Origin: Angustibacter luteus
GTDB lineage: Bacteria > Actinomycetota > Actinomycetes > Actinomycetales > Angustibacteraceae
Assembly: GCF_039541115.1 (NCBI RefSeq)
Contig: NZ_BAABFP010000005.1
Coordinates: forward strand, 620,001 to 684,000
DNA: 64,000 bases
Direction: 5' to 3'
In this document: piece after piece, positions 1 through 64,000 of the stretch
How the letters are laid out: each line of letters starts with the position of its first letter
Numbering within the stretch: the first letter of the stretch is position 1
The notes under the pieces: model-generated
The model's database searches: none
What the model was told of the DNA's origin: nothing
What the model saw: the letters and a program-made list of their open reading frames with translations, nothing else
Program-made: the position numbers and the translations under genes

Positions 1-379
1 GGAACTCGGCCTCGAGCCGGCTGTACCGCGCCATCGCCTTGTCGCGGGTGTCGTCGTCCGCGCTGGCCATCCGGCCCTCGGTCTCGCGCAGGTCGCGGAT
101 GACGACGTCCATCCCGCGGGCGGACAGGATCCGGTCACGGGCCAGCACGTCGAGGTCGCCGGTGCGCGGGTCCTGCGGCAGGTACCCGACGTCACCGGAG
201 CTGGTGACCGTGCCGGCGGCAGGCTGACCCTCACCGGCCAGGATCTTCGTCAGCGTGGTCTTGCCGGCACCGTTGCGGCCGACCAGGCCGACCCGGTCGC
301 CGTCCGCGACCCGGAACGTGGCTGACTCGAGCAGCACGCGGGCGCCGGCGCGCACCTCGAGTGCGGTGGCGGTGATCAC
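1..379 (-). CDS. ABC-F family ATP-binding protein, N-terminal part (runs off the window)
   Basis: Hand translation from GTG at 379: MITATALEVRAGARVLLESATFRVADGDRVGLVGRNGAGKTTLTKILAG, containing the Walker A motif in ABC-F context. Confidence 0.8.
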   Translation of the reverse strand, partial: MITATALEVRAGARVLLESATFRVADGDRVGLVGRNGAGKTTLTKILAGEGQPAAGTVTSSGDVGYLPQDPRTGDLDVLARDRILSARGMDVVIRDLRETEGRMASADDDTRDKAMARYSRLEAEF

Positions 380-494
380 GTTGGGGCCTCTCACGCAGGG
401 GGTCGGGTCGGACGGCAGCCTTCGTCGTCGCCCAGGGCGTGCGGCCGAACTCGCGGTCAGTCTACGCGAGCGTCAGGATGCACCCGGAGGTCAC

Positions 495-1367
495 ATGAGT
501 TTCAACGAGAACGCAGGGCTGGACACCAGCCAGGTCAGCTCCGGTGGTGGTCGCGGCAAGATGGTCATCGGCGGCGGGGCGGGTCTGGTGATCCTCGTGC
601 TGGGGTTGGTCTTCGGGGTCGACACCAGCGGCCTGCTCGGGTCGTCCGACCCGTCGGAGCCGTCGGGCGCCAGCACGATCGGGGCCAGGTGCCGCACCGG
701 CGCGGACGCCAACCGCGACGTCGAGTGCCGGGTGGTCGGGACCGTGAACAGCGTGCAGGCCTTCTGGGCACAGGCGCTGCCGACGTACGGCACGGAGTAC
801 TCCCCCGCCCAGACCGTGCTGTACTCCGGCCAGACCGCCTCGGCCTGCGGCACGGCGTCAAACGCCGTCGGGCCGTTCTACTGCCCGACCGACAAGCAGG
901 TGTACATCGACGCGAGCTTCTTCGACGAGCTGACGAGCCGCTACGGCGCGGACGACGGGGCGCTGGCCCAGGAGTACGTGGTCGCGCACGAGTACGGCCA
1001 CCACATCCAGGACGAGCTCGGCCTCCTCGGCGCTGCGCAGAACGACCGGCAGGGCGCTGACTCGGGCTCCGTCCGGGTCGAGCTGATGGCGGACTGCCTG
1101 GCCGGGGTGTGGGCGCACGGCGCAAGCACGACGACGGACCGTGCGGGCCGCACCCTGCTCAAGCCGCTCACCGCGCAGGACATCGACTCCGCGCTCTCCG
1201 CCGCCGCGGCCGTCGGGGACGACCGGATCCAGCAGAAGGCGCAGGGCCGGGTGGACCCGGAGTCGTGGACCCACGGGTCCGCGGCGCAGCGTCAGACGTG
1301 GTTCACCACGGGCTACCGGACGGGGAACCTCAAGGCCTGCAACACGCTGGACGCCGCCACCCTCTGA
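495..1367 (+). CDS. Neutral zinc metallopeptidase (YpfJ/KPN_02809-like), membrane anchored
   Basis: GGAGG SD before ATG 495; N-terminal TM segment; GPFYCP, AHEYGHH (HExxH), ELMADC and WTHGS motifs. Confidence 0.88.
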   Translation: MSFNENAGLDTSQVSSGGGRGKMVIGGGAGLVILVLGLVFGVDTSGLLGSSDPSEPSGASTIGARCRTGADANRDVECRVVGTVNSVQAFWAQALPTYGTEYSPAQTVLYSGQTASACGTASNAVGPFYCPTDKQVYIDASFFDELTSRYGADDGALAQEYVVAHEYGHHIQDELGLLGAAQNDRQGADSGSVRVELMADCLAGVWAHGASTTTDRAGRTLLKPLTAQDIDSALSAAAAVGDDRIQQKAQGRVDPESWTHGSAAQRQTWFTTGYRTGNLKACNTLDAATL

Positions 1368-1394
1368 CCCGTTCGAAATACCTCCCGCGCGGAT

Positions 1395-1426
1395 GTATCA
1401 CCGGGGTCCGCGCCCGCTCTGTCTGG
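1395..1426 (+). promoter_or_regulatory. Putative ECF sigma promoter GTATCA-N15-GCTCTGTCTGG upstream of the small ORF and S8 peptidase
   Basis: Identical bipartite motif with identical spacing lies at 6984-7015 (- strand) upstream of the sigma gene. Confidence 0.72.
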
Positions 1427-1477
1427 TCGTGACGGCAGGACGCCGTCGCGTACGTCTCCGACGGAGGGGAGCGATCG

Positions 1478-1654
1478 ATGGTGCAGAGCGAGCGCGTGGC
1501 GCGAGCCCGCAGGGCCAACGTGGCACGAGCCCGAGCGCGCATCATCATCGCCAGGCGACGTGCGCGGGCCGAGGGGGCGGGGTACCAACCGCCACCCGGT
1601 GGACCGAGGTGGTCCTGGGATCCGGAGCCGTCGCAGTCCGGAAACACTGGCTGA
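1478..1654 (+). CDS. Small unannotated 58-aa Arg-rich peptide MVQSERVARARRANVARARARIIIARRRARAEGAGYQPPPGGPRWSWDPEPSQSGNTG
   Basis: SD GGAGGGG at 1463-1469, ATG at 1478, TGA at 1652-1654; lies between the putative ECF promoter and a strong hairpin; not in the supplied ORF track. Confidence 0.55.
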   Translation: MVQSERVARARRANVARARARIIIARRRARAEGAGYQPPPGGPRWSWDPEPSQSGNTG

Positions 1655-1656
1655 GA

Positions 1657-1693
1657 CGTGGGGGTCGGGAGCAGACTGCTCCCGACCCCCACG
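1657..1693 (+). terminator. Perfect 18-bp inverted repeat (terminator, attenuator or mRNA-stabilising hairpin)
   Basis: CGTGGGGGTCGGGAGCAG-a-CTGCTCCCGACCCCCACG, starting 2 nt after the small-ORF stop; no U-tract. Confidence 0.65.
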
Positions 1694-1767
1694 ACGCATG
1701 TCCTGAGGTGGTCAAGCCCGCCCACCGCAGGTGAGCAGACCCGAGACGACGTCGACGAAGGACGGTC

Positions 1768-3003
1768 ATGAACGAGTCCGAGTACTGGAAGAACCGGCGC
1801 AAGCAGGCACTGGCCAGGGCGCTCGCGCGCGGTCCCGAAGGGGGCGGTGTGTCGCAGGTCGACGCCGACGAGGGCTACCTCTACCGACCCGGTCAGCTGC
1901 TGTTGGGTCGTGGCGCGGTCGACGAGCTCCGGAGCGAGACGCAGTCCTCGCGCGTGCGCCCCGTCGAGTCCCTGAACGCTCGCTTCGAGGACCGCGGCGT
2001 CGACCTGCAGGCCTGGTCCATCCCGAGCGATGTACGGCTCACCGCACTGCAACGCACGCTCGCACCTCGAGCAGAGGCGGTCGGCTCGCACGTCGCCCTG
2101 AACCACGTGTTCGCCGGCGAGTGGGTCTACCAGGGCGGTCCGGCCACCGAACCGCACCTGGCGCCGGAGCTGCCGGCGCCCGGTCGGATCGACCTGACGT
2201 CATCCGAGCCGGTTCTCGCCGTGCTCGACACCGGCGTCACCGATCCGGCGCACCCCTACTTCGCCGACGCGCTGCTGGACGAGATGGCGGACGACGTGGA
2301 CGTCCTGGACGAGGACCACAACCGGTACCTGGACACCGAGGCCGGTCACGGGACATTCATCTGCGGCTTGGCCCAGCGCGTCGCTCCTGGGCTGGCGCTC
2401 GAGCAGCGCAAGGTGCTGACTCCCAACGGGTTCGGCGACGACCTGAGCGTCGCCCTCGGTGTCGCCGAGACGACCGCGCCGGTCATCAACCTGTCGCTGG
2501 GCGGGTACACCCGGGACAACCGACGTCCGCGGGCGCTCCGCGCGGCACTGGCGGCACTTGACCCCTCGCGGGTCGTCGTTGCCGCAGCCGGCAACAACGG
2601 CCACAGCCGGCGGTTCTGGCCGGCGGCCTTCCACGAGGTCATCGCCGTGGCCGCCTACGACAGTGCGAACGGCCGAACTGCCGACTTCAGCAACTACGGC
2701 CCGTGGGTCGATGTCTGCGCGCCCGGCGTGTCCCTGCACAGCTCCTTCGTTGACGGGCGCCGTGGCGACGCCAGCGACGATCCGACGTTCTCCGGCTGGG
2801 CCGCGTGGAGCGGGACGTCGTTCGCCGCACCCCTGGTGGCCGCAGAGATCGCTCGTCGGGTGGCGGCGGCGTCGGGCAGGAGCGCCCAGGAGGTCGCCGA
2901 CGAGTTCCTCGGCGAGCTCGGGGACCTGCCGGACGACGGCTACGGGCGGCGGTACGAGCCCGAGACGAACGTGCGCTTGGCTGACGTGTCGTCTGGGGTC
3001 TAG
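1768..3003 (+). CDS. S8 subtilase-family serine peptidase, no signal peptide
   Basis: Catalytic motifs VLDTG, GHGTF, AAGN and SGTSFAAP all intact; charged N-terminus. Confidence 0.92.
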   Translation: MNESEYWKNRRKQALARALARGPEGGGVSQVDADEGYLYRPGQLLLGRGAVDELRSETQSSRVRPVESLNARFEDRGVDLQAWSIPSDVRLTALQRTLAPRAEAVGSHVALNHVFAGEWVYQGGPATEPHLAPELPAPGRIDLTSSEPVLAVLDTGVTDPAHPYFADALLDEMADDVDVLDEDHNRYLDTEAGHGTFICGLAQRVAPGLALEQRKVLTPNGFGDDLSVALGVAETTAPVINLSLGGYTRDNRRPRALRAALAALDPSRVVVAAAGNNGHSRRFWPAAFHEVIAVAAYDSANGRTADFSNYGPWVDVCAPGVSLHSSFVDGRRGDASDDPTFSGWAAWSGTSFAAPLVAAEIARRVAAASGRSAQEVADEFLGELGDLPDDGYGRRYEPETNVRLADVSSGV

Positions 3004-3004
3004 C

Positions 3005-5755
3005 TCAGCAGCCGTAGAGGTCGAACCCGGCCGTGGTGGCGTATCCGGCCGGGGAATCGAGGTCGAGGGTGCGGCGCGCCGCGAGGAGCGCCGCACCCGC
3101 GTCGAGTCCTGCCGCGAGGTTGCGGTGCAAGGCGTCCATCAGCACCGCCGTCTCCTGGTCAGGTGTCGGCAGCGTCGTCGCGATCACCCCGGCAGACCCC
3201 ATGGTCAGCAGCGCGTGCGCGACCCCGAGCAGCTGGTTCCCGGGCAGCACCGCGGCTGCGGCCGAGTGGCAGGCGGCCAGGACGACGAGCTCCGGCGGCC
3301 GCGCCAGGCCCTCGAGGTCGTAGACGGTGAGGTCGCCGTCGGCCAGCCGCAGGGAGGAGAGCAGCGGGTTGTCGGAGCGGAAGGTGCCGTGGGCGGCGAT
3401 GTGCGCCACCGAGGCGCCGTCCAACAGCTCGAGCGTGCGGGCGACCGTCGCTGCGTCGCCGAACTCGACGGTCGCGTAGCGCGCCCGGTGCTCCGGCAGG
3501 GTTGGCGCCAGCGTGACACCGGGACCGGTCACGAACACCTCGGGTCGGTCGACGCTCTTCGGCGCTCGCATCGACCTGTTGGCCCGCGCTGCGAGCCACG
3601 CCGTCCCAGAGCGGACCAGGTGCACCGGGATATCGGTCAGGCTCGGCAGCAGCCCCCAGGGAACCGCGTGCAGCGCCTCGGTAGGTGCGATCACCAGCCC
3701 GGGCACGTCCTGCGGCGACCCCAGCTGAAGCGCAGCGCGAACGGGCTCGACCAGCACATCGTCGAGGTGGGACGCCGCAGCCTTGGCTCCGGCCAGCGCA
3801 GCCGCAAGGGAGGCCTGGCTGCCGCGTCCGGTGGCGAGCCTGGCCAGCGCGAACTGCAGGTGCTCCAGTCCGTCCTCCACGTCGCTGACCAGACCCAGGT
3901 CGAAGACACGAACCCGCGCTGCTCCGGAGCCGGCGACCGTCAGGGCGTGCAGTCCGCCGTCCGAGACCACGTACTCCACGAAGCCCCGCCCGGCCAGGCC
4001 GGCGGCCAGCTCCACGGCCGCCGCCGGCGGCAGCGGCGGGCTCCACGCGCCAGGCTCGGTGCGCCGGCTCAGCCGCACGACGTCGCGCTCCCGGGCCGCG
4101 AGGGTGGCAGCAGCGGCACGGTCACCGGACGCGCCCACTGCTGCCTCCTGCGCCTCGGTCGAGGCCCGACGCAGTCGCTCGATCGCCAGCGACAGCTCGG
4201 GATCACGCGGGGGCCGGACCGGTCGGGACCGCAGGTCCTGCCCACGCCAGCGCTCGACCTCACGGAGCAACCGGTCGGCCGAGCCGCTCTCCAGTGCGAC
4301 CCTGATGCCCACCCGCGCGAGGTCCTGCGCGATCGCGGGCACGTGCGCTTGGAGGTCACTGGCGCCCAACCCTGCTCGGTGGCGGGACAGCACCGTCATG
4401 CCGGCCCGGACCGCGCTGGCGGCGCCCTGGACGTCACCACGGCGCTGGCGCAGCAGTGCCGCCGCGTGCCAGTAGCGGATACGCGTCACGGACGACGCGC
4501 CTCCCGAGGCGGCGGACGCTTCGGCCAGCAGGTCACCCGCCACGTCGTGCCGTCCCGCGGCCGAGGCCATGCGCGCGGCGGCCAGTCGGGCCTCGATGGC
4601 GGCGTCCGCCCAGCGGGCGTCGTCCAGCGCGGTGACCAGGCCACGGGCACGTCGGACCAGCCCGGTGTCACCACCGTCGTCCTCCAGCGCCAGCAGCTCG
4701 AGCAGTCGGGCCTGGAGCACCCAGCCCGCTCGCCGCTGCTTCCCGGCGAGCTCGCGCGCCGACCGGGCGTAGTCGGCGGAGCTGGCGGCGTCGTGGTCCA
4801 ACAAGGTGATCCGCGCCAGGAGCGCTTCGCACTCCATCAGGTCCGCGCCCAGCTGCGCCTGCGCCAGCGCTACGTGGGCTCTCTCGGCCAGCTCACGGGC
4901 TTCGCCGACCACCCCGCAGGAGAGCATCAACGACGCCCGGTCAAGCAGGCGCAGCCCGACGATGTACCCGTGCCGATCGCAGATGGGATCGGCCTCGTCG
5001 AAGCGCTCGAGCGCGAGCACGACGTCACCACGCTCTCGGGCCAGACAGCCCAGGTTCCAGGTGATCGCTGCCGCGTCCATCTCGCGTCCGCCGGCCAGGT
5101 GCAGGTCGCGGGCCCGAACCAGATCGACCTCGGCCGCGGACAGCTCCCCCTGGAAGGCGTGCAGGATGCCCCGGTTGCACCGCGCCCTGGACTCCCAGAC
5201 GTCGTCCCGCGCCTTCTGCAGCACCGGAACGGCGTCGTCGTAGATGTCCAACGCGTCCCCGAAGCGCCCGCAACGCTGCAAGATCAAGGCTCGCTGTGCC
5301 TGCAGTCGTGCCTGCGCCACTCCCTGCAGCACGTCAGCCGCCGTCGCGGACTGGCGCAGCGCCTGTGAGGTCTTGCCCAGGTCCAGCAGCACGAACGACC
5401 GGGTCATCCGGGCCTCGGCGGCGCTCTGCAGGTCGCCGGCCTGGGTGGCCGAGCGGACCGCGCGCAGCAACGCGTCCTCCGCGGTGGCGAGGTCGCCCTT
5501 GGCCCGGGCGCCCAGCCCGAGCGCCCGCCAGGCCAGCGTCCGCGCGGCGGCGTCCGGACGGCCCCGGGCCACCGCCAGCGCCCGCTCGGCCCGCGCGATC
5601 GCCGCGGAAGGATCGGTGCCGACGAGCTCCATGGCCTCGGCCGCGAGCCGAGCAGCGTCCGAGACCACGACCGGGAGGTCGGTGCCCGGGCGCGACGGCG
5701 CGACCGCCTGCTTCGGGACGGTCATCGTGGGCGCTGGCTCAGTCTGGGTCACCAC
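3005..5755 (-). CDS. TPR-repeat protein with C-terminal CHAT (caspase-like) protease domain
   Basis: Ala/Leu-rich helical TPR-like N-terminus; LVIAPTEALHAVPWGLL, HIAAHG and VVLAACHS motifs, so the His/Cys dyad is intact. Confidence 0.9.
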   Translation of the reverse strand: MVTQTEPAPTMTVPKQAVAPSRPGTDLPVVVSDAARLAAEAMELVGTDPSAAIARAERALAVARGRPDAAARTLAWRALGLGARAKGDLATAEDALLRAVRSATQAGDLQSAAEARMTRSFVLLDLGKTSQALRQSATAADVLQGVAQARLQAQRALILQRCGRFGDALDIYDDAVPVLQKARDDVWESRARCNRGILHAFQGELSAAEVDLVRARDLHLAGGREMDAAAITWNLGCLARERGDVVLALERFDEADPICDRHGYIVGLRLLDRASLMLSCGVVGEARELAERAHVALAQAQLGADLMECEALLARITLLDHDAASSADYARSARELAGKQRRAGWVLQARLLELLALEDDGGDTGLVRRARGLVTALDDARWADAAIEARLAAARMASAAGRHDVAGDLLAEASAASGGASSVTRIRYWHAAALLRQRRGDVQGAASAVRAGMTVLSRHRAGLGASDLQAHVPAIAQDLARVGIRVALESGSADRLLREVERWRGQDLRSRPVRPPRDPELSLAIERLRRASTEAQEAAVGASGDRAAAATLAARERDVVRLSRRTEPGAWSPPLPPAAAVELAAGLAGRGFVEYVVSDGGLHALTVAGSGAARVRVFDLGLVSDVEDGLEHLQFALARLATGRGSQASLAAALAGAKAAASHLDDVLVEPVRAALQLGSPQDVPGLVIAPTEALHAVPWGLLPSLTDIPVHLVRSGTAWLAARANRSMRAPKSVDRPEVFVTGPGVTLAPTLPEHRARYATVEFGDAATVARTLELLDGASVAHIAAHGTFRSDNPLLSSLRLADGDLTVYDLEGLARPPELVVLAACHSAAAAVLPGNQLLGVAHALLTMGSAGVIATTLPTPDQETAVLMDALHRNLAAGLDAGAALLAARRTLDLDSPAGYATTAGFDLYGC

Positions 5756-5779
5756 GAGCAGTCTCCTACACGGAGAAGC

Positions 5780-6229
5780 TCACAAGGAAACCCATTCGGT
5801 ACGAAGTCGGCGGCCGTCGGCGGTCGTGAGCCGCAGGCTGAGCGTCCGCGCGCTCACCTCGGCCCGGAACCGACCCATCGAGTCGACGGCGATGGGCTCG
5901 ACGCCGGCCAGGGTGTGCACGAACATCTCGCGGACCGCGCCGGTGACCTGCCCGACGAGTGCCCAGCCGTGCCGCTCGCGCCGGGAGCCGAGGTCGATCT
6001 CCAGCCCCTCCAGGGCGAAGGACAGCCAGTTGTCGGAGTCGCCGCGCACCAGCGTGGTGGCCATGGACTCCACGAGCGGGATCAGCTCGGCGTCCAGGTC
6101 GCGCAGGATGAACGCCGCGCGGGCCGCCTCGCTGACCACCTCGGGCACGGGGTCGAGCTGGTCGTACATCGCAGCCAGCTCGGTGAGCAGCCGCTCGTCC
6201 GGGTCCGGGGGCGTGATGATGGGCATCAT
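5780..6229 (-). CDS. Hypothetical 149-aa protein, candidate soluble anti-sigma factor or CHAT substrate
   Basis: ATGA overlap with the sigma stop; GGAGGGG SD; helical N-terminus (DPVP..AARAAF..RDLDAEL), beta-rich C-terminus; function inferred from position. Confidence 0.75.
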   Translation of the reverse strand: MMPIITPPDPDERLLTELAAMYDQLDPVPEVVSEAARAAFILRDLDAELIPLVESMATTLVRGDSDNWLSFALEGLEIDLGSRRERHGWALVGQVTGAVREMFVHTLAGVEPIAVDSMGRFRAEVSARTLSLRLTTADGRRLRTEWVSL

Positions 6230-6888
6230 CTGTCCCCTCCCTTCGTGTCGTCGTCGCCGTCGTTGGGGTTGAACCCCATGTCCAGCAACACGTCCTTGAG
6301 TCGTTGCAGGCAGCGCCCCCGGGTGGGGCCGATACTGCCGATGGGCATGCCGAACGCCTCGGACACCGCTTCGTACCGCGGTGGCGGCGAGGCCGACAGC
6401 ACCCGGAGCAGGCGCTGGCAGCGGTCGTCCAGCTCTCGCACGGCGCGCAACAGGGTGGCGTCCCGCTCGCTGCTGAGCAGGGACTCCTCCACGCCGATGC
6501 CGTCGTCCGGCATGGTCTCGAGCATGTCGTCGGCCCCGTCGCGCCGTTCGCGCTGGCGCCGGGTGACGATGCGCAGGGACTCACGCCTGGAGGTCGTGGC
6601 GAGCCAGGCGCCGAGGCGCTCGGGCTCCTGGATGGCACCGAGGTGCTCGACGAGGCGCAACCAGGTGGTCTGCACCGCGTCGCCGCAGTCGGCCGTGTTG
6701 AGCCGGTGCGAGCGAGCCACCGACCAGACCAACCGCTCGTAGCGCCGGACGATCTCGTCCCACGCCGACTGGGCGCCGTTCGCGGCGCGCGCGAGCAGGT
6801 CCGCGACGCTGGCGTCGCCGACCGGAACGTTCGTCGCGGCCGACGGCTGCGACGTCGCGTTACCACCCGACGCGATACCGGCGCTCAC
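6226..6888 (-). CDS. ECF RNA polymerase sigma factor
   Basis: Region 2 (AWDEIVRRYERLV, DAVQTTWLRL, GAWLATTSRRE) and region 4 (YEAVSEAFGMPIGSIGPTRGRCLQRL); GTG 6888 chosen as start after GGAG. Confidence 0.9.
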   Translation of the reverse strand: MSAGIASGGNATSQPSAATNVPVGDASVADLLARAANGAQSAWDEIVRRYERLVWSVARSHRLNTADCGDAVQTTWLRLVEHLGAIQEPERLGAWLATTSRRESLRIVTRRQRERRDGADDMLETMPDDGIGVEESLLSSERDATLLRAVRELDDRCQRLLRVLSASPPPRYEAVSEAFGMPIGSIGPTRGRCLQRLKDVLLDMGFNPNDGDDDTKGGDR

Positions 6889-6983
6889 GGAACTCTCCCC
6901 AGGACGGCGGACTGCCCATTCTGGTCGCCCAGCGACCAGCGCGACAAGCCCGCCGTCCCCACACGCGAAATGCGCCCTCATGT

Positions 6984-7015
6984 CCAGACAGAGCAGAACG
7001 GGGGCATCCTGATAC
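6984..7015 (-). promoter_or_regulatory. Putative autoregulatory ECF promoter GTATCA-N15-GCTCTGTCTGG
   Basis: Minus strand reads GTATCA ggatgcccccgttct GCTCTGTCTGG, matching the 1395-1426 site. Confidence 0.72.
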
Positions 7016-7144
7016 GTGATGGTGAAACTTCTTCCCGGCTGCTCACCAGCTGGACCGCCGCGAACGGGCGTAATCATCAAGCGCTAGCCTCCCCCTGCCG
7101 GGGGCGGCCGACGACGTCCGTCCCGCGTCCGACGAGAGGCTGAC

Positions 7145-7744
7145 ATGTCCGCACCCCGCTCATCCGCCCGCGATCTCGCCCTCATCGCCTCGTTCGCCGC
7201 CCTCATCGCGGTGCTCGGGCTGCCCGGGTCGATCAGCCTGTTCGGCAACGCCGTGCCGATCACGCTGCAGACGCTGGGCGTGATGCTGGCGGGCTCGATC
7301 CTCGGGTGGCGGCGCGGGTTCCTCGCGGTCCTGGTCTTCCTCGTGCTGGTCGCCGCCGGCCTGCCCCTGCTGGCCGGCGGGCGGGGTGGCCTCGCGGTGT
7401 TCACCGGCCCTAGCGCCGGCTACCTGATCGGCTGGCCGATCGGCGCCGCCGTGATCGGCTGGCTGGTCGAGCGCAAGCTGCCCGCCTACCCCGTCTGGTG
7501 GGGGTTCACCGCCAACATCATCGGCGGCATCGGCGTGATCTACCTGATCGGCATCCCCGTGCAGGCCGAGGTGCTGGGCACCAAGACGGTCGTGGCGACC
7601 GCGATCAGCGCGCTCGTCTACCTCCCGGGCGACCTCGCGAAGGCGGTCATCGCCACCTTCGTCGCGGCTGGCGTCCACCGCGGCTACCCGAACGTGCTGC
7701 CCGCACCCCACCGCGAGCGTGAGGTCGCCGAGTCGGCGCACTGA
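7145..7744 (+). CDS. bioY: Biotin transporter S component BioY
   Basis: VPITLQTLGV, GLPLLAGGRGG and GPSAGYLIGW motifs; multiple TM segments. Confidence 0.92.
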   Translation: MSAPRSSARDLALIASFAALIAVLGLPGSISLFGNAVPITLQTLGVMLAGSILGWRRGFLAVLVFLVLVAAGLPLLAGGRGGLAVFTGPSAGYLIGWPIGAAVIGWLVERKLPAYPVWWGFTANIIGGIGVIYLIGIPVQAEVLGTKTVVATAISALVYLPGDLAKAVIATFVAAGVHRGYPNVLPAPHREREVAESAH

Positions 7745-7764
7745 CGCGCTGGGACGGCGAAGCC

Positions 7765-8883
7765 GTGGACGTCGAGACGCCGGCCCCGGAGGACCTGCTG
7801 GCTCGGCTGTCCACCCGCCTGGACGACGGCACCGCTGGCCCGCTGGCGGTCCTGGACCCGCGGTGGCCCGAGCCGCTGCGCCGGTCGGCCCGCGACCAGC
7901 TCGCCGCGGCGCGCGCGGCGGGGCGGCTGCACGAGGGCGACCTGGTCCTGTTCACCTCCGGCGCCACGGGCCGAGCGCGCGGTGTGGTGCGGACCGTCGA
8001 GTCGTGGCGGGCGAGCCTGGCCCCGCTGACGGACCTCACCGGCATCAGCGCGACGGACGACGTCTGGCTGCCACTCCCACTCTCGTCGTCGCTGTCGCTT
8101 TACGGCGGCCTGCACGCGGTCAGCGTGGGAGCAGCGGTCACCCGGACCAGGACGCTGCCGCCCGCCGCCACAGCCGCCCACCTGGTCCCGACCCTGCTCG
8201 ACGAGTCCTGCGCCCGGGCCGAGACCGGGACGCCGACCCGGCTGCGCACCGTGGTGGTCGCCGGTGCTGTCCTGTCCCCCGGTCTGCGGGCGCGGGCCGA
8301 GCGGCTGGGCTGGGACGTCGTGGAGTACTACGGCGCCGCGGAGCTCTCCTTCGTCGGCTGGCGCCGTGGCGGTGGACCGATGCACGACTTCCCCGGCGCC
8401 CGAACCCGGCTGGACGACGACGACCGACTCTGGGCCAGCTCGCCCTACCTGGCTCGCGGCTACCTGGACGCCGATCCCGGCGGTGCCCTCCAGCGGGACG
8501 GCGAGTGGGCCACCGTGGGCGACCTGGCCCGGCTCGACAGGGACGGCTGGCGCGTGCTGGGCCGCGGATCGGCTGCCGTCACCACCGGCGGGCACACCGT
8601 GCTGGTCGAGGACGTCGAAGCCGCCCTCGCCGCGCTGCCGGGGGTGCTCGACGTCGCGGTGACCGGGCAGCCGCACCCGCGGTTCGGGCAGGTCGTCACG
8701 GCCGTGCTGGTCGTCGAGGACGGCGTCCGCCGACGCGACCTGGCCGGGCGGCTCGGCGCGCTGCCCGCACCCGCCCGCCCGCGCCGGTGGCTGCGCGCGA
8801 CCACCATCGCGCGCACCGACACCGGCAAGATCCGGCGAGAAGAGATCGCCCGCTCGGCGGACGACCTGCCCCCTCTACCCTGA
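7765..8883 (+). CDS. Short AMP-binding enzyme (YhfT-like acyl-CoA ligase)
   Basis: FTSGATG P-loop, YYGAAE, VGD and C-terminal TGKI motifs. Confidence 0.8.
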   Translation: MDVETPAPEDLLARLSTRLDDGTAGPLAVLDPRWPEPLRRSARDQLAAARAAGRLHEGDLVLFTSGATGRARGVVRTVESWRASLAPLTDLTGISATDDVWLPLPLSSSLSLYGGLHAVSVGAAVTRTRTLPPAATAAHLVPTLLDESCARAETGTPTRLRTVVVAGAVLSPGLRARAERLGWDVVEYYGAAELSFVGWRRGGGPMHDFPGARTRLDDDDRLWASSPYLARGYLDADPGGALQRDGEWATVGDLARLDRDGWRVLGRGSAAVTTGGHTVLVEDVEAALAALPGVLDVAVTGQPHPRFGQVVTAVLVVEDGVRRRDLAGRLGALPAPARPRRWLRATTIARTDTGKIRREEIARSADDLPPLP

Positions 8884-8888
8884 GCCCG

Positions 8889-10085
8889 ATGCCTGCCACC
8901 GCTCGACTGCTCACCCCGGACCCGACAGATCCACGGACTCCCGTGGTCGTCGCGGCCCGGCGTACGCCGGTGGGCACGGCCGGGCGCTCCCTCGCCGCCG
9001 TGGACGTCGTCGGGCTGACGGCCCCGGTGCTGCGGGCACTCGCGGGCGACCTGGGCGACCTGGCCGGCCACCCGGACGTCGTGGACGAGGTCGTGCTGGG
9101 CAACTGCATGGGGCCGGGGGGCGACCCCGCGCGAGTCGCTGCACTGGCGGCCGGCCTCGGGCTCGCCGTCCCCGGGCTGACCGTGGACCGGCAGTGCGGC
9201 AGCGGCTTGGAGGCAATCAGCCTGGCGGCCCTGCACGTCGCCGCCGGCGACCGGCTGGTCCTGGCCGGAGGGGTGGAGAGCGCCAGCACCGCGCCGACCC
9301 GCCTGGCCCTGCAGCCGGACGGCAGCCGGGTCCCCTACGACCGGGCGCGGTTCTCGCCGGACGACATCGGTGACCCGGGCATGGGCGAGGCGGCCGACGC
9401 CCTGGCTCTGGCGCGCGGGGTCAGCCGGGAGCGGCAGGACGCGTACGCCGTCCGCTCGCACAGGCGGGCCCTTGGCGCGTCGGCTGCGGGCTGGTTCGAC
9501 GCCGAGCTGGTGCCGATCGGCGCGGTCGAGCGGGACGAGCGGCCCCGGGCCGGTCTCGACCCGACCCGGCTCGCCCGGTTCCGTCCCGCGTTCGGCCCCG
9601 ACGGCACCGCGACCGCCGGCAACTCCTGCGGGATCAGCGACGGCGCCGCGGCCGTCGCCGTGGTCGACGAGTCCACCCGGCGCGCCCTCGACCTGCCGGG
9701 GCTGGCGATCCGCGCGACCGCCTCGACCGGCGTCCACCCGGCGCTGCCCGGGCTCGGGCCGGTGCCCGCGGTCGAGGCCGTGCTCAAGGCGACGGGCCTC
9801 GACTGGGACGACATCGGCGCGCTCGAGGTCACCGAGGCCTTCGCCGCCCAGCTGCTGGCGTGCACCGACGAGTGGGGGCTGGACCCCCTGGGGGCGGACG
9901 CCGAGCGGGTCTGCCCCGAGGGCGGCGCGATCGCGCTCGGGCATCCCTGGGGAGCCAGCGGCGCCCTGCTCGTGGTGCGGTTGTTCAGCCAGCTGGTCCG
10001 CCGCGGCGGCCCGCGGTTCGGGCTGGCCGCCTGCGCGGTGGGTGGCGGCCAGGGCGTGGCGATGCTCGTGGAGCGGGTCGGATGA
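8889..10085 (+). CDS. Thiolase-family protein (YhfS-like)
   Basis: RTPVG, VDRQCGSG, GGVES, GHPWGASG and GGGQG motifs. Confidence 0.88.
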   Translation: MPATARLLTPDPTDPRTPVVVAARRTPVGTAGRSLAAVDVVGLTAPVLRALAGDLGDLAGHPDVVDEVVLGNCMGPGGDPARVAALAAGLGLAVPGLTVDRQCGSGLEAISLAALHVAAGDRLVLAGGVESASTAPTRLALQPDGSRVPYDRARFSPDDIGDPGMGEAADALALARGVSRERQDAYAVRSHRRALGASAAGWFDAELVPIGAVERDERPRAGLDPTRLARFRPAFGPDGTATAGNSCGISDGAAAVAVVDESTRRALDLPGLAIRATASTGVHPALPGLGPVPAVEAVLKATGLDWDDIGALEVTEAFAAQLLACTDEWGLDPLGADAERVCPEGGAIALGHPWGASGALLVVRLFSQLVRRGGPRFGLAACAVGGGQGVAMLVERVG

Positions 10086-10762
10086 TCCGGCTGGACGCGG
10101 TCAGCCACCGCTACGGCGACCACCCGGTGCTCGCCGACATCGACCTCGAGCTCGGTGAGCGGCGGATCGCGGTGATCGGGGCCAACGGGTCGGGCAAGTC
10201 CACCCTGGCCCGGCTGCTCAACGGGCTGGTCGTGCCGACGTCCGGGCGGGTCAGCGTGGACGGGCTGGACACCCGCCGCGACGGCGCCGCCGTCCGCCGC
10301 CGGGTCGGCTTCGTCTTCACCGACCCGGACGCCCAGATCGTGATGCCCACCGTCGGCGAGGACGTCGAGTTCTCGCTGCGTCGGCAGGGTCTGGACGCCG
10401 GACAGCGGGCCGAGCGGGTCGCCGACGTCCTGGCGCGGTTCGGCCTGGCCGGTCTGGCGGACCGTCCGGCGCACCTGCTGTCCGGCGGGCAGAAGCAGCT
10501 GCTGGCGCTGGCGGCCGTCCTGGTCACCGAGCCCGACGTGCTGGTCTGCGACGAGCCGACCACCCTGCTGGACCTGCGCAACGCGGCCCGGATCGCCGCG
10601 ATGCTCGCCGCACTCCCCCAGCAGGTCGTGCTGGTGACCCACCAGCTCGACCTGGTCCTGGACTACGAGCGGGTGCTCGTGGTGGACGAGGGACGGATCG
10701 CCTACGACGGTGCCGGGAGCGAGGCCGTCGAGCGGTACCGGGCGCTGGTCGGCGCGTCGTGA
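10082..10762 (+). CDS. bioM: ECF transporter ATPase (BioM-like)
   Basis: GANGSGKS, LSGGQKQ and DEPT motifs; ATGA overlap with thiolase. Confidence 0.82.
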   Translation: MIRLDAVSHRYGDHPVLADIDLELGERRIAVIGANGSGKSTLARLLNGLVVPTSGRVSVDGLDTRRDGAAVRRRVGFVFTDPDAQIVMPTVGEDVEFSLRRQGLDAGQRAERVADVLARFGLAGLADRPAHLLSGGQKQLLALAAVLVTEPDVLVCDEPTTLLDLRNAARIAAMLAALPQQVVLVTHQLDLVLDYERVLVVDEGRIAYDGAGSEAVERYRALVGAS

Positions 10763-11355
10763 TCGGGCTCTACCGTCCCGGCACGTCGCTGCTGCACCGC
10801 TGCCCGCCGGGCCTGAAGCTGCTCATGCTGCTGGTCGGGACGACGGCCCTGGTGGCCGTCCGCTCGGTCACCGCGGTCCTGGTGGGGGCGGTGGTGGTGC
10901 TGGTCGGCTACGCCGTCGCCGGCTGGGGGCCGCGCGTCGTCGCGGCGCAGGCCTGGCCGCTGCGCTGGTTCGTCGTCTTCCTGGTGCCGTTCCAGTGGTG
11001 GTCCGGCGGCTGGCCGGCCGTCGTGGTCGTCGTGGGCACCCTGCTGGTCACCGTCGCGGGCGCCGCCCTGGTGACCCTCTCGACGCGGGTGACCCAGATG
11101 CTCGACGTCGTGGTGACGCTGCTGGGGCCGCTGCGCCGCTTCGGGGTCGACCCGGACCGCGTCGGCCTCGTCTTCGCGCTGACCGTCCGGGCGGTCCCGG
11201 TGCTGGCCGGGACGTACGCCCAGTCCCGCGACGCCCGGCGGGCCCGCGGCCTGGAACGCAGCCCGCGTGCCTTGCTGGTGCCGCTGGTGCTGCGCACCCT
11301 GCGGCACGCCGACCAGCTCGGCGAGGCCCTGGCCGCCCGCGGCGTGGACGACTGA
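10759..11355 (+). CDS. bioN: ECF transporter T component (BioN/CbiQ-like)
   Basis: YRPGTSLLHR N-terminus; two ARG motifs (RRARG, LAARG); hydrophobic. Confidence 0.82.
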   Translation: MIGLYRPGTSLLHRCPPGLKLLMLLVGTTALVAVRSVTAVLVGAVVVLVGYAVAGWGPRVVAAQAWPLRWFVVFLVPFQWWSGGWPAVVVVVGTLLVTVAGAALVTLSTRVTQMLDVVVTLLGPLRRFGVDPDRVGLVFALTVRAVPVLAGTYAQSRDARRARGLERSPRALLVPLVLRTLRHADQLGEALAARGVDD

Positions 11356-11386
11356 CGCCCCGCCGGACCAGGACCGCCGGGTCAGC

Positions 11387-12247
11387 TCAGGAGAGCACGT
11401 CCCGGGTTGTGAACCGCGCCCAGGCCGCGGCACCGAAGACGACGACGTAGGCGAGCTGCAGGGCCAGACCTCGGCCCATCACGCTCAGGTCGACGGGTTC
11501 GCGCAGCAGGTCACCGAACGCCAGCCAGTAGTGCGTGGGCAACCACGGGTGGATGGCGGACACCTGTGGGATGGCGTCCAGGATCTGGCTGGTGATGGCC
11601 AGTCCGACCGTGCTGGCCATGGCCGCGATCGGCACGTCCGTCATGGTCGACACGAACACGCCGATCGCGCTGAGACCGGCCAGCGAGAGCCCCACGTAGA
11701 CGGCCACGCCGACACCACGCCAGAGCGCCTCCCCAGCGCTGATCGTGCCGCCGGACAGCAGCGGCACGTCGTGCAGCGGGAACAGCGCCGCGCCGACCAC
11801 CCACGCCGTCACCGCCACCGTGAACGCGGCGACCAGGCAGAAGATCAGCACCGACACCAGCTTGACCAGGGTGAGCCGGGTGCGCCCGGCGGGGGCGACG
11901 AGCAGGTAGCGCAGGGTGCCCTGCTGCGCCTCGCCGGCGATGCTGTCGCCCGCGACCACCCCGATCGCCAGCGGCAGGAACAGCGGCAGCTCCACGGTCA
12001 GCGCGGTGAACGCGATGAACAGCCCGTTCTGGGTGACGTCGGACAGGAACGGCGGGCCCTCGCCCGGGTTGTCGGGACCACCGAAGGTCCGCACGACGAC
12101 GGCGATCAGCACGGGCACGGCGGCGAGCACCACCAGTCCGGCCCGGATCCGCAGGCGCCCCAGCAGCAGCCCGAGCTCGCTGCCGAGCAGCCTCAGGGCG
12201 GGTGCGCCGGCCGACCCCGGCCGGGACGGTGCCTCACTCCGCGACAT
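11387..12247 (-). CDS. ABC transporter permease (ABC-2 type)
   Basis: About 6 TM segments; GDSIAGEAQQGTLRYLL motif. Confidence 0.85.
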   Translation of the reverse strand: MSRSEAPSRPGSAGAPALRLLGSELGLLLGRLRIRAGLVVLAAVPVLIAVVVRTFGGPDNPGEGPPFLSDVTQNGLFIAFTALTVELPLFLPLAIGVVAGDSIAGEAQQGTLRYLLVAPAGRTRLTLVKLVSVLIFCLVAAFTVAVTAWVVGAALFPLHDVPLLSGGTISAGEALWRGVGVAVYVGLSLAGLSAIGVFVSTMTDVPIAAMASTVGLAITSQILDAIPQVSAIHPWLPTHYWLAFGDLLREPVDLSVMGRGLALQLAYVVVFGAAAWARFTTRDVLS

Positions 12248-13163
12248 CGAAGCCCTCACCGGTCAGCGCCACGAACGCCTCCTCCAGGGACGGCCGCTCG
12301 ACGGCCAGACCCCGCACCCGGACCCCGTCGCGGACCAGGGCGGCGCACGCCACGTCCGGCTCGACGTCGCCGACGGCCGCACTGACCGTGCCGTCCTGGG
12401 CGAGGACGTCCGTGAACCCCAGACCGCTGAGCGTGGTCGCGGCCAACGGGCCGTCGGGCGTGCTGACCACCAGGCGGCTGCTCAGTGACCCACGCAGCGC
12501 CGACACCTCGCCGTCCGCGACGAGTCGGCCGCGGGACAGCACGGCGGCGTGGGTGCAGATCTGCTCCACCTCGGCGAGGAGGTGACTGGACACGAAGACG
12601 GTGGTGCCCTCGTCGGCCAGCTCGCGGATCAGGTGGCGCACCTCGCGGGTGCCCTGCGGGTCCAGGCCGTTGGTCGGCTCGTCGAGGACGAGCAGGTCAC
12701 GCGGTCGCAGCAGGGCCGCCGCGATGCCGAGGCGCTGCCGCATCCCCAGCGAGTAGGCGCGGTAGCGCTTGCCGGACGCCGCGGCGAGCCCCACCCGGTC
12801 CAGCGCGTGGTCGATCCGGGCGGACCTGGTGCGCCGCACCGACGTCGGGTCCGCGGCGTCCAGGCGGGCGAGGTTCTCCTGCCCGGTCAGGAACGGGTAG
12901 CAGGCCGGTCCCTCGATCAGCGCGCCCACGCGCGGCAGCGCCGATGCCGAGGCCGCCGGCATGGCGTCGCCGAACAGCTCAACCGCCCCGGACGTCGGGG
13001 ACGCCAGCCCCAGCACCATCCGGATCGTCGTGGTCTTGCCGGAGCCGTTCGGGCCGAGGAACCCGTAGACCGAGCCCTCGGGCACGTCGAGGTCGAGGTG
13101 GTCGACCGCAACCTGCCCGCCCCGGAAGCGCTTGGTCAACGCCCGGGTGCGGATTGTGCTCAA
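12234..13163 (-). CDS. ABC transporter ATP-binding protein
   Basis: GPNGSGKTT, YSLGMRQR and LDEPTNGLDP motifs. Confidence 0.92.
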   Translation of the reverse strand: MSTIRTRALTKRFRGGQVAVDHLDLDVPEGSVYGFLGPNGSGKTTTIRMVLGLASPTSGAVELFGDAMPAASASALPRVGALIEGPACYPFLTGQENLARLDAADPTSVRRTRSARIDHALDRVGLAAASGKRYRAYSLGMRQRLGIAAALLRPRDLLVLDEPTNGLDPQGTREVRHLIRELADEGTTVFVSSHLLAEVEQICTHAAVLSRGRLVADGEVSALRGSLSSRLVVSTPDGPLAATTLSGLGFTDVLAQDGTVSAAVGDVEPDVACAALVRDGVRVRGLAVERPSLEEAFVALTGEGFDVAE

Positions 13164-14287
13164 CGCACCGGCGTCGCGCTGGTGGGGGTCGCACCGGCCA
13201 CCCGGATCAGCTCGGCGGGGGTGACGGCGCCGACGAAGACCCGACCGTCCTCGGTCTGCAGGACGCTGACCAGACGGGTGCTGAGCAGCTTGCCGGTGCC
13301 GAAGTCGCCGTGCACGGTGCGGGCTGCTGCGAGCAGTGCCCGGCTGAGCCCGGTGGCGTCGCCTGACGCCGAGTCCTGGACGGCGCTCGCGGCGGGCAGC
13401 GCCGAGGTCACCAGGACCGTCGTCCAGCCCTGGCCGACGGTGGTCCCCGTCGGAGCGTCTGTCGGACGCACCTGCTGCTGCCGGTCAGCCGACCGCTGGG
13501 GCACCGTCACCGTCCGGACCGTCGAGCCCGGGGGCGGGGTGAACCGGAACGTGGACGCGGCCGGGGCGTGCAGGCTGAGCGAGGTGAATCCGATGTCCAC
13601 GGCCGGTTCGGTGCTGCCCCGCGGGGTGACCACCGTGCGCAGCGCGAGCCCGGTCGCGGCGTCCACGTAGAGGTCGACGGACCCGACCAGCGAGGCGCTC
13701 TCGCGTGGCACGAGTCGCAGGTCGTACGCCGGTCGGCCGGCGACCTTCGCGGACCGCCCGACGGAGACGTCGGTGGTCGGGGTGATCGCCTGGAGCGCCT
13801 GGTCGGCTGCCTCCTGCGGGGTCAACGGGGTCGAGGACGCCGCCGACCCTGAGGACTTCTGGGCGGCGCCGGCCGTCGTTGGCAGGGTGGCCTTGGTGAC
13901 CTCCCGGGTCTGGCTCGCCCAGGTCCAGACGGTGCGCTCGTCGTGCACGATGCTGGCCTGGGTCAGCGACCCGAGCAGGTCCACCCGCTGGCGCTCCGGA
14001 CCGTCCGCGAAGACCCGCAGCGTCTGGGTGCCCGCGACCAGCGACGACCAGTCGGCGCCCCCCTGGCCCGGGAGCGCAGGCAGCCCCAGCTTGGCCGTCG
14101 AGCGCACGGTGCCGGACAACGCGTCGACCTTCGCCTGCTGCGCCTTCACCAACAGCTCGCTGGCGGTGAGGGTGGGCAGGCCGGACGACGTCGAGGACGC
14201 CCAGGCCGACAGCTGGACGCCGCCGACGACGACTCCGGCCGCGACGACCGGTACGGCCCAGCGGGCATGACGCGAAAGGGGTCTCAC
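13160..14287 (-). CDS. Membrane-anchored LolA/RseB-like (DUF2092-type) extracytoplasmic protein
   Basis: RWAVP + TM segment; TLRVFADGPERQRV, VAGRPAYDLRLVP and FRFTPPPGSTV motifs; GTG 14287 after GGAGGG. Confidence 0.7.
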   Translation of the reverse strand: MRPLSRHARWAVPVVAAGVVVGGVQLSAWASSTSSGLPTLTASELLVKAQQAKVDALSGTVRSTAKLGLPALPGQGGADWSSLVAGTQTLRVFADGPERQRVDLLGSLTQASIVHDERTVWTWASQTREVTKATLPTTAGAAQKSSGSAASSTPLTPQEAADQALQAITPTTDVSVGRSAKVAGRPAYDLRLVPRESASLVGSVDLYVDAATGLALRTVVTPRGSTEPAVDIGFTSLSLHAPAASTFRFTPPPGSTVRTVTVPQRSADRQQQVRPTDAPTGTTVGQGWTTVLVTSALPAASAVQDSASGDATGLSRALLAAARTVHGDFGTGKLLSTRLVSVLQTEDGRVFVGAVTPAELIRVAGATPTSATPVR

Positions 14288-14351
14288 CCCTCCACTGTCA
14301 GCCAGCCCGGCCCGGATCACAACCCGTGCGGTCGTGAAGGTCCTGCAAGCA

Positions 14352-14702
14352 TCAGATGCCGAGCAGCTTGGCCTTGGCCGCCGAGAACTCCTCGTCGGTC
14401 AGCAGGCCCTGGGCGTGCAGCTCACCCAGCTGCTTCAGCTTGGCCATCGGGTCCTCGGCCGGCGGAGCCGCGGCTGGCGGCGGCGCGTACTGCTGCTGGG
14501 CCTGCATCTGCGCGGCCGCCTGGGCCGCGGCCTGGTCGACCAGCTCCTGCTGCTGCTCGGCAGCGGCCATCTGCTGGTCCTGGGCCTTGCCGGCCTGCCG
14601 TCGCTGCACGCTGCCCGAGACCGCGGTGGCCGTTCCGGCCACGACCGCGGTCCGGGCCGCCATGCCCAGCAGGCCCGGTCGTCCCACTCGTCGTCGCATC
14701 AT
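14352..14702 (-). CDS. SHOCT domain-containing protein
   Basis: ARTAVVAGTATAV N-terminus; C-terminal LKQLGELHAQGLLTDEEFSAAKAKLL. Confidence 0.85.
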   Translation of the reverse strand: MMRRRVGRPGLLGMAARTAVVAGTATAVSGSVQRRQAGKAQDQQMAAAEQQQELVDQAAAQAAAQMQAQQQYAPPPAAAPPAEDPMAKLKQLGELHAQGLLTDEEFSAAKAKLLGI

Positions 14703-14704
14703 GT

Positions 14705-15154
14705 CTAGGCCTCTGCTTCTTCCAGGGCTGCGATCGCTCGCAGCACGTCGACGAGGGGTACCCGCTCCAGCGCGACGACGACCCCACCGGAGTCGCGGAT
14801 CGCGGTGGCCAGCTTGGCGGCCCACGAGTTCTCCCACACGATGACCAGAGCACCCTGGCCCGGCTCCAGGGCGCCGGCGATCTCCAGGATCTCCTCGTCG
14901 TTGAGCAGGTCGAAGTGCTCGTCCTGGGCGATCTCGCCGAACGCGTCGTACACGTCCGAGTCCTCGATCTCGATGATCGCGGTGCTGCCGTCGTCGGCCC
15001 GCACCACGAAGGCGAGGTCGATGATGCGCACCGTGCCGCTTCGCTGCAGCTCGGCGAGGGCTGGGGCGACCTGACCGTTCAGGCCGTCGGTCTCGAAGGC
15101 GATGACCGCCACGTCGACCGGGCCGATCGACGTCACATCCAAGGTGCTGGGCAT
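14705..15154 (-). CDS. DUF6325/DUF1269-like hypothetical protein
   Basis: GPVDVAVIAF, GTVRIIDLAFV and VWENSWAAKL motifs; this family is usually paired with SHOCT proteins. Confidence 0.75.
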   Translation of the reverse strand: MPSTLDVTSIGPVDVAVIAFETDGLNGQVAPALAELQRSGTVRIIDLAFVVRADDGSTAIIEIEDSDVYDAFGEIAQDEHFDLLNDEEILEIAGALEPGQGALVIVWENSWAAKLATAIRDSGGVVVALERVPLVDVLRAIAALEEAEA

Positions 15155-15249
15155 TGCTGGACCTCCATCGGTCAGGCGTTGCCCTGACTCTGCTTCTCCG
15201 GTGGCCGGTCCGGCATCACCCGCCACGGGTGATGCCGCACGGCGACGTC

Positions 15250-15747
15250 TCAGACCCCCTCGGACAGCACGAAGACGCCGATCTCGCGGTGCGCCGCGCG
15301 CTGCTGGTACTGCGTCCAACCGGGGTAGATCGACACGGCCTCGTCCCACAGCCGCGCCCGCTCGTCCCCCGAGGTCAGCCGGGCGGTCACGGCGCGCGTC
15401 TGGCCGCGGATCTCCAGCTCGGCCTGCGGGTGGGCGAGCAGGTTGTAGTACCAGGCTGGGTGCGCGTGCTGGGCGAAGTTCGAGGCGACGACGACGAATC
15501 CCGACGGGGTGGGGAAGCCGCACAACGGCACCTGCCGGGGCAGGCCGCTGCGGGCGCCGCGAGTGGTCAGCTCGGCGACGTCCATGCCGGTCACCAGGCT
15601 GGTGAGGGTGGCCCGCCCCTTGGTGAGCCGCCCCACGTGCGGGTCGACGTGGTGCACCGTCCGGGCGAGCAGCCAGCTGACTGGCGCGAGCGCGACGAGG
15701 CGTCGGGTGACCCGGTAGAAGGCGTTGGTGTGGCGGTAGTCCTGCAC
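15250..15747 (-). CDS. F420-dependent (DDN-family) nitroreductase/oxidoreductase
   Basis: LTTRGARSGLPR, VASNF, HPAWYYNLLAHP and YQQRAAHREI motifs; start approximate. Confidence 0.85.
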   Translation of the reverse strand: MQDYRHTNAFYRVTRRLVALAPVSWLLARTVHHVDPHVGRLTKGRATLTSLVTGMDVAELTTRGARSGLPRQVPLCGFPTPSGFVVVASNFAQHAHPAWYYNLLAHPQAELEIRGQTRAVTARLTSGDERARLWDEAVSIYPGWTQYQQRAAHREIGVFVLSEGV

Positions 15748-15772
15748 GCGGTCGAGTGTGGCAGCCCAGCGC

Positions 15773-16432
15773 TCAGGCGTTGTGCACCTGGATCTGCACG
15801 GCAACCGCGCGTTGCGCGGACTGGCGCAGGACGTCGTCGCGCGGGTCGGGGACGTCGAGGTGCCGCAGCCGCGGCAGGGCCGCGAGCTTGGCCAGGCGCC
15901 GGTCCTCGAGCAGCCGGTCCACCATGGTGCGGTCCCCGCCCGTCACCACGACGGCGCCGGACGGCGGTTCCCGGCCGTCCTCGCCGAGCACCACCCGCAC
16001 CGCGGTCGCGGCCGCGGTGTCGACCAGCCCCGCTGCCTGGTTGTCCCGGCGGCGGGCGAAGCGGTGCTGGGACCAGCCACCGGCGGCCGTGCGCGACTGC
16101 ACGTAACGGGTGCCGACCTTGGACGCCGCCAGCGCGCCGCCCTGGAGCACACCGACCCCGTAGCCGCCGCGACGCAGCAGCAGGAGCACGACCGTGTGGT
16201 CCTGCTCGATGTGCGCCAGGAAGTCGTCCGGCAACGCGTCGGCCGAGCCGGAGAACGGCACCAGCGACGCACACCGCGCGGTCGAGCCGTCCATGCCCAA
16301 GAGGTCGAGCGCGCCGTCCGTGACGGTGAACGTCGACCGGCCGTGACTCTCCTCGAAGCCGGTGATCCACCGGCGCAAGCGCGCCGGCGAGACCTCGACG
16401 AGGCGCTCACCGGGCGGCAGGCTCTGGTTCAG
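15773..16432 (-). CDS. acVLRF1 (Vms1-like) peptidyl-tRNA hydrolase / release factor
   Basis: LLRRGGYGVG and YVQSRTAAGGWSQHRFARRRDNQ motifs; start uncertain, CTG at 16432 proposed. Confidence 0.82.
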   Translation of the reverse strand: MNQSLPPGERLVEVSPARLRRWITGFEESHGRSTFTVTDGALDLLGMDGSTARCASLVPFSGSADALPDDFLAHIEQDHTVVLLLLRRGGYGVGVLQGGALAASKVGTRYVQSRTAAGGWSQHRFARRRDNQAAGLVDTAAATAVRVVLGEDGREPPSGAVVVTGGDRTMVDRLLEDRRLAKLAALPRLRHLDVPDPRDDVLRQSAQRAVAVQIQVHNA

Positions 16433-16776
16433 AGGTTGAAGCCCAGCGCGCGGAGCTGCTCCCGGCCGTCGTCCGTGATCTTGTCCGGGCCCCACGGCGG
16501 CATCCAGACCCAGTTGATCCGGTAACCGCTGGTCAGGCCCTCGAGCGCCTGGGCGGTCTGGTCCTCGATGACGTCGGTCAGCGGGCAGGCCGCGCTGGTC
16601 AGGGTCATGTCGATGACGGTGTGGGCGTGCTGGTCGACGGTGACCCCGTAGACGAGGCCGAGGTCGACCACGTTGATGCCGAGCTCGGGGTCGACGACGT
16701 CGTGCAGGGCCTCCTCGACGTCCGCCACCGTGGGCGGCAGGGCGCCGGCCGGGCTGTCGGTCGTGGTGTCGGTCAT
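16429..16776 (-). CDS. sufT: Metal-sulfur cluster assembly factor (SufT/DUF59)
   Basis: VVDPELGINVVDLGLVY, MTLTSAACPL and WMPPW motifs. Confidence 0.9.
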   Translation of the reverse strand: MTDTTTDSPAGALPPTVADVEEALHDVVDPELGINVVDLGLVYGVTVDQHAHTVIDMTLTSAACPLTDVIEDQTAQALEGLTSGYRINWVWMPPWGPDKITDDGREQLRALGFNL

Positions 16777-17267
16777 CGGGAGATCTCCTCGGTGTGGTCC
16801 TGGTGCTTGTCGTCGTCGATCTTGTCGGGGGCGCCGACCGCCTGGGTCAACGCGTCCTGCAGAGCCATCCATCCCAGCAGCGCGCACTTGACGCGGGCCG
16901 GGTACTTCGCGACCCCGCTGAGCGCCACGCCGTCCCCGACGACGTCCTCGTCCCCGTGGTCGTCGCCGCGGCTGGTCAGCATGGCGCGCATCGCCTCGAA
17001 CGCCCGCTGCGCCTGGTCCAGCGGCTGACCGCTGACCAGGTCGTGCAGCATCGACGTGGACGCCGTGCTGATCGCGCAGCCCACCGCGTCGTAGGAGACG
17101 TCGTCGACCACCGGCGCTCCGGCGTCGCCGCCGAGCCGGACGCGCAGGGTCACCTCGTCGCCACAGGTGGTGTTGACGTGGTGCACCTCGACCCCGAAGG
17201 GAGCGCGCAGGCCAGCGCCGTGCGGGGCCTTGGAGTGCTCGAGGATGAGCTCCTTGTATAGATCCAT
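16773..17267 (-). CDS. sufU: SUF system NifU-family sulfur-transfer protein
   Basis: LYKELILEH, TCGD, GCAIS and RVKCALL motifs. Confidence 0.92.
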   Translation of the reverse strand: MDLYKELILEHSKAPHGAGLRAPFGVEVHHVNTTCGDEVTLRVRLGGDAGAPVVDDVSYDAVGCAISTASTSMLHDLVSGQPLDQAQRAFEAMRAMLTSRGDDHGDEDVVGDGVALSGVAKYPARVKCALLGWMALQDALTQAVGAPDKIDDDKHQDHTEEISR

Positions 17268-17272
17268 GCCGG

Positions 17273-19379
<2,107 letters not shown>

Positions 19380-19382
19380 GCG

Positions 19383-19751
19383 TCAGTGCTCCTTGCTGCT
19401 GGTGAAGGTGTCGGAGGTCCCGGCACCGGAGGTGTTGGGGGCGGTCACGTCGACGAGGACGACGTCGTCCTGGATCGTGACCGGGTAGACGTCGATCGGT
19501 TGCGTGGCGGGCAGTCCGGTGGGGGCGCCGGTCCGCAGGTCGAACCGCGACCCGTGCAGCCAGCACTCGATCGTGCAGTCCTCGACCTCGCCCTCGGACA
19601 GCGAAACCTCGGCGTGCGAGCAGGTGTCGTCGATGGCGTGCAGGCTGCCGTCCTCGGCGCGGACGACGGCCACGCGCTGGCCGTCGAGCAGTACCTGGAC
19701 CGCCCCGACGTCGGGCAGGTCGTCCAGGTGGACCGCGGGCACGAACGTCAT
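19383..19751 (-). CDS. Rieske-type ferredoxin of the suf operon
   Basis: CSH and CWLH Rieske ligands. Confidence 0.9.
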   Translation of the reverse strand: MTFVPAVHLDDLPDVGAVQVLLDGQRVAVVRAEDGSLHAIDDTCSHAEVSLSEGEVEDCTIECWLHGSRFDLRTGAPTGLPATQPIDVYPVTIQDDVVLVDVTAPNTSGAGTSDTFTSSKEH

Positions 19752-20995
19752 GCGTCCACCCGCACCGGAGCCTGACCCATGGCGCCCTCGAGCTCGTCCT
19801 CGATCGCGTCCTTGAGCAGCTGCTGGACGTCCGGCACGCCGATCTGGGCCAGGATGTCGGCGAAGAAGCCGCGCACCACCAGGCGACGGGCCTCGGCCTC
19901 GGTGATGCCGCGGGCCTGCAGGTAGAACAGCTGCTCGTCGTCGAACCGGCCGGTGGCGCTCGCGTGCCCGGCGCCGGCGATCTCGCCGGTCTCGATCTCG
20001 AGGTTCGGCACCGAGTCGGCGCGGGCGCCGTCGGTCAGCACCAGGTTGCGGTTGAGCTCGTAGGTCTCCGTGCCCTCGGCGCTCGCCCGGATCAGCACGT
20101 CGCCGACCCAGACGGTGTGCGCGCCCTCGCCCTGCAGCGCGCCCTTGTAGGTCACGTGGCTCGCGCAGTGCGGTGCGCTGTGGTCGACGAAGGACCGGTG
20201 CTCGAGGTGCTGGCCGGCGTCCGCGAAGTAGATCCCGAACATCTTGGCGTCACCGCCGGGTCCGGCGAACTCGACGTTCGCGTTGATCCGCACGACCTTG
20301 CCGCCCAGGGAGACCGCGACGTGCTTGAAGCGGGCGTCCCGGCCGACCTTGGCGTCGTGCTGGCCGAGGTGGATGGCGTCGTCCTCCCAGCGCTGCAGGC
20401 TGACCACGGTCAGGTCCGCCCCGTCCCCGACGACGATCTCGAGGTTGCCGGTGTGCTGGCCCGATCCGACGTGGTCGACCACCACGGTGGCCTTGCTGTG
20501 CCGGCCGGCCTCGATGACGGTGTGCGCGTTGCTGCGCAGGTCGGCCGCGCCGGTCAGCGAAACGCGCACGGGCTCCGTGAGCTCGACCTCGTTCGCGACC
20601 TTGACGTGCAGGGCCTCGGGCGTGCCGGACGACGCGATGACAGCGGCGCGGTCGGCGGGCGTGAGGGCGTTGCCGCGCGGGCTCTGCCCGGGCTCGAGGC
20701 TCGCGACGGTGACCCCGTCCGGTGCCTGCACGGCCCACGTGGCGGCACCCTCGTCGCTGGTGCGCTCCTCGAGGATCCCGCGCAGCAGGTCCATCGGCGT
20801 GAACCGCCACTCCTCCTCGCGCCCGGTGGGCAGCGGGAAGTCGGCCACGTCGAACGAGCGGGTGCGCTCGGCGCGTGACTTGTCCGGCACGGTGCCACCG
20901 CCGTGCGAGTGCGGCTTCAGGCCGTGCTGGGCGACGGCGGACGGGTCGAGCAGCACCGGCGCCGGGGCGCCGCTCTGCTGGGTGGTGTCGGTCAT
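19748..20995 (-). CDS. sufD: Fe-S cluster assembly protein SufD
   Basis: EEWRFTP, PNLEIETGEI, GHASATG and LFYLQARGI motifs. Confidence 0.93.
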   Translation of the reverse strand: MTDTTQQSGAPAPVLLDPSAVAQHGLKPHSHGGGTVPDKSRAERTRSFDVADFPLPTGREEEWRFTPMDLLRGILEERTSDEGAATWAVQAPDGVTVASLEPGQSPRGNALTPADRAAVIASSGTPEALHVKVANEVELTEPVRVSLTGAADLRSNAHTVIEAGRHSKATVVVDHVGSGQHTGNLEIVVGDGADLTVVSLQRWEDDAIHLGQHDAKVGRDARFKHVAVSLGGKVVRINANVEFAGPGGDAKMFGIYFADAGQHLEHRSFVDHSAPHCASHVTYKGALQGEGAHTVWVGDVLIRASAEGTETYELNRNLVLTDGARADSVPNLEIETGEIAGAGHASATGRFDDEQLFYLQARGITEAEARRLVVRGFFADILAQIGVPDVQQLLKDAIEDELEGAMGQAPVRVDA

Positions 20996-21066
20996 GCGAG
21001 TGCTCGTGCTCCGCTTCTTCGGTTCCGGGGGTGGTGCGGGCTGGCGTGCAGCGGGGGTGGCCGGCG

Positions 21067-22521
21067 TCAGCCGACCGCACCCTCCATCTGCAGCTCGATC
21101 AGCCGGTTGAGCTCCAGCGCGTACTCCATGGGCAGCTCACGGGCGATCGGCTCGACGAAGCCGCGGACGATCATCGCCATCGCCTCGTCCTCGGCCATGC
21201 CGCGCGACATGAGGTAGAAGAGCTGGTCCTCGCTGACCTTGGAGACCGTGGCCTCGTGACCCATGGACACGTCGTCCTCGCGGACGTCGACGTACGGGTA
21301 GGTGTCGGACCGGCTGATCGTGTCGACCAGCAGCGCGTCGCAGCGGACGGTGGACGCGCTGTGGTGCGCGCCCTCCAGCACCTGGACGAGGCCGCGGTAC
21401 GAGGTGCGGCCGCCACCGCGGGCGACGGACTTGCTGATGATCGAGGACGACGTGTGCGGGGCGGCGTGCACCATCTTGGCGCCCGCGTCCTGGTGCTGAC
21501 CCTCGCCGGAGAAGGCGATGGACAGGGTCTCGCCCTTCGCGTGCTCGCCCATCAGGTAGATCGCCGGGTACTTCATGGTCACCTTCGAGCCGATGTTGCC
21601 GTCGACCCACTCCATGGTGGCGCCCTCGGCCGCGGTGGCCCGCTTGGTGACCAGGTTGTACACGTTGTTCGACCAGTTCTGGATCGTCGTGTACCGCACC
21701 CGGGCGTTCTTCTTCACGATGATCTCGACGACCGCGCTGTGCAGCGAGTCGCTGGAGTAGATCGGTGCGGTGCAGCCCTCGACGTAGTGCACGTACGAGC
21801 CCTCGTCGGCGATGATCAGCGTCCGCTCGAACTGGCCCATGTTCTCGGTGTTGATCCGGAAGTAGGCCTGCAGCGGGATGTCCACCTGGACGCCCGGCGG
21901 GACGTAGATGAACGAGCCACCCGACCACACCGAGGTGTTCAGCGAGGCGAACTTGTTGTCGCCCACCGGGATCACGGAACCGAAGTACTCACGGAACAGG
22001 TCCTCGTGCTCGCGCAGGCCGGTGTCGGTGTCGACGAAGATGACGCCCTTCTCCTCCAGGTCCTCGCGGATCTGGTGGTAGACGACCTCCGACTCGTACT
22101 GCGCCGCGACGCCGGCGACCAGGCGCTGCTTCTCCGCCTCCGGGATGCCGAGCTTGTCGTAGGTGTTCTTGATGTCCTCGGGCAGCTCTTCCCAGCTGGT
22201 GGCCTGCTTCTCCGTCGACTTCACGAAGTACTTGATGTTGTCGAAGTCGATGCCCGACAGGTCGCTGCCCCAGTTCGGCATGGGCTTCTTGTCGAACAGG
22301 CGCAGACCCTTGAGGCGCAGCTTGAGCATCCACTCGGGCTCGTTCTTGCGGCCGGAGATGTCGCGGACGACCTCCTCGGACAGGCCGCGCTTGGCCGTCG
22401 CGCCGGCGGAGTCGGAGTCCGCCCAGCCGAACGCGTACCGACCGAGACCCTCGATCTCGCGCTGGGTCGCTTCCGGAACCGACGAGCTGGTCGACGGGCC
22501 TGTGGTCGGGGTGGTGGTCAT
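21067..22521 (-). CDS. sufB: Fe-S cluster assembly protein SufB
   Basis: [17 protein letters not shown] and FYLMSRG motifs; no intein seen. Confidence 0.96.
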
Positions 22522-23306
22522 CGAGTGGTCCTTCCCTCGGCAGATGCAGGGGTCTGGGTCAGGTCGAGCGTGGTCTTGGTGCTGGTGGTCGTGCTGATGG
22601 TGCTCGTGCCCGTCGCCGGGACGTGCGTGGTGCAGACGTGCGCGCCGCCGGCCAGGGTCGCCAGGCGTTGCACGTGCACTCCGAGCAGGCGGGAGAACAC
22701 CTCGGTCTCCGCCTCGCAGAGCTGCGGGTACCGCTCGGCGACGTGCTGCACCGGGCAGTGACCCTGGCACAGCTGGACGCCGACGTCCCCGGCGGGGGTG
22801 GACACCGGACGGGTCGAGGCGGCGTACCCGTCCTGGGCCAGCGCAGCGGCCAGCGCCTGGGTGCGACCGGTCACGTCGTCCCCGGCCGCCTCGACCACCG
22901 GCGCGTACCGGCGCTCCAGGTCGGCCACCCGACGGGCGGCGAACCCCTCGATCGCGCCCGGGCCGAGCTGCTCGGCCAGGTAGGCCATCGCGGACGCGGC
23001 CAGGTCGTCGTACGCCGTGGTCATCGACGCGTGCCCCGCGTCGCTCAGCACGTACGCCCTGGCCGGACGGCCACGGCCGCGGCTCGCGGTGCGCAGCGGC
23101 TCGCGGGTGCGCACCAGACCGGCGTCCTCGAGCGCGTCCAGGTGGCGCCGCACCGCGGCGGGGGTGAGTCCCAGCGTGCAGGCGATCTCGGCGGCCGTGA
23201 CCGGCCCGTGCTCGAGCACCGATCGCGCCACCCGGTCCCGGGTGTGCTCGGCTGAGCCGCTCTCGGTGACCCGAGACGGCGACGAGCCGTGCTGCGCGAA
23301 TTGCAC
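22518..23306 (-). CDS. sufR: SufR-type HTH Fe-S metalloregulator
   Basis: N-terminal HTH (AVRRHLDAL), GRGRPAR, Cys ligands CQGHCP, QLCEAE and VCTT. Confidence 0.9.
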
Positions 23307-23318
23307 AAGCCCATTGTG
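23304..23318. promoter_or_regulatory. Putative SufR operator CACAA-N5-TTGTG overlapping the sufR start and -10
   Basis: Inverted repeat in an AT-rich patch at the apparently leaderless sufR start; resembles actinobacterial suf promoters. Confidence 0.6.
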
Positions 23319-23394
23319 ACCTAATTACGCCGAGGCATCAAACCCAGCAGGGTGTGCGCCGCGCCACACCGGGCCGCGACCTAGACTCCGCAGC

Positions 23395-24324
23395 ATGCCC
23401 GGACCTGAGGACGACGCCGTCGTCGTGCGCGGGTTGGTCCGCAGCTACGGGCCCCTCCGCGCCGTGGACGGGCTCGACCTGGTCGCCCGCCGGGGCGAGA
23501 TCACCGCGGTGCTCGGCCCCAACGGAGCCGGTAAGACGACCACCGTCGAGTGCTGCGAGGGACTGCGTCGACCCGATGCCGGCACGGTGCGCGTGCTCGG
23601 CGAGGACCCGCACCTCGCCAGCCCGGCGCACCGCGCGCGGGTCGGCGTGATGCTGCAGGACGGCGGCCTGCCCACCGGGGCGCGTGCTGCCGGGCTCGTG
23701 CAGCACGTGGCGCGGATGCACGCCACTCCCGTGCCACCGGCCCAGCTGTGCGCCGACCTCGGGATCGACGGCTTCGCCCGGACGACGGTGCGCCGGCTCT
23801 CCGGCGGACAGCGCCAGCGGGTGGCCCTGGCCTGCGCGCTCGTCGGACGCCCCGACGTGCTGTTCCTGGACGAGCCGAGCGCCGGCCTGGACCCGCAGGC
23901 CCGCCAGGCCGTGTGGTCGGTCCTGGCCGACGTCCGCGCTCGCGGCGCCGCGGTCGTCCTGACCACGCACTACATGGAGGAGGCCGAGCGGCTCGCGGAC
24001 GTCGTCGTGGTGGTCGATCGTGGTCGTGTGGTCGGTCACGGGTCCCCGGCCGAGCTCACCGCAGGGACGTCGGCCGAGCAGGCCCGCTTCACCGCTCGCC
24101 CCGCGCTCGACCTGGCCACGCTGCGCCGAGCCCTGGACCCCTCGGTCGTGGTGCTCGAGCCGCACCCGGGGCAGTACGTGCTGCAGGGTCCGATCGGGCC
24201 GCAGGTGCTGGCCACGCTGACGTCGTGGTGCGTCGCGCAGGGCGTCATGCCCGACGGGCTGACGGTCGGGCGGCGGTCCCTCGAGGACGTGTTCCTGGAG
24301 CTGACCGGTCGGGAGCTGCGATGA
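23395..24324 (+). CDS. ABC transporter ATP-binding protein (Rv1458c-like context)
   Basis: GPNGAGKTT, LSGGQRQR and LDEP motifs; TAGACT -10 just before ATG suggests a leaderless transcript. Confidence 0.9.
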   Translation: MPGPEDDAVVVRGLVRSYGPLRAVDGLDLVARRGEITAVLGPNGAGKTTTVECCEGLRRPDAGTVRVLGEDPHLASPAHRARVGVMLQDGGLPTGARAAGLVQHVARMHATPVPPAQLCADLGIDGFARTTVRRLSGGQRQRVALACALVGRPDVLFLDEPSAGLDPQARQAVWSVLADVRARGAAVVLTTHYMEEAERLADVVVVVDRGRVVGHGSPAELTAGTSAEQARFTARPALDLATLRRALDPSVVVLEPHPGQYVLQGPIGPQVLATLTSWCVAQGVMPDGLTVGRRSLEDVFLELTGRELR

Positions 24325-25115
24325 GCGCCGACGCCGGGTTCGCCCGTCCAGGTCCGTCCGCGCCCGGCCCCGTCGCCGCGCCAGCGCCCGTCGTCCGACG
24401 GGTGCTCGCCCAGGCCCGGTTCGAGTCGGCCATCCTGCTGCGCAACGGCGAGCAGCTCCTCGTCTCGCTCGTGCTCCCCGCCTTGGCCATGATCGGGCTC
24501 ACGAAGGCGTCGGTGCCCGACCTCGGGCCCGGCCCGCGGATCGACATCGTCGTCCCCGGGGTGCTGGCGCTGGCGGTGATCTCCTCCGCCTTCACCGGGC
24601 AGGCGATCCAGACCGGCTTCGACCGCCGCTACGGTGTGCTGCGGATGCTCGGCACGACTCCCCTGGGCCGCGGCGGGCTGCTGGCCGGCAAGGCCGTCGG
24701 GGTGCTCGCGGTGCTGGGCGTCCAGGTGGTCGTGCTGTCCGGGCTGGGGCTGCTGCTGGGCTGGGCGCCGCAGTGGTCGGGCGTTCCCGCGGCCGTGCTG
24801 GTGGGACTCGTCGGCACGGCGGCCTTCGTGTCCTTGGCTCTGCTCGTCGCCGGAACCTTGCGCGCCGAGGCCGTGCTGGCCGTCGCCAACCTGGTCTGGC
24901 TGCTGCTCGTCGCCGGGGGTGCCGTGCTGGTGCCGGCATCGACCTTGCCAGCCGGCGTCGAGCACCTCGCCCGCTGGCTGCCGTCCGGCGCGCTCGGCGA
25001 GGGGCTCCGGGCTGCCCTGCTGGACGGCGACCTGGACGTGCGCGCCCTGCTGGTGCTCGGCGGATGGGCCCTGGTCGGGGGGACCGCGGCGCGCAGGCTG
25101 TTCCGATGGAGCTGA
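24321..25115 (+). CDS. ABC transporter permease (Rv1457c-like context)
   Basis: LLRNGEQLL and AFTGQAIQTGFDRRYGVL motifs; several TM segments. Confidence 0.87.
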   Translation: MSADAGFARPGPSAPGPVAAPAPVVRRVLAQARFESAILLRNGEQLLVSLVLPALAMIGLTKASVPDLGPGPRIDIVVPGVLALAVISSAFTGQAIQTGFDRRYGVLRMLGTTPLGRGGLLAGKAVGVLAVLGVQVVVLSGLGLLLGWAPQWSGVPAAVLVGLVGTAAFVSLALLVAGTLRAEAVLAVANLVWLLLVAGGAVLVPASTLPAGVEHLARWLPSGALGEGLRAALLDGDLDVRALLVLGGWALVGGTAARRLFRWS

Positions 25116-25528
25116 CCCCGGCCCTCGTCGTCGCGGCCGCGGTCACGGTGACGGGGGTGCTCGTCCTGCTGGGCACCGACCGCCGTCGGACCGGGCGCTG
25201 GAGCCTGCCGGTGGTGTGGACGGCCGGGCTCGCCGTGGTCACCGCCGCCGCGTTCTGCTGGATCGGCGGCGGCCTGGCCTGGGGGGTCGCCGCACCCGGC
25301 CTCGTCATCTGGTGCGCCACCATCGCCACCGGTGGGCGGCCCGGGGTGCTCGTCGACCCACCACCCGCCGGTTCGTCCGGTGACGGCACGACCCGGCAGC
25401 AGAACCGGGCCCGTCGACAGCACTCCCGAAGCACCTGGCGCTACGTCCTGCTGGTCCTCGTGGTGGCCGCGGTGCTCGGCGCCCTGGCGGTCGCGGCCGC
25501 CACCGGGGACCTACCCTGGACGTCGTGA
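25106..25528 (+). CDS. Hypothetical small membrane protein
   Basis: MELTPALVV...; about 4 hydrophobic segments; overlaps both neighbouring genes. Confidence 0.6.
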   Translation: MELTPALVVAAAVTVTGVLVLLGTDRRRTGRWSLPVVWTAGLAVVTAAAFCWIGGGLAWGVAAPGLVIWCATIATGGRPGVLVDPPPAGSSGDGTTRQQNRARRQHSRSTWRYVLLVLVVAAVLGALAVAAATGDLPWTS

Positions 25529-26478
25529 GCGCCGCCACCACTCCCACGCCTGCCGCGACGCGACCCGGAGTCCCCGCCCCTGCCCGTCGCTGGGTGCAGC
25601 CGGTGCTGGTCGCCAACCTCGTCGTCCAGATCGGCATCGTCGTCACCGGCGGGCTGGTCCGCCTGACCGGCTCGGGCCTGGGCTGCCCGACCTGGCCGGA
25701 GTGTGTGCCCGGCTCGTACACACCGGTCGTGCACCAGCCGCAGGGCGTGCACAAGTACATCGAGTTCGGGAACCGCACGCTGACGTCCGTGGTGGGGATC
25801 GTCGCCCTGGCCGCGCTCGTCGTGGTGCTGCTCGAGGTCCGGCGGCTGCACCGGCCGCGACGGCTGGTCGCGGTGGCCGCGCTGCCCCTGGTCGGGGTCG
25901 TCGTCCAGGCCGTGCTCGGCGGCATCACCGTGCTCACCCACCTGAACCCCGCCACCGTGGCCGCGCACTTCCTGGTCTCGATGGGCCTCGTCTGCGCATC
26001 GACGTACCTGGTGTGGCGCGTCGGCGAGCCGGATGGGCCGACCAGGCCGGTCGTGCGGTCCGAGCTGGTCTGGACCTCCCGGGTGCTCGCGCTGCTGACG
26101 GGCGCCGTGCTGCTGCTCGGCACCCTCGTCACCGGGTCGGGCCCGCACTCCGGGGACGCCGACGCGCCCGCCCGGTTCGGCCTGGACCCGCGCAGCATGA
26201 GCTGGCTGCACTCGGACGCCGTGCTGCTCTGGTTCGGCGTGGTCGCGGTGCTGATCGTGGGACTGCGGCTCACGTCGTCCGGTGCCGTGCCTCGGCGCGA
26301 AGCCTGGATCACCCTCGCCGTGGGCCTCGCCCAGGGAGTCATCGGTTACGTCCAGTACCTCACCGGACTGCCCGTCGTCGCCGTGGCGCTGCACATGCTG
26401 GGCGCGAGCCTGCTGGTCGTCGCGGTCACGAGGCTGTTGCTCAGCCTCCGCGTGCGGGCCTCGCTCTCGTCGTCCTAG
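25525..26478 (+). CDS. ctaA: Heme A synthase (COX15/CtaA family)
   Basis: GGLVRLTGSGLGCPTWPEC and IEFGNR motifs; conserved His residues. Confidence 0.9.
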   Translation: MSAATTPTPAATRPGVPAPARRWVQPVLVANLVVQIGIVVTGGLVRLTGSGLGCPTWPECVPGSYTPVVHQPQGVHKYIEFGNRTLTSVVGIVALAALVVVLLEVRRLHRPRRLVAVAALPLVGVVVQAVLGGITVLTHLNPATVAAHFLVSMGLVCASTYLVWRVGEPDGPTRPVVRSELVWTSRVLALLTGAVLLLGTLVTGSGPHSGDADAPARFGLDPRSMSWLHSDAVLLWFGVVAVLIVGLRLTSSGAVPRREAWITLAVGLAQGVIGYVQYLTGLPVVAVALHMLGASLLVVAVTRLLLSLRVRASLSSS

Positions 26479-26565
26479 CCGTTCCCGCCGCGCCACCCTC
26501 ACACGCGCCATCCTCACACCGCGCCAGCCGCCGCCCGCCGCAGTCGTCACGGCGTGCCGTTACTC

Positions 26566-26683
26566 CACTAGGTGCGTAGCTGCGTTGCGCCGCGACACCG
26601 ACGGGTCGCCGGCCGCACGGCGGTGGGGAGGATTGCTCCATCCCCCGGGTGTCGCTGGGGACCCCCACTGCACTAGGTGCGTA
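26566..26683. repeat. Structured intergenic element: 13-bp direct repeats CACTAGGTGCGTA flanking an internal inverted repeat (REP/MITE-like)
   Basis: Direct repeats at 26566-26578 and 26671-26683; GCGACACC (26592-26599) / GGTGTCGC (26648-26655) inverted repeat. Confidence 0.5.
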
Positions 26684-26715
26684 ACAGGGTGCCCCCGCGC
26701 CAAAATGGGCGGCGG

Positions 26716-27681
26716 TCAGAAGCGCAGGAACGGGTCGATCGCCACGGACACGAAGAGCAGCGTCACGTACGTGATCGAGTAGTGGAACAGGCGCATCGGC
26801 TTCAGCGCCGCCCCCGACACTCCGCGCTTCGCCCGGCCGAGCAAGCGGTGCGCCTCGGTCAGGAACACGGCACCGAGCACCACGGCCGCGACCGCGTAGA
26901 ACCAGCCGGTGGGCGCGACGGGCACCAGCAGCAGGGAGCAGAGCACCATCGCCCACGAGTAGGCGACGACCTGACGAGCCACTGCCAGGTCGGAGGCCAC
27001 CACCGGCAGCATCGGGACGCCGGCACTCGCGTAGTCGTCCTCGAACCGCATCGACAGCGGCCAGTAGTGCGGCGGCGTCCACAGGAAGATGACCCCGAAC
27101 AGCACGAACGGCGCCCAGTCCAGGGAGCTGGTCACCGCGGCCCACCCGATCAGCACCTGCATGCAGCCGGCGGCACCGCCCCACACGATGTTCTGCGGCG
27201 TCCGACGCTTGAGCAGCATCGTGTAGACGAAGACGTAGAACAGGTTCGCGGCCAGGGCCAAGCCGGCGGACAGCCAGTTGACCAGCAGTCCCAGCCACAG
27301 CACCGACACGATGCCGAGCACGACGCCGAACACCAGCGCCTCGCGCGGCGAGACCTCACCGGTGGCGAGCGGCCGCTGGCGGGTGCGGTGCATGACCTGG
27401 TCGATGTCGCGGTCCAGGTAGCAGTTCAGGGTGTTGGCACTCCCCGCCGCCAGCGTGCCGCCCACGAGCGTCGCCAACACCAGCCACGCCGGGGGCAGCC
27501 CTTCGGCGGCCAGGAACATCGTCGGCACCGTCGTCACCAGCAGCGTCTCGATGATCCGCGGCTTGGTGAGGGCGACGTACGCCCGGATGGTCCGCGAGAC
27601 CGAGCGACGGCCCGCAGGCACCGTTGGCGCGGTTCCCGGCGGCGCAGGCCGCAGCGGGGAACGGGGGTCGGTCGCGGTCAC
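26716..27681 (-). CDS. ctaB: Protoheme IX farnesyltransferase (heme O synthase)
   Basis: [27 protein letters not shown] and WTPPHYW motifs. Confidence 0.94.
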
Positions 27682-27859
27682 GGGTCCTCTGGTGCGCTGG
27701 ACGGCAAGGCTTCGGCGACGCCGGACGGCGCGCTCGACGTCCCTCATGCTACCGCCGCCGCATCGGGCCCAGGGCCGGGGATGCGGGTGTCGGGCGCAGG
27801 TCTAGGCTCGAAGCGAGCGCCCGACGGCGCCTCACCCCGTGCCAGGAGAGGAACCTCAC

Positions 27860-30073
27860 GTGAGCGAGCTGACCACACCAGGCCGATCGAGCGAGCTCGC
27901 TCCCCCGACCGCCTCGAGCGCCGGGTGGACCGAGACCGACGTCCGCGCCGTGGACACCGTCCGGGTGCTGGCCGCGGACGCCGTGCAGAAGGTCGGTAAC
28001 GGCCACCCGGGGACGGCGATGAGCCTGGCCCCCGTCGCCTACCTGCTGTTCCAGAACGTGATGCGGCACGACCCGGCCGACGACCAGTGGCTCGGCCGGG
28101 ACCGCTTCGTCCTGTCCTGCGGGCACTCCAGCCTGACGCTCTACATCCAGCTCTACCTGTCCGGCTACGGCCTGCAGCTCTCCGACCTCGAGTCGCTGCG
28201 CACGTGGGGCTCCCAGACCCCCGGGCACCCCGAGCACCGGCACACCCGCGGCGTGGAGATCACGACCGGCCCGCTCGGCCAGGGCCTGGCCAGCGCGGTC
28301 GGCATGGCGATGGCGGCCCGGCGCGAGCGCGGGCTGCTCGACCCGGACGCCGCCCCCGGCGAGAGCCCGTTCGACCACCACGTCTACGTGCTCTGCTCGG
28401 ACGGCGACATCATGGAGGGCGTCACCGCCGAGGCGAGCTCGCTGGCCGGCCACCAGGAGCTCGGCAACCTCGTGGTGATCTACGACAAGAACCACATCTC
28501 CATCGAGGACGACACGGACGTGTCGTTCAGCGAGGACGTCGCGGCCCGGTACGAGGCGTACGGCTGGCACGTGCAGTCCGTCGACTGGACGACGTCCGGC
28601 TCCTACGTGGAGGACGTCGACGCGCTGCTGGCCGCGATCGAGGCCGCGAAGGCGGAGACGTCGCGCCCCTCGTTCATCTCGCTGCGCACCATCATCGGCT
28701 GGCCGGCCCCGACGAAGCAGAACACCGGGAAGGCGCACGGCTCCGCGCTCGGTGACGCCGAGGTCGCGGCCACCAAGGAGTTGCTGGGCTTCGACCCGGC
28801 GCGCTCGTTCCAGGTGGACGACGACGTGCTGGCCCGGGCCCGGGAGGTCGGCGACCGCGGGCGCGCGGCCCACGAGGAGTGGGAGGGCTCGTACGAGGCC
28901 TGGCGCGCCGCCAACGCGGACGCCGCGACCCTGCTCGACCGGCTGAGCGCCCAGCGGCTGCCGGACGGCTGGACCGACAGCATCCCCGAGTTCGACCCGG
29001 ACCCCAAGGGCCTGGCCACCCGCGCGGCGTCCGGCAAGGTGCTCGGCGCGCTGGCCGACGTCCTGCCCGAGCTCTGGGGCGGCTCGGCCGACCTGGCCGA
29101 GAGCAACAACACGACGATGGAGGGCCAGCCGTCCTTCATCCCGGCGAACCGGCAGACCAAGGACTGGCAGGGCGGCCCCTTCGGGCGCACGATGCACTTC
29201 GGCATCCGCGAGCACGCGATGGGCTCGATCCTGAACGGCATCGCGCTGCAGAGCCTGACCCGGCCCTACGGGGGCACCTTCCTGGTCTTCAGCGACTACA
29301 TGCGCCCGGCCGTACGCCTCGCCGCACTGATGAAGCTGCCCGTCACCTACGTCTGGACGCACGACTCCATCGGGCTCGGTGAGGACGGGCCGACCCACCA
29401 GCCCGTCGAGCACCTCGCGGCGCTGCGTGCCATCCCGGGCCTGGACGTCGTCCGGCCCGCCGACGCGAACGAGACGGCCTGGGCGTGGCGCACCATCCTG
29501 GAGCACACGGACCGACCGGCCGGGCTGATCCTCAGCCGGCAGAACCTCCCGATCGTCGACCGCGGCGAGGGCGGCTTCGGGTCCGCGGAGGGTGTGGCGC
29601 GCGGCGGCTACGTGCTGGCGGAGGCGGACGGTGACGCCCCCGGCGTGATCCTCGTGGCCACCGGCTCGGAGGTCCAGCTCGCCGTCGCTGCCCGCGACGT
29701 GCTCCAGGCCGAGGGGACGCCCACCCGGGTGGTCTCGATGCCGTGCCGCGAGTGGTTCGCCGAGCAGCCGCAGTCCTACCGGGACGAGGTGCTCCCTCCG
29801 ACGGTGCGCGCCCGGGTCAGCGTGGAGGCCGCCGTCGGCCAGGGCTGGCGGGACGTCGTCGGCGACGCCGGGCGGATCGTCTCGCTCGAGCACTTCGGCG
29901 CCTCTGCCGACTACCAGACCATCTTCCGCGAGTTCGGCTTCACCGCCGAGCACGTGGCCGCGGCCGCGCGTGAGAGCTACACCGAAGCAACCGGTGGGCT
30001 CGGCGCCGTGCGACCGGGCGGGTCCCCGTCGGCGTCCGCGCCGACGTCCGGGGGCACCGCCGACCGACCCTGA
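27860..30073 (+). CDS. tkt: Transketolase
   Basis: [23 protein letters not shown] and [16 protein letters not shown] motifs. Confidence 0.96.
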
Positions 30074-30120
30074 GCGTCGATCCCCTTTCGCCCCGACCCA
30101 CCCCTTCCGGGAGGAACCCC

Positions 30121-31233
30121 ATGACCGACGCACTCGCCCAGCTGTCCGAGGCCGGCGTATCCGTCTGGCTCGACGACCTGTCCCGTGAGCTGCTGAACGA
30201 CGGCAGCCTGCAGCGGCTCATCGACGAGAAGCACGTCGTCGGCGTGACGACGAACCCGACGATCTTCGCCTCGGCGCTGTCCAAGGGCGACGCCTACGAC
30301 GAGCAGGTGCGCGCCCTCGCTGCCGACGGCCAGGACGTCGCCGCCGCCATCTACGCCATCACCACGGACGACGTCCGCAACGCGTGCGACGTGCTGCGTC
30401 CCGTCTACGACCGGACGAACGGCCAGGACGGCCGGGTGTCGATCGAGGTCGACCCGGGCCTGGCGCACGACACCGGCGCGACCGTCGAGATGGCCAAGCG
30501 GCTGTGGGCCACCGTCGACCGGCCGAACGTGATGATCAAGATCCCCGCCACCGTCGAGGGACTGCCCGCCATCTCGCAGGCCATTGCGGCCGGGATCAGC
30601 GTCAACGTCACGCTGATCTTCGCGCTCGACCGCTACCGCGGGGTCATGCAGGCCTTCCTGACCGGCCTGGAGCAGGCCCGTGAGGCCGACATCGACCTGT
30701 CGACGATCCGCTCCGTCGCGTCGTTCTTCGTGTCCCGGGTCGACACCGAGATCGACCCGCGGTTGGACGAGATCGGTTCTGACGAGGCGAAGGCACTGCG
30801 CGGCAAGGCGGCTGTGGCCAACGCCCGGCTCGCCTTCCAGGCGTTCGAGGAGGTCTTCGGCACCCCGCGCTGGCAGGTGCTGGCCGAGGACGGCGCCCAC
30901 CCGCAGCGCCCGCTCTGGGCCTCGACCGGGGTCAAGAACCAGGCCTACTCGGACACGCTGTACGTCACCGAGCTCGTCACGGACGGCACCGTCAACACCA
31001 TGCCCAGCTCGACCATGGACGCCGTGTTCGACCACGGCCAGATCCACGGCGACACGGTGCGCGGCGAGTACGACGACGCCCGCAAAGTGCTGGACGCGCT
31101 GGAGCGGCTCGGCATCTCCTACGGCGACGTGACCGCCGTCCTGGAGCGCGAGGGCGTCGAGAAGTTCGTGAAGAGCTGGGACGAGCTGACCCGGACGGTC
31201 GAGGACGAGCTCACCCAGAAGGCCGGCCAGTGA
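30121..31233 (+). CDS. tal: Transaldolase (actinobacterial type)
   Basis: [22 protein letters not shown] and LWASTGVK motifs. Confidence 0.96.
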
Positions 31234-32942
31234 GCCCTGCGGACGGTTCCGCGGGGGCCGTCCTGGCCTGGGCCAAGGGCGGCGGCGGTGCCACCACCGA
31301 GGTGACCGCCACCGGCGAGGCGGCGGACGCGGTGCGTGCGCACGTGCCTGCGCTGGTGGACGAACGTTTCGCCTCCCGGCTGTTCGCGCAGGACGCGACG
31401 CTCTGGGGGCCCGAAGCCGAGTCCGAGTCCGCGATCCGGCTGTCCTGGGTGGGCCTGGGCCAGTCCTCGCGACCGTTGGTGGACGAGGTCGCAGCGATCC
31501 GGGCCGACCTCGGACCGGACGTCGACCACGTGGTCCTCGCGGGCATGGGCGGCTCGTCGCTCGCACCGGAGGTCATCTGCGCCACGGCCGGCGTCCCGCT
31601 GACCGTCCTGGACTCCAGCGACCCGGACTACGTCCGCGCCGCCCTCGGGGACCGGTTGGAGCGCACCGTGCTGGTCGCCTCCAGCAAGTCCGGCGGCACC
31701 GTCGAGACGGACAGCCAGCGCCGCGCCTACGAAGGTGCCTTCCGGGACGCCGGGATCGACCCGACCGAGCGGATCGTCGTCGTCACCGACCCCGGCTCCC
31801 CGCTCGAGGCCTCGGCCCGGGCCGCCGGCTACCGCGTCGTCCTCGCCGACCCGAACGTCGGCGGACGCTACTCGGCGTTGACCGCGTTCGGCCTGGTGCC
31901 GAGCGGGCTGGCCGGGGTCGACATCGGCGCGCTGCTCGACGAGGCCGACTCCGTGGCCGGCCTGCTGGCCGAGGACGCCGAGGGAAACCCGGCCCTGGTG
32001 CTCGGCGCCGCCCTGTCCGGGGTGGACCCGAAGGGCTCGACCGGGCGCCGGGACAAGCTGGCCCTGGCCGCCGACGGCACCTCCGTCGTGGGATTCGGCG
32101 ACTGGGCCGAGCAGCTCGTCGCCGAGAGCACGGGCAAGCAGGGCACCGGACTGCTCCCGGTCGTCGTCGAGGGTCCGCAGGCACCGGAGGTGCGGTGGCC
32201 GGCGTCCGACGTCCTGCCCGTGCTGCTCGTCGCCGCTGACGGGGACCCGGCGTCCGAGCCTGGCGAAGGCGACGGCACCGATGGCGCCGCGCAGAACGCC
32301 ACGACGATCAGCGTGGGGGGTTCGCTCGGTGCGCTGATGCTGCTCTGGGAGGCGGCTACCGCCGTGGCCGGCCGGCTGCTGGGCATCAACCCGTTCGACC
32401 AGCCGGACGTCGAGAGCGCCAAGAAGGCCGCCCGCGGCATGCTCGAGGGCACGCCCGAGACCGGCGAGCCGGACCTGGTGGACGACGGCATCGAGCTGCG
32501 CGGGACGCCCGGCCTCCTCGACGGGGTCAGTGACCTGCCCGGTGCGGTCGCCGCACTGCTCGACCGGCTGGAGCCCGGCCGCGGGTACCTCGCGGTGATG
32601 GCCTACCTCGACCGGGCCGAGCAGGCCGAGCTCGCGGACGTGCGCGCCCCGCTGGCGTTGCGCACCGAGCGGCCGACGACCTTCGGCTGGGGCCCGCGGT
32701 TCCTGCACTCCACCGGTCAGTACCACAAGGGTGGTCCGGCGATCGGCGTGTACCTGCAGGTCACGGGCGACCCGGCAGAGGACCTCGACGTCCCCGGCCA
32801 GCCGTTCAGCTTCGGCCACCTCATCGCCGCCCAGGCGGCCGGCGACGCGCAGGTGCTCGCCGACCACGACCGGCCGGTGCTGCGGGTCCACCTCACCGAC
32901 CGGGCCGCCGGGGTCGCTCGTCTCCGGGAGGTTCTCAAGTGA
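31230..32942 (+). CDS. pgi: Glucose-6-phosphate isomerase (SIS-type)
   Basis: [27 protein letters not shown] and [12 protein letters not shown] motifs. Confidence 0.9.
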
Positions 32943-34480
32943 GCCCTGCCCGGGTGGGGGCCGGTCAGAACCCGCTGCGCGACCCGCGCGACAAGCGGCT
33001 GCAGAAGATCGCCGGCCCGTGCAGCCTGGTCATCTTCGGCGTCACCGGTGACCTGGCGCGCAAGAAGCTGATGCCCGCCGTGTACGACCTGGCGAACCGC
33101 GGCCTGCTGCCGCCCGGCTTCTCGCTCGTCGGCTTCGCCCGGCGCGACTGGGCCGACCAGGACTTCGGGCAGATCGTCTACGACGCGGTCAAGCAGCACG
33201 CGCGCACGCCGTTCCGGGAGAACGTCTGGAAGCACCTCGCCGAGGGCTTCCGGTTCGTGCCCGGCGACTTCGACGACGACGCCGCGTTCGACCACCTCGC
33301 CGAGGTCGTGCGAGGCCTGGACACCGAACGGGGCACCGGCGGGAACCACGCCTTCTACCTGTCGATCCCGCCCAAGTTCTTCTCCCAGGTCTGCGAGCAG
33401 CTGGCCCGATCCGGCCTGGCCTCCCCCGAGCGCGAGACCTGGCGACGAGTGGTCATCGAGAAGCCCTTCGGGCACGACCTGAAGTCGGCCCGTGAGCTGA
33501 ACGACGTGGTGTCCCAGGTCTTCCCGCCCGAGGCGGTCTTCCGGATCGACCACTACCTCGGCAAGGAGACCGTGCAGAACATCCTGGCGTTGCGCTTCGC
33601 GAACCAGCTGTTCGAGCCGATCTGGAACGCGCACTACGTCGACCACGTGCAGATCACGATGGCCGAGGACATCGGCATCGGCGGCCGGGCCGGCTACTAC
33701 GACGGCATCGGGGCCGCCCGCGACGTCATCCAGAACCACCTGCTTCAGCTCCTGGCGTTGACCGCCATGGAGGAGCCCGTCTCGTTCGACGCCCAGGACC
33801 TGCGCGCCGAGAAGGAGAAGGTGCTGTCCGCCGTCCGGCTGCCGAAGGACCTCGGGTCGTCCACGGCGCGCGGTCAGTACGCGGCCGGCTGGCAGGGCGG
33901 TCAGAAGGTGATCGGCTACCTCGACGAGGACGGCATCAGCCGCAGCTCCGCCACCGAGACGTACGCCGCGATCAAGCTCGAGATCGACACCCGTCGCTGG
34001 GCCGGGGTGCCGTTCTACCTGCGCACCGGCAAGCGACTCGGCCGCCGGGTCAGCGAGATCGCGGTGGTCTTCAAGCAGGCGCCGCACCTGCCGTTCGAGA
34101 CCACGGCGACCGAGGAGCTCGGGCACAACGCCCTGGTGGTGCGGGTGCAGCCGGACGAGGGCGTGACCCTGCGCTTCGGCTCGAAGGTGCCCGGGACGGC
34201 GATGGAGGTCCGCGACGTCACGATGGACTTCGGCTACGGGCACGCCTTCACCGAGTCCTCCCCCGAGGCCTACGAGCGGCTGATCCTGGACGTCCTGCTC
34301 GGTGAGCCGCCGCTGTTCCCACGGCACGAGGAGGTCGAGCTGTCCTGGCAGATCCTCGACCCGATCGAGAAGCACTGGAGCAAGTCCGGGCGACCGGACC
34401 CCTACCCCGCCGGGACGTGGGGGCCGCCCACCGCCGACGCGATGATGGCCCGCGACGGCCGGGTCTGGAGGCTGCCGTGA
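32939..34480 (+). CDS. zwf: Glucose-6-phosphate 1-dehydrogenase
   Basis: GVTGDLARKK, EKPFG and RIDHYLGKE motifs. Confidence 0.97.
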   Translation: MSPARVGAGQNPLRDPRDKRLQKIAGPCSLVIFGVTGDLARKKLMPAVYDLANRGLLPPGFSLVGFARRDWADQDFGQIVYDAVKQHARTPFRENVWKHLAEGFRFVPGDFDDDAAFDHLAEVVRGLDTERGTGGNHAFYLSIPPKFFSQVCEQLARSGLASPERETWRRVVIEKPFGHDLKSARELNDVVSQVFPPEAVFRIDHYLGKETVQNILALRFANQLFEPIWNAHYVDHVQITMAEDIGIGGRAGYYDGIGAARDVIQNHLLQLLALTAMEEPVSFDAQDLRAEKEKVLSAVRLPKDLGSSTARGQYAAGWQGGQKVIGYLDEDGISRSSATETYAAIKLEIDTRRWAGVPFYLRTGKRLGRRVSEIAVVFKQAPHLPFETTATEELGHNALVVRVQPDEGVTLRFGSKVPGTAMEVRDVTMDFGYGHAFTESSPEAYERLILDVLLGEPPLFPRHEEVELSWQILDPIEKHWSKSGRPDPYPAGTWGPPTADAMMARDGRVWRLP

Positions 34481-35619
34481 TCATCGACCTGCCGAGCACC
34501 ACCACGGCGGCGGTCAACCGCAAGCTGGTGGACCTGCGTGACTCCGGCGGGGCCATCGCCCTGGGCCGGGTGCTCACCCTGGTCATCGTCACCGACGAGG
34601 GCGAGTTCGAGGAGAGCATCGCGGCGGCGAACGACGCGAGCCGCGAGCACCCTTGCCGGGTCATCGTCATCGTCGAGGGCAACCGCCGCGGCGCCGAGCG
34701 GATGGATGCCCAGGTTCGCGTCGGCGGGGACGCCGGCGCCAGCGAGGTCATCGTGCTGCGCCTGTACGGCCAGCTGGCAGCGCACGCCGACAGCGTGGTG
34801 ACGCCCCTGCTGCTGCCGGACTCCCCGCTGGTGGTCTGGTGGCCCGGCCAGGCCCCGAAGGAGCCGTCGAAGGACCCCGTCGGCCGGATGGCCCAGCGCC
34901 GGATCACCGACGCCGCCGCATCCGCCAACCCGCGCAAGGAGCTCAGCCGGCGACGCGACACCTACGCGGTCGGCGACACCGACCTGGCGTGGACGCGGGT
35001 CACCAAGTGGCGTGGCCTGCTCGCCGCGGCGCTCGACCAGCCGCCGTACAACCCGATCGAGCACATCACGGTCACCGGAGCCTCGGACAGCCCCAGCACC
35101 GACCTCTTGGCCGCCTGGCTGGCCGAGACGCTGCGCTGCACCGTGACCCGGGCTCGGACCAAGGCGGGCACCGGGATGGCCAGCGTGCGGCTCGCGCGGC
35201 GCAGCGGGCCCGTCGACCTCGTCCGGGCGGACGGCGCGATCGCCACCCTGACCCAGCCGGGCCAGCCCGACCGCCGGATCGCCCTCCCCCGCCGCGACCT
35301 CGCGGAGTGCCTGGCCGAGGAGCTCCGCCGGCTGGACCAGGACGAGATCTACATGGAGACGCTGCAGCGCGGCCTGGGGCGGCTCGACGCCGGCCGCTCC
35401 GTGACCGCCTCGCAGGCTGCCGCCGCCGGCGAGGCCAAGCCGCTGGCCGAGGCCAAGCAGGACGCACGGCGGGCCGGTCGCCGGGAGGCCGCGACGGCCC
35501 GGGCCATCCGGGAGGCATCGCCGGAGAAGGCAGCGACCAAGAAGGCAGCGACCAAGAAGCCCGCAACCAAGAAGACCGCAACCAAGAAGGCCACCCCCAG
35601 GAAGCCGAGCGCGAGGTGA
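34477..35619 (+). CDS. opcA: G6PD assembly protein OpcA with Lys-rich C-terminal tail
   Basis: MIIDLPSTTT, GRVLTLVIV, EHPCRVI and GDTDLAWTR motifs; follows zwf. Confidence 0.92.
   Translation: MIIDLPSTTTAAVNRKLVDLRDSGGAIALGRVLTLVIVTDEGEFEESIAAANDASREHPCRVIVIVEGNRRGAERMDAQVRVGGDAGASEVIVLRLYGQLAAHADSVVTPLLLPDSPLVVWWPGQAPKEPSKDPVGRMAQRRITDAAASANPRKELSRRRDTYAVGDTDLAWTRVTKWRGLLAAALDQPPYNPIEHITVTGASDSPSTDLLAAWLAETLRCTVTRARTKAGTGMASVRLARRSGPVDLVRADGAIATLTQPGQPDRRIALPRRDLAECLAEELRRLDQDEIYMETLQRGLGRLDAGRSVTASQAAAAGEAKPLAEAKQDARRAGRREAATARAIREASPEKAATKKAATKKPATKKTATKKATPRKPSAR
35524..35600 (+). repeat. 15-nt imperfect tandem repeat encoding (KKxAT)n in the OpcA tail
   Basis: EKAATKKAATKKPATKKTATKKATP. 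Confidence 0.8.
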
Positions 35620-36407
35620 GCGCCTCACCGCTGGTCGTGGTGCACCGGGACGCCGCCCTGCTGGCCGCTTCGGTGGCGGCGCGGCTGGTCACCCGGCTGG
35701 TGGACGCGCAGGCCGCGCGCGGCACCGCTCACGTGGTGCTGACGGGAGGGTCGGTCGGGACGGCTGTCCTGGCTTCCCTCGCCGAGAGCCCGGCCCGCGA
35801 CGCGGTGTCCTGGCCCGACGTGCACGTCTGGTGGGGGGACGAGCGCTTCCTGCCGGCCGGACACCCCGACCGCAACGAGACGCAGGCCCGCGAAGCACTG
35901 TTGGACGGGCTGCGGCTGGACCCAGCGCACGTGCACCCCATGGGCGCCAGCGACCAGGCTCCGCACGTGGACGTCGACGCCGCAGCCGAGCGCTACGCGG
36001 AGGAGCTGGCCCGGGTCGCGCGGGCCGAGGGGACGAGCCGGGACGACGTCCCGGCCTTCGACGTCCTGCTGCTCGGGGTGGGTCCGGACGCGCACATCGC
36101 GTCGCTGTTCCCCGAGATGGCCGGGATCCACGAGGCGGATCGGACGGTCGTCGGGGTGCACGGCTCGCCGAAACCACCGCCGCTACGGGTCTCCCTGACC
36201 CTGCCCGCGATCAACCGGGCCGAGGAGGTCTGGCTGGTCGCCGCCGGAGCGGAGAAGGCCGATGCGATCGGCCTGGCCCTCAGCGGCGCCGGGCCGGTGC
36301 AGGCCCCGGCCGGGGCTGCTGGCGGACGACGCGCGACGGTCTGGCTGCTGGACCGGGCGGCGGCACAGCGCGTGCCACCAGCCTTGATCCGGCTGTCCAG
36401 CCCCTGA
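35616..36407 (+). CDS. pgl: 6-phosphogluconolactonase
   Basis: LTGG, WWGDERF, LLGVGPDAHIASLFP and SPKPPPLRVSLT motifs. Confidence 0.94.
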   Translation: MSASPLVVVHRDAALLAASVAARLVTRLVDAQAARGTAHVVLTGGSVGTAVLASLAESPARDAVSWPDVHVWWGDERFLPAGHPDRNETQAREALLDGLRLDPAHVHPMGASDQAPHVDVDAAAERYAEELARVARAEGTSRDDVPAFDVLLLGVGPDAHIASLFPEMAGIHEADRTVVGVHGSPKPPPLRVSLTLPAINRAEEVWLVAAGAEKADAIGLALSGAGPVQAPAGAAGGRRATVWLLDRAAAQRVPPALIRLSSP

Positions 36408-36420
36408 GCGGGGCGAACCG

Positions 36421-36771
36421 TCAGCGGATGAGGCCGCGGTCCCGCAGCTGCTGCAGCGCCTCGTCGAGGATCGCCTGACCGTCGGTGTCGCTGCGACGCT
36501 CCTTCACGTAGGCGAGGTGCGTCTTGTACGGCTCCACCTTGGGTGGGGCCGGCGGGTTCGCCTGGTCCTGCCCGGCCGGGAAGCCGCAGCGCGGGCAGTC
36601 CCAGGTCTCGGGGGCGGCCACGCCCTGCTCGTCCGCGAAGCTCGGTCGCGTCTCGTGCCCGTTGGCGCACCAGTAGGACTGGACGATCCGGGGAGCGGCA
36701 TCGCCGCGCTCCGCCTCGCCCATCGGACCTGCACCTACCCGGCTACCCCGGATCGCGTTCCCGCCTGCCAT
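36421..36771 (-). CDS. rbpA: RNA polymerase-binding protein, RbpA family (secG-linked form)
   Basis: IRGSRVGA, CxxGH...WDCPRCG zinc motif, KTHLAYVKERRS..G..IL.EAL sigma-interaction-like domain. Confidence 0.85.
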   Translation of the reverse strand: MAGGNAIRGSRVGAGPMGEAERGDAAPRIVQSYWCANGHETRPSFADEQGVAAPETWDCPRCGFPAGQDQANPPAPPKVEPYKTHLAYVKERRSDTDGQAILDEALQQLRDRGLIR

Positions 36772-36837
36772 GCACGTTCTCCCGTGTCTCGTGTGCGCTG
36801 GTGGTCACACCGACGCTGCGCGTCGGCGACCCCGTAC

Positions 36838-37086
36838 TCAGGTGGCGGTGAACCGCTCGATCAACCCGATGCCGACGATGCACGCCGACCAGACCAGGGC
36901 GATGGCGATCGTGAAGCGATCAAGGTTCTTCTCGGCGATCGAGGAACCGCCGAGACTCGAGGTGACTCCGCCACCGAACATGTCGGACAGACCGCCACCC
37001 TTGCCCTTGTGGAGCAGGATGAGGAGGGTCTGGAACAGGCTGGTGATGACCAGCAGAACCTCAAGGCTGATGCGTACTGCGCTCAC
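36838..37086 (-). CDS. secG: Preprotein translocase subunit SecG
   Basis: LLHKGKGGGLSDMFGGG and AEKNLDRFT motifs. Confidence 0.95.
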   Translation of the reverse strand: MSAVRISLEVLLVITSLFQTLLILLHKGKGGGLSDMFGGGVTSSLGGSSIAEKNLDRFTIAIALVWSACIVGIGLIERFTAT

Positions 37087-37181
37087 GAAAAGATCCGTCC
37101 GTCATCTGGGTCAGGGCCAAGGGCCGCGTCGTACCGTCACAGAGTACGCGGTGACGGCGCCAATCAGGACCTCGGGCGGTC

Positions 37182-37988
37182 TCAGCCGGTCCGGTGGTCA
37201 CGGTAGCGGCAGATGCTCGCGAACTCGTCCGCCTTCAGGCTCGCGCCACCCACCAGGGCGCCGTCCACGTCCGGCTGCGCCATGATCGAGGCGACATTGG
37301 TGGACTTGACCGATCCGCCGTACAGCACCCGGACCGCGTCCGCGACGTCCCCGGACCAGATCTCCGCCAGGCGGGTGCGGATCGCACCGCACACCTCCTG
37401 CGCGTCCTCCGGGGTCGCCACCTCACCGGTGCCGATGGCCCAGACGGGCTCGTACGCGACGACCAGGCTCTTGCCCTGGGCCGCGGTGAGGCCGTCCACC
37501 GCCGCGTCGAGCTGAGCCAGGGTGTGCGCGCAGTGCTCGCCCGCCTGGCGAACCTCCAGCCCCTCACCGACGCACAGGATGGGCGTCAGGCCGTGCTGGT
37601 AGGCCGCCTTGACCTTCGCGTTGACCAGGGCGTCGTCCTCGCGGTGGATCTCGCGGCGCTCGCTGTGCCCGACGACCACGTACGTGCAGCCGAGCTTGGC
37701 GAGCATCGCGCCCGACACGTCGCCGGTGTACGCGCCCTCCGTGTGCGGGGAGAGGTCCTGGGCGCCGTACCTGATGTCCAGCTTGTCGCCGTCCACCAGG
37801 GTCTGGACGGTCCGCAGGTCGGTGAACGGCGGCAGCACCGTCACCTCGACGGCGGCGAAGTCGTGCTTGCCGTCCTTGAGCGTCCAGTCCAGCTTCTGGA
37901 CGAGGTGCGCTCCCGCCAGGTGGTCCAGGTTCATCTTCCAGTTGCCCGCCATCAGCGGGACACGACCGGTCACGGTGCCGCGAGCCAT
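37182..37988 (-). CDS. tpiA: Triosephosphate isomerase
   Basis: [24 protein letters not shown] and YGGSV motifs. Confidence 0.97.
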
Positions 37989-38004
37989 CAGGTGGAACCT
38001 TTCG

Positions 38005-39195
<1,191 letters not shown>

Positions 39196-39209
39196 GTCAG
39201 CGTGACCGG

Positions 39210-40253
<1,044 letters not shown>

Positions 40254-40329
40254 TCAGGGGTGGACGTCGACGGCGTCGTCGGCGTCCCGTCGACCCTATC
40301 GTCCTGGGCAGACGCGTCGCTGGGGCGTA

Positions 40330-41310
40330 TCAGGCTTCGAGCATGTCCGCGGTCAGGTTGGCGTCCGTGCCCGGGACGCCCTCGTCGTCGGCCCGCTTGT
40401 CTGCCATCGCGAGCAGCCGCCGGATCCGACCGGCGACCGCGTCCTTCGTCATCGGCGGGTCGGCCAGGTGGCCGAGCTCCTCGAGGCTCGCCTGCTTGTG
40501 CGCCAGGCGCAGCTGGCCGGCCTCGCGGAGGTGGTCCGGGACGTCGTCCCCGAGGATCTGCAGGGCACGCTCGACCCGCGACCCCGCGGCGACCGCGGCC
40601 CGCGCGGAGCGCCGCAGGTTGGCGTCGTCGAAGTTCGCCAGCCGGTTCGCGGTGGCGCGCACCTCGCGACGCATCCGACGCTCCTCCCACGCCAGGACGG
40701 CGTCGTGCGCGCCGAGGCGGGTCAGCATCGCGCCGATCGCGTCGCCGTCCCGGATGACCACCCGGTCGACGCCTCGGACCTCACGGGCCTTCGCCTGGAT
40801 GCCGAGCCGCCGGGCCGCACCGACCAGGGCCAGGGCAGCCTCCGGACCGGGGCAGGTGACCTCGAGCGCCGACGAACGGCCGGGCTCGGTCAGTGAGCCG
40901 TGCGCCAGGAACGCGCCGCGCCACGCCGCCTCCGCGTCGCACACGGCGCCGGACACGACCTGCGGCGGGAGGCCGCGGACCGGCCGGCCCCGACCGTCGA
41001 TGAGGCCGGTCTGGCGGGCCAGGGCCTCGCCGTCCTTCACCACCCGCACGACGTACCGGGTGCCGCGGCGCAGACCGCCCGGCGCCAGCACCACCACGTC
41101 GCTCGCGTGGCCGTAGACGTCGGCGATGTCCCGGCGCAGCCGCCGCGCGGCCTGACCGGTGTCCAGCTCGGCCTCGACCACGATCCGCCCCGCCACGATG
41201 TGCAGGCCGCCGGCGAACCGCAGCGTCGCCGAGACCTCCGCCTTGCGGCAGCACTTCCTGGTCACCGGCAGGCGGCTCAGCTCGTCCTTCACCATCGCCG
41301 TCATCGCCAT
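40330..41310 (-). CDS. whiA: DNA-binding protein WhiA
   Basis: [39 protein letters not shown] and [12 protein letters not shown] motifs. Confidence 0.96.
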
Positions 41311-41399
41311 GCTGGCCATCCTGTCATTCTCGTCGGCCTCTCGGGCGCTTGATCAAACCCTCGTTGCGCGGACGCCGAGGCGGTCCGTCCAGCGGTCTG

Positions 41400-42335
41400 T
41401 CAGCGCAGCACGTCACGGTACGCCGCTGCGAGCCGCAGCGGGTCGTGCACCCCCGCCCGGCCGGTCTGGGCCACCGAGAACACCGCGAGGCTGGCGCCCA
41501 GCCGGGCCGCAGCGTCCTCCAGGTGGCGTCGGTCCGCCACCATCGAGGGGTCGGCCAGCACGACGTCCGCCCGCAGGTCGGGCTGGTGCTCGCGAACGGC
41601 GTCCAGCAGGTCCGCGCCGCTGAACCCACCGGTCTCCTTCTCGTCCACCAGATTCAGCGTGATCAGGGTCTTGGCCGAGGTGGTGCACAACGCGTCCGCG
41701 AGGTCCGGTACCAGCAGGTGCGGCATCACCGAGGTGAACCACGACCCCGGCCCGAGCACCACCCAGTCGGCCGAACGCACCGCCGCCACCGCTTCCTCGC
41801 AGGCGGGCGGCGCGTCCGGCACCAGCCGGACCGAGGTGACCCGTCCGGCCGTCACGGCGACCTCGGACTGACCCCGGACGGTGCGCACCGCGGTGACGTC
41901 GTCCGGATCCAGACCGACGACGTCCGCCTCGATCATCAGCGGGACCGAGCTCATCGGCAGGACGCGGCCCCGGGCGCCTAGCAGGCGGCCGACCCAGTCC
42001 AGGCCACCGACGGTGTCGCCGAGCAGCTCCCAGAGGGCGACGATCAGCAGGTTCCCCACGGAGTGGTGGTGCAGCTCCCCTTGGCTGGCGAACCGGTGCT
42101 GCAGCACGTCGCGCCAGGTACTGCCCCACTCGCCGTCGTCGCAGAGGGCGGCCAGGGCCATCCGCAGGTCGCCGGGCGGGAGCACTCCCAGCTCGCGTCG
42201 CAACCGGCCGCTGGAACCGCCGTCGTCCGCGACGGTGACCACCGCGGTGAGCTGGTCGGTCAGATGACGCAGCGCCCCCAGGGAAGCGGCCAGGCCGTGG
42301 CCCCCGCCCAGCGCGACGACCGCAGGCCGCGTCAC
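41400..42335 (-). CDS. yvcK: UDP-GlcNAc-binding protein YvcK/CuvA (GlmR family)
   Basis: GGGHGL, VTVADDGGSSGRLR, PPGDLR and GPGSWFTSV motifs. Confidence 0.93.
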   Translation of the reverse strand: MTRPAVVALGGGHGLAASLGALRHLTDQLTAVVTVADDGGSSGRLRRELGVLPPGDLRMALAALCDDGEWGSTWRDVLQHRFASQGELHHHSVGNLLIVALWELLGDTVGGLDWVGRLLGARGRVLPMSSVPLMIEADVVGLDPDDVTAVRTVRGQSEVAVTAGRVTSVRLVPDAPPACEEAVAAVRSADWVVLGPGSWFTSVMPHLLVPDLADALCTTSAKTLITLNLVDEKETGGFSGADLLDAVREHQPDLRADVVLADPSMVADRRHLEDAAARLGASLAVFSVAQTGRAGVHDPLRLAAAYRDVLR

Positions 42336-43225
42336 TCCCGCCCCAGGTCGCGGTGCAGGGTGCCGACCTGGACCCCCAGCTCGGCCAGGCGCTCGGCCAG
42401 CGCATTGACCATGGCGACCGAACGGTGCTTGCCGCCGGTGCAGCCCAGCGCGATCGTCACGTAGCGCTTGCTCTCGTTCTCGTAGCCCACCAGCACCGGC
42501 TCGAGCGAGGACACGAACCGGTCCAGGAACACCGACGCACCGTCCTGCGCCATGACGTACTGGCTCACGCCCGCGTCGTTGCCGTTCAGCGGTCGCAGGT
42601 CGTCCACCCAGTAGGGGTTCGGCAGGAAACGCATGTCCAGCACGAAGTCCGCATCCAGCGGCAGGCCGTACTTGAACCCGAAGGACATGACGGTCGCCCG
42701 CAACCGGGGCAGCTCGCTGGCCTCGAAGATCTGCGACACCTTCGTCTTCAGCTGCGTGACGTTGAGGCCACTCGTGTCGATGACGACGTCCGCCCGCTCG
42801 CGGACGAACTCGAGCATCTCGCGCTCGCGGTGGATCGCGTCCAGGATGCGGCCGTTGCCCTGCAACGGATGGGGACGTCGGACGGACTCCTGGCGGCGCA
42901 CCAGGACGTCGTCAGCGGCGTCGAGAAAGACCACCCGGGGAGCGGCTCCGCTGGTGCGCAGCTCGAAGAGCGCGTCCTGGAGGGCCTGGAAGAACGACCG
43001 GCTGCGCACGTCGACCACGGCCGCGAGCCCTGGCGCGTGTACCTCGTCGTCCGGGGTGCGCTCACGCGAGGCCAGCTGTACCAACGGGTTCAGCATCTGC
43101 GGGGGCAGGTTGTCGACCACGTACCAACCGAGGTCCTCGAGGACGTTGGCAGTGGTGGAGCGACCGGCACTGGACATCCCCGTCACGATCACCAGCTGCG
43201 GTTGCTGCGTCTGGTCCTGGCTCAT
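42332..43225 (-). CDS. rapZ: RNase adapter RapZ (YvcJ)
   Basis: VDNLPP, RRPHPL, SFGFKYGLP and GCTGGKHRSV motifs. Confidence 0.94.
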   Translation of the reverse strand: MSQDQTQQPQLVIVTGMSSAGRSTTANVLEDLGWYVVDNLPPQMLNPLVQLASRERTPDDEVHAPGLAAVVDVRSRSFFQALQDALFELRTSGAAPRVVFLDAADDVLVRRQESVRRPHPLQGNGRILDAIHREREMLEFVRERADVVIDTSGLNVTQLKTKVSQIFEASELPRLRATVMSFGFKYGLPLDADFVLDMRFLPNPYWVDDLRPLNGNDAGVSQYVMAQDGASVFLDRFVSSLEPVLVGYENESKRYVTIALGCTGGKHRSVAMVNALAERLAELGVQVGTLHRDLGRE

Positions 43226-43271
43226 GCGCTCCTGCCTCGTCGTTCGTCCCAGCCTATCGAGCGGCACCCCG

Positions 43272-45221
43272 TCAGTCGTCCAGAACCTCACCGGTGCTGA
43301 GGTTGACCGCGGGAACCGCGCCGGACGGTGCCGAGAGGGCGTCGACGACGGCCTGGGCGGTGGCCGGCCCGATGCCCGCGACCTGGCCGACCGCTTCGAC
43401 GTCCGCCGCCTTGAGCTTCTTCAGGGAACCGAAGTGCTTCAGCAGCGCCGTCCTGCGGGTGGGGCCGAGGCCCGGGATGGAGTCCAGCGCACTGGTCGTC
43501 ATCGAGCGCGACCGGCGCTGCCGGTGGTAGGTGATCGCGAACCGGTGCGCCTCGTCCCGGACCCGCTGCAGCAGGTACAGCCCCTCGCTGCTGCGCGGCA
43601 GGACCACCGGGTGGTCGTCGCCGGGCAGCCAGACCTCCTCGAGTCGCTTGGCCAGACCGACCAGTGACACCTCCTCGATGCCGAGGTCGGACAGCGCCCG
43701 GGCGGCAGCCGCCACCTGGGGCGGGCCGCCGTCGACGACGACGAGCTGGGGCGGGTACGCGAACTTCTGCGGGCGTCCGGTCTCCGGGTCGATGCCCTGG
43801 GCGATCTCGACGTCGCTGGCCTCGGCGCGCTCGTCCAGGTAGCGGCGGAACCGGCGGGTGATGACCTCGTTCATCCAGGCGGTGTCGTCCTGCCCCTCGG
43901 TACCGCGCACCGCGAACCGGCGGTACTCGGACTTGCGCGGCAGCCCGTCCTCGAAGACGACCATGGAGGCCACCACCTCGGTGCCCTGCAGGTTCGAGAC
44001 GTCGTAGCACTCGATCCGCAGCGGAGCCTCTGGCAGGTCCAGCGCATCCTGCAGCTCCTTGAGGGCGACCGAGCGGGTCGTCAGGTCGCCGCCCCGGCGC
44101 GTCTTGTGCAGGTTCAGCGCCTGCCCGGCGTTCCGCTCGACGGTCTCGAGCAAGGCGCGCTTGTCACCGCGCTGCGGCACCCGCAGGTCGACCCGCGCAC
44201 CGCGCAGCCCCTCCAGCCAGGCGGCGACCTCGTGGGAGTCGCGGGGCAGCGCGGGGACGAGCACCTCACGTGGCACCGCCTCCGGCGACTCCCCGTAGAC
44301 CTGCTGCAGCAGGTGCTCGACGAGGTCGTCGGTCCCGACGTCCTCCACCTTCTCGACCACCCAGCCGCGCTGCCCGCGGATGCGGCCGCCGCGGACGTGG
44401 AACACCTGGACGGCGGCCTCGAGCTCGTCCTCGGCAAGGGCGAACACGTCGGCATCGGTGGCGTCGGCGAGCACCACGGCGCTCTTCTCGAGGGCGCGGT
44501 TGAGCGCGCCGATGTCGTCCCGCAGCCGGGCGGCGCGCTCGAACTCGAGCTCGGAGGACGCCTCCCGCATCTCACGCTCGAGTCGGCGGACGAACCGGCC
44601 CGTGTTGCCGGCCATGAAGTCGCAGAAGTCCTCGGCGAGGGCCTGGTGCTCCTCCGGCGTCACCCGACCGACGCACGGCGCCGAGCACTTGCCGATGTAG
44701 CCGAGGAGGCAGGGTCGCCCGACCTGACCGGCCCGCCGGAAGACGCCGCTGCTGCACGTGCGCACCGGGAAGACGCGCAGCAGGAGGTCGACGGTCTCGC
44801 GGATCGCCCAGGCGTGCGCGTACGGCCCGAAGTAGCGGGTGCCCTTGCGCTTGGCACCGCGCATGACCTGGACGCGGGGGAACTCCTCGCCCATCGTCAC
44901 GGCCAGGTAGGGATAGGACTTGTCGTCCCGGTACTTGACGTTGAACCGGGGGTCGTACTCCTTGATCCAGGAGTACTCGAGCTGCAGGGCCTCGACCTCG
45001 GTCGCCACCACGGTCCACTCCACGCTGGCCGCCGTGGTGACCATCGTCTGGGTACGCGGGTGCAGCGCGGAGACGTCCTGGAAGTACGAGCTCAGTCGCG
45101 GGCGCAGGCTCTTCGCCTTGCCCACGTAGATGACGCGGCCGTGCTCGTCGCGAAAGCGGTAGACCCCCGGCTCGACCGGGATCTCTCCCGGGGCGGGTCG
45201 GTACGTCGAGGGGTCGGCCAC
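43272..45221 (-). CDS. uvrC: Excinuclease ABC subunit C
   Basis: GIY-YIG domain (PGVYRF...IYVGKAK), [18 protein letters not shown] and C-terminal HhH. Confidence 0.97.
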
Positions 45222-45228
45222 GTCACCA

Positions 45229-45250
45229 ACCCTACGTTTCGCCGCCGACA
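45229..45250 (-). promoter_or_regulatory. RecA-NDp (PafBC-type) promoter of uvrC
   Basis: TGTCGGcg-N8-TAGGGT, 7 nt before the GTG start (leaderless). Confidence 0.75.
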
Positions 45251-45254
45251 GACG

Positions 45255-45680
45255 TCAGGCGACGGTGATCTCGCCGTTCGCCACGCTCACCGGGACGGAG
45301 GCGAGCGGCTCCTTCGCCATGCTGTCGGCGGTCGGCGCACCGTCACCCACCGCGAACCGGCTGTTGTGGCACGGGCAGATGATGTAGCCGTCCGCGACAC
45401 TGCTGACGGCACAGCCCTGGTGGGTGCACCGGGTGTTGAAGCCCTTGAAGTCGCCGGACGTCGGCTGGGTGACCACGACGTTCGAGCTCGCGAAGACCGT
45501 GCCTCCACCCACCGGGACGTCGGCGGACTTGCCGACCGGGCCGGCCTTCGCCGGGCCGGTCGACGTGGCTCCGCCGCCGTCGGAGGCGTCGCCGCACGCG
45601 GTCAGCGCGACTCCGGCGACAACGGCGGCGGATGCGCCCTGGAGCACGGCACGGCGGGTCGGGGCGGTGGATCCGGTCAT
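45255..45680 (-). CDS. Tat-exported Rieske (2Fe-2S) lipoprotein
   Basis: TRRAVL Tat motif, LTAC lipobox, CTHQGC and CPCH ligands. Confidence 0.87.
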   Translation of the reverse strand: MTGSTAPTRRAVLQGASAAVVAGVALTACGDASDGGGATSTGPAKAGPVGKSADVPVGGGTVFASSNVVVTQPTSGDFKGFNTRCTHQGCAVSSVADGYIICPCHNSRFAVGDGAPTADSMAKEPLASVPVSVANGEITVA

Positions 45681-45783
45681 GACTCTCCAGGGATCGGCGA
45701 CGACGTCGGGGTCTTTCAGAGCAGCAAGTGTTCAGAGCAAGGCTGGGAATGCCCTGAACGGGACCTGCGCACGACCTCTCGGG

Positions 45784-48858
<3,075 letters not shown>

Positions 48859-48928
48859 GGTGGGCTCGCTCCTGCAGGTCGAGAACGTGTCCGGCGTGCT
48901 CGGCGAACCGACCGGACGGGTCGCGACC

Positions 48929-48951
48929 ATGCTAGGTCGACCCACCGACAA
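48929..48951 (-). promoter_or_regulatory. RecA-NDp (PafBC-type) promoter of uvrA
   Basis: TTGTCGGTG-N8-TAGCAT. Confidence 0.8.
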
Positions 48952-48990
48952 CGGCCTTGTCGGCGTCCGTCCCGGGAGTAGGTTCGGCCC

Positions 48991-49707
48991 ATGACGGCCT
49001 TCGCGGACGACCCGTTGCTCGCCCATCTGTCCGAGCAGACTGACCGCCTGCTGAGCACGATCAACGAGCTGACGGACGAGCAGGCCCGTGGTCCGTCCCT
49101 CCTGCCCGGGTGGACCCGTGGGCACGTGCTGGCGCACCTCGCGCGCAACGCGGACGGCCTGGGCAACGTCGCTCGGACGGCGATCACCGGGCGGGTGACG
49201 CCCATGTACGAGTCCGCCGCGCAGCGCGATGCTGACATCGAGGCTGATGCGGATCGCTCAGCGTCCGACCACGAGTCCGACGTGGAGGCCTCGGCCGAGC
49301 GGCTGCTCGCGCTGCTCGCCGACATCCCGGCGGACCGGCTCGACGTGCAGGTGCCCAGCGGTCGCGGACCGACGATCACGGTCGCCACGCTGCCCTGGGT
49401 CAGGCTGCGCGAGGTGGTCTACCACCACGTCGACCTGGACGCCGGCTTCACCATGGCGGACGCCCCTGATCTCGTCCTGCGCGGCGGCCTGGCTGAGTGC
49501 CCCGCCCGGCTGGCGGACGCCACCCCCGGGGCGACCATCACGGCGCAGTTCGCGGACTCCCCCGACGAGCGGCTCGTCATCGGCGACGGCAGTGTCGCCG
49601 TCGCCGGTCCCGCGCACGAGGTGCTCGGCTGGTTGACCGGGCGCTCGTCGGGCTCCGGCCTCGACACCGGCCAGGACGACCTCCCAGCCCTGCCGAGCTG
49701 GGGCTGA
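48991..49707 (+). CDS. Maleylpyruvate isomerase family mycothiol-dependent enzyme
   Basis: [21 protein letters not shown] and [12 protein letters not shown] motifs. Confidence 0.88.
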
Positions 49708-49744
49708 GTGCCCGGGCAGGCACGGGCGCGCTAGCGTCGCCCGC

Positions 49745-50410
49745 ATGAGCGACTACAGCGGCGACGTCGTCCAGGGTGGGCCAACTGCGGTGCGCGAGCT
49801 CTCGCACCTGGTGGTCCGCAAGGCGAGCGTCAGCGAGCAGGACAACAACGCGTACCTGCTGACGTGCGTCCAGACCGGCGAGCAGCTGCTGGTCGACGCC
49901 GCGGACGACGCCCCGCGCCTGCTGGCCCTGATGAACGAGGGGACCGGCTGGTTGGACGCCGTGGTCACCACGCACCAGCACTGGGACCACCACCGCGCGC
50001 TGCCCGAGGTTGTCGCGCACACCGGCGCACGGGTGGCCGCGGGGGCGGACGACGCCGAGGCCCTGCCGGTCCCGGTCGGCGAGCTCCTGCACCACGGCGA
50101 CCGGGTGACGTTCGGGAACATCACTCTCGAGGTCATCTACCTGCGCGGCCACACGCCCGGTTCGGTCGCGCTGCTCTACCGCGACCCCGACGGTGTGCCG
50201 CACCTGTTTACCGGCGACTCACTGTTCCCCGGTGGCGTCGGCAACACCCAGGGGGACGCCGAGCGGTTCGCCAGCCTGCTCACCGACGTCGAGCAGCGCA
50301 TCTTCGACGTGCTGCCGGACGAGACCTGGTTCTATCCGGGCCACGGTGCCGACTCCACGCTCGGCGAGCAGCGCCCGCACCTCGCCGAGTGGCGCGAGCG
50401 CGGCTGGTAG
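49745..50410 (+). CDS. MBL-fold metallo-hydrolase (Rv1637c-like context)
   Basis: THQHWDH, GHTPGS, FTGDSLFPGG and YPGHG motifs. Confidence 0.9.
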   Translation: MSDYSGDVVQGGPTAVRELSHLVVRKASVSEQDNNAYLLTCVQTGEQLLVDAADDAPRLLALMNEGTGWLDAVVTTHQHWDHHRALPEVVAHTGARVAAGADDAEALPVPVGELLHHGDRVTFGNITLEVIYLRGHTPGSVALLYRDPDGVPHLFTGDSLFPGGVGNTQGDAERFASLLTDVEQRIFDVLPDETWFYPGHGADSTLGEQRPHLAEWRERGW

Positions 50411-50411
50411 C

Positions 50412-51404
50412 TCAGGAGTCCACGCCTGCCTTGCGCTCGTCGCGACGCGTCTTGGCCAGGCTCGCGACGGCGGTCACGGCCAACGTGCCGACTATGACCA
50501 CGAGGGACAGCCAGATGGGGATGTCCGGAGCCCAGTGCACCGGCTCGCCACCGTTGATGAACGGGACCTCGTTCTCGTGCAACGCGTGCAGGATGAGCTT
50601 GATGCCGATGAAGAAGAGCAGGAACGACAGCCCGATGCCCAGGTAGACCAGGCGCTGCAGCAGACCACCGATGAGGAAGTACAGCTGGCGCAGCCCCATC
50701 AGGGCGAACACGTTGGCCATGAGGACCAGGTACGGCTCCTTGGTGAGCCCGTAGATGGCCGGGATCGAGTCCAGCGCGAACAGCAGGTCGGTGGTGCCCA
50801 GGGCGACGAGCACGATGGCCATCGGGGTGATCAGCCGCTTGCCGTTCTCGACGACCGTCAGCTTGACCCCGTGGTACTGGTCCGTGGCCGGCAGGTGGTT
50901 GCGCGCCCAGCGGATCAGCGCGTTCTCCTGGTAGTCCTCCTCGCCGCTCTGGCCCTCACGCGCCAGGTGGATCGCGGTGTAGACCAGGAACGCGCCGAAG
51001 AGGTAGAAGACCCAGCTGAAGTTGTTGATGGCGGCGGCGCCGATGAAGATGAAGATCCCGCGGAAGATCAGGGCCAGGATGATCCCGATCAGCAGGGCGG
51101 TCTGCTGGTACTGCCTGGGGACGGCGAACTTGGACATGATGATGATGAAGATGAACAGGTTGTCCACCGACAGGCTGTACTCGGTGAGCCACCCGGCGAA
51201 GAACTCCGCACCGAACTGCGCGCCGGCGAACACCCAGACCCCGATACCGAAGAGCACAGCGAGGCCGACGAAGAACGCCAGGTGACGCGCGGACTCCCCC
51301 GTCGACGGCTCGTGCGGGCGTCGCCCGATGATGAACACGTCGATCAGCAGGAACGCCATCGCGATGCCGACGGTGGTCAGCCAGACCCAGGTGGGTACGT
51401 TCAC
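50412..51404 (-). CDS. terC: TerC/Alx family metal-homeostasis membrane protein
   Basis: EYSLSVDNLFIF, DLLFALDSIPA and FALMGLRQLYF motifs; GTG 51404 is 9 nt after GGAGG. Confidence 0.92.
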   Translation of the reverse strand: MNVPTWVWLTTVGIAMAFLLIDVFIIGRRPHEPSTGESARHLAFFVGLAVLFGIGVWVFAGAQFGAEFFAGWLTEYSLSVDNLFIFIIIMSKFAVPRQYQQTALLIGIILALIFRGIFIFIGAAAINNFSWVFYLFGAFLVYTAIHLAREGQSGEEDYQENALIRWARNHLPATDQYHGVKLTVVENGKRLITPMAIVLVALGTTDLLFALDSIPAIYGLTKEPYLVLMANVFALMGLRQLYFLIGGLLQRLVYLGIGLSFLLFFIGIKLILHALHENEVPFINGGEPVHWAPDIPIWLSLVVIVGTLAVTAVASLAKTRRDERKAGVDS

Positions 51405-51461
51405 GAGCACAAGCCTCCGGTCAGTCGAGGCGCGTCGACCCGGACGGACGACGCGCTGCTG

Positions 51462-51566
51462 CCGGAGGTCTCTCCCACCCGTAGGGGGCCGACTCCCCGG
51501 GCCCGGCGCACGAGGCGCCGCAGCCGTGATGACGAGGATGCCGTCAGGGGATACTCCCCTCCGTCG
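51462..51566 (-). ncRNA. yybP-ykoY (Mn2+) riboswitch
   Basis: Minus strand reads GGAGGGGAGTA...CGTCATCAC...GAGAGACCTCC upstream of terC; boundaries approximate. Confidence 0.85.
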
Positions 51567-51578
51567 AACGCCGTCAGT

Positions 51579-52415
51579 CTACCCGCTGCTCGGTGGCAGC
51601 CGCGCCAGCAGGGAGCGGGCGTCGTGCGGTGCGTAGCCCTTGACGTCGTTGTCGAAGTAGAGCAGGACGTCGACCCCCTGCTCGACCCAGCCGCGAACCC
51701 GCTCCGCCCAGCCGTCGAGCGCCGCCGGCGAGTAGCCGCTCGCGTACAGCTCCTTGTCGCCGTGCAGCCGGGCGTACACGAAGTCCGCCGTGACCTCCTC
51801 CAGCATCGGCCAGTGCCGGGCTGAGTCGGCCACCACCAGCGCGACGGAGTGGGAGCGCATGAGCTGGACGGCCTCCGCGGAGCCGAAGCTGGGGTGCCGG
51901 GCCTCGACGGCGTGCCGCACCGGCCGGGTGGCCGACGTCGTCGTGACGGCCTCCGGGACACGCTCGTCGTGTCGCGCGGCGAGGTCGGCCGCCTGCCGGC
52001 TGTCCCGGGGCAGCAGCCTCAGGAACGCGTCGACCAGCTCGGCGTCGAACGGCAGGTTCGGTGGTAGCTGCCAGAGCACTGCGCCCAGCTTCTGCTCCAG
52101 CGCGAGCAGCCCGGTGGCGAAGTAGTTCGCGACAGCCACGTCCACGTCCTTCAGCCGCTTCATGTGCGTGATGAACCGGCCACCCTTGACGGAGAACACG
52201 AAGTCGTCGGGTGTCTGCTCCGCCCAGTGCCGGAAGGTCGCCGGCTTCTGCATCGCGTAGAAGGTGCCGTTCACCTCGATCGACGTCAGCTGACGGGATG
52301 CGTACTCGAGCTCACGCCGCTGCGCGAGCCCCTTCGGGTAGAAGTCGCCCCGCCAGGCCGGGTACGTCCACCCGGCGATGCCGATCCTGGCGGTCGCCCG
52401 CTGTCGCTGGGTCAC
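51579..52415 (-). CDS. DUF72 domain-containing protein
   Basis: IGIAGWTYPAWRGDFYP, IEVNGTFY, LWQLPP, YARLHG and YFDND motifs. Confidence 0.9.
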   Translation of the reverse strand: MTQRQRATARIGIAGWTYPAWRGDFYPKGLAQRRELEYASRQLTSIEVNGTFYAMQKPATFRHWAEQTPDDFVFSVKGGRFITHMKRLKDVDVAVANYFATGLLALEQKLGAVLWQLPPNLPFDAELVDAFLRLLPRDSRQAADLAARHDERVPEAVTTTSATRPVRHAVEARHPSFGSAEAVQLMRSHSVALVVADSARHWPMLEEVTADFVYARLHGDKELYASGYSPAALDGWAERVRGWVEQGVDVLLYFDNDVKGYAPHDARSLLARLPPSSG

Positions 52416-52419
52416 CGGC

Positions 52420-54522
52420 TCAGGCGTGCCCCGCGCCCTGCATGGCGCGCAGCTCCTTCTTCAGGTCCCCGATCTCGTCCCGAAGCCGGGCGGCGAGCTC
52501 GAACTGCAGCTCGCCCGCCGCGCTGTGCATCTGGTCCGACAGCTGTTGGATGAGGTCCGCCAGGTCGGCGGCCGGCAGAGCCGCGAGGGCCCGGCCCTCC
52601 CCCACGCCGCGCGAGCCCTGCCCGGGGACTGGCGCCTTGCCGCGCGACTGGTTGCGCCCCGAACCGCCGAGCAGGGCCGCGGTATCCGCGTCCTCCCGGC
52701 TGATCAGGTCCGTGATGTCCGCGATCTTCTTGCGCAGGGGCGTTGGGTCCACCCCGCGCTCCACGTTGTAGGCGACCTGCTTGGCGCGCCGCCGGTTCGT
52801 CTCGTCGATCGCGTGCTGCATGGACGGGGTGACCCGGTCGGCGTACATGTGCACCTGGCCGGACACGTTCCGCGCGGCCCGCCCGATCGTCTGGATCAGC
52901 GACGTGCCCGACCTCAGGAAGCCCTCCTTGTCGGCGTCCAGGATGCTGACCAGCGAGACCTCGGGCAGGTCCAGTCCCTCGCGGAGCAGGTTGATCCCCA
53001 CCAGGACGTCGAACTCGCCGAGCCGCAGCTCGCGGAGCAGCTCGACCCGGCGCAGGGTGTCGACCTCGGAGTGCAGGTAGCGCACCTGGACGCCCTGTTC
53101 GAGCAGGTAGTCCGTGAGGTCCTCGGACATCTTCTTCGTCAGCGTGGTCACCAGGACCCGCTCGTTGCGGGCGGCCCGCTCGCGGATCTCGTGCAGCAGG
53201 TCGTCGATCTGTCCCTTGGTCGGTTTGAGAACGACCTCGGGGTCCACCAGGCCCGTCGGGCGGATGATCTGCTCCACGACGCCGTCGCCCTTGCTGAGCT
53301 CGTACTGCCCGGGCGTGGCCGAAAGGTACACGGTCTGCCCGATGCGCTCCAGGAACTCCTCCCACCTCAGCGGACGGTTGTCCATCGCGCTCGGCAGCCG
53401 GAAGCCGTGGTCCACCAGCGCCCTCTTGCGGGACATGTCCCCCTCGTACATCGCGCCGATCTGCGGCACGGTGACGTGCGACTCGTCGATGACCAGCAGG
53501 AAGTCCTCGGGGAAGTAGTCCAGCAACGTGTTCGGCGCCGTACCGGGCCCACGCCCGTCGATGTGCCGGCTGTAGTTCTCGATGCCGGAGCAGGACCCGA
53601 CCTGGCGCATCATCTCGATGTCGTAGGTGGTGCGCATGCGCAGGCGCTGTGCCTCCAGCAGCTTGCCCTGCCGCTCCAGCTCGTCCAGCCGATCCGCCAG
53701 CTCGGTCTCGATGCCCGTGATGGCTCGCTCCATGCGCTGCGGGCCGGCGACGTAGTGCGTCGCCGGGAAGACGTACATCTCCGCCTCCTCGTGCACGACC
53801 TCCCCCGTCAGCGGGTGCAGCGTGTAGATGCGCTCGATCTCGTCCCCGAAGAACTCGATACGCAGCGCCAGCTCTTCGTACACCGGGATGATCTCGACCG
53901 TGTCACCACGCACCCGGAACGTCCCGCGGGTGAAGGCCAGGTCGTTGCGGGTGTACTGCATCTGCACGAACCGGCGCAGCAGGTCGTCACGCTCGATGAC
54001 GTCGCCGACCTTCAGCCGGGCCATGCGGTCCACGTACTCCTGCGGCGTCCCCAGGCCGTAGATGCACGACACCGACGCGACCACGATGACGTCCCGGCGG
54101 GTCAGCAGGGAGTTCGTGGCCGAGTGCCGCAGCCGCTCCACCTCGTCGTTGATGGACGAGTCCTTCTCGATGTACGTATCCGTCTGCGCGATGTAGGCCT
54201 CGGGCTGGTAGTAGTCGTAGTACGACACGAAGTACTCGACCGCGTTGTTCGGCAGGAGCTCACGGAACTCGTTGGCCAGCTGCGCAGCCAGGGTCTTGTT
54301 GGGTGCCATCACCAACGTTGGCCGCTGAAGCTGCTCGACCAGCCACGCCGTCGTCGCCGACTTGCCGGTGCCGGTGGCGCCCAGCAGGACGACATCCTGC
54401 TCCCCCGACTCGACGCGCCGCTTCAGGTCAGCGATCGCGGTGGGCTGGTCACCGGACGGGGTGAACTCCGAGATCACCTCGAACGGGGCGACCCGACGCT
54501 GCAGGTCGGTGGTGGGTCTCAT
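52420..54522 (-). CDS. uvrB: Excinuclease ABC subunit B
   Basis: [38 protein letters not shown] and C-terminal UVR domain. Confidence 0.97.
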
Positions 54523-54529
54523 GGGGTCA

Positions 54530-54552
54530 ACCGTAGGCGCGACCACCGACAA
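54530..54552 (-). promoter_or_regulatory. RecA-NDp (PafBC-type) promoter of uvrB
   Basis: TTGTCGGTG-N8-TACGGT, 7 nt before the ATG (leaderless). Confidence 0.8.
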
Positions 54553-54566
54553 CCGGCGAGCGGTAC

Positions 54567-55769
54567 TCAGCCGGGCGGTGCCCAGCCCGATCGCCGCCCC
54601 CAGGCGACGGCCCGGTCCACAGCCACCGCGAACCACGCCTCCTTCGCGTCGGCGTACTCCGCGGCGCTGTCGGTCGCGGCGGCCAGCCGCTGCTTCTCCC
54701 CCTGGTAGGCGCTCCGCTCGACCGCATCGGCGCGCCACCAGTCGCGCAGCAGGAGGGCGGCCCGCCAGCCGGGGCTGCCGACGACCCGCACGTGCAGGTT
54801 CACCGCGCGGCCCGGGTCGGCGTTGGCGTGGAACCGCTTCGACCACACTGCCGGGTCCGCCGCGCTCTCGAGCACCGCGTGCGGGTTGTCTCTCGTCACA
54901 CCAACGACCCGGGGGAAGCCCGCCGCTGCCAGAGCCACGACGACCTCGTCCGCGTCGGCCAACGAGCGAACCCCGAGCTGCAGGTCGACGACGTCCTTGG
55001 CAGCGAGCCCGGGCACGGCCGTCGAGCCCACGTGCTGGGTCCCGCAACCCAGCGCACCCGCAGCGAGGTCGATCCGGGCCGCCAGCCGCGCCGCCTGCGC
55101 CGGCCAGCTGCCGTCGTACGGCACGATCTCGGCGCGGGCGGGCCGGTCAGCGCGCGTCCCCGCGCGCAGGTTGGCCTCAAAGGGCTGGAGCCGCCCCTCC
55201 CAGAGGACCGACAGGTCAGCCGCCACCTCGGGCGCAGGCCGGTCGTTGTCCAGCCAGACGTCGGCGGCAGCGCGCCGCTGCCCGTCGTCGGCCTGCGCCG
55301 CGATCCGGGCGCGGACGTCGTCCCGGGACATCGCTCGCGAGGCCAGCAGGCGGTCGATGCGGACCCGCTCGGAGGCGTGCACCACCAGCACCAGGTGGTA
55401 GAGCGCGCCCATCTGCTTCTCCACGATGAGCGGGACGTCGTGCACGACGATCGCCTCAGGACCCGCGTCGTCGAGCACCTGTGCCGTGCGCTGAGCCACC
55501 AGCGGGTGGGTGATCTGCTCCAGCGCGCGCCGCCGACTCTCGTCCGCGAAGACCAGGCGCCCCAACGCCGCGCGATCCAACGACCCATCTCCGGCGAGCA
55601 CCGCGGGTCCGAACTCGGCTGCGACGGCGGCCAGGCCCGGCGTCCCAGGTGCCAGCACCTCGCGAGCGAACCGATCGGCGTCCGCTACGACAGCACCCAG
55701 GTTCGCCAGCTGGGCCGCGACAGTCGACTTGCCCGCCCCGATCCCGCCGGTCAGCCCGATCCTCAGCAC
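54567..55769 (-). CDS. coaE: Dephospho-CoA kinase with C-terminal GrpB/UPF0157 domain
   Basis: [13 protein letters not shown]-terminal [17 protein letters not shown]. Confidence 0.93.
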
Positions 55770-55805
55770 GCGCCGACCCTAGCGGCCGGACGCGCGAGTG
55801 CGACG

Positions 55806-55843
55806 CGAAGGGGCCCCGCACCAGACGGTGCGGGGCCCCTTCG
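55806..55843 (-). terminator. Intrinsic terminator hairpin downstream of rpsA
   Basis: 17-bp perfect stem CGAAGGGGCCCCGCACC-agac-GGTGCGGGGCCCCTTCG. Confidence 0.8.
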
Positions 55844-55858
55844 TTCGAGCGTGGTGGA

Positions 55859-57355
55859 TCAGGCGCCGGTCAGCTTCTCACGAAGCGCGGCGAGCGCCTC
55901 GTCGGAAGCCAGCGTGCCCTCGCCCTGAGCCTGCGGGGCGTCGGCCGGGGTAGCGGCGACGTCCGCGGCCGTCGTCTCCGAGGAGTACGACGTCGGGGTG
56001 TCGCCCTCGGCGCGGGCCTCGGAGTCGGCCTTGGCCGCCTCCTCGATCTGCGTCTTGTGCGCCTCCCAGCGAGCGTGTGCCTCGGCGTACTGCTTCTCCC
56101 AGACCTCGCGCTGCGCCTCGTAGCCCTCGAGCCAGTCGTTGCTCTCCTGGTCGAAGCCCTCGGGGTACTTGTAGTTGCCCGCGTCGTCGTACTCGGCCGC
56201 CATGCCGTAGAGCGTGGGGTCGAACTCGGTGACCTGAGCGGACGTACCGTCGTTGGCCTGCTTGAGCGACAGCGAGATGCGGCGACGCTCCAGGTCGATG
56301 TCGATCACCTTGACGAAGATCGAGTCGCCGACCTGGACGACCTGCTCCGGGATCTCGACGTGGCGCTCTGCCAGCTCCGAGATGTGCACCAGACCCTCGA
56401 TGCCCTCGTCGACGCGCACGAACGCGCCGAAGGGGACGAGCTTGGTGACCTTGCCCGGGACGACCTGACCGATCGCGTGCGTGCGTGCGAACTGCTGCCA
56501 GGGGTCCTCCTGCGTCGCCTTGAGCGACAGCGAGACGCGCTCGCGGTCCATGTCGACGTCCAGGACCTCGACCGTGACCTCCTGGCCGACCTCGACGACC
56601 TCGGACGGGTGGTCGATGTGCTTCCAGGACAGCTCGGAGACGTGCACCAGACCGTCGACGCCGCCGAGGTCCACGAACGCACCGAAGTTGACGATGGAGG
56701 AGACCACACCGGAGCGGACCTGGCCCTTCTGCAGGGTCTGCAGGAAGGTCTGGCGCACCTCGGACTGGGTCTGCTCGAGCCACGCGCGACGCGACAGGAC
56801 CACGTTGTTGCGGTTCTTGTCGAGCTCGATGATCTTGGCCTCGAGCTCCTTGCCCACGTAGGGCTGCAGGTCGCGGACGCGGCGCATCTCGACCAGCGAC
56901 GCCGGCAGGAAGCCGCGCAGCCCGATGTCGAGGATCAGGCCACCCTTGACGACCTCGATCACCGTGCCGGTGACGATGCCGTCCTCTTCCTTGACCTTCT
57001 CGATCGTGCCCCAGGCGCGCTCGTACTGCGCGCGCTTCTTGGACAGGATCAGGCGACCCTCCTTGTCCTCCTTCTGGAGGACCAGAGCCTCGACCTCATC
57101 GCCGACCTTGACGACCTCGTTGGGGTCGACGTCGTGCTTGATGGAGAGCTCGCGGGAGGGGATGACACCCTCGGTCTTGTAGCCGATGTCGAGCAGGACC
57201 TCGTCCCGGTCGACCTTGACGATGACCCCTTCGACGATGTCTCCGTCGTTGAAGTACTTGATGGTCTCGTCGATGGCGGCGAGGAAGTCCTCGGCCGAGC
57301 CGATGTCGTTGACCGCAACCTGAGGGGCGCGGGTCTCGGTGGTGCTGGCAGTCAT
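55859..57355 (-). CDS. rpsA: 30S ribosomal protein S1
   Basis: QVAVNDIG, IKYFNDGDIVEG, four S1 repeats, GTLASDEALAALREKL. Confidence 0.98.
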   Translation of the reverse strand: MTASTTETRAPQVAVNDIGSAEDFLAAIDETIKYFNDGDIVEGVIVKVDRDEVLLDIGYKTEGVIPSRELSIKHDVDPNEVVKVGDEVEALVLQKEDKEGRLILSKKRAQYERAWGTIEKVKEEDGIVTGTVIEVVKGGLILDIGLRGFLPASLVEMRRVRDLQPYVGKELEAKIIELDKNRNNVVLSRRAWLEQTQSEVRQTFLQTLQKGQVRSGVVSSIVNFGAFVDLGGVDGLVHVSELSWKHIDHPSEVVEVGQEVTVEVLDVDMDRERVSLSLKATQEDPWQQFARTHAIGQVVPGKVTKLVPFGAFVRVDEGIEGLVHISELAERHVEIPEQVVQVGDSIFVKVIDIDLERRRISLSLKQANDGTSAQVTEFDPTLYGMAAEYDDAGNYKYPEGFDQESNDWLEGYEAQREVWEKQYAEAHARWEAHKTQIEEAAKADSEARAEGDTPTSYSSETTAADVAATPADAPQAQGEGTLASDEALAALREKLTGA

Positions 57356-57411
57356 GTAGTGGGGGCTCCGATGCGGACAGATGAGTCGTGGTGGACAGGA
57401 TGAAGAGTGTT

Positions 57412-57464
57412 GTCGCACACGTGTGCGACCCCCCACCCTATCGATCTGGTCCACAGCGGGTCAA
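57412..57464 (-). promoter_or_regulatory. rpsA housekeeping promoter (TTGACC-N18-TAGGGT) and 18-bp palindrome in the leader
   Basis: -35 at 57459-57464, -10 at 57435-57440, GTCGCACACGTGTGCGAC at 57412-57429. Confidence 0.6.
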
Positions 57465-57485
57465 CGCGGGCCGGCGCGCCCGGTG

Positions 57486-58481
57486 CTAGCGACGACCGCG
57501 CACGGCCGCGAGCGAGCGAAGCGCCGTCCGCGCCACCACCACGGGTGCCGGCGCGGCCGCGCCGCGTTCCGGTCGGGCCGACAGCTCGAGCAGCGCGAAG
57601 ACGTCCAGGTCGGCGGCCCGCTGAAGCCAGTCGTCGTCGAGTCCACCGAGGGTGGCGGTGGACACCGTGCCGTCCTCGTAGATCCCGGTGTGCAGAGCGT
57701 CCACCAGGCCGCGTCGGAAGGCCGACCACGAGGCGGCGCCCACCTCGCCGCTACCGGCGCCGTGATCGGCCGCGCGGAGCAGGTTACCGACGTCCTCGGT
57801 CCACTCCCCGCCGTGCGAGAACTCCCAGTCCAGCACGCCGCGCAACCGCCCGGTGTTCGGGTCGACGATGAGGTTCTTGCCGTTGAGGTCGCCGTGCACC
57901 AGCGACGCCGGACGAGGAGGGCCCATCGCCAGTCGCTGTGCGGCGGCAGCGACCGCGGCACGAAGCCCGGGCGTGCTTCGCCGGCCGAGCCCGGCAGCAG
58001 CCAGGCCCGCTTCGAGGTGCTCGTACCAGGCGATGAGATCGGCCTGGGACGGCGGCCACTGACTGGTCCGCAGGTCGGCGTCCGCCCACGGGCCGTGGCC
58101 CTCCGCCCGCACCTCACGCAACCGGGTCACGAGGCGGGCGCACTGGCGGCCGAGGGCGTTGGACGCCGGCAGCGGCAGCCCTCGGTCGAGCAGCTGGTCG
58201 GCGCGTTTGCCCTCGACCTCACGGGTCACGATGTGCGGCGGCAGGCCGCCGACCCCACGGGGCTCGGCCGCGAGGATCTTGGGCAGCGGAACCTGACCGG
58301 ACAGCCGTCGCATCACGGCCAGGTCGAGGACGGCCTGGCTCGGCTTGCGCAGGTACAGGCGGACGAACGCGGGCTCCCGGAACCAGGTGCCCGCGAAGGT
58401 CTCGCCACTGAATCCGCCGGTGGCCACCTGCGGCTCGTGCAGCACCTTGGCGGCGATGGACAGCGGATCGGACTTCGACAC
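57486..58481 (-). CDS. APH/choline-kinase-like phosphotransferase
   Basis: LVHGDLNGKNLIV and VLDWEF motifs; start approximate. Confidence 0.85.
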   Translation of the reverse strand: MSKSDPLSIAAKVLHEPQVATGGFSGETFAGTWFREPAFVRLYLRKPSQAVLDLAVMRRLSGQVPLPKILAAEPRGVGGLPPHIVTREVEGKRADQLLDRGLPLPASNALGRQCARLVTRLREVRAEGHGPWADADLRTSQWPPSQADLIAWYEHLEAGLAAAGLGRRSTPGLRAAVAAAAQRLAMGPPRPASLVHGDLNGKNLIVDPNTGRLRGVLDWEFSHGGEWTEDVGNLLRAADHGAGSGEVGAASWSAFRRGLVDALHTGIYEDGTVSTATLGGLDDDWLQRAADLDVFALLELSARPERGAAAPAPVVVARTALRSLAAVRGRR

Positions 58482-58537
58482 GTGCACATCGCAGCACAGG
58501 CTGCGTCCGTTGTCAGCGGGCGCGCCCAAGTGGTGGG

Positions 58538-60346
58538 CTATTCAGACAGCGTGGCGAGCAGAACGCGCTCGATGTCCGCCGGGCTGGCCGCGATGAAGCT
58601 CTGGCCACCGGTGGCCTTCGCGATGGCGGACAGCGACGCCGCGTCCGCCTGCGCTCCGTACGCCACCGTGAACACCCGCACCGGCTTGTCGGCGTTCTGC
58701 TCCTTCTTGAGCGTCGACACCAGCGCCTTCAGCGAGACGCTGCCCGGGTCGTCGTTCCTGCCGTCGCTCAGCACCACCACGACGTTCTGGTCGGCCCGCC
58801 ACTTGCTGCGGACCTCGCGGACCGCGGCCAGGGTCGTGTCGTAGAGACCGGTGTCACCGCGGGCGGTCAGGTGCGAGATGCCACTGCGCACGGCGTCGCG
58901 GCGGGTCCCCCCGCCGACGGCGTCGCTGGCGGCGCCGAGCGGGACGACGACGCGGTAGTCCTTGCTGCCGCTCAGGTGCCGGGAGAACTCCCAGAGCCCG
59001 ATCGACGAACGGTCCGACGTCGAGACGATCGCCGAGGTCAGCGCCTTCTGCGCGAGCTGGAGGCGGGTCAGGCCCAGCTTGGGCACGGCCTGCTTCATGG
59101 ACCCCGAGACGTCCACGGCCAGCAGCACCGAGCCGGTGCGCTCCAACGCCGACCAGGACTGCAGGGCCTTGGAGATGGACTGCAGGGTGGGCTGGGACAG
59201 CTCCAGGGTCGCCGGCTTGACCTCGTGCGCGGTATCGCCGGCGCCGACCGTCGCCGGCCCGGTCTCGGTGCCGGAGTCGCCGTTCGGGATGCGCCAGCCG
59301 TCCGCCGCGAAGGCCCGGTTGCCGTCCGTGGAGGTCAGGAACTGGCGGAACGACTCAGCAGCCGTCATGGCGCGGGCGCGGTCCAGGGAGGTGCCGTACA
59401 GCGGCAGGTACCCCACCTTGGCCGCCGCACCGCTCACCCCGACGGTGACGGGGGCCAGCTTCTCTCGCGGGCCGCTGGCGTTGAAGGCCCGCACCTCGCG
59501 CTCGGTGGAGGGCGTGATGATCGATGCCTTGAGCGCCTCGTCGGAGCTCAGCTGGGGGTCCGCCAGGGGCTCCAGGGCCTTCGACTCGTCCAGGTCCAGG
59601 TTCGTCAGGGCGTTCTGCACGCGCAGCATGCCGACCCGCAGCTGGTCCGCGTTCGTGCCCGCACCGAGCTTGGCGAACAGGGTCATCAGACCGTCCAGCC
59701 CCGCAGTCGACTTCTGCGGGTCCTGCCAGGCGACCCTTACGCGACCCCACTCCGGGTGACCGAACTTGCCCCAGCCGGCCGGGTCCTGGGCGAGGGCGAC
59801 GAGCTGGTCGAGCTCAGCCTGACGCTTGGGCCAGCCCAACGACTTCGCCATCGGCTCCGGCATCGCCGCGACCACCGGGGAGCTGGCCAGCACGCTGAAC
59901 ACGTCCGGCAGCAGGCGGTCGACCTCGGGGCGGCGGGACAGCACCTTGGCCCAGGTCGCCGACTCGGGCACCCAGACGTCGAAGCCGGGGTCGCGGCGCA
60001 GCGAGGCGGCCGAGACGAGCGCCGCGTTCACCTTCGGCACGTCCATGGCGACGACGTCCACACTCACGCACGCGTCGCCCACCTGGGGCTTGGTCTGCTC
60101 GAACGCACGCGCCTCCTGCTGCACCGCATCCGCCACCGAGGACGAAGCGGCGACGCGCAGCGTCACCGGGCTGCCGGAACAGGACACGGCGCCACGCGCC
60201 TGGTAGCCCCACCACGCCAGGCCCGACGTGCCGACCACGATGATCAACAGGGTCGCCAGGCCGGCCACGGTCCGCGCCTGGTGGCGGGACTTGCGGGCCC
60301 GGTGCCGCGATCGCAGCTGCGCGCGAGTCAGCGTGTCGGTTGTCAT
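58538..60346 (-). CDS. Membrane-anchored solute-binding-domain + VWA domain protein
   Basis: N-terminal TM segment; DVWVPES and LASSPVV SBP-like motifs; MIDAS DVSGSM, TGLYD and LSDG. Confidence 0.85.
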   Translation of the reverse strand: MTTDTLTRAQLRSRHRARKSRHQARTVAGLATLLIIVVGTSGLAWWGYQARGAVSCSGSPVTLRVAASSSVADAVQQEARAFEQTKPQVGDACVSVDVVAMDVPKVNAALVSAASLRRDPGFDVWVPESATWAKVLSRRPEVDRLLPDVFSVLASSPVVAAMPEPMAKSLGWPKRQAELDQLVALAQDPAGWGKFGHPEWGRVRVAWQDPQKSTAGLDGLMTLFAKLGAGTNADQLRVGMLRVQNALTNLDLDESKALEPLADPQLSSDEALKASIITPSTEREVRAFNASGPREKLAPVTVGVSGAAAKVGYLPLYGTSLDRARAMTAAESFRQFLTSTDGNRAFAADGWRIPNGDSGTETGPATVGAGDTAHEVKPATLELSQPTLQSISKALQSWSALERTGSVLLAVDVSGSMKQAVPKLGLTRLQLAQKALTSAIVSTSDRSSIGLWEFSRHLSGSKDYRVVVPLGAASDAVGGGTRRDAVRSGISHLTARGDTGLYDTTLAAVREVRSKWRADQNVVVVLSDGRNDDPGSVSLKALVSTLKKEQNADKPVRVFTVAYGAQADAASLSAIAKATGGQSFIAASPADIERVLLATLSE

Positions 60347-60541
60347 GCGTGGTCCACCCTCGTCACATTCGGTGCATGGAACAGGGCCCGCACACGCGCT
60401 GGCCCCGAAGGATGGTGACACAGAATCACCGTCTTGAGCAGAGGCCGGGTGAAACTTGACAATTCCGTAGGTCAACCGGGTGCGGTCGTGACCCTGTGTA
60501 GCCGAACCGGGACCGCTGCGCCGGGGTGCAGGATGGAGCCC

Positions 60542-61348
60542 ATGACGGAGGAGTCGGTGACCGAGGCGATGCGCCGCGACGCGGACAGCCACGAGTCAGC
60601 CAGCGCGAACCGGTCGTGGTGGGACGCCGAGGCGGCCGACTACTACGCCGAGCACGGGAGCTTCCTCGGCGACGGGCGGTTCGTCTGGGGTCCCGAAGGG
60701 CTCGACGAGGCGGACGCCGGCCTGCTCGGCGACGTGCGCGGACGCCGGGTGCTCGAGGTCGGGGCGGGCGCCGGGCAGTGCTCGCGCTGGCTGGCCGCGC
60801 AGGGCGCGCAGCCCGTTGCCGTTGACCTGTCCATCGGGATGCTGCGTCAAGGGGTGCAGATAGACCCGGGCACCGCGGTGCCGATGATCCAGGCGGACGC
60901 GTGCGCCCTGCCGTTGGCCGACGCCAGCGTGGACGTCGCGTGCTCGGCCTACGGGGCGGTGCCGTTCGTGGCCGACGCGGCGGCGCTCATGCGTGAGGTA
61001 GCCCGGGTCCTCCGTCCCGGCGGCCGCTGGGTCTTCTCCACGACGCACCCGGTGCGCTGGGCACTGCCGGACGACCCGGGTGAGGCCGGGCTCGTCGTCC
61101 GGAACTCGTACTTCGACCGCACCCCGTACGTCGAGGAGGGCGAGGACGGCCGGGCCGTCTACGTGGAGCACCACCGCACGCTCGGCGACCGGGTCCGTGA
61201 CCTCGTGGGCGCGGGCTTCGTCCTGGACGACGTGGTGGAGCCTGAGTGGCCGCAGGGCCACGAGCAGGTCTGGGGCGGCTGGAGCCCCCTCAGGGGCCGC
61301 CTGGTGCCCGGCACAACCATCTTCGTGAGCCACCTGCCGACGCGGTGA
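60542..61348 (+). CDS. Class I SAM-dependent methyltransferase
   Basis: ANRSWWD, VLEVGAGAGQCSRWL and RVLRPGG motifs; start at 60533 or 60542. Confidence 0.9.
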   Translation: MTEESVTEAMRRDADSHESASANRSWWDAEAADYYAEHGSFLGDGRFVWGPEGLDEADAGLLGDVRGRRVLEVGAGAGQCSRWLAAQGAQPVAVDLSIGMLRQGVQIDPGTAVPMIQADACALPLADASVDVACSAYGAVPFVADAAALMREVARVLRPGGRWVFSTTHPVRWALPDDPGEAGLVVRNSYFDRTPYVEEGEDGRAVYVEHHRTLGDRVRDLVGAGFVLDDVVEPEWPQGHEQVWGGWSPLRGRLVPGTTIFVSHLPTR

Positions 61349-61351
61349 ACG

Positions 61352-61390
61352 CCGAAGGGGTGGCCGTCGTGACGACGGCCACCCCTTCGG
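61352..61390. terminator. Bidirectional hairpin between convergent genes
   Basis: CCGAAGGGGTGGCCGTCGT-g-ACGACGGCCACCCCTTCGG. Confidence 0.8.
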
Positions 61391-61408
61391 GTCACTGCTG
61401 GTGGAGCG

Positions 61409-63922
61409 TCAGACCAGCTTCTGCCGGATGGCAGCCGCCGCACCGCCGGCGATGGCGAAGATGGCCAGCGCGCCGAGGCCGCGGCCCCAGTTACGGCTGC
61501 TCTCGCCGTCCGCGCCCGCGATCTCGAGGCTGTACGCCGTCTCGCCGTCCGCGCCCTGCGGTGCGCCGTACGCCATGGACTCCGCCTGGGCGCGCTTGGC
61601 ACCCGCGTCGATCAGCGCGTACTTCTCGCCGAAGGTCTGGGCGGTGTCCTTGCCCTTGACGATGAGCACCTTCGTGCCCTCGGTGGACAGCTGCTCTGCA
61701 CCTTCGGGGATAGCGGTCGAGCCGTCTGCGGCCGTGTCGAGGCCGTCGGCCAGCTGACCCGATCCGGACGCCGCGTCGCCCAGCCCGCTGGACAGCTTGT
61801 TGGCGCCGGCCGAGAGTTGGCCCGCACCGTCACCGAGCTGGCCCGCACCCGAGTTGATCTTGCCGAGACCCGCGTTCAGGTCGTCGGCGCCGTTGGCCAG
61901 CTTCGCGTTGCCGCCCGCGACGACAGCCGCACCGTCAGCGACCTGGCCGGCACCGTCCGCGACGTCACCCGCACCCTCGTAGGCCTGGTTCACCACGTCA
62001 CCGAGCTGGTCGGCAATGGCAGCCACGAGGTCGTTGATGCCCACGCTGACCAAGCCAGCCGCCTGCTTGAGACCGCACGGATTGGCCGGATTGGTTGGGT
62101 TTGTCAGGCTACATGCGGGGTTCGACACCCCAAGCTTGATCAGCGCAAGACCGCCGAGGATGGTCGCCGAGGTCTGGTTAGACAGCTGCCCAATCCCCTG
62201 CTGCACCTGGTCGAGAGTCTCCGCCGCTGCGTTGGTCTGCGCCTGGAGCCCCCCGGGGTCGGTTGGGCTGAGCACACCCTTGGGCAGCCCGAGGCCATAG
62301 ACAATGTTGGCGAGATCCACGCAGGTCGCAGGCACCGGGGGGGAAGGAAGCATGGTCGGCGGCACGACCGGCGGGATGGGAGTGGCAGGATTCTGCGGGC
62401 ATCCGATGGCCTTGTAGACACTGATGCCGTTATCCACCCAGCCAGCAATTGGCCCGCCCGGCGCAGCTGCTCCGGACAGCTTTCCGGAGACGATCTGCAC
62501 GGCATCGGCCGCACCACAGTCATCCGACTTGTCAGCATCGTTGGGGGTCTGGTCGCAGTGGGCAACGCCGGCAGGACTACGGAGTCCGTAGCGCACACCA
62601 TTGATCGCACCGAGCAACGTGGTGTCGGCCTGAACCGGCTGCGGCACGTCTGACGAGTTCCCGATCTTATTCTGCATCGTCGTCAGGGCGCCCTGGAGCC
62701 GCTGGAAGTCTGGGTCGGACTGGATATCCGTGGGCAGCGAGTCGATTCCGTCGACGATCAGGCCGAGCCCGTCCGCGAGATCGCCGGCGCCGGCCGCCAC
62801 CTGGTCACTGCCGTCGGCAAGGCCTGCGGAGCCCTTGGCCAGCAGGTTCGCCCCGACGGCCAGCTTCGCGGAGCCCGCCTTGGCGGTCTTGGTGCCCTTC
62901 ACGAGCACGCCCACGCCGGTGTTGAGCTGACTGGCCCCATCGGCCAGCAGGGCGGCACCAGGTGCGGCGTCGTTGGCCAGGCCGTCGTTGAGCTTGTGCG
63001 CACCCGCCTGGAGCTTGATCAGACCCGCGACGAGGGTGTTGGCCCCGTCACGCAGCTTCAGCAGGTTGGAGTCGATCTGGATCGCGCCGTCGGTGAGCTG
63101 CGCACCCGTCGCGGCGCCGCTCTTGTAGCTCTCGGCGCCACCGGAGAACGAGGGGCTCTCCAGCGGGTTGAGCGGCAGGGCAGAGATCGACGCGGGCGGG
63201 ATGACGCCGTCGCTGATCCGGGCCGTGTAGCCGAACTCGGCGGTCTCGGATCCGATGGGCGGGAACAACGTCATGGTGAAGGACAGCTTGGTGCCGCCGT
63301 TGCCGTCACCGGCGATGTTGGCCTGCTTGGACGCCACCTCGGTGAAGTTCGACGGCAGCTGGGTCGACAGCGAGCCCACCATCGGGATCACGACCTGCTC
63401 GTCTTTGGTGACCTGCTTGCCCGTTCCGTCGTCGAAGGTGACGGAGCCGGACTTGCCCGTGGTGTTGGTGACCTTGTAGTTCACCCCGAGATCGCCGCTC
63501 TTGCCGACGACGTCGCCGGGCTTCACCGGCTTGCCGTCGAGGGTGTAGCTCACCTCAACAGTGAGGGGAATGTCCTTGGTGAAGTTGCTGACGCTGCGGA
63601 GTCGCTTCTCGCCGTTGACGTCGACGTTGGCAATCATGTTGCCGTCCTTGACGTCGAAGCCCTTGAAGCCGTCGAGGTTGCGGAGCCCGTCCGTGGAGAC
63701 GGGGTTGGAGACCTCGACCTTGCCGCTGCCGGTCAGGGCCAGCTGCTCGTAGACCCGCTTGTCCTTGACCTTGCCGGTCGCGTCGAGGTGAGCCTGGATG
63801 GTCTCGGTGTTGGACACCGTGACATCGCTGGCGGCGAGAGCCGGGCCAGCGCCCAGGACGAGGGCTGCCGGCACGGCGGCCCCCATGAGGGCGAGGCGGA
63901 AGGCGGTGCGCTGACGGGTCAC
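61409..63922 (-). CDS. Large secreted/membrane-anchored protein with xxxLxxG heptad repeats (YhgE/Pip-like)
   Basis: Signal peptide ending GPALAA; GAxxLxxG heptads flanking a central domain; C-terminal TM segment plus basic tail. Confidence 0.78.
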   Translation of the reverse strand: MTRQRTAFRLALMGAAVPAALVLGAGPALAASDVTVSNTETIQAHLDATGKVKDKRVYEQLALTGSGKVEVSNPVSTDGLRNLDGFKGFDVKDGNMIANVDVNGEKRLRSVSNFTKDIPLTVEVSYTLDGKPVKPGDVVGKSGDLGVNYKVTNTTGKSGSVTFDDGTGKQVTKDEQVVIPMVGSLSTQLPSNFTEVASKQANIAGDGNGGTKLSFTMTLFPPIGSETAEFGYTARISDGVIPPASISALPLNPLESPSFSGGAESYKSGAATGAQLTDGAIQIDSNLLKLRDGANTLVAGLIKLQAGAHKLNDGLANDAAPGAALLADGASQLNTGVGVLVKGTKTAKAGSAKLAVGANLLAKGSAGLADGSDQVAAGAGDLADGLGLIVDGIDSLPTDIQSDPDFQRLQGALTTMQNKIGNSSDVPQPVQADTTLLGAINGVRYGLRSPAGVAHCDQTPNDADKSDDCGAADAVQIVSGKLSGAAAPGGPIAGWVDNGISVYKAIGCPQNPATPIPPVVPPTMLPSPPVPATCVDLANIVYGLGLPKGVLSPTDPGGLQAQTNAAAETLDQVQQGIGQLSNQTSATILGGLALIKLGVSNPACSLTNPTNPANPCGLKQAAGLVSVGINDLVAAIADQLGDVVNQAYEGAGDVADGAGQVADGAAVVAGGNAKLANGADDLNAGLGKINSGAGQLGDGAGQLSAGANKLSSGLGDAASGSGQLADGLDTAADGSTAIPEGAEQLSTEGTKVLIVKGKDTAQTFGEKYALIDAGAKRAQAESMAYGAPQGADGETAYSLEIAGADGESSRNWGRGLGALAIFAIAGGAAAAIRQKLV

Positions 63923-64000
63923 AGGCTCTTCTCCGAAACGAGGTCGTCGTTGGTCGTGGTCGTGCTGGGGGTGTCACGGTGCGAGGCCGACTCGTGCTCG
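63919..64000 (-). CDS. C-terminus of an upstream gene (partial, product unknown)
   Basis: Open frame ...EHESASHRDTPSTTTTNDDLVSEKSL* whose TGA overlaps the next GTG (GTGA). Confidence 0.5.
   Translation of the reverse strand, partial: EHESASHRDTPSTTTTNDDLVSEKSL

Follow-up and report, generated by a model that had tools for sequence, protein, structure and literature searches.

What keeps an ECF sigma factor silent when its gene lies beside that of a caspase-like TPR-CHAT protease, and what sets it free? The question is raised by a gene cassette of Angustibacter luteus (Table 1), which lies in the window, the whole 64,000-nucleotide stretch of DNA that was analysed. The group that the locus fits, ECF54, is said in later citations to go back to Huang et al. 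2015. In the ECF54 passages of Casas-Pastor et al. (2021; PMC7826278) and of PMC8999054, this group is said to lack a putative anti-sigma factor. An earlier sequence-only reading of the locus had suggested otherwise, and the analysis below points to the 149-aa protein encoded directly after the sigma factor as a predicted anti-sigma factor that has been overlooked until now.

The cassette and its distribution

The five open reading frames (sigma, 149-aa, 916-aa, S8 and 58-aa) translate as the sequence-only reading had stated, and the layout it described is present: the S8 and CHAT genes converge with a 1-nt gap between them, and the sigma stop codon overlaps the 149-aa start codon in an ATGA at 6226-6229. 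A crude Kyte-Doolittle scan detected no signal-peptide-like or TM-like stretch in the five proteins (maximum 19-residue hydropathy was 1.0 for the 149-aa protein and 1.6 for the TPR-CHAT protein), in agreement with the description of the subtilase as lacking a signal peptide and of the 149-aa protein as soluble. The cassette sits amid housekeeping genes, with a GC content close to that of its surroundings, and a family search detected no cas families among the 46 window genes scanned or the module genes, supporting the proposed independence from CRISPR. A scan for sigma-70 promoters and terminators found none.

Table 1. Features of the cassette; positions are those of the window.
Feature	Position	Strand	Remarks
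Module	1395..7015		Angustibacter luteus contig NZ_BAABFP010000005.1; window = positions 620,001 to 684,000
ECF54-type promoter motif	1395..1420	+	-35 GTATCA, 16 nt, -10 CTCT; start site predicted near 1429
58-aa Arg-rich small ORF	1478..1654	+	coding, genus-restricted
17-bp hairpin	1657..1693	+	directly after 58-aa stop, no U tract
S8 subtilase, 411 aa	1768..3003	+	no signal peptide; PF00082 E 3e-28
Soluble TPR-CHAT caspase-like protease, 916 aa (P0003)	3005..5755	-	H789/C829 dyad, conserved D866
Predicted soluble anti-sigma, 149 aa (P0002)	5780..6229	-	helices 10-55, linker, Ig-like beta-sandwich 65-149
ECF54-type sigma	6226..6981	-	start 6981 leaderless (251 aa) or 6888 RBS-led (220 aa)
ECF54-type promoter motif before sigma / anti-sigma / TPR-CHAT operon	6990..7015	-	motif match

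The sigma factor matched Sigma70_r2 (E 3e-11), and TIGR02937 above its cut-off. Its reading frame stands as first described (6226-6888) but its start probably does not: an in-frame ATG lies at +33 to +35 of the promoter motif in 11 loci, so that translation probably begins at the leaderless ATG at 6981, judging by this spacing. In the 916-aa protein, the CHAT domain was detected with E 8e-29 and TPR_12 below cut-off. The His/Cys dyad noted earlier is present and was invariant in alignments of 36/36 and 42/42 sequences, the latter a set in which a crude dyad regex matched 32/42. An AF2 model (pLDDT 87.8) consists of all-helical repeats to about residue 500, followed by an alpha/beta CHAT region, and the nearest solved CHATs by profile were DdvA (8rot, E 6e-11) and the CHAT proteins 7x8a and 8d9f (E 7-9e-7). 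The subtilase likewise retains the triad reported for it (D154/H194/S351), together with N276, and has an N-terminal propeptide-like region with a conserved junction motif, NHV..GE(P/W)xYxGGP. Tandem repeats at this junction were found in 6 of 35 S8 ORFs of a first set, where the six loci carry 4-11 tandem hexapeptides and one further ORF has 2 copies; they were absent from 115 parsed close homologues, from the 37 S8s of a second set and from the present window, and were rejected as a general S8 feature.

The cassette is real and is widely conserved among actinobacteria. All four larger genes occur together in 24/37 phylum loci and in 33 of 80 sigma-seeded loci (24/50 of those with full flanks), and in all five genomes whose locus holds only the sigma and anti-sigma genes, a TPR-CHAT orthologue lies elsewhere. 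Of the Actinomycetota genomes sampled, about 9% (35/401) have the 149-aa (+1) gene, and an anti-sigma match is lacking in 17 of the 80 sigma loci. Of the five parts whose co-occurrence had been proposed as a check, four occur together in loci across the phylum and the 58-aa peptide is not among them. Its ORF is found in each of the 5 genus loci that cover the region, with differences by codon position of 61/49/118, and the protein has no Pfam match and no homologue in the protein database at E<=1. A peptide HMM matched in none of the 80 sigma-seeded loci, tblastn over the loci retrieved at that stage gave only weak matches outside the genus, and in 9/9 non-genus cases shown the motif runs directly into S8. 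The peptide was therefore rejected as a conserved fifth part and, being restricted to the genus, it is probably a regulon output, rather than the core ligand that the earlier reading had considered as one possibility. The hairpin that had been noticed between the peptide and S8 genes (z -4.2 for the folded region) is almost unchanged among 5 genus loci, shows neither a compensatory pair change nor an Rfam match, and is likely an attenuator or an mRNA-stabilising element. A REP-like repeat was rejected, since the hairpin is present in a single copy in the genome.

Assignment to ECF54, which had been offered together with the suggestion that the gene context may be catalogued, is supported by the supplement of PMC7826278, where computationally derived neighbours and promoter are listed and "lack of putative AS factor" is noted. 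As in that description, the sigma factor is an actinobacterial ECF protein (TIGR02937 63.9 bits, relatives in Actinomycetota) with adjoining subtilase and CHAT/TPR genes, the +1 protein is carboxypeptidase-regulatory-like, judged by its homologues P0048 and P0049 (PF13620) and by its own beta-sandwich, and the promoter is a close variant of the predicted GTATCAG / CTCC. A literature search for a mechanistic study, which covered few subscription papers, gave only the classification paper and a review; the earlier reading knew of no mechanistic characterisation either.

Promoter motif and candidate regulon

The sequence-only reading saw the same promoter-like motif before both units, and GTATCA-N15-GCTCTGTCT is indeed present at 1395+ and 7015-, with 0.01 occurrences expected by chance. 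The pattern was taken from those two sites themselves, so controls across genomes are the real test. When a position weight matrix was trained on other genomes, the 1395 site had the top score in the A. luteus genome. The -35 element is GTATCA(G/C) and the -10 element CTC(T/C/A), with T at the last position in 74% of 76 training sites, so that the -10 is mostly CTCT here and not the published CTCC. In 32 genomes with the anti-sigma gene, the CTCT form was found at 121 sites versus 29 for the reversed motif, compared with 24 versus 24 in 20 genomes without it, and in the 80 sigma-seeded loci there were 81 motifs versus 2 reversed. GTATCA-N16/17-CTC(T/C) is enriched in cassette-bearing genomes, and the proposed autoregulation by a shared promoter is supported. 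False motif sites were also encountered, at mIHF, inside the gene before egtD, and in rRNA-like repeats of negative genomes.

The motif recurs elsewhere in the genome, giving a dispersed candidate regulon, and the description of the module as self-contained has to be given up. Among 241 ORFs behind the motif were 23 anti-sigma, 22 sigma and 16 S8 genes (a few loci are duplicated between sets), and for 7 of 17 further matrix matches in A. luteus, another genome has a homologue that also lies behind the motif. The targets include peptidases, most of which lack signal peptides, as well as patatins, small proteins, some holins, UDG-like genes and an AAA-TPR-BTAD regulator, and in the A. luteus genome the motif precedes a Tc-toxin-like operon. 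Pfam peptidases made up 12/72 outputs versus 1/46 window genes (Fisher p 0.011), a comparison in which the background is one housekeeping window and related sequences are not independent. It is likely that the cassette turns on proteases and toxin-like genes at scattered sites. Output genes are patchy across genomes. Holins were rejected as part of the core: 3 loci of the first set have one, against 0/80 of the second. In A. luteus, a weak motif precedes a holin-like ORF of 108 aa that had no Pfam or PHROGs match.

The 149-aa protein and its linker

The prediction of a sigma/149-aa complex, which had been suggested as a check, gave an ipSAE of 0.80 versus 0.01 for the best control. Of solved pairs, 116/157 reach the mark set for ipSAE, as do 2/215 mismatched pairs; these counts are only rough with the alignments used here. 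At least 83% of contacts agreed between runs, with a partner pLDDT of at least 79. In the predicted complex, the two N-terminal helices of the 149-aa protein rest on σ2 and σ4, and the interface comprises residues 10-43, 49, 107, 128-131 and 145-148 of this protein and residues 35-107, 130-150, 161-169 and 190-198 of sigma, spanning region 2 (residues 68-83) and region 4 simultaneously. In addition, the anti-sigma gene has its own motif at or just past the sigma-gene 3' end in 9 loci, a layout that would provide negative feedback. Together, the model and these promoter copies favour the proposed anti-sigma role, and the predicted complex disputes the published description of ECF54 rather than membership of the group.

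The 149-aa protein has no Pfam match, and a profile search of the PDB gave no solved sequence relative of its family (best E 0.54). A fold search with the model returned generic beta-sandwiches, the best being CBM56 (Z 9.7, rmsd 2.3, 77 aligned), and Csx30 was absent among the matches listed. In the ESM Atlas the family appeared in actinobacterial clusters only, and a zf-HC2 lead scored under 0.9.

The linker carries a conserved V-R62-G and is flexible, with residues 57-63 at pLDDT <50. R62 is not among the predicted interface residues. It is Arg in 39/40 sequences and in 57/61 of a second alignment, in which the remaining 4 are gaps, and the following residue is mostly G, S or A. This conservation could instead be structural. 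Because R62 is near-invariant, lies in a flexible linker off the interface and resembles the R|S site cut by HetF, it may be regarded as a candidate CHAT cut site. A CHAT domain does not by itself imply cleavage after Arg, since Craspases are reported to cut after Met or Leu; separases cut after Arg, as described in PMC11506125.

Proposed mechanism and alternatives

On balance, we consider it probable that the 149-aa protein holds the ECF54-type sigma factor and that the TPR-CHAT protease frees it by a cut after Arg62, turning on the cassette and its regulon. In the predicted first step, the two N-terminal helices of the inhibitor would be wedged in between region 2 and region 4 of sigma, with the Ig-like domain contributing a second contact. 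A ligand, probably a peptide, would then bind the TPR solenoid and activate CHAT, which would cut V-R62|G in the exposed linker. Since this cut leaves intact the helices that make most contacts, a further release step is needed, a puzzle also described for Csx30 (PMC10028731); the leftover N-terminal fragment would probably be removed by housekeeping proteases or by the cytoplasmic subtilase, which is co-regulated. In the last step, which has strong comparative support, free sigma would transcribe from GTATCA-N16/17-CTC(T/C) promoters. Feedback would be positive through sigma and the subtilase and negative through the anti-sigma factor, and the outputs would be lineage-specific, chiefly peptidases without signal peptide, patatins, small basic proteins (among them the 58-aa ORF), the AAA-TPR-BTAD regulator and, in A. 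luteus, the Tc-toxin-like operon.

It is less likely, yet not far-fetched, that the subtilase or another protease removes the anti-sigma factor and that TPR-CHAT is itself an output or effector, for example in cell death or remodelling. The motif lies directly upstream of S8 in many loci, the S8 protein is cytoplasmic with its catalytic residues intact, and a CHAT-WD40 gene is a motif target in one genome (G004). Moreover, no TPR-CHAT orthologue was found by the query used in two genomes with parts of the system, G362 (an anti-sigma-like gene and 8 motif sites) and G013 (sigma and a truncated anti-sigma). However, TPR-CHAT co-occurs more than S8 (42 versus 36 of the 80 sigma-seeded loci), and the linker, otherwise variable, has a near-invariant Arg with a small residue after it, which fits HetF/separase-type specificity; subtilisin prefers a hydrophobic P1.

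An extension of the favoured CHAT mechanism, unlikely as it stands, is that the cassettes are peptide-gated switches to antagonism. The subtilase would release short peptides from its own propeptide junction, amplified as hexapeptides in six loci, and these would act through TPR/CHAT and the R62 cut; proteases lacking signal peptides, patatins and Tc-like toxins would then exit through holin-mediated release or subpopulation lysis.

We think it improbable that the cassette works by itself in anti-phage defence or abortive infection, with the 58-aa peptide as trigger or effector. Among related CHAT/sigma pairs, Craspase and DdvA act in defence, the motif targets include the holins, patatins and UDG-like genes, the CHAT domain matches PADLOC BovA (E 1.6e-9, residues 789-884 only) and S8 matches a PADLOC subtilase model. 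However, these matches are domain-level (BovA, subtilase and IetS), with no full-length match to all genes of one PADLOC system, the peptide is genus-confined, and the cassette resembles in GC the housekeeping genes around it, the 46 window genes scanned including neither cas nor defence genes. Least probable is the published view (PMC8999054; supplement of PMC7826278) that there is no anti-sigma factor, with proteolysis limiting the level of sigma itself and with the +1 'carboxypeptidase-regulatory-like' protein as an adaptor or output: known anti-sigma signatures, Cys and a Cys/His zinc motif are all missing from the 149-aa protein, and a sigma-binding adaptor could yield the same model score, but the predicted interface covers both sigma regions, as anti-sigma domains do, and the gene often has its own motif in a negative-feedback layout.

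Comparison with known systems

ECF54 is a described group listed without an anti-sigma factor, for which a likely inhibitor, the residue R62, a promoter, a start site and candidate targets can now be named. The predicted anti-sigma factor, the candidate cut site and the dispersed candidate regulon are new here; in contrast, the ECF54 passages of PMC7826278 and PMC8999054 give no regulon or cut site, and the published -10 differs from the CTCT that predominates here.

CRISPR-free CHAT gating, which the earlier reading proposed for this locus, is not a new idea: a CHAT-to-inhibitor logic without CRISPR is already known from HetF/PatU3 and has been proposed for DdvA/DdvS. HetF, a CHAT protease of Anabaena, cuts PatU3 at R117|S118, and PatU3 is proposed to sequester HetZ (PMC9457339), a CRISPR-free pairing of CHAT with an inhibitor bearing a single-Arg site, which here is only a candidate. 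Unlike the cassette, HetF is a divisome-associated developmental protease, and in the account given in PMC9457339 HetZ is not called a sigma factor and no subtilase partner is mentioned. DdvA/DdvS of Myxococcus xanthus (PMC11506125, PDB 8rot) likewise combines an ECF sigma factor, an anti-sigma domain on σ2 and σ4 (here predicted) and TPR-CHAT, DdvA being the nearest solved CHAT. As described there, DdvA spans the membrane and unites a zinc anti-sigma domain with a periplasmic TPR-CHAT in a single protein, whereas the parts here are separate genes whose products are soluble and zinc-free.

In the type III-E Craspase, Csx29 (TPR-CHAT) cuts Csx30, whose N-terminal part binds the ECF-like CASP-sigma (PMC10028731). 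Both systems have a TPR-CHAT protein, here with the His/Cys dyad present, a soluble two-domain inhibitor (here a candidate substrate), an ECF-like sigma factor and an autoregulated locus. In contrast to Craspase, no Cas7-11 or cas gene was found among the 46 window genes scanned, a subtilase belongs to the cassette, the inhibitor has 149 aa versus 565 aa for Csx30, with no PDB sequence matched below E 0.54, and the proposed cut lies in a linker after Arg, whereas Csx30 is cut at 427-429 inside its C-terminal domain (PMC10028731). If our reading is right, it would help to show which signals stand-alone TPR-CHAT proteases sense and which targets they cut, and would tie a caspase-like protease to the regulation of protease and toxin-like genes in soil actinobacteria, in a compact, CRISPR-free and all-cytoplasmic form of the Craspase logic.

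Organization of the locus

All five open reading frames described in the sequence-only reading were found in place. The catalytic residues also proved intact as claimed, with H789/C829 forming the CHAT dyad and N276 standing beside D154/H194/S351 in the S8 protease, and a crude hydropathy scan detected no signal-peptide-like or membrane stretch in any of the five proteins. Both units are preceded, as had been read, by a common promoter-like motif, GTATCA-N15-GCTCTGTCT, and a 17-bp hairpin lies directly 3' of the peptide stop. Elsewhere the window carries housekeeping genes (bioY, suf, tkt/tal/zwf, gap, uvrABC, rpsA). A scan of 46 window genes turned up no cas or defence family, and the nearest named homologues are from Angustibacter.

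Features of the cassette and of motif-linked loci (plain coordinates are window positions; G, genome, with G000 this genome; C, contig; L, fetched locus)
Feature	Location	Strand	Remarks
ECF sigma	6226-6888	-	ORF; Pfam/NCBIfam domain support
149-aa protein	5780-6229	-	ATGA overlap with sigma stop; no Pfam/NCBIfam match
TPR-CHAT protein	3005-5755	-	Pfam/NCBIfam: CHAT confirmed, TPR matches below cut-off
S8 protease	1768-3003	+	Pfam/NCBIfam S8 domain
58-aa ORF	1478-1654	+	No Pfam/NCBIfam match
Neutral zinc metallopeptidase (PF04228)	495-1367	+	Directly 5' of peptide/S8 promoter
acVLRF1 release-factor-like gene	15773-16495	-	Adjoins suf operon
Two more CHAT-domain genes	G000 C2:1027303-1028061, C8:238756-239868		Open frames 1100 and 981 aa; neither linked to cassette
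Second S8	G000 C8:598357		No link to cassette
Tandem-hexapeptide S8 genes	L031, L039, L047, L058, L060, L061; L027		L027 with two copies
Tc-toxin-like operon	G000:C7 ~92,900-102,300 (L065:4795-8250, L151:10905-16865)	-	Behind ECF54 motif
Holin-like genes (phrog_443)	L028:2015-2317, L033:6537-6842, L038:2456-2761		Behind motif
Phage-like (phrog_32486) gene and triple PG-binding gene	L107:3445-4098 and L080:3535-4377		3' of motif, in genomes other than the three with holin-like genes
Basic small proteins, 43-79 aa	L001:8251-8481 (G000:C2), L075, L081, L086		One family, motif-led in four genomes of genus; no Pfam match for L001, L081
Cys/His-rich small protein, 66-78 aa	L145:3618-3854 (G000:C7), L114, L132		Motif-led in three distant genomes
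AAA-TPR-BTAD regulator, ~1000 aa	L002:4240-7281 (G000:C4), L072		Variant motif, leaderless GTG

The 149-aa protein as a predicted anti-sigma

The 149-aa protein (+1 gene) had been proposed as an anti-sigma that binds the sigma, and both structure prediction and gene layout support this. AlphaFold2 places helices at residues 10-24 and 30-55, then a linker of low confidence (57-63) that leads into a beta-sandwich whose top fold matches are generic Ig-like domains. Co-folding with the sigma gave an ipSAE of 0.80 versus 0.01 for the best control, with at least 83% contact agreement over three runs and partner pLDDT of at least 79; 116 of 157 solved pairs and 2 of 215 mismatched ones attain the tool's mark, counts that are only rough for the alignments used here. 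No solved sequence relative of the 149-aa protein, from which the model might recall the pair, was found, and likeness to other sigma/anti-sigma complexes may have shaped the model. In the predicted complex, the helices would contact σ2 (including 68-83) and σ4 (161-169, 190-198) simultaneously, the sandwich contributing a few further contacts. The anti-sigma role gains independent support because +1 genes often carry their own motif: in nine loci this lies at or just past the sigma gene 3' end, driving the +1 gene alone, orphan +1 genes also have one, and +1 genes make up 23 of the 241 ORFs downstream of the motif. Such a layout resembles negative feedback by an inhibitor.

ECF54 identity, promoter and start site

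The sequence-only reading had named ECF54 as a group with similar neighbours, rightly so, since the Casas-Pastor et al. (2021) supplement (PMC7826278) lists it as actinobacterial. There the +1 position is always taken by a carboxypeptidase-regulatory-like protein, a subtilase as well as CHAT and TPR genes lie nearby, and the promoter has -35 GTATCAG and -10 CTCC. The cassette sigma very probably belongs to ECF54, on the basis of contextual features, all of which fit. The same supplement records a 'lack of putative AS factor', and a review proposes that the sigma itself undergoes proteolysis (PMC8999054). No mechanistic study of an ECF54 system was found in the literature searched, outside which most subscription papers fall. 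The gene set is already catalogued and the logic of the mechanism is known from other systems; what this analysis contributes is a predicted anti-sigma for ECF54, R62 as a candidate cut site, a predicted start site, and a dispersed candidate regulon rich in proteases and toxins.

In this genome, CTC(T/C) occurs at 16-17 nt spacing in 9 of 74 GTATCA sites, and each other spacing from 8 to 29 nt has 0-2 sites. The CTCT form was detected 121 times versus 29 for reversed controls in 32 genomes with a +1 gene, 24 versus 24 in 20 genomes without one, and 81 versus 2 across 80 sigma-seeded loci. When a matrix from other genomes was applied, the two window sites scored top in this genome, with 17 further sites. 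An in-frame ATG lies at +33 to +35 of the motif ahead of sigma in 11 loci, and likewise ahead of a second S8 family, which places the transcription start near +34 and points to a leaderless start of the window sigma at 6981.

Conservation of the cassette

The 149-aa family profile had hits in 35 of the 401 genomes sampled from the phylum, a count that takes in this genome and the unpublished genome G185, which enters no other result. Five-part co-occurrence, as originally proposed, held for the four core genes and failed for the peptide, which is confined to the genus. All four genes were together in 24 of 37 fetched loci (counted by eye; one of the 24 has a CHAT domain broken by a contig end, and several of the remaining loci run into contig ends). 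In the 80 sigma-seeded loci, a few of which overlap with the first set, the +1 gene was present in 63 and the four-gene complement in 33, or in 24 of 50 where flanks were full. Gene order varied among loci; in one (L058, G150:C7), an S8/TPR-CHAT/anti-sigma-like block occurs in two tandem copies around a single sigma gene.

All five genomes with only sigma and +1 at the locus had a TPR-CHAT orthologue elsewhere. A strict need for TPR-CHAT is weakened because two genomes with system parts, G013 and G362, gave no TPR-CHAT orthologue by the query used. Locus L022 (G013:C6), from a small genome (2.1 Mb), contains sigma and a truncated +1 gene, without TPR-CHAT, and its system is possibly decayed or constitutive.

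The small peptide and leads for the ligand

The 58-aa ORF is coding (differences by codon position, 61/49/118), and ORF and hairpin occur together in every one of the five genus loci that cover this stretch. No homologue outside the genus was found in the protein database, the fetched loci or the 80 sigma-seeded loci, and in the non-genus cases listed the motif leads directly into S8. The most fitting reading places the peptide among the small lineage-specific outputs. The S8 propeptide junction offers an alternative lead for the ligand: it is conserved (NHV..GE(P/W)xYxGGP), and 6 of the 35 S8s in the first set carry it expanded to 4-11 hexapeptides in tandem, an expansion absent from 37 second-set S8s and from the window S8. 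The tandem hexapeptides look like an amplified peptide precursor. The TPR profile matches peptide-binding TPRs (Pins/LGN, kinesin light chain), although such matches are generic.

A dispersed candidate regulon

The survey covered 40 distant sites in this genome and others of its family, along with 40 regions from five genomes farther away; the choice favoured the richer genomes and was not random. Downstream of the motif, 12 of 72 scanned proteins were Pfam peptidases versus 1 of 46 window genes (Fisher p 0.011, kin not being independent), with S8, M4, M8, M11, M12A, M43, M64, C2 and CHAT-WD40 types represented; 13 of 14 checked had no N-terminal hydrophobic stretch. Patatins, UDG-like and cell-wall-binding proteins and numerous small proteins are among the other targets, and some motif matches are plainly chance. 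For 7 of the 17 additional matrix sites, a homologue lies behind the motif in another genome: a 76-aa basic protein, an ornithine-decarboxylase-like enzyme, the AAA-TPR-BTAD regulator (a second regulatory layer), a small Cys-rich protein, 721-aa and 357-aa unknowns, and a 1151-aa TPR/TcA_TcB_BD protein. Behind the gene for this 1151-aa protein comes a 1986-aa SpvB/TcdB_midN/RHS gene, also with FG-GAP, and the two make up a Tc-toxin-like operon; a related TcA-like gene with the motif is present in another genome from this family (G014, L099). Holin-like genes 3' of the motif adjoin the cassette in three genomes, and none was behind the motif among the 80 sigma-seeded loci. The Cys/His-rich protein is possibly a zinc-binding core regulon member. 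From these sequences, the sigma is a candidate controller of a dispersed protease- and toxin-rich regulon.

Candidate cut site and comparison with known systems

At position 62 of the 149-aa protein, one set of sequences has Arg in 39 of 40 and a second set in 57 of 61, where the remaining 4 are gaps; the next residue is mostly G, S or A, the surrounding linker is variable, and R62 lies outside the predicted sigma interface. CHAT D866, conserved in 35 of 36 and 41 of 42 sequences, presumably corresponds to the Asp with which separases hold the P1 Arg. HetF, the founding CHAT, cleaves PatU3, for which a HetZ-sequestering role has been proposed, between R117 and S118 (PMC9457339); separases cleave after Arg, and Craspases after Met or Leu (PMC11506125). 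We infer that R62 is a candidate cut site, at which TPR-CHAT would cut the 149-aa inhibitor. A cut there would leave a sigma-binding fragment, as Csx30 cleavage likewise does (PMC10028731), making a second proteolytic step likely, for which the co-regulated cytoplasmic subtilase would be the obvious candidate. We lean slightly towards the full mechanism, a CRISPR-free switch in which sigma would be held by the 149-aa inhibitor and released by a TPR-CHAT cut to turn the regulon on; sigma binding is predicted from the modelled complex, and CHAT cleavage and its signal are put forward by inference.

The proposed working logic is like that of Csx29/Csx30/CASP-sigma, but the cassette is not a Craspase member. 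This logic is also like that of HetF/PatU3, a comparison by mechanism. DdvA is the nearest solved CHAT to that of the cassette, although the cassette is not a member of the DdvA system.
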